Of a DNA stretch of 29,914 nucleotides, positions 1 through 29,914 are shown piece after piece. Source of the DNA: a virus (lineage: Duplodnaviria; Caudoviricetes); the IMG/VR virus record IMGVR_UViG_3300025723_000129, positions 1-29,914 of that record; one strand, written 5' to 3'. The notes under the pieces are model-generated. The model searched no databases. It was given only the letters and a program-made list of their open reading frames with translations, and was not told the origin of the DNA. Position numbers and translations under genes: made by a program. Numbering within the stretch: position 1 is the first letter of the stretch; each line of letters opens with the position of its first letter.

Positions 1-2
1 GC

Positions 3-41
3 TATAATACTAACATCAACAGCAAATAAGGAGCGAACCTA
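3..41 (+). promoter_or_regulatory. Early promoter/leader cassette 1 (-35 outside window)
   Basis: TATAAT at 3-8; ACATCAACAGCAAATAAGGAGCGAA at 13-37, identical to 644-668; ATG at 42. Confidence 0.85.
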
Positions 42-377
42 ATGAAGCTACATATCCAAACCCAATACATGGAAAACTACGGTGCCCACGATTGGGACGG
101 TCTAGGTGAGTGCCCCCAGCGTTGGAAGTTCAAAGGTGGTGAAGATTACTTCTATCAGCTAGGCGCTGTGACTCCTAGCGATGAGCACCTTGCTGAGTTG
201 GTAGAAGTCCTGCGTGGTCGCTTTGAATACGATCACGAAGGTGCCCGTAATTACATGACGGGTTATGGTGTAGTGGCAGATGACTTCATGACTGAGTTTG
301 AACGCTCACAGCTGGAGTATGATGGAGCCATTGCCTACCCTGCTGTGATGTTACAACCTTTAGAGGAGATGGTATGA
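42..377 (+). CDS. Conserved phage hypothetical protein (early)
   Basis: 111-aa ORF directly behind the cassette; TQYMENYGAHDWDG..ECPQxWKFKGG motif recalled from T4-like phage hypothetical proteins. Confidence 0.85.
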   Translation: MKLHIQTQYMENYGAHDWDGLGECPQRWKFKGGEDYFYQLGAVTPSDEHLAELVEVLRGRFEYDHEGARNYMTGYGVVADDFMTEFERSQLEYDGAIAYPAVMLQPLEEMV

Positions 378-607
378 TTACAATTGAAGATCCTAGATCA
401 AGATATGATCAAAGACATGGCGGACCCTTTGACCGTGGATCAGCAGACTCGTGGTACAGCCGTCCATTCAATCCTCACTTCTACAAGGGTGGAACCTATG
501 AAGGTCCCCGTGTGGAATTGGCGGATATGACAGCTGAAGAGATCGTGGCCTATACCGCAGGCTATCACTGGAATGAGAAGTTCGGCGGGAAGAAAGATTG
601 GGATTAA
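374..607 (+). CDS. Conserved phage hypothetical protein (early)
   Basis: 77 aa; ordinary GAGGAG SD and ATGA overlap with upstream gene; HGGPFDRGSADSWY motif. Confidence 0.85.
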   Translation: MITIEDPRSRYDQRHGGPFDRGSADSWYSRPFNPHFYKGGTYEGPRVELADMTAEEIVAYTAGYHWNEKFGGKKDWD

Positions 608-610
608 TGG

Positions 611-672
611 TTGACAATTTGGGCAAGGCCCTGTATAATAAACACATCAACAGCAAATAAGGAGCGAAACTT
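611..672 (+). promoter_or_regulatory. Early promoter/leader cassette 2
   Basis: TTGACA 611-616, 17-bp spacer, TATAAT 634-639, GGAGCGAA 661-668. Confidence 0.92.
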
Positions 673-888
673 ATGAAAACAGCAACCCAACTCAAAGACA
701 TGCAGGGCAACATCCTCCAGGTAGGCGATCGTGTAGCCATGCATTCCTATCACAACCTAGGCCTAGCCATTGGCATTGTAGAGAAGCTGGGCCGTATTCG
801 TGCCCAAGTCCGTCCCGTACAGACTCGCTTCACAAAGACAGATCCCACTGTAGAGAGCATTGGCGCTGATGATTTAATTAAACTCTAA
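673..888 (+). CDS. Small hypothetical protein, possible SH3/KOW-like beta barrel
   Basis: 71 aa behind cassette 2; KDMQGNILQVGDRV pattern typical of small phage beta-barrel proteins (inference). Confidence 0.8.
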   Translation: MKTATQLKDMQGNILQVGDRVAMHSYHNLGLAIGIVEKLGRIRAQVRPVQTRFTKTDPTVESIGADDLIKL

Positions 889-890
889 GG

Positions 891-952
891 TTGACATACC
901 GCCCAAAAGGCGGTATAATACTTACATCAACAACGAACTTGGAGCGAAAACT
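891..952 (+). promoter_or_regulatory. Early promoter/leader cassette 3 with palindromic spacer
   Basis: TTGACA 891-896, N17, TATAAT 914-919; inverted repeat ATACCGCC 896-903 / GGCGGTAT 909-916; GGAGCGAA 941-948. Confidence 0.92.
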
Positions 953-1672
953 ATGTTCAAACTATTATCTACAGCGAATCCCAAAATCCAAAAGGGCACC
1001 AAGCTCGGCTATTTGTCATTCATCCTACACCTTGCGCCTGCTACATTGTCCGGCCGAGAGACTTGCCCAAAGCGCACCGCAGGATGCACGGCCGCTTGCC
1101 TTAATACAGCAGGCAGAGGCGGTATGTTCAAAAAAGGTGAGACAACGAACATGATTCAGCAGGCTCGTATCCGTAAGACCAAATACTTCTTCGAAGCTAG
1201 AGATTACTTTATGGCTGACCTCAAGGCAGACATTGAGAAGGGTATCAAAATGGCTGAGAAGCTAGGACTGACTCCTGTATTCCGCCTCAATGGTACTAGT
1301 GACTTGGCGTTTGAAAAGTACACTATCAATGAGAACAACCTCTTTGAATTGTTCCCTGACGTACAGTTCTACGACTACACTAAGGTCCTAGGCCGTAAGG
1401 TGTCAAAGTACAAGAATTATCACTTAACATTCAGCGCCGCTGATGGCAACGATGCTGACGTGGCAGAAGCTATCAAGCAGGGCATGAACGTGGCAATGGT
1501 GTTCGACAAGCTCCCAGAGAGCTATATGGGCCGTGAGGTTATTAATGCTGACGAGCACGATTTGCGCTTCTTAGACAAGCAGGGCGTGATTGCTGGGCTT
1601 AAGGCTAAGGGCAAGGGCAAGAAAGATACTACAGGATTTGTACGCCGCGTGGTTGACATTCAGGCAGTTTGA
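953..1672 (+). CDS. Gp88-like protein (Cys-motif, radical-SAM-related phage family)
   Basis: 239 aa; CPKRTAGCTAAC (CX6CX3C), RLNGTSD, FYDYTK and DLRFLD motifs recalled from the phage 'gene product 88' family. Confidence 0.75.
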   Translation: MFKLLSTANPKIQKGTKLGYLSFILHLAPATLSGRETCPKRTAGCTAACLNTAGRGGMFKKGETTNMIQQARIRKTKYFFEARDYFMADLKADIEKGIKMAEKLGLTPVFRLNGTSDLAFEKYTINENNLFELFPDVQFYDYTKVLGRKVSKYKNYHLTFSAADGNDADVAEAIKQGMNVAMVFDKLPESYMGREVINADEHDLRFLDKQGVIAGLKAKGKGKKDTTGFVRRVVDIQAV

Positions 1673-1709
1673 GACTATAATACTACATCAACAGCAAAAA
1701 GGAGCGACT
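1653..1709 (+). promoter_or_regulatory. Early promoter/leader cassette 4
   Basis: TTGACA 1653-1658 (inside the end of the upstream CDS), N17, TATAAT 1676-1681, ACATCAACAGCAAA leader, GGAGCGA 1701-1707. Confidence 0.9.
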
Positions 1710-1811
1710 ATGTTACAAAATCTTATCGATGCTTTCATGTTCACAGCGCCTCTATGGATCCTGCTTTTAGCTATGCTAATGGCAATCATAGCGGTTGACG
1801 GAATGAACTAA
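1710..1811 (+). CDS. 33-aa single-TM membrane peptide (start re-assigned from 1590)
   Basis: In-frame ATG at 1710 follows cassette 4; MLQNLIDAFMFTAPLWILLLAMLMAIIAVDGMN is strongly hydrophobic. Confidence 0.7.
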   Translation: MLQNLIDAFMFTAPLWILLLAMLMAIIAVDGMN

Positions 1812-1857
1812 AGACAGTATAATAAACACTTCAACAACGAAACACAGGAGCGAAACT
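1795..1857 (+). promoter_or_regulatory. Early promoter/leader cassette 5
   Basis: TTGACG 1795-1800, N17, TATAAT 1818-1823, ACTTCAACAACGAA leader, GGAGCGAA 1847-1854. Confidence 0.9.
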
Positions 1858-2181
1858 ATGTTAGTAACAGCAGAGCAAATCAAACAAGGTCTTCCATTAG
1901 CAGAACAAGCAGGCTTGGCAATGTACGCTAAGGTTGGCGAGCGTGACGCTTGCGGTTTTGGTTGGGTTGATGTCTTTGTAGAGCGTACCAACAGCTCACA
2001 GGCCAAAGAGCTTATCAAGGCAGGCTTTTCCAAAAGCTATCGTCCAAAGACACTTACACTCTGGGATCCAGCTAAGATTCCTACACAGAGCATCAGTGTT
2101 AAGGAAGCAGGTGCTGAGGCTTTGGCTACATATCTGTCAGCATTGGGCTTAAAGGCCTACGCTGGCAGTAGAATGGACTAA
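1858..2181 (+). CDS. Conserved phage hypothetical protein (CGFxWV motif)
   Basis: 107 aa behind cassette 5; DACGFGWVDV, QSISVKEAGA and C-terminal SRMD motifs. Confidence 0.85.
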   Translation: MLVTAEQIKQGLPLAEQAGLAMYAKVGERDACGFGWVDVFVERTNSSQAKELIKAGFSKSYRPKTLTLWDPAKIPTQSISVKEAGAEALATYLSALGLKAYAGSRMD

Positions 2182-2191
2182 TCCAAAACAC

Positions 2192-2252
2192 GTGACACAC
2201 CCTCAGGGGTGTGTTATAATTAATACTTGAACAATATACAAGGAGCGTATAG
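2192..2252 (+). promoter_or_regulatory. Early promoter/leader cassette 6 with palindromic spacer
   Basis: GTGACA 2192-2197, N17, TATAAT 2215-2220; inverted repeat ACACACCC 2195-2202 / GGGTGTGT 2207-2214; GGAGCG 2242-2247. Confidence 0.85.
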
Positions 2253-3155
2253 ATGGCAACAGTCGTAACGAGCAAGATGCTAGCGGCATTGGCTAAGCCC
2301 GCAAAGGCAGAGACTACTAGTTTGGAAGTGGACCAAGCATTCCTCAAACAGAAGGAACAGGCATTGGCTTTGGAAACAGACGAATCAATTCTAGATCGTT
2401 TGCGTGATCGCTTTGAGATTTTGGATGACATGACACGTGCCGTAAAAGGCGGCAAGGTTAAGGCTATGATTGTAACAGGCCCTCCAGGAGTTGGTAAGAG
2501 CTTTGGTGTAGAGAAAGTACTGAGCAAGCATGATGTGTTCGCCAACGTTGCCAATGATGAGAAGCTGAAGAAGTATGAAGTAGTCAAAGGCGCTATGTCA
2601 GCGATTGGACTCTACTCTAAACTGTACCATTTCAAAGACAAGAAGAACGTACTAGTGTTTGATGACTGTGACAGTATCTTGTTGGATGACTTGAGCTTGA
2701 ACATTCTAAAGGCAGCATTAGACAGTTCAAAGAAGCGTACTATCCATTGGAATACTGATAGCCATTTGCTACGTCGTGAAGGCGTACCAGATAGCTTTGA
2801 GTTCCAGGGCGGTGCTATCTTCATTACCAATATCAAGTTCGATCACGTTAAGAGCAAGAAGCTTAGAGATCACTTGGAAGCATTGGAGAGCCGTTGCCAC
2901 TACTTGGACCTTACCATTGATACTACACGTGAGAAGCTGTTACGTATCCAGCAGGTAGTTACTGACTGTGGTATGCTTGATGAGTATGACTTGGACGATG
3001 CTACCAAGCTACAGGTAGTAGACTATGTACGTGCTAACACTGATCGTGTACGTGAGCTGAGCTTGCGCACAGTACTTAAGATAGCAGACTTGGCTGCCAG
3101 CTTCCCAGCTAAGTGGATGAGCGTAGCTGACATGACTGTTATGCGTAGAGCATAG
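2253..3155 (+). CDS. AAA+ family ATPase
   Basis: Walker A GPPGVGKS, Walker B VLVFDDCD, sensor-1 IFITN, Arg finger ALESRC. Confidence 0.88.
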   Translation: MATVVTSKMLAALAKPAKAETTSLEVDQAFLKQKEQALALETDESILDRLRDRFEILDDMTRAVKGGKVKAMIVTGPPGVGKSFGVEKVLSKHDVFANVANDEKLKKYEVVKGAMSAIGLYSKLYHFKDKKNVLVFDDCDSILLDDLSLNILKAALDSSKKRTIHWNTDSHLLRREGVPDSFEFQGGAIFITNIKFDHVKSKKLRDHLEALESRCHYLDLTIDTTREKLLRIQQVVTDCGMLDEYDLDDATKLQVVDYVRANTDRVRELSLRTVLKIADLAASFPAKWMSVADMTVMRRA

Positions 3156-3166
3156 CCGAGCTTTAA

Positions 3167-3313
3167 GGGCACATGATAGTGCCCACGTAGACTGCCCAAC
3201 GATTCGCTCCCGGCAAGTAGTCTACACTCAAAAGCCAAGTCTTACACGGCACGGCTTTTGGTATCCCTAGTCCGTAAGCCCGATTCGCTCCCGGCAGACT
3301 AGGGATTTTTTTT
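3167..3313 (+). ncRNA. Candidate structured RNA (3' UTR-derived) with two loop-displayed anti-RBS sequences
   Basis: Four consecutive stems: 3167-3172/3179-3184, 3187-3195/3217-3225, 3229-3236/3253-3260, 3263-3272/3297-3306; CGATTCGCTCCCGGCA at 3200-3215 and 3281-3296 within loops 2 and 4; ends in T8. Confidence 0.7.
3263..3313 (+). terminator. Intrinsic terminator-like hairpin closing the early region
   Basis: 10-bp stem ATCCCTAGTC/GACTAGGGAT with T run at 3306-3313; unusually large loop. Confidence 0.75.
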
Positions 3314-3640
3314 GATTTCGAAACCGACCGGGGCATATAAAATAAAAAAAGAATTTGATCACCGACCGGCATATACACGCACAAAGTTAGTAACTGCTAA
3401 CTAGCGCATGGGTACCGAAGTATTTTCACCCCCGAAAATCTATAAGTACTTCTTTTAAAATTTTCGCAGTCAATCTAAATGGGGTCGCAAGAACCCATTT
3501 GTACTGAATTTGTTCGGTCCAAAACCATTCCCCCATTCTACGTAAGTACTGGTCAAATTTTTTTTGCGCAGAAAAAATTTCGATCCTGTAGACCCATTCA
3601 TAAACACTTGCGGTGTTTATGCTTGCGGCTATATACTAGT
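3314..3640. other. Motif-rich non-coding region; candidate replication origin or packaging/terminus site
   Basis: ACCGACCGG x2, TAAGTACT x2, CCCATT x3, A/T tracts, 26-bp near-perfect palindrome at 3555-3580; function is inferred only. Confidence 0.4.
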
Positions 3641-3847
3641 ATGAAACTACCAGTACACCTTGTTACTAGCTTAGTTAATAGTGCTTGTGTAACTATACTT
3701 ACTAGCCTAGCTATGACCAGTATTAACTCAACACTTACTGTTCAACACTGGTTGCCCAATTGGCTTGTCAGCTGGTTTATAGTGTTTAACTTTGTCTACT
3801 GGCTAGCACCGTTAATTGCTCAAAGGATACAAAACCATTATGAATGA
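3641..3847 (+). CDS. Small two-TM membrane protein, DUF2798-like (start re-assigned from 3479)
   Basis: 68 aa from ATG 3641; two hydrophobic helices and W..NW..SW spacing; preceded by TATATA-CTAGT-ATG, like TAAATA-CTAGT-ATG at 8205. Confidence 0.65.
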   Translation: MKLPVHLVTSLVNSACVTILTSLAMTSINSTLTVQHWLPNWLVSWFIVFNFVYWLAPLIAQRIQNHYE

Positions 3848-4076
3848 TCTATACAATATAAGCATTACACACCCAACTAACGGACATGAGTATCGTTACG
3901 ATCCGGACTACGATGTCTTTTACCGTATACACGAGTATGATAGTGCTAATAGCGAATTTACCGAGAAATACGGGTGGATCATATGGTGTTTGATCTTGCT
4001 TGCCATCGGATTCTTTATATGTGTACAAGTGGATCCAGAACTCAAGGCTTATTTACAGTCATTGCCTAAAGTTTAA
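3840..4076 (+). CDS. Small membrane protein
   Basis: In-frame ATG 3840 overlaps the end of the upstream gene; YRYDPDYDVFYR motif plus one TM helix. Confidence 0.7.
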   Translation: MNDLYNISITHPTNGHEYRYDPDYDVFYRIHEYDSANSEFTEKYGWIIWCLILLAIGFFICVQVDPELKAYLQSLPKV

Positions 4077-4265
4077 CTATAGTATCAAGTCTTCACTATG
4101 TATATGGCGCATAGTAGGATCTACGATTAATGCCCATGTGAGCTTGTGTTCTAGTATGTAAAAGCGTACAACACCACCGGGTCTTGAGCTTATATACTCA
4201 CTCAATAGCCATAGCTGTTCTTTAACGTCAGCTTCAGCGGTGCTTTCATAACATCTTATATACAT
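4077..4265 (-). CDS. Hypothetical protein
   Basis: 62 aa; stop abuts the stop of the convergent gene; TAAGTA 7 nt upstream of the ATG. Confidence 0.65.
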   Translation of the reverse strand: MYIRCYESTAEADVKEQLWLLSEYISSRPGGVVRFYILEHKLTWALIVDPTMRHIHSEDLIL

Positions 4266-4282
4266 AGTATAATACTTATTAT

Positions 4283-4507
4283 ATGAACACTCATTTACTC
4301 TTACCCAAGTTAATAGCGGCTATCTTGTCGTTACTAGACTCTGTCAACTTGCGCAATAGAGTATATGAACAGTCGGCTAGAATTGAGCAACTTGAACTAG
4401 CCATAGAGGATATTGAGCGCATAAGTGCATCAAGGGTGGATTCCAGTGAGCGGCACAAGTTAATTAAGGGTATATGTGATAACACTAAGAGGTACGATAC
4501 GCAGTAA
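4283..4507 (+). CDS. Hypothetical protein with coiled coil
   Basis: 74 aa; heptad pattern RIEQLELAIEDIERI; TATAAT at 4268-4273. Confidence 0.65.
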   Translation: MNTHLLLPKLIAAILSLLDSVNLRNRVYEQSARIEQLELAIEDIERISASRVDSSERHKLIKGICDNTKRYDTQ

Positions 4508-4608
4508 CGCTAGTTCGCGTTTTACCGCTTTTCGCTTCGCGAATATGAAAATTTTTCCGCTGTGCTTCGCAACTAAAAATTTGGCGCTGCCTCCGGCTCG
4601 ATAAGTAT

Positions 4609-5226
4609 ATGATGATCCACGATCCTGTACACTTAGATAATAGACAACGAGAATTTATACAACAACAAGTTCTGGGCAATTATTTTCCATGGTTTAGAAC
4701 ACGCCAACACACTGACCGTCAAGCACATGATCCCAAAATTACAGGCTTGTTTCCTAGCATAGACCCTACTAGGCCTACCGAAATGCCCGGTCTAGGCTTG
4801 GTAGCAGACATGCCCATATGGACACATCAACTAATGACTAGGAGCAGTGGCGCAGAGTCTACAGGCCAAATAGTCAGCGAATACTATGAATTCTTTGCTG
4901 ATATATTTTATTCATGGCTAGCCGAACACAACATTACCTGCGACTATGTATACAGAGCCAGTTTGAATTGTAGTCATCCTTCAGAATATGACTACAGTAT
5001 GCCTCACTTGGATCACTCATGGCCGCACTCAAATTGGATCATGTATTTGAATACAGTTGAAGACGCTCCTACAGCACTATTTGACGACAGCTTTAATTTA
5101 ACTGGTTTCGTGCCCTGCGAGGAATTTACAGCAGTCAGTTTTCCTGGACAGTATCACACCAATAAGTATAGTCATAGCATGCAGCAAAGATTTGTCTGTG
5201 TGTTTACTTTTGGTTCTAAAATATAA
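4609..5226 (+). CDS. 2OG-Fe(II) oxygenase-family protein
   Basis: PHLDH (HxD), IMYLN strand, distal His (QYHT), C-terminal RFVCVF; true start may be 4612. Confidence 0.8.
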   Translation: MMIHDPVHLDNRQREFIQQQVLGNYFPWFRTRQHTDRQAHDPKITGLFPSIDPTRPTEMPGLGLVADMPIWTHQLMTRSSGAESTGQIVSEYYEFFADIFYSWLAEHNITCDYVYRASLNCSHPSEYDYSMPHLDHSWPHSNWIMYLNTVEDAPTALFDDSFNLTGFVPCEEFTAVSFPGQYHTNKYSHSMQQRFVCVFTFGSKI

Positions 5227-5271
5227 ACTACCCAGTTAACACCCGATAAATATTTCCAACAGGAGAATACT

Positions 5272-5562
5272 ATGAGTATACTATCACGCCTACACCAAAT
5301 TATTGAACAAGACGTTGCCCGACTGTTTAGCACTGCCAAGAAAGCTAGTATCTTAGCTGGGCAAGAAGTTGAACAGTTAAAAGCTGAATTAGAAGCGGCT
5401 AATCAAAAGGCCATCGTGGCCGCTACAGAAGCTCGCCAACACGCAGAAGCTGCCGCCGAACGTGCTCGTGCTGCAGTTCGTGAATTGGAAATCGAAGCTA
5501 AGAGTGCTAGTGAACGTATAGCATTTCATCAAGCACAAGTAGAACGCAAAGATCCGCAATAA
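5272..5562 (+). CDS. Coiled-coil hypothetical protein
   Basis: 96 aa, Ala/Glu-rich helix; AGGAGA SD and upstream GATAAATA late-promoter-like motif. Confidence 0.8.
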   Translation: MSILSRLHQIIEQDVARLFSTAKKASILAGQEVEQLKAELEAANQKAIVAATEARQHAEAAAERARAAVRELEIEAKSASERIAFHQAQVERKDPQ

Positions 5563-6182
5563 TGCCCAGTTCAACTCTTATACCTTTAAATGCCATACCG
5601 GTATGGGTAGTTGAGGATTGTAGACTGCTTACTGAACTTGAGATGGAGCATCTACTAGACTTGGACTATAGGATGAACACATCGGGTGGGCGTAATTTAA
5701 TCACGGATAATAGACAAATACTGGACTTACCGCAGTTTGCTGATTTTAGAAAAGTTTGTCAGGACTACTTGGACGCTTATACTGGACAAGTGCTAAACAT
5801 AACCAACCCATTTAAGATTACCGATTCGTGGAGTACTCGCAATCCTAAGAACACCATACACCCTGCTCATACACATGGTAATAGTATATTCAGCGGAGTT
5901 TACTACGCACAAATACAAAGTGGCGCATTAGAGTTTTTGTTTGAACGTCAGTTTAGTAAGGATTTCAATTTTAAATATAACTTTAGCAAGTTTGATGTGG
6001 TTAATAGCAGTAGTTACTATTTAGAATGCAAGCCCGGAATGATGGTCCTATTCCCTAGCTGGGTTGAACACTTGGTAAGACCCAATGAACACGATCAGGA
6101 AAGAATCATCATAGGCTTTAACAGTTTTGTCCAGGGTAAACTGGGCGGCGATACAGAGATAGATAACATTACAATATGCTAG
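5562..6182 (+). CDS. 2OG-Fe(II) oxygenase, TIGR02466-like
   Basis: SW..HPAHTH..SGVYY..GMMVLFPSWVEHLV..RIIIGFN motif set. Confidence 0.88.
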   Translation: MPSSTLIPLNAIPVWVVEDCRLLTELEMEHLLDLDYRMNTSGGRNLITDNRQILDLPQFADFRKVCQDYLDAYTGQVLNITNPFKITDSWSTRNPKNTIHPAHTHGNSIFSGVYYAQIQSGALEFLFERQFSKDFNFKYNFSKFDVVNSSSYYLECKPGMMVLFPSWVEHLVRPNEHDQERIIIGFNSFVQGKLGGDTEIDNITIC

Positions 6183-6766
6183 TACAAGCACCGGTTAACT
6201 TAACTCCTGCTCAACAGGACTTTATTGAAACAAAGATCATGAGTGATTTGTTTCCATGGTACCGTACTGACTATCAACTGTTTGATAGTGTAGTAGCAGA
6301 AGACCACGGCCTGCCCCTTATACAAACTCCTATTGACCCACCGGGCACGGCAAAAGACCTACCCTTAATGACTCATATGCTGGTAAAAACACCCCCGGAG
6401 GAACACGAGGATGGAAGGATCAATAGCCCCAACTGGCAATTTTTTCAGGGCATATTTGACCAGTGGATGTATGAGCAAAACTTACCCTATAAACGAATTT
6501 ACCGGGCATCGCTTAATACTGTATTCCCCAGCCATGCGGACTATGGATTACCTCATGTAGATCATCATTGGCCCCATAACAACTGGATCATGTATTTGAA
6601 CACAGTACCCGACGCTCCTACTGTATTAATGGACAACAATTATCGTATACACACTGAAATTGCCTGCGAACGATATACTGCCGCAACGTTTAGTCAACAA
6701 CTACATACTCACAGATATAGTCAGGGACAACACGCTAGAATTATTGTAATTATCACTTGGATTTAA
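6176..6766 (+). CDS. 2OG-Fe(II) oxygenase-family protein (paralog of 4609 and 6768)
   Basis: FPWY, PHVDH, NWIMYLNT, distal His, RIIVI. Confidence 0.8.
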   Translation: MLVQAPVNLTPAQQDFIETKIMSDLFPWYRTDYQLFDSVVAEDHGLPLIQTPIDPPGTAKDLPLMTHMLVKTPPEEHEDGRINSPNWQFFQGIFDQWMYEQNLPYKRIYRASLNTVFPSHADYGLPHVDHHWPHNNWIMYLNTVPDAPTVLMDNNYRIHTEIACERYTAATFSQQLHTHRYSQGQHARIIVIITWI

Positions 6767-6767
6767 C

Positions 6768-7325
6768 ATGATTAAAGCTCCAGTAACACTTACTCCTGAA
6801 CAACAAGACTTTATTGAAAATCATGTTATGAGTACGAATTTCCCTTGGTTTAGAATTCCAGAACAAGCGGAAACACCCAAGGAAACTCGAGCAGTGGGTC
6901 CTATACTTAATGTTCCTTTCTTTGGTAATATATTAATGAAGCGTGGTAGTGACTACGAAGCTATACCAGGAAAGATCAGCAGTAGCTACTATAATTTCTT
7001 TTTTGAAATATTTGACACTTGGATGGCCCAGCAAGGTATAGAATATACCACAGTACTACGTGCGTGTGTTAATTGTGTGGCGGCTAGAGATTTGGACGCA
7101 CACACTAATCCGCATACTGATCATTTCTTTCCACACAACAACTGGATCATGTATTTGAATACAACTGATGCTCCTACACTATTATTTGATAATGAAACGT
7201 TGGCTATAACCGACGAGATTGCCTGCGAACAGTATCAAGCAATTACTTTTCCAAGTCAAATGCATGCTTATCGTTTTCCACGAAAACAGGAACATAGGCT
7301 AGTGGTAGTTTTCACTTATATATAA
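6768..7325 (+). CDS. 2OG-Fe(II) oxygenase-family protein (paralog of 4609 and 6176)
   Basis: FPWF, PHTDH, NWIMYLNT, FPSQMH, RLVVVF. Confidence 0.8.
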   Translation: MIKAPVTLTPEQQDFIENHVMSTNFPWFRIPEQAETPKETRAVGPILNVPFFGNILMKRGSDYEAIPGKISSSYYNFFFEIFDTWMAQQGIEYTTVLRACVNCVAARDLDAHTNPHTDHFFPHNNWIMYLNTTDAPTLLFDNETLAITDEIACEQYQAITFPSQMHAYRFPRKQEHRLVVVFTYI

Positions 7326-7333
7326 AGGATCAC

Positions 7334-7951
7334 ATGACAAACAATCATTATAATTTTGCCTACTGGGGGCCGTTATTATGGCATCGTACAGTTGAACCTT
7401 CAATTGTAGAAGGTCTGTTAGATCTTGGTCTTAATTTAGGAAAAGATAGAGATCATTCTAAGCACTTGGCCAGCAACATAGAAGATGTTAAAAGTTTTAC
7501 CCCAAGTGATCGCGAATGGGCTATGGTTCAATTAGAACATCATTTTCAAAATTATCTCCAAGCTGAACAAGAATATCTTAACCACAGAAGCAGACAGAGA
7601 GCTAGGTCGATGAATGGAGTGGCTGAGCTTGGCGGAATGTGGATCAATAGACAGCGCCAGTATGAGACTAATCCCGAGCATAAGCATGATGGGCATCTTA
7701 GTTTTGTGTTATATCTCCAAGTTCCTGAAGAATTAAAGAAAGAACACGATAGCTATATAGGACAAGGTCCTGGCCCAGGCTCTATACAATTTAGGTACGG
7801 TGAGTACTTAGATTGGGTTCTTAATGTACAAACATTTTTTCCAACTGCCGGACAAATGTTTATATTCCCTGCTGAACTAAGTCACAGCGTTACACCATTT
7901 AAAAGTGATATTGAACGTATAAGTGTTAGTGGAAATATATTTCTTAGTTAA
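7334..7951 (+). CDS. 2OG-Fe(II) oxygenase, TIGR02466-like
   Basis: WINRQ..NPEHKH..LSFVLYL..MFIFPAELSHSV.PF..RISVSGN. Confidence 0.88.
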   Translation: MTNNHYNFAYWGPLLWHRTVEPSIVEGLLDLGLNLGKDRDHSKHLASNIEDVKSFTPSDREWAMVQLEHHFQNYLQAEQEYLNHRSRQRARSMNGVAELGGMWINRQRQYETNPEHKHDGHLSFVLYLQVPEELKKEHDSYIGQGPGPGSIQFRYGEYLDWVLNVQTFFPTAGQMFIFPAELSHSVTPFKSDIERISVSGNIFLS

Positions 7952-8205
7952 TTATAATTTAATAAGAATAGTGTACGATGCTTGTCGTACTTGAAAGCTA
8001 CACTAATATGATAACATTCTGTAGCCATGTTCCACGCCCAACGCTGATACTTAGACCCCACATACTGCTCTAGCCAAAACTGTACATGGGTAATACCTAT
8101 GATCCAGTCTAATTGTTCGCCAACACGACCTGGCCAGCGAATATCCGCTATATACTCAAAATCATGAAGAACTGGCACATAGTCCCAGTTATTGTATGTG
8201 GGCAT
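7948..8205 (-). CDS. Hypothetical protein
   Basis: 85 aa, Trp-rich; TAAATA 5 nt before the ATG; stop overlaps the convergent gene. Confidence 0.75.
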   Translation of the reverse strand: MPTYNNWDYVPVLHDFEYIADIRWPGRVGEQLDWIIGITHVQFWLEQYVGSKYQRWAWNMATECYHISVAFKYDKHRTLFLLNYN

Positions 8206-8231
8206 ACTAGTATTTAACTAGTAAACCAATT

Positions 8232-8615
8232 TTATACTACTTTGACCCAACTACCGTTTAAATGTATCATTAGATGTTGTAATCCGTCACCACCTGGGTT
8301 CCAATTGATGCCGTCGCATACTGCTAACCACCCATCACTGGCAGGGCTTGGTGCGCTTGTATTAAGGTAAAAACTAGCTACTCCAACACCCAATAAAGCA
8401 AAGTTAGGACTACTAAGAGCTTGATTAATTGTGGATAATTGACTAGTGACCCAAGGTTGCGTAGCTAGCTTTGTGCCGCCAGCAGTGATACCGTTCATAA
8501 TTCGAAGCGTGTCAGATGTTGAATCATACACAACATCGCCGGAGGCATAGCTAACTCTGTCTAAATCTACTGCGTCGTATGCTTGTAATTTTACACTATG
8601 TACGGTTTTACTCAT
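8232..8615 (-). CDS. Putative virion/tail-fibre-associated small protein
   Basis: GDVVYDSTSDTLRIMNGITAGG resembles the N-terminal motif of Mtd/hyaluronidase-like tail-fibre domains; late-promoter motif upstream. Confidence 0.6.
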   Translation of the reverse strand: MSKTVHSVKLQAYDAVDLDRVSYASGDVVYDSTSDTLRIMNGITAGGTKLATQPWVTSQLSTINQALSSPNFALLGVGVASFYLNTSAPSPASDGWLAVCDGINWNPGGDGLQHLMIHLNGSWVKVV

Positions 8616-8617
8616 TT

Positions 8618-8643
8618 TACTAGTCCTTGTGACTAGTATTTAT
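8618..8643 (-). promoter_or_regulatory. Late promoter overlapping an RBS-sequestering hairpin
   Basis: Minus strand reads ATAAATACTAGTC-ACAAG-GACTAGTA-AA-ATG; 8-bp perfect stem 8618-8625/8631-8638. Confidence 0.7.
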
Positions 8644-9083
8644 TCTTTAAAGTAGTACTCGTAGTTGACTGTAGTAGCGTTTTCTTTACGGACTCGAGCG
8701 CCATTTTTCATATGAAAACGGCGGGCCATTGGTGTCTGTGGACTCAGTGTAACTATGCCTTTTAGATTAGCATAATCCTTTTTCAACCATTCAGCGGCCT
8801 GTTGAAGTAAGGTAGCACCTGCTCCCGGAGCATAACTCCAGATAGTATAAAATACAGCTACTTCTTTATCCTTGTCCATACTGACAAGATCTTCTTCACT
8901 TTCAGGAACACCCTTGAGCCACTGCATACAAGTAGCCGCTAGTACTTCTTCTCCTGCTTTGAGGATTAAAATTTCTGCGGCTTCATTAATACGTTGTTCA
9001 AGTGGAATGTGCGGACGAACAGGATCGTCCTTAATTAGTCTGACTAAGGGGTCGGTGATATCTCTGATGTGATGAAGTTCCAT
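8640..9083 (-). CDS. GNAT-fold-like conserved phage protein
   Basis: FYTIWSYAPGAGATLL resembles GNAT motif A, ARRFHMKNGA resembles motif B; TATAAATA on - strand at 9113-9120. Confidence 0.6.
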   Translation of the reverse strand: MELHHIRDITDPLVRLIKDDPVRPHIPLEQRINEAAEILILKAGEEVLAATCMQWLKGVPESEEDLVSMDKDKEVAVFYTIWSYAPGAGATLLQQAAEWLKKDYANLKGIVTLSPQTPMARRFHMKNGARVRKENATTVNYEYYFKE

Positions 9084-9151
9084 GGCGTTCGCTACCTTTG
9101 TTATTATATGCGTATTTATAAAATACTTGAAAAAATCGCATTACACAAAGA

Positions 9152-10567
9152 TTACAGCTCGTCACTAGGCAAGTTGTTTAACAACTCTCTTAGTTTAGTA
9201 CTTTCAACTTGCGCACGAACTTTAGGTAATGCTACTCCGTCGGCAGGATCATCTTGTGCTACAGTTTGTCGTTGTTTAATTGAATTTAACAAACTACTAC
9301 CAGCACTTGGTGCTCCGTTACCGTAACCATCTTGCTCGTCCAAATCACTGATGCGTAATGTATCAATGTTAAATTCCAAATCAATCTTCATACCAACACC
9401 GCTTGAACTACGTGTCTTCATCAGCTGAATTTGATAACGACCACGCTCACGCATAGCACGACTTGTAAAGATACCAAACACGTTATCCGCTGTCTGAATC
9501 TTAGATAGTCCGCCCGAAATATGACTGTGATCAAACTCAACTTCTTCAACAGCACCGCGATTCAACTGTGCCGCAGTTACAAACACACAGTTCTTTTCTA
9601 CTGCTAAATTACGCAATTCTTCGGATACATACTTGTCCTTAACAAACAAGTTTTCAGCACTGATTCGTTTGCTCAACGGCATAATCAAGTCCATGTAATC
9701 GACTAGTAATACGTCAATCTTATGTCCCATTTTAACTTCATACTCTTTCATGTAAGCACGAATGTCATTAGCAGTCTTACCGCTTGGCATATATTTGACT
9801 TGAAGATTTCCTGATTTTTTACCAATCATTTTGACCCGCATTTCAACGTCATCGATGTTCTTGAAAATCTCTCTAGTTGGGATTCCTGTAGTCATTGCGT
9901 CAATTCGCATACAGACTAAATCCTCTGAAAGTTCTAGTGTAAGGTATAATACGTTGAGTCCAGCAAGAGCATAATTAACACCAAGATTAGCCAAAAATAA
10001 AGATTTTCCAGCACCAGAACCACCAGCCCAAATATTAAGCTCACCGCGATTAAAGCCACCATAAAGTTTATCATCAATGCTTTTCCATCCTGTCGAAATT
10101 TGACCATTCTTATCTTTAATGCGGGCAAGACGTGCTCGAGGATCTTCAAAGTAATCAGTACCCATGTCACGTTGTAAGCCCACTTGTACTGCTTTTTTGA
10201 TCTTTTCTTCTACAGGACCATATTCGCCTTTTTCCAACAAGTCAGCTGATTCTAAAATTGCTCGCTCTAGTCCTTTGTGTCTAATAAATGTTTCAAAGTC
10301 ATTTAACACCCAATCATAATTGGCTTCTTTAACACCTTCGGGTGTCTTCAAATTAGTACCTGTGCTAGCATTTACAATGTCAAATGTAGGTAGTACACTA
10401 TACTCTTCTACATACTTGTTGATAAACTCTGCTGAGTCTTGTAGCTTGCGATCAAACAATGTGTGATCAAAAATACTTTGGCAACGCACAAAAGTTTCTG
10501 CGTCACTTAACATCATCTCTAAGTACAATTTCTGTACTTCATATCCATAATTTATATTTTGTGTCAT
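9152..10567 (-). CDS. Replicative DnaB-like helicase (T4 gp41 type)
   Basis: GGFNRGEL, Walker A GSGAGKS, TLELSE, LLVDYMD, TAAQLNR, KTR. Confidence 0.95.
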   Translation of the reverse strand: MTQNINYGYEVQKLYLEMMLSDAETFVRCQSIFDHTLFDRKLQDSAEFINKYVEEYSVLPTFDIVNASTGTNLKTPEGVKEANYDWVLNDFETFIRHKGLERAILESADLLEKGEYGPVEEKIKKAVQVGLQRDMGTDYFEDPRARLARIKDKNGQISTGWKSIDDKLYGGFNRGELNIWAGGSGAGKSLFLANLGVNYALAGLNVLYLTLELSEDLVCMRIDAMTTGIPTREIFKNIDDVEMRVKMIGKKSGNLQVKYMPSGKTANDIRAYMKEYEVKMGHKIDVLLVDYMDLIMPLSKRISAENLFVKDKYVSEELRNLAVEKNCVFVTAAQLNRGAVEEVEFDHSHISGGLSKIQTADNVFGIFTSRAMRERGRYQIQLMKTRSSSGVGMKIDLEFNIDTLRISDLDEQDGYGNGAPSAGSSLLNSIKQRQTVAQDDPADGVALPKVRAQVESTKLRELLNNLPSDEL

Positions 10568-10582
10568 ACTGTATTATACACT

Positions 10583-12052
10583 CTAGTTAAACACTTTAAC
10601 ACCGTAATGGCGTTCAAAGTTTTTTGCGTCTGTGTGATCATTTACCATTGGGTGTCCTTTAATATTTAAACTGGTGTTAAGCAACATAGGACAACCAGTT
10701 CGAGCGTACCATAGCTCTAAGAGTTCTCTAAAAGCACTTCCATCTTTCGGAACAGTTTGTACACGTGAACTTCCATCACGATGAACGATGGCAGGATAAA
10801 GCTCAGGATTCCTGCAAGTAGCGACCACTTGCATATACCTACTATTATTCCAACCACGAGGCATATCAAAGTACTCGTCAACAAGCTCTTCGAGTATTGC
10901 TGGAGCAAAGGGTCTAAATTCTTGTCTTTGTTTAATTCCATTTACTGTGTCCTTTATATCTAAACCGCGAGGATCTGCTATTAATGATCTATTTCCTAGC
11001 GCACGTGGACCAAACTCGGCTCTTCCTCTAGCTAGTCCGCATATTTTTTTATCTTCCAAATAGTCAACAATCTCTTCATTAAGAGTGCGATAACCTATAT
11101 CGTGACCTAGGAATGGAGTAAAGTCTTTAGGATCAATACGCCAATCTGGATTTTTAGCTAGTACCGCACCTACTGTACTTCCAGCATCTCCCGGGTTAGG
11201 CATAATCCACGTATTGTCAAAATAATTACCAGTTAATCGATTAGCACTACAATTAAGAGCACAGCCGCCCATTAACACTAAATTTTTACTATTGACCAAT
11301 CGTGTTGCTTTTATTAATAAGTGTTCAAAGTAATCTTCATAAACTTCTTGAGCTGAGGCTGCAATTTCGAAACTATCTTTAACAGTTAAGTCTGGACGCC
11401 AATCCATTACACCTCTGTGACAACTACGAATAAATTTTAAATTTCCATAGTTGTCAATAAAATCATGACTCATGTCAAAATTTAATTTTTTAGGATCACC
11501 GTATGCGGCCATACCCATTAAGATATATTCATCTTCATTAGGTTTTAATCCTACACGTTGAGTCATAGCAGAATAAAACAAACCAATAGAGTGCGGATAA
11601 CGAAGGCTCCATTTCTTTTTTAACTTATCGCCTTTTGCTTCCCAGATAGTAGCAGTATCCCACTCACCGATCGCATCTATTACTACAATACAAGCTTCGT
11701 CAAATCCGCTAGTAAAATAGCCGCCAGCGGCATGACTAAGATGATGGTCTACATATTCGATAGGAGCATTAATCTCATACCGTGCCATATAAATTTCAAT
11801 ATCGTTGTCTCTGCCCCTCCAGCCTTGCCCGGCATAAAACTGTCTAAGAGTTTTTAAGAACGGACGTTCATACCAATAAACTTTGTCAGGAGTTCCATAT
11901 TGTTTAGCGGCGGCAACAATCTCTTTACAAAGATCTCTATCGTTCTTCTTCCCGCTATAACGTTCGCTATGACTTGCGAATACTAATTTTCCATCACGAA
12001 ATACAGCTATAGCTGCATCGTGACTGTTACCACTAATGCCCCAGCAAATCAT
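10583..12052 (-). CDS. Carbamoyltransferase (NodU/CmcH family)
   Basis: HDAA, ER..KND, HHLSHA, DAIGE, MGMAAYG, GGCALN, PGDAG, EFGPRALGNRS, FRPFAP, LLNTSLN. Confidence 0.95.
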   Translation of the reverse strand: MICWGISGNSHDAAIAVFRDGKLVFASHSERYSGKKNDRDLCKEIVAAAKQYGTPDKVYWYERPFLKTLRQFYAGQGWRGRDNDIEIYMARYEINAPIEYVDHHLSHAAGGYFTSGFDEACIVVIDAIGEWDTATIWEAKGDKLKKKWSLRYPHSIGLFYSAMTQRVGLKPNEDEYILMGMAAYGDPKKLNFDMSHDFIDNYGNLKFIRSCHRGVMDWRPDLTVKDSFEIAASAQEVYEDYFEHLLIKATRLVNSKNLVLMGGCALNCSANRLTGNYFDNTWIMPNPGDAGSTVGAVLAKNPDWRIDPKDFTPFLGHDIGYRTLNEEIVDYLEDKKICGLARGRAEFGPRALGNRSLIADPRGLDIKDTVNGIKQRQEFRPFAPAILEELVDEYFDMPRGWNNSRYMQVVATCRNPELYPAIVHRDGSSRVQTVPKDGSAFRELLELWYARTGCPMLLNTSLNIKGHPMVNDHTDAKNFERHYGVKVFN

Positions 12053-12162
12053 TTGTAAATAAAAGGATCACGTTTCCGCAACTCTTCCAGTCTTTTCTTT
12101 AAATCCCTGCGTTCTTGCCATTTAAAAAACGGCCACAATAAAATATCTAACAATGTTCTCAC
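12049..12162 (-). CDS. 37-aa peptide ending RDPFIYK (absent from ORF track)
   Basis: GTG at 12162 overlaps the primase stop (GTGA); stop overlaps the carbamoyltransferase ATG (ATGA); MRTLLDILLWPFFKWQERRDLKKRLEELRKRDPFIYK. Confidence 0.8.
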   Translation of the reverse strand: MRTLLDILLWPFFKWQERRDLKKRLEELRKRDPFIYK

Positions 12163-13121
12163 TTAAACCACTCCTTGGCTTTCAATTGTATTTTTAATGC
12201 GTATGATTCTTTTGCCGATACAATCAACCATAATGTTGCTAGCTTACCCAATTTAACAACTGCGTCATTGATGTCTTTAACACCTTCGGGCCAGTTGGGC
12301 ATACTAACTGACCACCCATATTCAATTGCCTGTTCTACAGTTCTAGGACCTTCATGGTCTCTATCTGGAACTAGTACAATTTCTTTGCCCAACTGTTTTA
12401 ACAACCAGTTTTGACTGTCTTTAATTTCAGCACCAAGCAAAGCACATCCGTCAATACTTAGCGCATCAAATGGGCCTTCGCTAACAATTACGAAATCTCT
12501 TTCATCCTGTTGTTGGTCTAAATTAAACACGTAACCAGGTTGTTGTTCCGACAAATATTTAGGTTGGGCGTCATTAACCGCACGAGCAGTCCATCCTACT
12601 ATTTCATTTTTGTATATAAATGGGATAATAAGTCTATTACTGAATCCAACTTTAGGAGTCCAATAGAAAGGAAAATCTTCAGGAAAAAGTTTTCTACTTA
12701 CCATGTACTCTAATATAGGTATAAGTTTTTCCGGAGGATCAGCTAATAAATCTATAATAGGAATACTATCTATTGGCAATGCTCTAACATCAAACTTTGG
12801 AATAATACTTTTTATTTCTGTACTATTATTGTTATCTAGTCTAAGAGCTTCTAATCGTAGTTGATTGATAGTATCATCGGGTATTGCTAAATCCCGCATG
12901 AACTTGTTCATATTTTTGCTAATATGTCTGCCCGGTTGCCAACTACATTTGAATCCGCAATTGAAACAGTGATAACTTACAGCATCACCACCGTTTACAA
13001 TAAAACCGCCACGTTGTCTTTTGTCGTCACAACAAACCGCATTGAAGCTAATCCAACCGCTTGGAGTTGTTTTACGCTTTCCGGGTAAGTAGGTAAGAAG
13101 TGTATCCGCAATAAGACTCAT
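12159..13121 (-). CDS. DNA primase (T4 gp61/DnaG-like)
   Basis: N-terminal Zn finger (CC..HCFNC), RLIIPF, GWTAR, KYL, Toprim EGPFD and PDRD. Confidence 0.93.
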   Translation of the reverse strand: MSLIADTLLTYLPGKRKTTPSGWISFNAVCCDDKRQRGGFIVNGGDAVSYHCFNCGFKCSWQPGRHISKNMNKFMRDLAIPDDTINQLRLEALRLDNNNSTEIKSIIPKFDVRALPIDSIPIIDLLADPPEKLIPILEYMVSRKLFPEDFPFYWTPKVGFSNRLIIPFIYKNEIVGWTARAVNDAQPKYLSEQQPGYVFNLDQQQDERDFVIVSEGPFDALSIDGCALLGAEIKDSQNWLLKQLGKEIVLVPDRDHEGPRTVEQAIEYGWSVSMPNWPEGVKDINDAVVKLGKLATLWLIVSAKESYALKIQLKAKEWFK

Positions 13122-13126
13122 GCCTT

Positions 13127-13155
13127 ATTATAACACTCTTTTTGGATTAGATCAA
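13127..13155 (-). promoter_or_regulatory. Sigma70-type promoter, leaderless primase transcript
   Basis: TTGATC (13150-13155), N17, TATAAT (13127-13132), 5 nt, ATG. Confidence 0.75.
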
Positions 13156-13988
13156 GGGGTAACGGTAATTTTATCAACCGAACCGTAAACTACAGTTGGA
13201 TCTTGACCAGTGGCGCTGTATTGCCAAACATCTGGGTAAAACCAACTTACTCTTAAGTAATTGTACGATCCAATATCTACTGTAAATGTTGTAGTACCGG
13301 TGCTTCTTGAAATAGTTATATCTTGAATTTTAGGAGCATTGGTAAAACTTTGAACACTGATTGTGCTATCCTTTGTGCCTTCGACATATAATTCGCCGGC
13401 AAAGTTTGTATAATGAACAGTAAATGTTACAGTAGTAGTTGGCATCGCTTCGTAAAATTTGGTAGCGTAAGCACTACTGTGATAGATAACATTTCCCATA
13501 AAGTTAATCTCTCCGCTGAACCTATCATAGATAGTTTGAGCTTTAGGAGTAGGTACAGCACTTCCTACAATTTCAACAGTACCTAATGCTCCAAATCTAC
13601 TATCTGCGTATAGGACAATATTGTTTCCATTAACTGTACCAGTAACGCTGTATTTTAAACTTTGAGGTATTAATCCTACTAGATCTTCCGCTGGAATTTT
13701 TACACTAGTAATGCCAGTAATAGGGCTATTCTTAGTGATAGTATACGGACTATTGGGCATAGCATTGCCTGACTCGTCCATCAGATTCAATTGTAAATTT
13801 GTTACTGTGGTTAAGTCAATACGTTTTTGATCGGCATTCTTAATGTCGAACTCTAGGACGTTATCAACGCCTTGGTAAACTTTTACATTTCTCTGATACA
13901 CGTTAGTATACTCCGTAGGTATAGATCCTGCCAGATTGGCTAATAGTTGTATTCTATTTGAATATAAATAACTTTGAATTTTTTGCAT
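13152..13988 (-). CDS. Putative virion structural protein (baseplate/tail, beta-rich)
   Basis: 278 aa, Thr/Val-rich; KVYQGVDNVLEFDIKNADQKRIDLT resembles BppU-type Ig-like domains; late motif TAAATA at 14009-14014 (-). Confidence 0.6.
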   Translation of the reverse strand: MQKIQSYLYSNRIQLLANLAGSIPTEYTNVYQRNVKVYQGVDNVLEFDIKNADQKRIDLTTVTNLQLNLMDESGNAMPNSPYTITKNSPITGITSVKIPAEDLVGLIPQSLKYSVTGTVNGNNIVLYADSRFGALGTVEIVGSAVPTPKAQTIYDRFSGEINFMGNVIYHSSAYATKFYEAMPTTTVTFTVHYTNFAGELYVEGTKDSTISVQSFTNAPKIQDITISRSTGTTTFTVDIGSYNYLRVSWFYPDVWQYSATGQDPTVVYGSVDKITVTP

Positions 13989-14013
13989 TCACAAGGACCC
14001 TTTAATAGTATTT

Positions 14014-14388
14014 ATGGCAAAATTAAGAGATAATATAGAACAAAATTTACCCTTTATCAGCGTTATAAACTATGGCGACGATGAATATGTGGGTATCATA
14101 ATAAATCAAGACCAGTTTGTAACTAGCTTCTATGATTTGAACGCCATCAAAACTCCTGAAGAAACTAAGAAATTTTTAGATATAGGTGAAACTTGGTGGT
14201 GGGAATCCAACCGACAATTTCCTATTAATATATTTTGTAGGGAGGAAATTACACCATTTGCCTATGCTATTAAAACATTCAATAGTAAGGATACACGTAT
14301 TATCCTTGGGCCAGTTGTTAATCTAATGAATCTTACACTTAAACGTGTCAAACGTAAAAGTGTACAGTTACTCCGCAAGCCCCGTTAA
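14014..14388 (+). CDS. Conserved phage hypothetical protein (WWWESNR motif)
   Basis: 124 aa filling the gap between two - strand genes; perfect TATAAATA upstream at 13963-13970. Confidence 0.8.
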   Translation: MAKLRDNIEQNLPFISVINYGDDEYVGIIINQDQFVTSFYDLNAIKTPEETKKFLDIGETWWWESNRQFPINIFCREEITPFAYAIKTFNSKDTRIILGPVVNLMNLTLKRVKRKSVQLLRKPR

Positions 14389-14940
14389 TTCTTCACAAAT
14401 TAAATTCATCTGTACTACTATCACGTGTGCGTAGGCAATAGCGTGAGCTTTCTTAAAGTAGTATTCCTCATTCTCTGGACGTATCCAAATCTCCGTTAGT
14501 ATCGTAGTCCAATCTTTGCCAATCAGATAACGTTTCGCTGGACGTATCATCGCCAATACTGCGGCCAATTGTTCTATCGAGGTAGGTTTGACCTGTCTCA
14601 AGATAGAACCATGCCCATTGACGTGAAAGAGCTTGTTCACGAATTCGTCTTCTAGTAAAAGATCCCATATGGGCTCTGTCTCCAATAATCGAGTAAGATG
14701 TGCTTTATCTTTCACACCTTCGTATACGCTGACATTTAAAAAGTCTATTTTAAAATAGCCGCGTTCTTCGGCAGTTTTGTAGTCAATAGTACTTATTCCA
14801 GTTATAGGATTATACGGCACACTAGTACAATATACACCTGTATTGTGCTTTTTAAAAGTACTATCTAAACTAGCATCAACGTGCTTTAACACACTTAATG
14901 CTCTAGTTCTGTCAGCAAAGTCTAAATCAATATCTGGCAT
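14368..14940 (-). CDS. Miniature DNA polymerase III alpha (DnaE)-like protein
   Basis: MPDIDLDF, KHNTGVY, GYFKIDFL, LAAVLAMIRP, FKKAHAIAY in 190 aa; ATG start at 14940 preferred over 14952. Confidence 0.85.
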   Translation of the reverse strand: MPDIDLDFADRTRALSVLKHVDASLDSTFKKHNTGVYCTSVPYNPITGISTIDYKTAEERGYFKIDFLNVSVYEGVKDKAHLTRLLETEPIWDLLLEDEFVNKLFHVNGHGSILRQVKPTSIEQLAAVLAMIRPAKRYLIGKDWTTILTEIWIRPENEEYYFKKAHAIAYAHVIVVQMNLICEELTGLAE

Positions 14941-15568
14941 AAGGATCACCAATTGTTGGAGGAAAAGCGTTAAATGACATGTTTATTCGTTGCGTATTAC
15001 TTAAATTTCTTTCTACTTTATGTAATAAAAAACTAGGAAATAAAATAATATCACCGTCAACGGGCTCGTAGTAACTTGTACCATAATAAGGCCATTGTGG
15101 TAACGTTGTCTTATAGGTAAAGTTATAAGGCATGAATTGAAGTTGCCCAGTACCTTCTGCTTGAAAATATACTACGGCGCTGACAAATGCGCCAGTGTGA
15201 GTATGTTCTCTATTGATACTGCCGGGTTCATTTACGTTTGCCCACGCATCTAATTCCCATTGATCTTCTGTTATTGTTGTTTGATTTTTTGTAATGTTTA
15301 ACGGTGTTGGCATAGATTTGTAATATTCATTACAAGCCTTTTTAAATGTAGATACTAATAACAATTCAGTTTCTTTACTAAATCCATTATGAAAATGAGG
15401 TTGCCCCATCCAGCATCCGTCATTAGCGTCTTTACTTATTTCTTCAAAAATATTTTTATTTTTATAGTCAAGAATTTCTGACACAATAACTTTGCATTGC
15501 TCTTTTGTAAACGCAGATTTAATCCGTAATATATTAGTTTGCTCTAACACATTTAATTCAAGATCCAT
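14927..15568 (-). CDS. 2OG-Fe(II) oxygenase, TIGR02466-like
   Basis: WANVN..NREHTH..SAVVYF..GDIILFPSFLLHKV..RINMSFN. Confidence 0.88.
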   Translation of the reverse strand: MDLELNVLEQTNILRIKSAFTKEQCKVIVSEILDYKNKNIFEEISKDANDGCWMGQPHFHNGFSKETELLLVSTFKKACNEYYKSMPTPLNITKNQTTITEDQWELDAWANVNEPGSINREHTHTGAFVSAVVYFQAEGTGQLQFMPYNFTYKTTLPQWPYYGTSYYEPVDGDIILFPSFLLHKVERNLSNTQRINMSFNAFPPTIGDPYARY

Positions 15569-15740
15569 CTTTAATCTTTCTCCAACTAGAATTTCCTATA
15601 GTAGGATACCCTATATATTCCTGTCCTGTTTCCATATCAACTAGTTTATATTTTTCAGGACAACGTGTATATACAGTCAATGTTACAGGTAATTCCATTT
15701 CTTTTACTTCGCTACCATCTAATAACTTTCTTGTTTTCAT
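15558..15740 (-). CDS. Small hypothetical protein
   Basis: 60 aa, overlaps both neighbours; TRCPEKYKLVDMETGQEYIG. Confidence 0.8.
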   Translation of the reverse strand: MKTRKLLDGSEVKEMELPVTLTVYTRCPEKYKLVDMETGQEYIGYPTIGNSSWRKIKDGS

Positions 15741-16432
15741 ATATTGGATTCCTTAACTACCTCTTTGACGAATGCTACGTCGGTTGGTAATTTTTTAAAT
15801 TTACTTACCCAAAATGGTGGATCTATAATTTTTTGTACGTGTGCTAATTGTTCATCGCTAAATTTTTGTAGCATAGCTTTACCACTAGTGCTATTTAATA
15901 ACAGCCAAGGACTTATTTTTCCATCTTTAATATCATAACAAGCACGACTTAAACTAGCATATAAGAAATAATGATTCCACTGTGCGTTATGATCATCGGC
16001 CCATGCCATCATCGTTTGGATCGATCTTTGGAGGGCGGTTTCGACGGATTCTCTTCTGATAAGGTCGAAGACGTATTGTTCGTAGAGTTCGTCGCGACAC
16101 CAGTGGTCGAGTTTGACTCCAGACTTGACCACATAGTCGATAAATTTTTCCGGGTAGAGAGGATTAACGTTACTGACAAAACTGCCAAACTTAACAAAAG
16201 CGTTATAGTAACTACTTTTACAAAAATCTTCATAAGTTTTTTCCTGCTTGCTATTAGGTTGGGCTAACTTATAAAACTGCTGAAAAGTATCAAACCCAAG
16301 TATTACATGTTTCTCAGTCTTGGCCATATGCCTGCGTTTTTGTTCGCATACGTGAACAAACAAAGTCTTCTCCTGCATGAAGCCTTTGCCACAATGTCCG
16401 CAAGTATAAGGTTGACTGACCAATGACATCAT
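15737..16432 (-). CDS. Zn-finger-containing conserved protein
   Basis: N-terminal YTCGHCGKGF..LFVHVC (C2H2/C2HC-like); ATGA-coupled within the replication operon. Confidence 0.8.
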   Translation of the reverse strand: MMSLVSQPYTCGHCGKGFMQEKTLFVHVCEQKRRHMAKTEKHVILGFDTFQQFYKLAQPNSKQEKTYEDFCKSSYYNAFVKFGSFVSNVNPLYPEKFIDYVVKSGVKLDHWCRDELYEQYVFDLIRRESVETALQRSIQTMMAWADDHNAQWNHYFLYASLSRACYDIKDGKISPWLLLNSTSGKAMLQKFSDEQLAHVQKIIDPPFWVSKFKKLPTDVAFVKEVVKESNI

Positions 16433-16908
16433 TTTAATAGTTTGGCAATTGTGGCTTCGTCCATGCCATGTTGCCTTGCTAGATCTTTAACTTCTTTATC
16501 GGATGATAATCTACTTAATAATTCAACTTCATCCATCTTTTTGTTTGGGTAAATGTCGGCTAAGAATTTAACTTTTTTAGTATTTGTTCCTGTTTTCTTT
16601 TTATGGCCAATCCATTCATGCCAGAATACTTTTTCGCCATTGTAGCTACACATACACAACAACATCCACATTAATTTAGGATGTTTTTGTAACAAATTCC
16701 AATGTTTATTAAAATACTCGTTGACTGTTAGAACAAAGTGTTCTTGTATTTCTGATTTTTGACCGCCGACATTACTGATATATCTGTTAAGAATAAAAAA
16801 TTCGCTCTTAAGATGTTTTTGCTGTTCGGCGTCCATGGCATCCCATAGCTCACGGATGTTTTGATCAACGGCAGTTAATTTTTCTTTAAGTTCGACTTTT
16901 TCACTCAT
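16429..16908 (-). CDS. Probable clamp-loader small subunit (T4 gp62-like)
   Basis: FFILNRYIS..VNEYFN..WI..KK..FLADIY pattern, size and context resemble gp62; weak, from memory. Confidence 0.5.
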   Translation of the reverse strand: MSEKVELKEKLTAVDQNIRELWDAMDAEQQKHLKSEFFILNRYISNVGGQKSEIQEHFVLTVNEYFNKHWNLLQKHPKLMWMLLCMCSYNGEKVFWHEWIGHKKKTGTNTKKVKFLADIYPNKKMDEVELLSRLSSDKEVKDLARQHGMDEATIAKLLK

Positions 16909-17149
16909 AGCGTTCTTTACTTAGTTTATACAATATTATAACACGATCCAATGCCTTTTGTAAAGCAGGATTGGTTTGTGCTTCTTCAATTACATCCTTC
17001 CAGAAATCATTTATAAAATGTCCATTTACTGGATTATAATCCCACCCGATAGGTGTGCGTGTACTTGGATCTGCGCCCATTTCTCTGGCGTAAGTAACGC
17101 CGTTGGCTTTTTCATAGATATACGTTGCGCCAGGTTTTAGTGAGCCCAT
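16901..17149 (-). CDS. Small hypothetical protein
   Basis: 82 aa, coupled to neighbours; YIYEKANGVTYARE motif. Confidence 0.8.
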   Translation of the reverse strand: MGSLKPGATYIYEKANGVTYAREMGADPSTRTPIGWDYNPVNGHFINDFWKDVIEEAQTNPALQKALDRVIILYKLSKERYE

Positions 17150-17775
17150 TACTCATCCTTTGGTAACAATATAGCATCAAATGCCATAACCGTCCTATGT
17201 CCAGTTCCTTTCCAAGGATAAACTGTATGTGGCAAATAACTTGGAAATACTATCATAGTTCCTGGAGTAGGAGCATATTTCCAAGTATCGTTTAATATAA
17301 ATTTACTAACGTCTTTTGTATGAGGTAATCTAAATAAAATTTTGCTATCGCTAGGCCGACTGCCCTCCATTAATTCAGGAGCACTAATATAGATATTACC
17401 GCTGAGATGGCCGCCTGGATGAGAATGCATTTCTTGATACTGATCAGGCCCCTGGCGTATGGTCCAAATACTTGTAACTTTAGGTTTACAATGTGTTAGA
17501 TCTTCCGAACCACTTTGTTGTGTGATAATTTCCATGTATCCTTGGCAAACACTTTCTAACCAAGTTACTAACCAGTTTACATCTAAATTTAACTCGTTAG
17601 GATATACTTGAATTTGTTGTCCGCCACGAATACTAATTAGTGGATTATTGGCATCGTTTAATTCCGGATGCTGATGTAAGTTTTCTGATAAGGCATAAAT
17701 TTTACTAAACTCAACAGGTGGCACAGTATCAATGGCCAATGTCACTGGTTGAAAATAGGCTACTTTTAATGTCAT
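17149..17775 (-). CDS. 2OG-Fe(II) oxygenase, TIGR02466-like
   Basis: WT..QEMHSH..LSGNIY..PGTMIVFPSYLPHTVYP..RTVMAFD. Confidence 0.88.
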   Translation of the reverse strand: MTLKVAYFQPVTLAIDTVPPVEFSKIYALSENLHQHPELNDANNPLISIRGGQQIQVYPNELNLDVNWLVTWLESVCQGYMEIITQQSGSEDLTHCKPKVTSIWTIRQGPDQYQEMHSHPGGHLSGNIYISAPELMEGSRPSDSKILFRLPHTKDVSKFILNDTWKYAPTPGTMIVFPSYLPHTVYPWKGTGHRTVMAFDAILLPKDE

Positions 17776-18278
17776 AATATTTTATCCAATTGAATGATTT
17801 CACTTTGTCTACTAATTTCTTTTACAAAATATACGCAATCTGGTTTGTCACCGCCTCGTAACGGACTTGCTAATAATTGTCCGTTTTTCATTTTAGGGAA
17901 ATACCACTTAACGTCATTGTAAAAATTTACAATTTCAATCTTTTTAAACTCTACCCTAAACGAACTTAAAGGATTAAAAACCAGTGCCTCAAAACCTCTA
18001 TCATTTAAACTTGTTAAGGGTAAAATTTCAATATCGCTAGCACTTGAACTATCGCCTACTGCTATACTCCAGTCAATCGGCATAGCAATTTCGTCGTCCC
18101 CAATACGCAATACCATAGCTGGAGCATTGAAACTTTCTAAAAATATCAGTGGCATAAAAAAGAAGTCTGGTTCTTGCGGGTTACTATTATCTAGTACCGC
18201 AAATCTTGTATTTTCATCCACTTCATCCGGTAAATTGTTTAATGAAAATGTTTGATTATCTAATGTTAATATATGCAT
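17772..18278 (-). CDS. Conserved hypothetical protein, possible inactive Hint-fold domain
   Basis: 168 aa, all-beta pattern; block A/B/F-like segments without the catalytic Cys/His/Asn (see findings). Confidence 0.6.
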   Translation of the reverse strand: MHILTLDNQTFSLNNLPDEVDENTRFAVLDNSNPQEPDFFFMPLIFLESFNAPAMVLRIGDDEIAMPIDWSIAVGDSSSASDIEILPLTSLNDRGFEALVFNPLSSFRVEFKKIEIVNFYNDVKWYFPKMKNGQLLASPLRGGDKPDCVYFVKEISRQSEIIQLDKIL

Positions 18279-18284
18279 AATTCC

Positions 18285-19754
18285 TTATTTTTGCCAGTCC
18301 ACTTTCTGTAAAGTAAATGGATACTTGGCATCCTTGTAATATTTTTTCCTCGTTGTGAGGTGGCGCTTGGCGAATTTACAGGTCGAAGTTATGTCCCAGA
18401 TTTGTACAAAGTCCTTATCTTCCGCTTTGCGAATACCGCGTCCAATTGACTGTATAACGCGAACAAAGCTCTTTCCGGGCTCAAGAAGAACCAGATTAAA
18501 AATACGAGGGATATTAATACCAACAGCGGCCACACCAAAAGTCGCCACAGTAACCTTGTTATCATTTGTTGCATGTTCTTTGTACTCTTCAGCACGTTTA
18601 GTGCCCTTAACTTCGCCTGATATAAAAACGGCGCCTTCGATCATTTCTGTTAATAATTTTCCTGTATCGATCCTATTAACTAGGATTAATGTATTGCCTG
18701 TCTCTGCTAAGCCTTTGATGAGATTGCTAAAATACGTCATCCTGTCTTTGTTCGTGACAAGATATTTTAATTCTTCTTGATATGTTTTAAATTCTGGTAA
18801 ATCTATCAATTGTAATACGTTTACGTGTAAGTTACTAAGTACACCCATCTCTTGTAATTGGTGTGCTTTAATGCCGCCAACTACTGGACCAATACTGGCA
18901 AAGATAGGTTCTGCTTCAAACGCATCTTTAGGAACAGTTCCAGTTAATCCCCAACGTATAGGTGCGTTACATAAGTTTTGTGTGAGTAAATTCTTCAGCA
19001 CTTCTGCCTTGGCCATGTGTACTTCGTCGACAATAACTGTCTTAACTCCGTCAAGAAACTCAGCTAGTGTGTAAGCAACATTTTCGTCCCAGTTTTTAGA
19101 TTTTTTATCTAAAATGTTTAACGATTGCCAAGTACATATAGTGTGTGTCTTACCTAAATCTTTGCGATCACCATAGTAAACACCTACATCTAATTCAACG
19201 TTAATAAAATCTTCTTCTGTCTGTGTAACTAAATCTTTATTAGGAACAATAGTAATTGTACGACCATATTTTTCAGCACAATGCGCCAATGTTGCTGTCA
19301 TAATAGTTTTACCAGCACCAGTAGCTACTTCTTGTAGTGCTTGTGTGTTAGTGAAAAAGCGGTTAACAACTTCTACTTGGTCATCACGTAACACAATAGG
19401 CTGTCCGGCAAATCTATGACCTTTAGGCCATACTTTACCCATGTCTGCCCAGTAGTTATTTGTAACTTCTTTAAACTCGATTTTACTAGTTGTACGTAAG
19501 TCTTCTAATTCGTCAATATCAATGTCCATGTCTGCAAGTATGCCAAGACACTTTTCTAACTGACTAAGATACCCGTTGCCACCGAGTCCAAACATACTTA
19601 CTTTTCCATCCCAACGACCTAGTTTATAAGCAGGTCTATATCTTGCTGTTGGATCTTCATACTTAAAAGTGTTGGCTAATTTTTTCCGTGCTTCAAGACT
19701 CAAGTTTTCGAACTTGATATTAACTTCGTCGCGAATCACTAATTTTACCGTCAT
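18285..19754 (-). CDS. uvsW: UvsW-like SF2 DNA helicase
   Basis: LRDDQ, ATGAGKT, DEVH, GLTGT, VGINIP, QSIGRGIR; next to UvsX/UvsY genes. Confidence 0.9.
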   Translation of the reverse strand: MTVKLVIRDEVNIKFENLSLEARKKLANTFKYEDPTARYRPAYKLGRWDGKVSMFGLGGNGYLSQLEKCLGILADMDIDIDELEDLRTTSKIEFKEVTNNYWADMGKVWPKGHRFAGQPIVLRDDQVEVVNRFFTNTQALQEVATGAGKTIMTATLAHCAEKYGRTITIVPNKDLVTQTEEDFINVELDVGVYYGDRKDLGKTHTICTWQSLNILDKKSKNWDENVAYTLAEFLDGVKTVIVDEVHMAKAEVLKNLLTQNLCNAPIRWGLTGTVPKDAFEAEPIFASIGPVVGGIKAHQLQEMGVLSNLHVNVLQLIDLPEFKTYQEELKYLVTNKDRMTYFSNLIKGLAETGNTLILVNRIDTGKLLTEMIEGAVFISGEVKGTKRAEEYKEHATNDNKVTVATFGVAAVGINIPRIFNLVLLEPGKSFVRVIQSIGRGIRKAEDKDFVQIWDITSTCKFAKRHLTTRKKYYKDAKYPFTLQKVDWQK

Positions 19755-20947
19755 TGCTTTATTCTTCCAATATCCATTATATTCGGTTCATCTGCCCACT
19801 CGACAATTAAATCACAATAGTTAGAGTATACAGCAGTTTTGCCGTGACGTAAACCCATACGGCTATCTAGGGCAACCACACTCATTGGACGCCATGCGTT
19901 TTTTAGGAAAAATTTCGGTAATTTTCCACTTTGTACACAAGCTACTTTTGTTGTGTCATCTAGTGGATAATTGTACTTTTTTTCTGCGATAAACTGATTG
20001 AATTTTTTTCCAGTGTCGTCGTTGGTCAATCTAAAGTAAATTCCAATATGGTCAAAAATTCCATTTTTTTCTAAGGCATCCGACAAAATTTGTAAATTTT
20101 CAAAATATTTGTTATTGACAAGAGTGTCAAAAACCACTAGTACAGGCAAGCGTTTTAGTTGAATTAGTGTGTCGACAATTTCTGTCATTGAATGCTGATT
20201 TTTATCAACATAGGTTCTTGGCTTGGTTCTGTTAGCTATATTTTCGGTCAAATTTTCACCGAAATTTCGGGGATTTTCCAGGTGGAATTGATACCGTATG
20301 CTACGGTCATTTATGATGTTCTGGTCAATAGAGGTTTCAATACCTAAATCTTCGGTGATGGCCTTTTGAAAGTTCTTGTGCTCAATGTTGTGAAGTAAAA
20401 ATTGCTGTTCGACCTCATTTTTTGACCAAGATTTTATGGTCTCATAATGGGTTTTTATGACATCGTCTATGGTGAAGTTATGTGGTGTTAGTGCTTCGAC
20501 TAAAATTACGATATTTTTCTCAGTTAGGTCAGCGGTGTACAATTTGCTGTTTGACGTGGCAATTAAATTTTCACAATTTTTCGACAAATTTTGTAAAATT
20601 CGGCGAATTTCCGAAGAAAACGTAAATTCTATGAAAAGTGTTAAATCTTGGTTTTCATTTTTTTCTATATAGAATTTTTTTACCTGTTCTATCTGTCTGA
20701 ATGGTTTTGACCAAAAAGGATCGATTAAACAGTCATTTAAATTTTCTGAAATTTTCGACAATTTTTCACTATTTTCTCGAAAAATACGAAGTAGCAGTTT
20801 ACTTTGATTTTCCGTGATAAAATTATGGTTAGTGACCGATGTGCCAAGGCTACGTAACACTCTACTGTCTTTGATAGCGATTACTTCTTCAACAGTAGGT
20901 GATATAGAATTTAAAATTTCAAGTAAAATATTATCAACTGGTATCAT
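19751..20947 (-). CDS. Conserved hypothetical protein (start re-assigned from 20986)
   Basis: Long ORF, ATGA-coupled to uvsW; in-frame ATG at 20947 lies 6 nt after a -10 box. Confidence 0.8.
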   Translation of the reverse strand: MIPVDNILLEILNSISPTVEEVIAIKDSRVLRSLGTSVTNHNFITENQSKLLLRIFRENSEKLSKISENLNDCLIDPFWSKPFRQIEQVKKFYIEKNENQDLTLFIEFTFSSEIRRILQNLSKNCENLIATSNSKLYTADLTEKNIVILVEALTPHNFTIDDVIKTHYETIKSWSKNEVEQQFLLHNIEHKNFQKAITEDLGIETSIDQNIINDRSIRYQFHLENPRNFGENLTENIANRTKPRTYVDKNQHSMTEIVDTLIQLKRLPVLVVFDTLVNNKYFENLQILSDALEKNGIFDHIGIYFRLTNDDTGKKFNQFIAEKKYNYPLDDTTKVACVQSGKLPKFFLKNAWRPMSVVALDSRMGLRHGKTAVYSNYCDLIVEWADEPNIMDIGRIKQ

Positions 20948-20953
20948 ATTGTA

Positions 20954-20982
20954 AGTATACACTAACTTTTTAGTTAAATCAA
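20954..20982 (-). promoter_or_regulatory. Sigma70-type promoter, leaderless transcript
   Basis: TTGATT (20977-20982), N17, TATACT (20954-20959). Confidence 0.75.
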
Positions 20983-20990
20983 CCATTTAG

Positions 20991-21023
20991 AAAAAAATAG
21001 GCCTCAATATTATTTAAGGCCTA
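20991..21023 (-). terminator. Intrinsic terminator after uvsY-like gene
   Basis: Stem TAGGCCT/AGGCCTA (20998-21004/21017-21023) followed by T7 on the - strand. Confidence 0.8.
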
Positions 21024-21047
21024 CGGTCTACCTTTTGGGCGAATTGA

Positions 21048-21503
21048 TTACAAGGTTGCGTCTTCCATGCCTGCGACACGTAATTTTACAATATTTGTAA
21101 TTTGCCATTGTTTCTGGTCAAGTGCTTTAGTAATACCCAACCATTTGTTGCGTAGTAAGGCAAATTCGTTGATAATTTTTTCAAAGTCAACTACATCTGC
21201 CTCACCTTCAACATAACGATGACAATCTTGACTACTTAGAGCACGTTGATAGTTTTCTAAGTACTTGCGAAAATGCTGACTTTTAAGTCTGCGTAATTCA
21301 ATGTTAAGATATTCTAATATTGCCTCGATTTCCTGTAATTGACCAAATCTTTGTTCAACAATGCCAGGCATACTTGCCGCGGCACGTTCAACATTACCGG
21401 TAATTTTACATTCTTTTCTTGCTTCCTCTAATTCTGAATTAAAATATTCAGCCGCATCGGGAATATTAGAAATATCTTTAGCAACGTCAGAATACCAACC
21501 CAT
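21048..21503 (-). CDS. uvsY: UvsY-like recombination mediator
   Basis: 151-aa helical protein; YVEGEADVV and KALDQKQWQITNIVKLRVAG C-terminus; downstream of UvsX. Confidence 0.75.
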   Translation of the reverse strand: MGWYSDVAKDISNIPDAAEYFNSELEEARKECKITGNVERAAASMPGIVEQRFGQLQEIEAILEYLNIELRRLKSQHFRKYLENYQRALSSQDCHRYVEGEADVVDFEKIINEFALLRNKWLGITKALDQKQWQITNIVKLRVAGMEDATL

Positions 21504-21745
21504 TAAAACTCCAATTCGCCGTAATCGTCATCATCTTCTTCGATTTCTTCGTCATCGTTGAGATAATAACCGATTGCTTGGTCAAGTGTTTCGTCTACAC
21601 CTGTTGCAGCTTGAAATACCTTGTCAGATACTCCAAAATCTGCTAATAAATCAACGTAGCGTTCAGCTACAGTCTCTAATTGTTTCTTATCTATGTATTC
21701 AACAAAGTTTAACCAGATATCGCCTACTTGTGTTTCACTCAACAT
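21503..21745 (-). CDS. Small acidic hypothetical protein
   Basis: 80 aa with Asp/Glu-rich tail, coupled between uvsX and uvsY. Confidence 0.8.
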   Translation of the reverse strand: MLSETQVGDIWLNFVEYIDKKQLETVAERYVDLLADFGVSDKVFQAATGVDETLDQAIGYYLNDDEEIEEDDDDYGELEF

Positions 21746-22790
21746 TTTCTTCTGTCTCCTCAGGAATGGTTGTGGTGGTATTTTTTAAATGATAATTTGC
21801 CATTATCATATCTAATTTATCATCTTTCCATTCTTTTCGGTACAATAAGGTTTCTTCACCGGTGGTTGGGTCAACATATTTTAGTCTATTACCTTGTTGA
21901 ACAAGTATGCCTTGCTTCTCAAGCATATCAACCATACCGCTGTAAGGATTCATACCTGTTTCATATGGAATCTTAATTTGTACAGTTTCAAAAGGTTTAC
22001 TGTAACGAGTTTTCATAATCTTACATGATGCACGAATACCCATTACATCTGATACCTTGTTGCCGTCTTCGTCTTCTTTCAACTTTAATTTTTTCATAGC
22101 AACTACAATTGAACTTGCGTAAACAAAGCCCTGCCCGCCTGAAATTTTGTCATCTGGATCAAACATATCTTGACTAGCGTATGTATGGTTAGTACATACC
22201 ATTCCAACATTATAGGATCCAAACATATTAACACAATTACGCACTAGAGCTGTAAGTGCTTTAGGTTTACGACCCATATCGCCTTTCAAGTCTCCCGCTT
22301 CAAACTGGTTGATATCGGTAGGGGTAAGCAACATACCCAATGAGTCTATGACAAATAAGACTTTAGGACGTTCTGTCATTGTTTTGTATTCTGACATAAA
22401 TTCATGAATAGTTTTAGCTACATCATCGATCATTGCCATGTTTAATTTTAGCAATTTGTCTTCGCTAGTATCTACGCCAAGATCTTTCAACCACTTTTCA
22501 TCTAATGCATTTTCGGTATCTACAAGAATAACATAAATTCCTTGTTGTTGTGCGTTACGTACTAGATTGCCCGAACAGATAAAACTTTTACCTGCGCCAG
22601 ATTCGCCAGCAAACACTGTAACTTTTCCTAATGGAATACCTTTGTGGAAATCTCCGCTAATTAGATAGTTAAGCGTATAGTTGCCTGTACTAATCCAATC
22701 TGTAGGATCGTTAAAACCTACACCTAGACCATCAATACTTTTAGTCAAGGTTTTTCTAAATTTCGATAAATCGAATGCCTTTGTGGCCAT
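21735..22790 (-). CDS. uvsX: UvsX/RecA-like recombinase
   Basis: ISTG, GIPLGKV, Walker A GESGAGKS, DTENALD, VIDSLG, TNHTY, SGG, KTR. Confidence 0.95.
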   Translation of the reverse strand: MATKAFDLSKFRKTLTKSIDGLGVGFNDPTDWISTGNYTLNYLISGDFHKGIPLGKVTVFAGESGAGKSFICSGNLVRNAQQQGIYVILVDTENALDEKWLKDLGVDTSEDKLLKLNMAMIDDVAKTIHEFMSEYKTMTERPKVLFVIDSLGMLLTPTDINQFEAGDLKGDMGRKPKALTALVRNCVNMFGSYNVGMVCTNHTYASQDMFDPDDKISGGQGFVYASSIVVAMKKLKLKEDEDGNKVSDVMGIRASCKIMKTRYSKPFETVQIKIPYETGMNPYSGMVDMLEKQGILVQQGNRLKYVDPTTGEETLLYRKEWKDDKLDMIMANYHLKNTTTTIPEETEENVE

Positions 22791-22812
22791 ATAATTCTCC
22801 TAAATAGATAAT

Positions 22813-22843
22813 TAGGGCGTACAACTAAGTTGCAGAGGCCCTA
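22813..22843 (-). other. Intergenic stem-loop between SSB and uvsX
   Basis: TAGGGC/GCCCTA outer stem plus inner stem; no U tract, so possibly a processing or stabilising element. Confidence 0.5.
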
Positions 22844-22848
22844 GCCGT

Positions 22849-23838
22849 TTACGCTTTTTGACGATTACGAATCATTGCCAAGATGTCTTGGGCACGTGAA
22901 TCACCGCCTTCGGTTGCCGCAGGAGCACTTGCTTTTGGAGCAGTTGCTACTTTAGTCACTGGCGCCGGTGTGTCATCTTCATCGATGTCGTCTGCTACAG
23001 GAGCACTTGCTTTAGGAGTTGACTTGTTAGGATCGCCGGTATTTTGGCTCATACCTGCTGGTTTGAAATATTGTCCCCAACGTTCCATGTCATATGGCTC
23101 GCCGTCTACAGAAGCTTCAAACATTTCTTTCATGACTTTCAACTCAACTTCACCTGGCTTCTTAGGTAAGAAGTCTGTCAAATTAAACAAGCCATATTGT
23201 TGAATAGCCGCATTTTCAGCATCGCTCAATGGACGCTCACGACGTGCCCAACTTGAAGTTGAGTAGTCTGCGTAACCACCTTTGCTAGACTTTTTCATAC
23301 GATAGTCTAAACCATGTACGTAGTCAGTTGGCAAATCTTCCAATTCTGGATCGACAAGTGCCGCACGAATTGATGTAAAGATTTGAGGACCAATGATAAA
23401 TCTACGGATTGGATTTTCTGGTTGCTCTTCTGATTTTTCGCCTAGTCCGTCTTCAACAACGAAACCTTGGAAAATGTAAGAACGTTTCTTCCAGTACTTA
23501 CGACCCATATCTTCCAACGCAGGGTCTTTAAACCAACCACGTACTTCTGATAAAATTGGGCAAGTGTCGCCATACATTTCTACGCATGGTACTTGTACTG
23601 TGATGTTTTTGCTTTCTGATTCACCTTTAATGCCTGAGAAAGGCAATTTAATCATTGCTCTCTCAACCCAGAAAAAGGTGTTGTCGGAGTTACCATCTGG
23701 TAAAAATCTAAGTGTAGATTCTCCGCCTTCTTTTAAGTTCCAGAACGGATAAATTGATTTATCTCCGCCTGTACGTTCTCCTGAACCTTTTTGTTCAGAT
23801 GCTTTTAGTTTTGCTCTAATTTCAGCTAAAGTTGCCAT
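22849..23838 (-). CDS. Single-stranded DNA-binding protein (T4 gp32-like)
   Basis: LRFLPD, C..CP, KYWKKRSY, GYADYSTS, acidic/Ala-rich tail; adjacent to UvsX. Confidence 0.88.
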   Translation of the reverse strand: MATLAEIRAKLKASEQKGSGERTGGDKSIYPFWNLKEGGESTLRFLPDGNSDNTFFWVERAMIKLPFSGIKGESESKNITVQVPCVEMYGDTCPILSEVRGWFKDPALEDMGRKYWKKRSYIFQGFVVEDGLGEKSEEQPENPIRRFIIGPQIFTSIRAALVDPELEDLPTDYVHGLDYRMKKSSKGGYADYSTSSWARRERPLSDAENAAIQQYGLFNLTDFLPKKPGEVELKVMKEMFEASVDGEPYDMERWGQYFKPAGMSQNTGDPNKSTPKASAPVADDIDEDDTPAPVTKVATAPKASAPAATEGGDSRAQDILAMIRNRQKA

Positions 23839-23954
23839 AATATTCTCCTATTGTTAGCCTTTATGTGCTTTTTATTTGCCTAATATTGTTCTATGATCTA
23901 CATAAAACAAAAGCGCATACATGTTATTGTATACGCTTTTATTTAGCAGAGCAA
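23839..23954 (-). promoter_or_regulatory. SSB leader: promoter(s), hairpin and A-rich repeats
   Basis: TTGCTC (23949-23954) N17 TACAAT (23926-23931); TAAATA 23940-23945; 13-bp stem 23909-23921/23928-23940; AGGAGA SD. Confidence 0.65.
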
Positions 23955-23982
23955 GAGGAATCTCGCTCTAAATGTGGTATTT

Positions 23983-25806
23983 TTATCTATAATTTACCAA
24001 ACTAACTAGTCTTTCAATTTCGTTAAACGCAGTTGTTTCACGTAAATTTCCAAGATCTAAGTTTGGTGTAAGATTATTAGTCTTGCCACTAACGTCTGCT
24101 GGGCTACCTTTCATAACTGGTTTTCCACTTGCGTCAACACCTGACATAACTCCGCCGGCAGGTACTCCTGTTGGAGCCGCTTGTGCTGCAACTGGTGCCG
24201 CTGTTGGAGCCGCCGCTGTTGCTGTAGCAGGTTTATTATTCCATGTGCCGCCGCCTTCGTCGGGACCAGAATATCCATTAGCTTGTCTCATTTTTGAACT
24301 TCTGCCAGAACTAAAAATGCCTGGATCGTCTTTCTTCCATCTGCCGCCACCGTGAGCAACTTGTTGATATGAGAAGCGTTCGCCGCCTACCCAGTATGGT
24401 TTTGTTTTATCAGCATCTGCTGGAACACCACTAGTAGCACCGCCTGTTGTATCTTGTTGTGCTGATACATTTGGAGCACCTGCTGTTGGTTTAGCTGGAG
24501 CACCTGCTGTAGGAGCACCAGTAGTAGCCGGAGCACCTGCTGTAGGAGCACCAGCTGTTGGTTTAGTTGGGTTACCGGTTGTAGTATCGAAGCCATATTT
24601 TGCCATGGCGTCATTGTAACCTTTGTCGCCTAAACTCATTGTGCCCGGGCCTTGACCTGGTTTAACATTGTATGCAGTACCTACACTTAACATTGCCATA
24701 CCTTCTGGCGACTGTCTAACTTCGGCAGGTAATTTTTCCCAAGCGCCTCTAGTTTCGTTGCCGTACATTCCGTCAACTGCTACCTTAGCACCGTGCGCAT
24801 TTAGCCAATTTTGGAATGCAGTTGTACCTGGATTTTTACGTCCGGCAGTTCCTTGTTTTTTCTGTCCTGCGACAGTAGCTGGCTTAATTTCACCACTTCT
24901 TTCACCTGGAGGTGCTTCTCTATCGCCTTGTGCCGCTAGTTCCTGTTCTGCTGGATCAAGAGCACCTGCTGCCGCAGATACGCTTGGTACTTTTTGATAG
25001 AAAGCAAGCATTGGTGCTAACGCAGGATCATCTTTACCTGCTATGCTTAATTCACCATATAATCTGTCTAATTCTTTATTTTCATCAGGAGTCAAATATT
25101 CGTTTAATTGTTGACCTTCTAATAAGCGTATTTTTTTAATTAAAGATCCAACACTTTCATGTAAACCAATTCCACCGCTGGCTGGCTTTAAACCAAGTCC
25201 GCCACTGCTTGGAGCAATCGAATACATAGAGTTATCTTTTTGTCCAGCTACGTTTGGAGCAGCCGCATCTTTATAACCTGCCTTAACAAGTAGTTCTTTA
25301 AATCTAGCAACTTTAGCAGGATCAATTGCTGGCGCCGCAGGTGCTTCTAATTTCTTTAAATCAACTTTAGTTCCTTTATCAACGTTCCAGAATAAAAATT
25401 TTCCTTGTTGTGGATTACCCGCTTTAATAGTTTCAATTGCGCTAGACAGTTCAGGCGCATATTGGCTAATCCAGTCGCTTGGCATAACTTTAGCTTGTGG
25501 GCCACCAAATTCGTTACTTTTGTCCATGTATTTGATCATGCCATCTTTAGGATCAACATAAGCAGGAAGTTGTGTATTACCTACATATTTTTTAATAGTT
25601 TCTATAGCTCCTGCATCAGCCCCACCCGCCGGTGCGGCTTGTGCGGCAACATTTGGAGCGGCCGCAGGAGCCGCATTAGGCATTGTATAGCCACCGCCTG
25701 GATTGTAAACTTTTAGTGTCGGATCGCCAGCAGGATCAGCTTCTGCTATGTATTCTTTTAATCTTTTAGAAAGATTGATTAGTGTTGTTTCGTTAATTTT
25801 TTTCAT
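23983..25806 (-). CDS. Low-complexity Ala/Pro/Gly-rich virion protein with peptidoglycan-binding domain
   Basis: TTAFQNWLNAHGAKVAVDGMYGNETRGAW fits the PG_binding_1 pattern; PTAGA repeats; several [ILV]xE sites. Confidence 0.7.
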   Translation of the reverse strand: MKKINETTLINLSKRLKEYIAEADPAGDPTLKVYNPGGGYTMPNAAPAAAPNVAAQAAPAGGADAGAIETIKKYVGNTQLPAYVDPKDGMIKYMDKSNEFGGPQAKVMPSDWISQYAPELSSAIETIKAGNPQQGKFLFWNVDKGTKVDLKKLEAPAAPAIDPAKVARFKELLVKAGYKDAAAPNVAGQKDNSMYSIAPSSGGLGLKPASGGIGLHESVGSLIKKIRLLEGQQLNEYLTPDENKELDRLYGELSIAGKDDPALAPMLAFYQKVPSVSAAAGALDPAEQELAAQGDREAPPGERSGEIKPATVAGQKKQGTAGRKNPGTTAFQNWLNAHGAKVAVDGMYGNETRGAWEKLPAEVRQSPEGMAMLSVGTAYNVKPGQGPGTMSLGDKGYNDAMAKYGFDTTTGNPTKPTAGAPTAGAPATTGAPTAGAPAKPTAGAPNVSAQQDTTGGATSGVPADADKTKPYWVGGERFSYQQVAHGGGRWKKDDPGIFSSGRSSKMRQANGYSGPDEGGGTWNNKPATATAAAPTAAPVAAQAAPTGVPAGGVMSGVDASGKPVMKGSPADVSGKTNNLTPNLDLGNLRETTAFNEIERLVSLVNYR

Positions 25807-25822
25807 AATTAATTTCCAGAAA

Positions 25823-28018
25823 TTATCGTGCCATCATACCGGCGAGGTGTTTAATATGGCTCAGTTCATCGTTAGGTTGTTCCGTAGCGTGTGTGCTAGG
25901 ATCCATCTTATCGATTAACTGTAATACTTGTTTTAAATCATCTTCGCTAGCATTAGGAAATTCACCTTCCTTCCAGCCTTTGACAATTTTAGTTTTAGCA
26001 CGAGTACCACCAATAGTAAAGTTCTTAGCTTCTTTGTTCCAGAAGCCTGCTATAGTTTTTAACATTTGTTGTGCGCCGCCTTCACCGCTTTCGTCGGCAA
26101 AACCGCACTCCATTGGAGCTATTCCACATTCACGCATAGCATCGTGTAATGTCATAGTTTTATGTCCAAAGTCCATTTGTGTTTCTAAAGTAGCACCACA
26201 TTCTTTAGCTTGTATAAATTTAGCTTTTAGTTTAGCTAGTTTATGATCTTCCGTACCTTCTGCTACTGGAGCCGGAGATATTGGAGGTAATTCTTCACCT
26301 GCTGGTGGTTGTGGAGGTAATCCTGCTTCGCCGCCTGGCGCTGGAGGAGCGGCACCTTCTGGTGGTGCTGGAGGTGCTTCAGCTGGTGCTGGAGGTGCTT
26401 CAGCTGGTGCTGGAGGTGCTTCAGCTGGTGCTGGAGGTTCAGTGTCTGCTCCGCCCGTTTGTCCATCACCAAAATGTATTTGTGACATTAATTCAGGTGC
26501 GTTATGTTGAATAAATTGTTGAATTAAAGGACGACTATCTAAATCTGGATCTAATTCTTTAAGGGTATTTAAAAATTCAGGATCATCAATAATACCTTTT
26601 AAACTTTCAATACTGTTAACACCTTCTGGACCACCTGGCAATTCTGTTGATAAAATCTTATTTAATTTTTCAACAGCTTGTTGTTGTGTAGCCTTGTTAG
26701 GACTAAACAAAGCATTTTCACCTTGTTCTTCGTCTTCGCTAACAATACTATCTATAAAACTTTCAAAAGCCGCTAAAGGATCATATGACTCATCTTTCTG
26801 AGCGTGATACTTTGTATGAGCTTTTTTCATTCCTGCTGTACGTTTGTCAATAATTTTTTGTTGTTCATCGCTGTTGGCTTGAGCATTATCATAATCGTTT
26901 TGATCGCCTTGATGTGCCATTTGCCAACCACGTGTTTGTCGAGTTTTCGCTTTTGATCGACTATCCATTGCTTTACCGAAATAACTTTTTAAAGTATCTT
27001 TACTTAATTCTGAAATCATTTCGTCTGGGGCTAACTCTTTAACTGGAATATCATTTTCGCTTACTAGTTTAAAGATATAAGGAAATGCTGTTTTTAATTC
27101 TTCGTTGAATGTACGGATTGTTAAACGGTCAATCCAATCACTCATGATATCTTCCGGAATCATTTTTTCTTCTTGGCTAGCAAATGATTCGGCAAATGCT
27201 TGATAATATGCTGGACGTTGTAGTCCGGTTATTTCTTTCTTAATAGATTCGATGCGTTCCATCACTTTGCCAGTAATGTCGCCCATTGCTTCTGATAATG
27301 TTTCGTTACGGCTAACATAGCCTTTGAACTTGCGTAACTGTGCTAGTTCTTCTGAAAGACTTGTAATGTGGCGACCGATGTCATCATAAGGAATACCGCC
27401 ATGTTTTAAATGTTCTGCTAGAGCACGAGCACCGTTAAGATGTTTGTAAGGATACTTGAAGCGTTCGCCTTGTGCGTTTTCTACCCAAATGCCTTCAATG
27501 TGCATTGTGCGTCCTGCTGGCAAGTCTAAGTTGATAGGCTGGCTATGTTTAATAATAATCTTTGCTTCGCCTAAATCTTGATAGCTCATTCTAGATGTGC
27601 CATACAATTTATTTTCCATTATAGGTTCCATGGGTTCGTGTTCCTTGGGTTTTGCTTGAAAATGATAATCACGTTTATCTAAGTTGTCTTTACCGATATT
27701 TTGTACATCGAATTTTAATAAACGATCTTTAGCAAATTGTCTAAACCCACGTATAAATCTAAATGCGCCATCGTGTTTACTATCAGCTAGTTCACCGCTT
27801 AACTGTATCACAATGCCATCGTCTTCGTCTAGTGTAATTGCTACAGTTCCTAAACTTCTTCCATTTTCTTCGTACTTAAACTCAAAAAATCTAGCATTAG
27901 GAATATCTGTTTTTTTACTTAGTACTTCAGCATTTTCGTCACCGATTTTAATGTCGTGGAATCGTGTCTGAATTTTTCCGTATAAATCCAAAGCAATTTT
28001 ATCTAAATTCGTGTTCAT
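25823..28018 (-). CDS. Large acidic virion/head-associated protein (start re-assigned from 28081)
   Basis: In-frame ATG at 28018 (MNTNLDKIA) 4 nt after TAAATA; GERFKYP..HLNGARALAEH block; Pro/Ala linker; directly downstream of terminase. Confidence 0.75.
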   Translation of the reverse strand: MNTNLDKIALDLYGKIQTRFHDIKIGDENAEVLSKKTDIPNARFFEFKYEENGRSLGTVAITLDEDDGIVIQLSGELADSKHDGAFRFIRGFRQFAKDRLLKFDVQNIGKDNLDKRDYHFQAKPKEHEPMEPIMENKLYGTSRMSYQDLGEAKIIIKHSQPINLDLPAGRTMHIEGIWVENAQGERFKYPYKHLNGARALAEHLKHGGIPYDDIGRHITSLSEELAQLRKFKGYVSRNETLSEAMGDITGKVMERIESIKKEITGLQRPAYYQAFAESFASQEEKMIPEDIMSDWIDRLTIRTFNEELKTAFPYIFKLVSENDIPVKELAPDEMISELSKDTLKSYFGKAMDSRSKAKTRQTRGWQMAHQGDQNDYDNAQANSDEQQKIIDKRTAGMKKAHTKYHAQKDESYDPLAAFESFIDSIVSEDEEQGENALFSPNKATQQQAVEKLNKILSTELPGGPEGVNSIESLKGIIDDPEFLNTLKELDPDLDSRPLIQQFIQHNAPELMSQIHFGDGQTGGADTEPPAPAEAPPAPAEAPPAPAEAPPAPPEGAAPPAPGGEAGLPPQPPAGEELPPISPAPVAEGTEDHKLAKLKAKFIQAKECGATLETQMDFGHKTMTLHDAMRECGIAPMECGFADESGEGGAQQMLKTIAGFWNKEAKNFTIGGTRAKTKIVKGWKEGEFPNASEDDLKQVLQLIDKMDPSTHATEQPNDELSHIKHLAGMMAR
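26363..26438. repeat. 21-bp perfect tandem repeat (3.6 copies) encoding PAEAPPA
   Basis: TGGTGCTGGAGGTGCTTCAGC at 26363, 26384, 26405 and partial at 26426. Confidence 0.95.
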
Positions 28019-28025
28019 GTTATAT

Positions 28026-29630
28026 TTATCCAAAGCCTGATGATATGAATATAGGTAAGGGCGGTTCCCATTCTTCATCAACAGCCCAATCGCTGGAAAC
28101 TCTTATGTGTTCAAACACCGCTGGATCCCATTCTGCCAGCACCTGACTCATGCGCACTACTAACAATAGGGCTGCAACTAGATCATCGTGTTGTCCTTCT
28201 TTGGCTGAAAATGTAGTACCTTTGGCAATGAATGTTTTGAGTTCGCTGATTAATGGGCGACTGTTTAATATACATTTTTCTTCTTCGACTAAGAATTTTA
28301 CCTTGGCACAAGTGCTGATTTTGCTACCATGCGTGGTGTTAAACCCTTTACGGAATTTCTTAACATGCCCTTTTCTATGAGGTTCGGTCATGAAAATTCC
28401 AGGGAATGTTTCTTCGCCTAGATTGTTAATAACCACTAGAGCACTTTCACCTACTGTGTTGTTTTCCACACTCCAGTAGATTTGATTGTAACTTTCTCCG
28501 CCTATTTCATCACTAATATATTTTAATATATCACGTAATATTTTAACTTGTTCTTGTATGGGTGTGATGTTGTGTTGCCACTCGGCTATCTGTATCATTT
28601 CAGGCATTTGGAATACTTCAATAGCACCGTAGTCTCCGCCAGTGCCTAAACTAGGATCATGGGCAACAAGATATACTCTACCAGGTTCAGGTTTCTTCCA
28701 CCATCGAACTTGCCCCATCTTCCAAGCAGGTTCTCTACCTACCATGTCAATCAATTTTAAACTGTTGATCAATGTTTCGTCAAATACCAAGAACTCGCAA
28801 CCATATTCTCGACGGAAACGTTCTTCACCGATACGACCCATTTCAACACGTTTCCATTCTTCATCGCGATCCGGATGTTCATGCCATTCAGCACGGAATC
28901 CATGAAATCCGTTTAGCCCGGTGCCGTCAGCTTTTTCATTTCCATATTCATCAAATTTGTTCTGGCTTTCTTTCCAGATTATTGCGAATTCATCTTCGTC
29001 GCTGTTTGGAGTTGATGTAATGATTGCTCGTCCACCTGTTGCCAGGGTTGGTGAAATTGAGGTCCAAAATTCAGTTGCAATATTGGGTTGAACAAACGCA
29101 AACTCATCGCAATAAAGTAAGGATATGGACATACCACGACCGGTATTGCCAGTAGTAGTAGCTGAAACAATTCTTGATCCGTTTTCAAATTCAATACTCC
29201 CTTTATTATAATTTACCACACCTGCGCGAACATAGTCTTCACACAGTTCGTATCCGTAACGAATACGTTGCATAATTTCCTGACTGCCTGTATACTTGTG
29301 GGCGGCCACTAGAATAGTTTGATCTGGGTGAAACATGGCATACCATAATAGATAACTTGACGCACAAGTGGTCTTACCACTTTGACGCGGTAGCATGTTG
29401 ATGTTAAACCTATAATCGTGATAAGCGGCAAGCAATCTCTCTTGGTATTCAAAAGGTTCAAATTTTACCTTGCCCTTTACCGGATGCTGAATATGAAAAA
29501 AGTTTTTGGCAAAATGTAAATAGCCAGTCTGAGGGTCGGCACACTTCATCAAGTGTTCAACTTGCTCTTCTGTAAACTTTTCTTTAGTGTGCGCTTTTTT
29601 GGTTAAGACGCCGTCTAGTGATTTTGCCAT
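28026..29630 (-). CDS. terL: Terminase large subunit (T4 gp17-like)
   Basis: F.PFEYQ, PRQSGKTT, LYCDEFAF, ITSTPN, FRREYGCEF, nuclease DPSLG and HDDLV. Confidence 0.96.
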   Translation of the reverse strand: MAKSLDGVLTKKAHTKEKFTEEQVEHLMKCADPQTGYLHFAKNFFHIQHPVKGKVKFEPFEYQERLLAAYHDYRFNINMLPRQSGKTTCASSYLLWYAMFHPDQTILVAAHKYTGSQEIMQRIRYGYELCEDYVRAGVVNYNKGSIEFENGSRIVSATTTGNTGRGMSISLLYCDEFAFVQPNIATEFWTSISPTLATGGRAIITSTPNSDEDEFAIIWKESQNKFDEYGNEKADGTGLNGFHGFRAEWHEHPDRDEEWKRVEMGRIGEERFRREYGCEFLVFDETLINSLKLIDMVGREPAWKMGQVRWWKKPEPGRVYLVAHDPSLGTGGDYGAIEVFQMPEMIQIAEWQHNITPIQEQVKILRDILKYISDEIGGESYNQIYWSVENNTVGESALVVINNLGEETFPGIFMTEPHRKGHVKKFRKGFNTTHGSKISTCAKVKFLVEEEKCILNSRPLISELKTFIAKGTTFSAKEGQHDDLVAALLLVVRMSQVLAEWDPAVFEHIRVSSDWAVDEEWEPPLPIFISSGFG

Positions 29631-29644
29631 ATGTTTATTTAATC

Positions 29645-29672
29645 AAAAAAATAGACCCCGGAGGGTCTATTT
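29645..29672 (-). terminator. Intrinsic terminator upstream of terminase
   Basis: Stem AAATAGACCC/GGGTCTATTT (29649-29658/29663-29672) with T run on the - strand, immediately followed by late motif TAAATA (29636-29641). Confidence 0.85.
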
Positions 29673-29706
29673 GGCACCTTGGACAGGGTGCTAACTGCGA
29701 CGAAAC

Positions 29707-29913
29707 TTAACCTTTTAACATTTTTGTTAATGCAATAATATCGTTTAATTCTTTGCTTTCATTCATCTGTTCTGGTAAGGTTGGAGTATGGTGGTGTCCT
29801 AAACTTCCTTGAATATCATTTTTCATACGCTTTCTTCTATCAGCCGTAAGTTTTCCTTTTGAGTCGCCTTTACTAGAGATACTACCATAACCCCAGTTCT
29901 CAGGATCATTGTG
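29707..29913 (-). CDS. 3' end of a gene truncated by the window edge (probable head-associated protein)
   Basis: Open frame ..HNDPENWGYG..LPEQMNESKELNDIIALTKMLKG*, stop at 29707-29709, followed by terminator. Confidence 0.7.
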   Translation of the reverse strand, partial: HNDPENWGYGSISSKGDSKGKLTADRRKRMKNDIQGSLGHHHTPTLPEQMNESKELNDIIALTKMLKG

Positions 29914-29914
29914 A

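Follow-up and report, generated by a model that had tools for sequence, protein, structure and literature searches.

A conserved hairpin element behind an early phage ATPase gene as a putative trans-acting reader of tagged ribosome-binding sites

The early region and its hairpin element

The DNA analyzed here is a 29,914-base virus record (the window, meaning this whole stretch), a fragment of a large phage from a broad group of uncultured jumbo phages, with relatives whose genomes reach up to 345–372 kb. Its minus strand encodes a DnaB-like helicase, a primase, UvsX, UvsY, a UvsW-like helicase, an ssDNA-binding protein and a terminase. Seven 2OG-Fe(II) oxygenase-like genes (phrog_81, phrog_274) and a carbamoyltransferase gene were also observed in the window, at 4609–7951, 14927–15568, 17149–17775 and 10583–12052. 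Positions 1–3155 of the plus strand form an array of short promoter–leader cassettes, of which the last drives an ATPase gene that is followed by four hairpins:

3–2247, plus strand: six promoter–leader cassettes, with TATAAT at 3, 634, 914, 1676, 1818 and 2215; leaders A/C-rich and weakly structured
30–37, plus strand: tag GGAGCGAA of the open reading frame (ORF) 42–377
661–668, plus strand: tag GGAGCGAA of ORF 673–888
941–948, plus strand: tag GGAGCGAA of ORF 953–1672 (GP88 family, PF17338)
1701–1707, plus strand: tag GGAGCGA of ORF 1710–1811
1847–1854, plus strand: tag GGAGCGAA of ORF 1858–2181
2242–2247, plus strand: tag GGAGCG of the ATPase gene, a six-base match
2253–3155, plus strand: carrier gene, a 300-aa AAA-type ATPase of unknown function (phrog_1250), last cassette gene, with its own sigma70-like promoter (−10 at 2215–2220)
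3167–3184, plus strand: hairpin 1, without the loop motif; variable or absent in relatives
3187–3225, plus strand: hairpin 2, a 9-bp stem including a G-U pair, an internal loop and a CG/CG clamp
3202–3210, plus strand: first copy of the loop AUUCGCUCC, the anti-tag seed, predicted to be open
3229–3260, plus strand: hairpin 3, a motif-free spacer; variable or absent in relatives
3263–3306, plus strand: hairpin 4, a GC-rich stem running into a U-tract, with a CCG/CGG clamp; likely an intrinsic terminator
3283–3291, plus strand: second copy of the loop AUUCGCUCC
3306–3313, plus strand: T8 tract, the inferred 3′ end of the transcript

An earlier note on this DNA had proposed that six early genes share GGAGCG-based ribosome-binding sites, and every coordinate it gave for them is correct; a further early-region gene, at 374–607, has neither a promoter of its own nor the tag. 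GGAGCG occurs 12 times in the window compared with 5.0 ± 2.3 times in shuffled sequences (0 of 100 shuffles reached 12). Counted over the whole window on the plus strand, the full tag GGAGCGAA is found at four early start sites only and the loop word TTCGCTCC at 3203 and 3284 only, so that each is limited to early starts or to the two loops.

The tag is class-specific. In two near-complete genomes with simple pattern-based gene calls, GGAGCG was present in 10/20 and 7/20 of the GGAG leaders right behind a sigma70-like promoter, as against 7/152 and 7/142 of the other GGAG leaders, and most other genes of these phages have GGAG followed by A or T. Within clade A, which carries the tag GGAGCG, the base after GGAG is C in 232/247 GGAG leaders. 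Because the GGAG core lies 5–8 nt upstream of the start codon in 165/174 tagged leaders, the tag amounts to a Shine-Dalgarno (SD) sequence with a private suffix. The ATPase's own leader was said to hold the weakest match, which is true both in the window and across the clade, where 16/45 ATPase leaders match at least eight bases versus 142/192 of the other tagged leaders.

Computed net pairing energies with the seed range from −9.0 to −11.7 kcal/mol for the six tagged leaders, while the best of 33 other starts, a control set that includes one misplaced start (3618), reaches −7.6 kcal/mol. The seed duplex is computed to be stronger than the anti-SD duplex in all six tagged leaders, which are weakly structured and cost 2.2–3.6 kcal/mol to melt. 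Outside the early block, the most favorable seed energy (−7.6 kcal/mol) is that of a minus-strand gene of 147 aa at 8640–9083, which has a weak match to the C-terminal domain of malonyl-CoA decarboxylase and a partial tag, TAGCGAA.

The element lies between the ATPase stop codon and the intrinsic terminator, and no promoter of its own was seen. The computed fold of 3140–3330 has a z of −4.85. It consists of four hairpins with T8 behind them at 3306–3313, an identical 16-mer at 3200–3215 and 3281–3296 and a G-U pair in stem 2, all as previously described. Among 20,000 shuffles of 3156–3315, none had two copies of TTCGCTCC and 87 had one. The idea that the loops expose the complement of the tag holds, but what is conserved is a 9-base loop, AUUCGCUCC, with G-C closure in the form of CG/CG or CCG/CGG, rather than an 8-mer closed by GCC/GGC. 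Exposure of the seed is likewise predicted for the loop of hairpin 2 but less so for that of hairpin 4, where three seed bases are paired at minimum energy and the clamp fold supported by relatives costs 2.5 kcal/mol more; opening the 8-mer costs 1.9 kcal/mol there versus 0.1 kcal/mol in hairpin 2.

No described RNA family was recognized in the element by the earlier note, and the same result was obtained with Rfam, which yielded no match up to an E value of 1 in the window and five related loci, no match to its C4 model in the same sequences and only tRNAs at gathering scores in six more related loci. A blastn comparison with 50,697 phage records, with the element as query, was also without match. 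By sequence, the ATPase matches no solved structure; its closest cultured relatives, the PA5oct group, are 45% identical, and neither tag nor loop was found in the PA5oct stretch or in the HTVC008M stretch. Past the terminator, a non-coding tract at 3314–3600 contains words that are conserved in clade-A relatives (TAAGTACTT in 32/44 clusters, GGACCCATT in 26, TTTTTGCGC in 25 and TGGGTACCG in 17) and is possibly an origin, packaging or genome-end signal.

Conservation, joint change and carriers of the loop

TCGCTCC was found no more than 230 nt past the ATPase stop codon in 70/80 ATPase-bearing loci, on unrelated stems. The 9-base loop AUUCGCUCC is nearly invariant while the stem sequences diverge, and the last loop reads CCGAUUCGCUCCCGG in all 34 distinct last loops, beside a conserved UAARY flank. 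The closing clamps show compensation: CCG/CGG (46), ACG/CGG (20), GTG/CAC (7), TAG/CGA (4), TCG/CGA (2) and six single types, with compensating clamps that also include GCG/CGC (1) and CTG/CAG (1). Elements contain one to four loop copies at a spacing of 43–107 nt, and with such variable spacing a fixed bivalent geometry is not conserved. Some relatives have a first copy that lacks structure and lies across the stop codon, and 32/89 clade-A motifs have an unpaired probability below 0.7 in computed folds.

Three lineages display three tag/loop codes: GGAGCGAA/UUCGCUCC, GAGGGC/GCCCUC and GGAGCCAAC/GUUGGCUCC, of which the GAGGGC lineage was found by a pattern search plus an ATPase search. Joint change was assessed in 240 ATPase loci that formed 109 clusters at 95% identity, 106 of them with enough downstream DNA. 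Tag GGAGCG (A) was seen with the loop TCGCTCC in 41 clusters and without a loop in 330 nt in 14, tag GAGGGC (B) with the loop GCCCTC in 16/16 clusters, and tag GGAGCC (C) with the loop TTGGCTCC in three clusters and without a loop within 330 nt of the ATPase in four; the remainder comprised four clusters with loop A but no visible tag and 24 with neither tag nor loop. There were no cross-matches between codes in the 106 clusters, in line with the suggestion that loop and early tag would co-vary in related phages; the Fisher p value of this table is very small, though clusters are not independent trials. On a quick ATPase tree, loops A and B each make up a single branch (support 99), and loop C nests at another place. 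With one clade per code, no more than two or three joint changes can be counted as independent. A joint change of tag and loop is also expected from a decoy or an activator.

A sister group was considered as lacking the loop, and this was rejected: there the loop lies behind a winged-helix gene as the variants ATCGCTCC and GTCGCTCC, which is why an exact-word search missed it. Most tag-A clusters without an ATPase loop have the loop behind the winged-helix gene (15/19 loci), so counts of tags at loop-present and loop-absent ATPase loci compare carriers rather than presence with absence. In the sister group the motif is often outside any hairpin, and GGAGCG is present in only 25/115 GGAG leaders. 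Six of its loci (L564, L569, L570, L576, L066 and L546) have, behind the winged-helix gene and 3′ of the anti-tag motif, a second conserved hairpin with the loop GGGGTAGTGTCCC, which stands in place of the second loop.

The loop is thus carried by more than one gene. Behind the 91-aa winged-helix gene (PF14090) it was found at 22/24 distinct ends, including those of the sister group without an ATPase loop, and an independent metagenome set of 80 further loci has it at 32/69 distinct winged-helix ends; behind a 100-aa gene it was found at 5/76. GGAGC is in none of the winged-helix carrier leaders of the metagenome set (0/69), the tag is in none of 29 rows for such carriers, and the leaders of the 100-aa carriers are also without the tag (5/5). 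Near carriers, 99/162 promoter-proximal leaders are tagged compared with 3/56 near motif-free ends, a contrast that is partly confounded by the position of the carrier gene. In one near-complete genome (G001), the loop follows the ATPase but not the winged-helix gene. With the loop riding on two other early genes that have no tag in their own leaders, action in trans is favored, and self-regulation fits poorly since the module moves between the 3′ ends of genes without its target. Base-pairing of the loop with the tag in trans, as originally proposed, is well supported by comparisons between sequences. In many loci the last codons of the 100-aa early gene before its stop are often GACGCTCC, which places part of the seed in coding sequence and may be codon chance.

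Sequence features also give good support for an RNA that would read from the plus strand, as the earlier note had favored. A U-tract follows the last loop in 46/46 clade-A and 12/16 clade-B clusters, with none on the opposite strand, and the motif lies directly after or overlaps the stop codons of plus-strand genes. The last loop-bearing helix ends in, or then meets, at least four T in 41/46 clade-A clusters, so the loop often crowns a terminator. In clade B, the ratio of G-U pairs to A-C mismatches is 10:0. Clade A has 14:6 (P = 0.12, not significant), with 7:4 in helices that enclose a loop; a first, smaller count gave 6:2. One RNA run (X1; 0.07 share; contigs of relatives only) barely touches the element. 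On the minus strand, TAAATA lies inside the element in 6/72 loci and 2/46 clusters, and in one subclade (L061, L064, L390, L397, L414, L417, L425 and L427) the stem of the first hairpin contains a minus-strand TAAATA just before the tag sequence, resembling a late leader; this could be the source of a late anti-RNA or a sign that the element arose by inversion of a late leader.

Long complementary sites in late leaders

Late-promoter genes for envelope proteins (CsgF, DUF4337 and a 93-aa membrane protein) have leaders with 11–15-base complements to the element. In two near-complete 350-kb clade-A genomes, the longest complement, at 13 and 14 bases, is in the DUF4337 leader behind TAAATA, which we take to be a late-promoter word as in T4-like phages. 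A pattern search for long sites returned 72 loci: 33 CsgF-family genes, 15 genes for the 93-aa membrane protein (phrog_18771, with only a marginal holin match, E = 0.046), five DUF4337 genes, three genes for secreted PATR-repeat proteins, seven others, three loci without an ORF call and six that are the minus strand of the element itself. In an unbiased set of 93-aa genes, 11/67 distinct leaders have 11–15 complementary bases while coding controls have at most seven, and two leaders of this gene carry an A-to-G change that would form a G-U pair. The strongest sites are those on late genes (duplex energies of −31 to −35 versus −13 to −15 kcal/mol, opening cost excluded). The long late sites continue into the clamp at just one of its sides and accept a wobble-type change. 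A GCCG/CGGC fold around the tag is possible in some late leaders.

In a complete clade-C genome, the 93-aa gene bears GGAGCCAAC and the GUUGGCUCC hairpin is present too. There is no site in the DUF4337 leader of a clade-C genome. For clade B, the search for long late sites gave nine pattern matches, none at a start codon, and no long late site was found in a 75%-complete genome. As the window is a 29.9-kb fragment, late targets of its own phage are not visible. In L112, L152 and L092, sites of 15 bases were also observed before genes for putative endonuclease VII- or HNH-nuclease-like proteins and before a 50-aa basic ORF. The DUF4337 gene with the longest site stands head to head with a cold-shock-domain gene in both near-complete genomes (G001:278609–278812 and G002:283462–283665), and the G001 DUF4337 leader contains two sites.

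Interpretation and comparison with known systems

We have good grounds, from conservation and joint change, to regard the element as a real, conserved RNA element for which trans pairing has comparative support and whose function is putative. Our favored reading is that the RNA of the ATPase 3′ UTR and terminator probably works as a trans-acting antisense that would keep ribosomes from loading onto tagged messages. Host polymerase would make the carrier and target transcripts at once, and the stable structured 3′ end would build up, either as whole mRNA or as a processed piece. Its open loop would then seed on GGAGCGAA and cover the GGAG core at 5–8 bases from the start codon, which would lower early translation with some delay and leave alone the host messages and most late messages, in which other bases follow GGAG. 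Where a leader has 11–15 complementary bases, the clamp would come apart and binding would be far tighter, which would keep the envelope-protein genes silent until their late transcripts exceed the RNA in number. Simple repression does not account for strong sites on genes that need late translation. More tentatively, we consider it possible that the system is a protein-free address code, in which a lineage-private SD suffix is paired with a complementary loop on the transcript tails of early regulators: one RNA would time early shut-off through 6–8-base sites, set a late envelope threshold through 11–15-base sites, spare carriers that have no site, replace RegA/RegB and silence superinfecting phages with the same code.

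All of the comparative evidence for pairing would also fit if the pairing were real and its outcome different, with the RNA guiding mRNA cleavage, setting a late-envelope threshold for which the early tags are a buffer or sponge, or stimulating translation as a surrogate anti-SD adaptor. The strongest sites being on late genes speaks for such an outcome, and the conserved UAARY next to the last loop may point to a contact with a protein or to a tertiary one, but the GGAG core is covered at normal spacing (5–8 nt in 165/174 tagged leaders), and with leaders that take only 2.2–3.6 kcal/mol to melt, activation by unfolding would have no substrate. We know of no precedent for a surrogate anti-SD RNA, and on balance find these outcomes, which form the main rival reading, somewhat unlikely. 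Quite unlikely, in our judgment, is that the tag is a protein site (CsrA-, RegA- or RegB-like, or for a DNA-binding repressor) and that minus-strand hairpins act as a decoy displaying GGAGCGAAU. Such a decoy would change along with the tag too, the motif is fairly open on the minus strand (mean 0.65), and both the minus-strand TAAATA inside the element in one subclade (6/72 loci) and the GCCG/CGGC folds around the tag in some late leaders are compatible with it. The CsrB-style version raised in the earlier note is nonetheless disfavored by U-tracts on the plus strand only (46 versus 0) and by the G-U bias toward that strand, and the decoy is further opposed by the abutting or overlapping of plus-strand stop codons and by late sites that enter the clamp on one side only and accept a wobble-type change. 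As for the protein, no CsrA was detected in five records, in which positive controls were, and no RegA in six records of 94–100% completeness, with the HTVC008M control detected; RegB was not seen in five records in a search that had no positive control. A host protein may be the reader within the decoy reading.

A cis element, in which the 3′ UTR would pair with the ribosome-binding site on the same mRNA as in Staphylococcus aureus icaR, would leave the other tags as by-products of cassette shuffling. It would suit the 45/46 clade-A ATPase leaders that match at least six bases and the locus L065, in which the full tag is on the ATPase only; we nevertheless hold it very unlikely, with winged-helix carriers never tagged (0/69; 0/29 rows), 100-aa carriers untagged, the ATPase match weaker than those of its neighbors and the longest matches at distant late genes. 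It is most improbable of all that the tag is merely a strong SD sequence suited to a host whose 16S 3′ end is altered, a tail that the loops would mimic, or that the match arose by chance. GAUUCGCUCC does resemble the usual 16S tail, and a scan may miss the host as many genome records have no 16S genes, but among 185,579 genomes scanned for the 16S end CGCUCC there were five matches, none in rRNA, and in the same phages A or T comes after GGAG at most other genes. Chance is contradicted by the 0/20,000 shuffles with two copies and by the motif in 70/80 relatives.

The antisense reading that we prefer has parallels in bacterial small RNAs derived from 3′ UTRs or bearing C-rich loops, such as CpxQ and RNAIII, which share an mRNA terminator and seed C-rich loops on ribosome-binding sites. 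The element resembles the 3′ UTR-derived ones in lying between a stop codon and a terminator with no promoter of its own seen, but CpxQ and RNAIII are chromosomal and have individually evolved targets with no shared private tag on a temporal class. CsrB/RsmZ decoys differ in presenting GGA loops, whereas the inferred transcribed strand here reads CUCC. To our knowledge, phage RNAs that control their phage's own genes act on single operons.

Four described systems resemble the element in how they work, but it differs from each of them in defining features. Passages on the cuckoo RNAs of Alphaproteobacteria (RSs0680a–d, C14/ar14 and SmelA075/A099) describe a family with the loop motif CCUCCUCCC, which matches the generic SD sequence, with Hfq binding and with induction by stress (PMC4615179). 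Common to both are two to four adjacent hairpins with one conserved loop motif on variable stems (PMC4615179). The present element differs in that its loop is AUUCGCUCC, GCCCUC or GUUGGCUCC instead of CCUCCUCCC, and in being phage-encoded, matching a phage-private tag and having no Rfam match. As portrayed in parts of PMC12197685, the C4 antisense RNA of the temperate phages P1 and P7 controls one antirepressor message by blocking its translation, and is similar to the element in having loops complementary to ribosome-binding sites in trans, with a specificity that differs between related phages. Unlike C4, the element has sites on a whole early class and several late envelope genes rather than on an antirepressor operon, forms the 3′ end of coding transcripts and does not match the Rfam C4 model.

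In cluster K mycobacteriophages, according to passages of PMC3203893 and PMC12699233, the 13-mer SAS GGGATAGGAGCCC, with ESAS inverted repeats, extends around AGGAG near the starts of non-structural genes in a way not explained by 16S pairing, and the authors raise an RNA or a protein reader. In both cases, some non-structural genes have conserved bases that go past the core pairing with 16S RNA; here, the tag is GGAGCGAA rather than GGGATAGGAGCCC, and the phages encode a candidate reader that changes along with the tag, while those passages identify no reader of SAS. In T4, as passages of PMC3014915 describe, RegB/S1 and RegA shut down early messages class-wide, either by way of GGAG and the bases downstream of it (GGAGRAYARAA) or by way of initiation regions. 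Class-wide early control through GGAG and the bases after it is the candidate likeness, but the T4 readers are proteins and the reader here is apparently RNA, and the C that follows GGAG in 232/247 clade-A leaders departs from the GGAGRAYARAA site consensus.

A search of the full-text literature, with subscription journals largely outside its coverage, found no description of a tag/loop system; the motif catalogues of PMC5737381 and PMC10690425 could hold the element unnamed, and the loop motif is absent from six supplementary files of the latter. The element bears on how lytic phages without RegA/RegB turn off early translation and suggests a concrete reader to seek for the unexplained SAS elements of mycobacteriophages. 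If the proposed function is true, it would add a layer of phage control, with a tag and a reader RNA for a temporal class, at least three orthogonal codes and graded site strengths, and would offer compact orthogonal translation switches.

A further type of early unit, driven by a promoter and without a ribosome-binding site or ORF, was observed beside a tRNA in two related loci (L004:3244–3330 and L006:3477–3560). The two share a motif and match no Rfam family at gathering scores, and similar units are present at L074:5176 and L069:3785.
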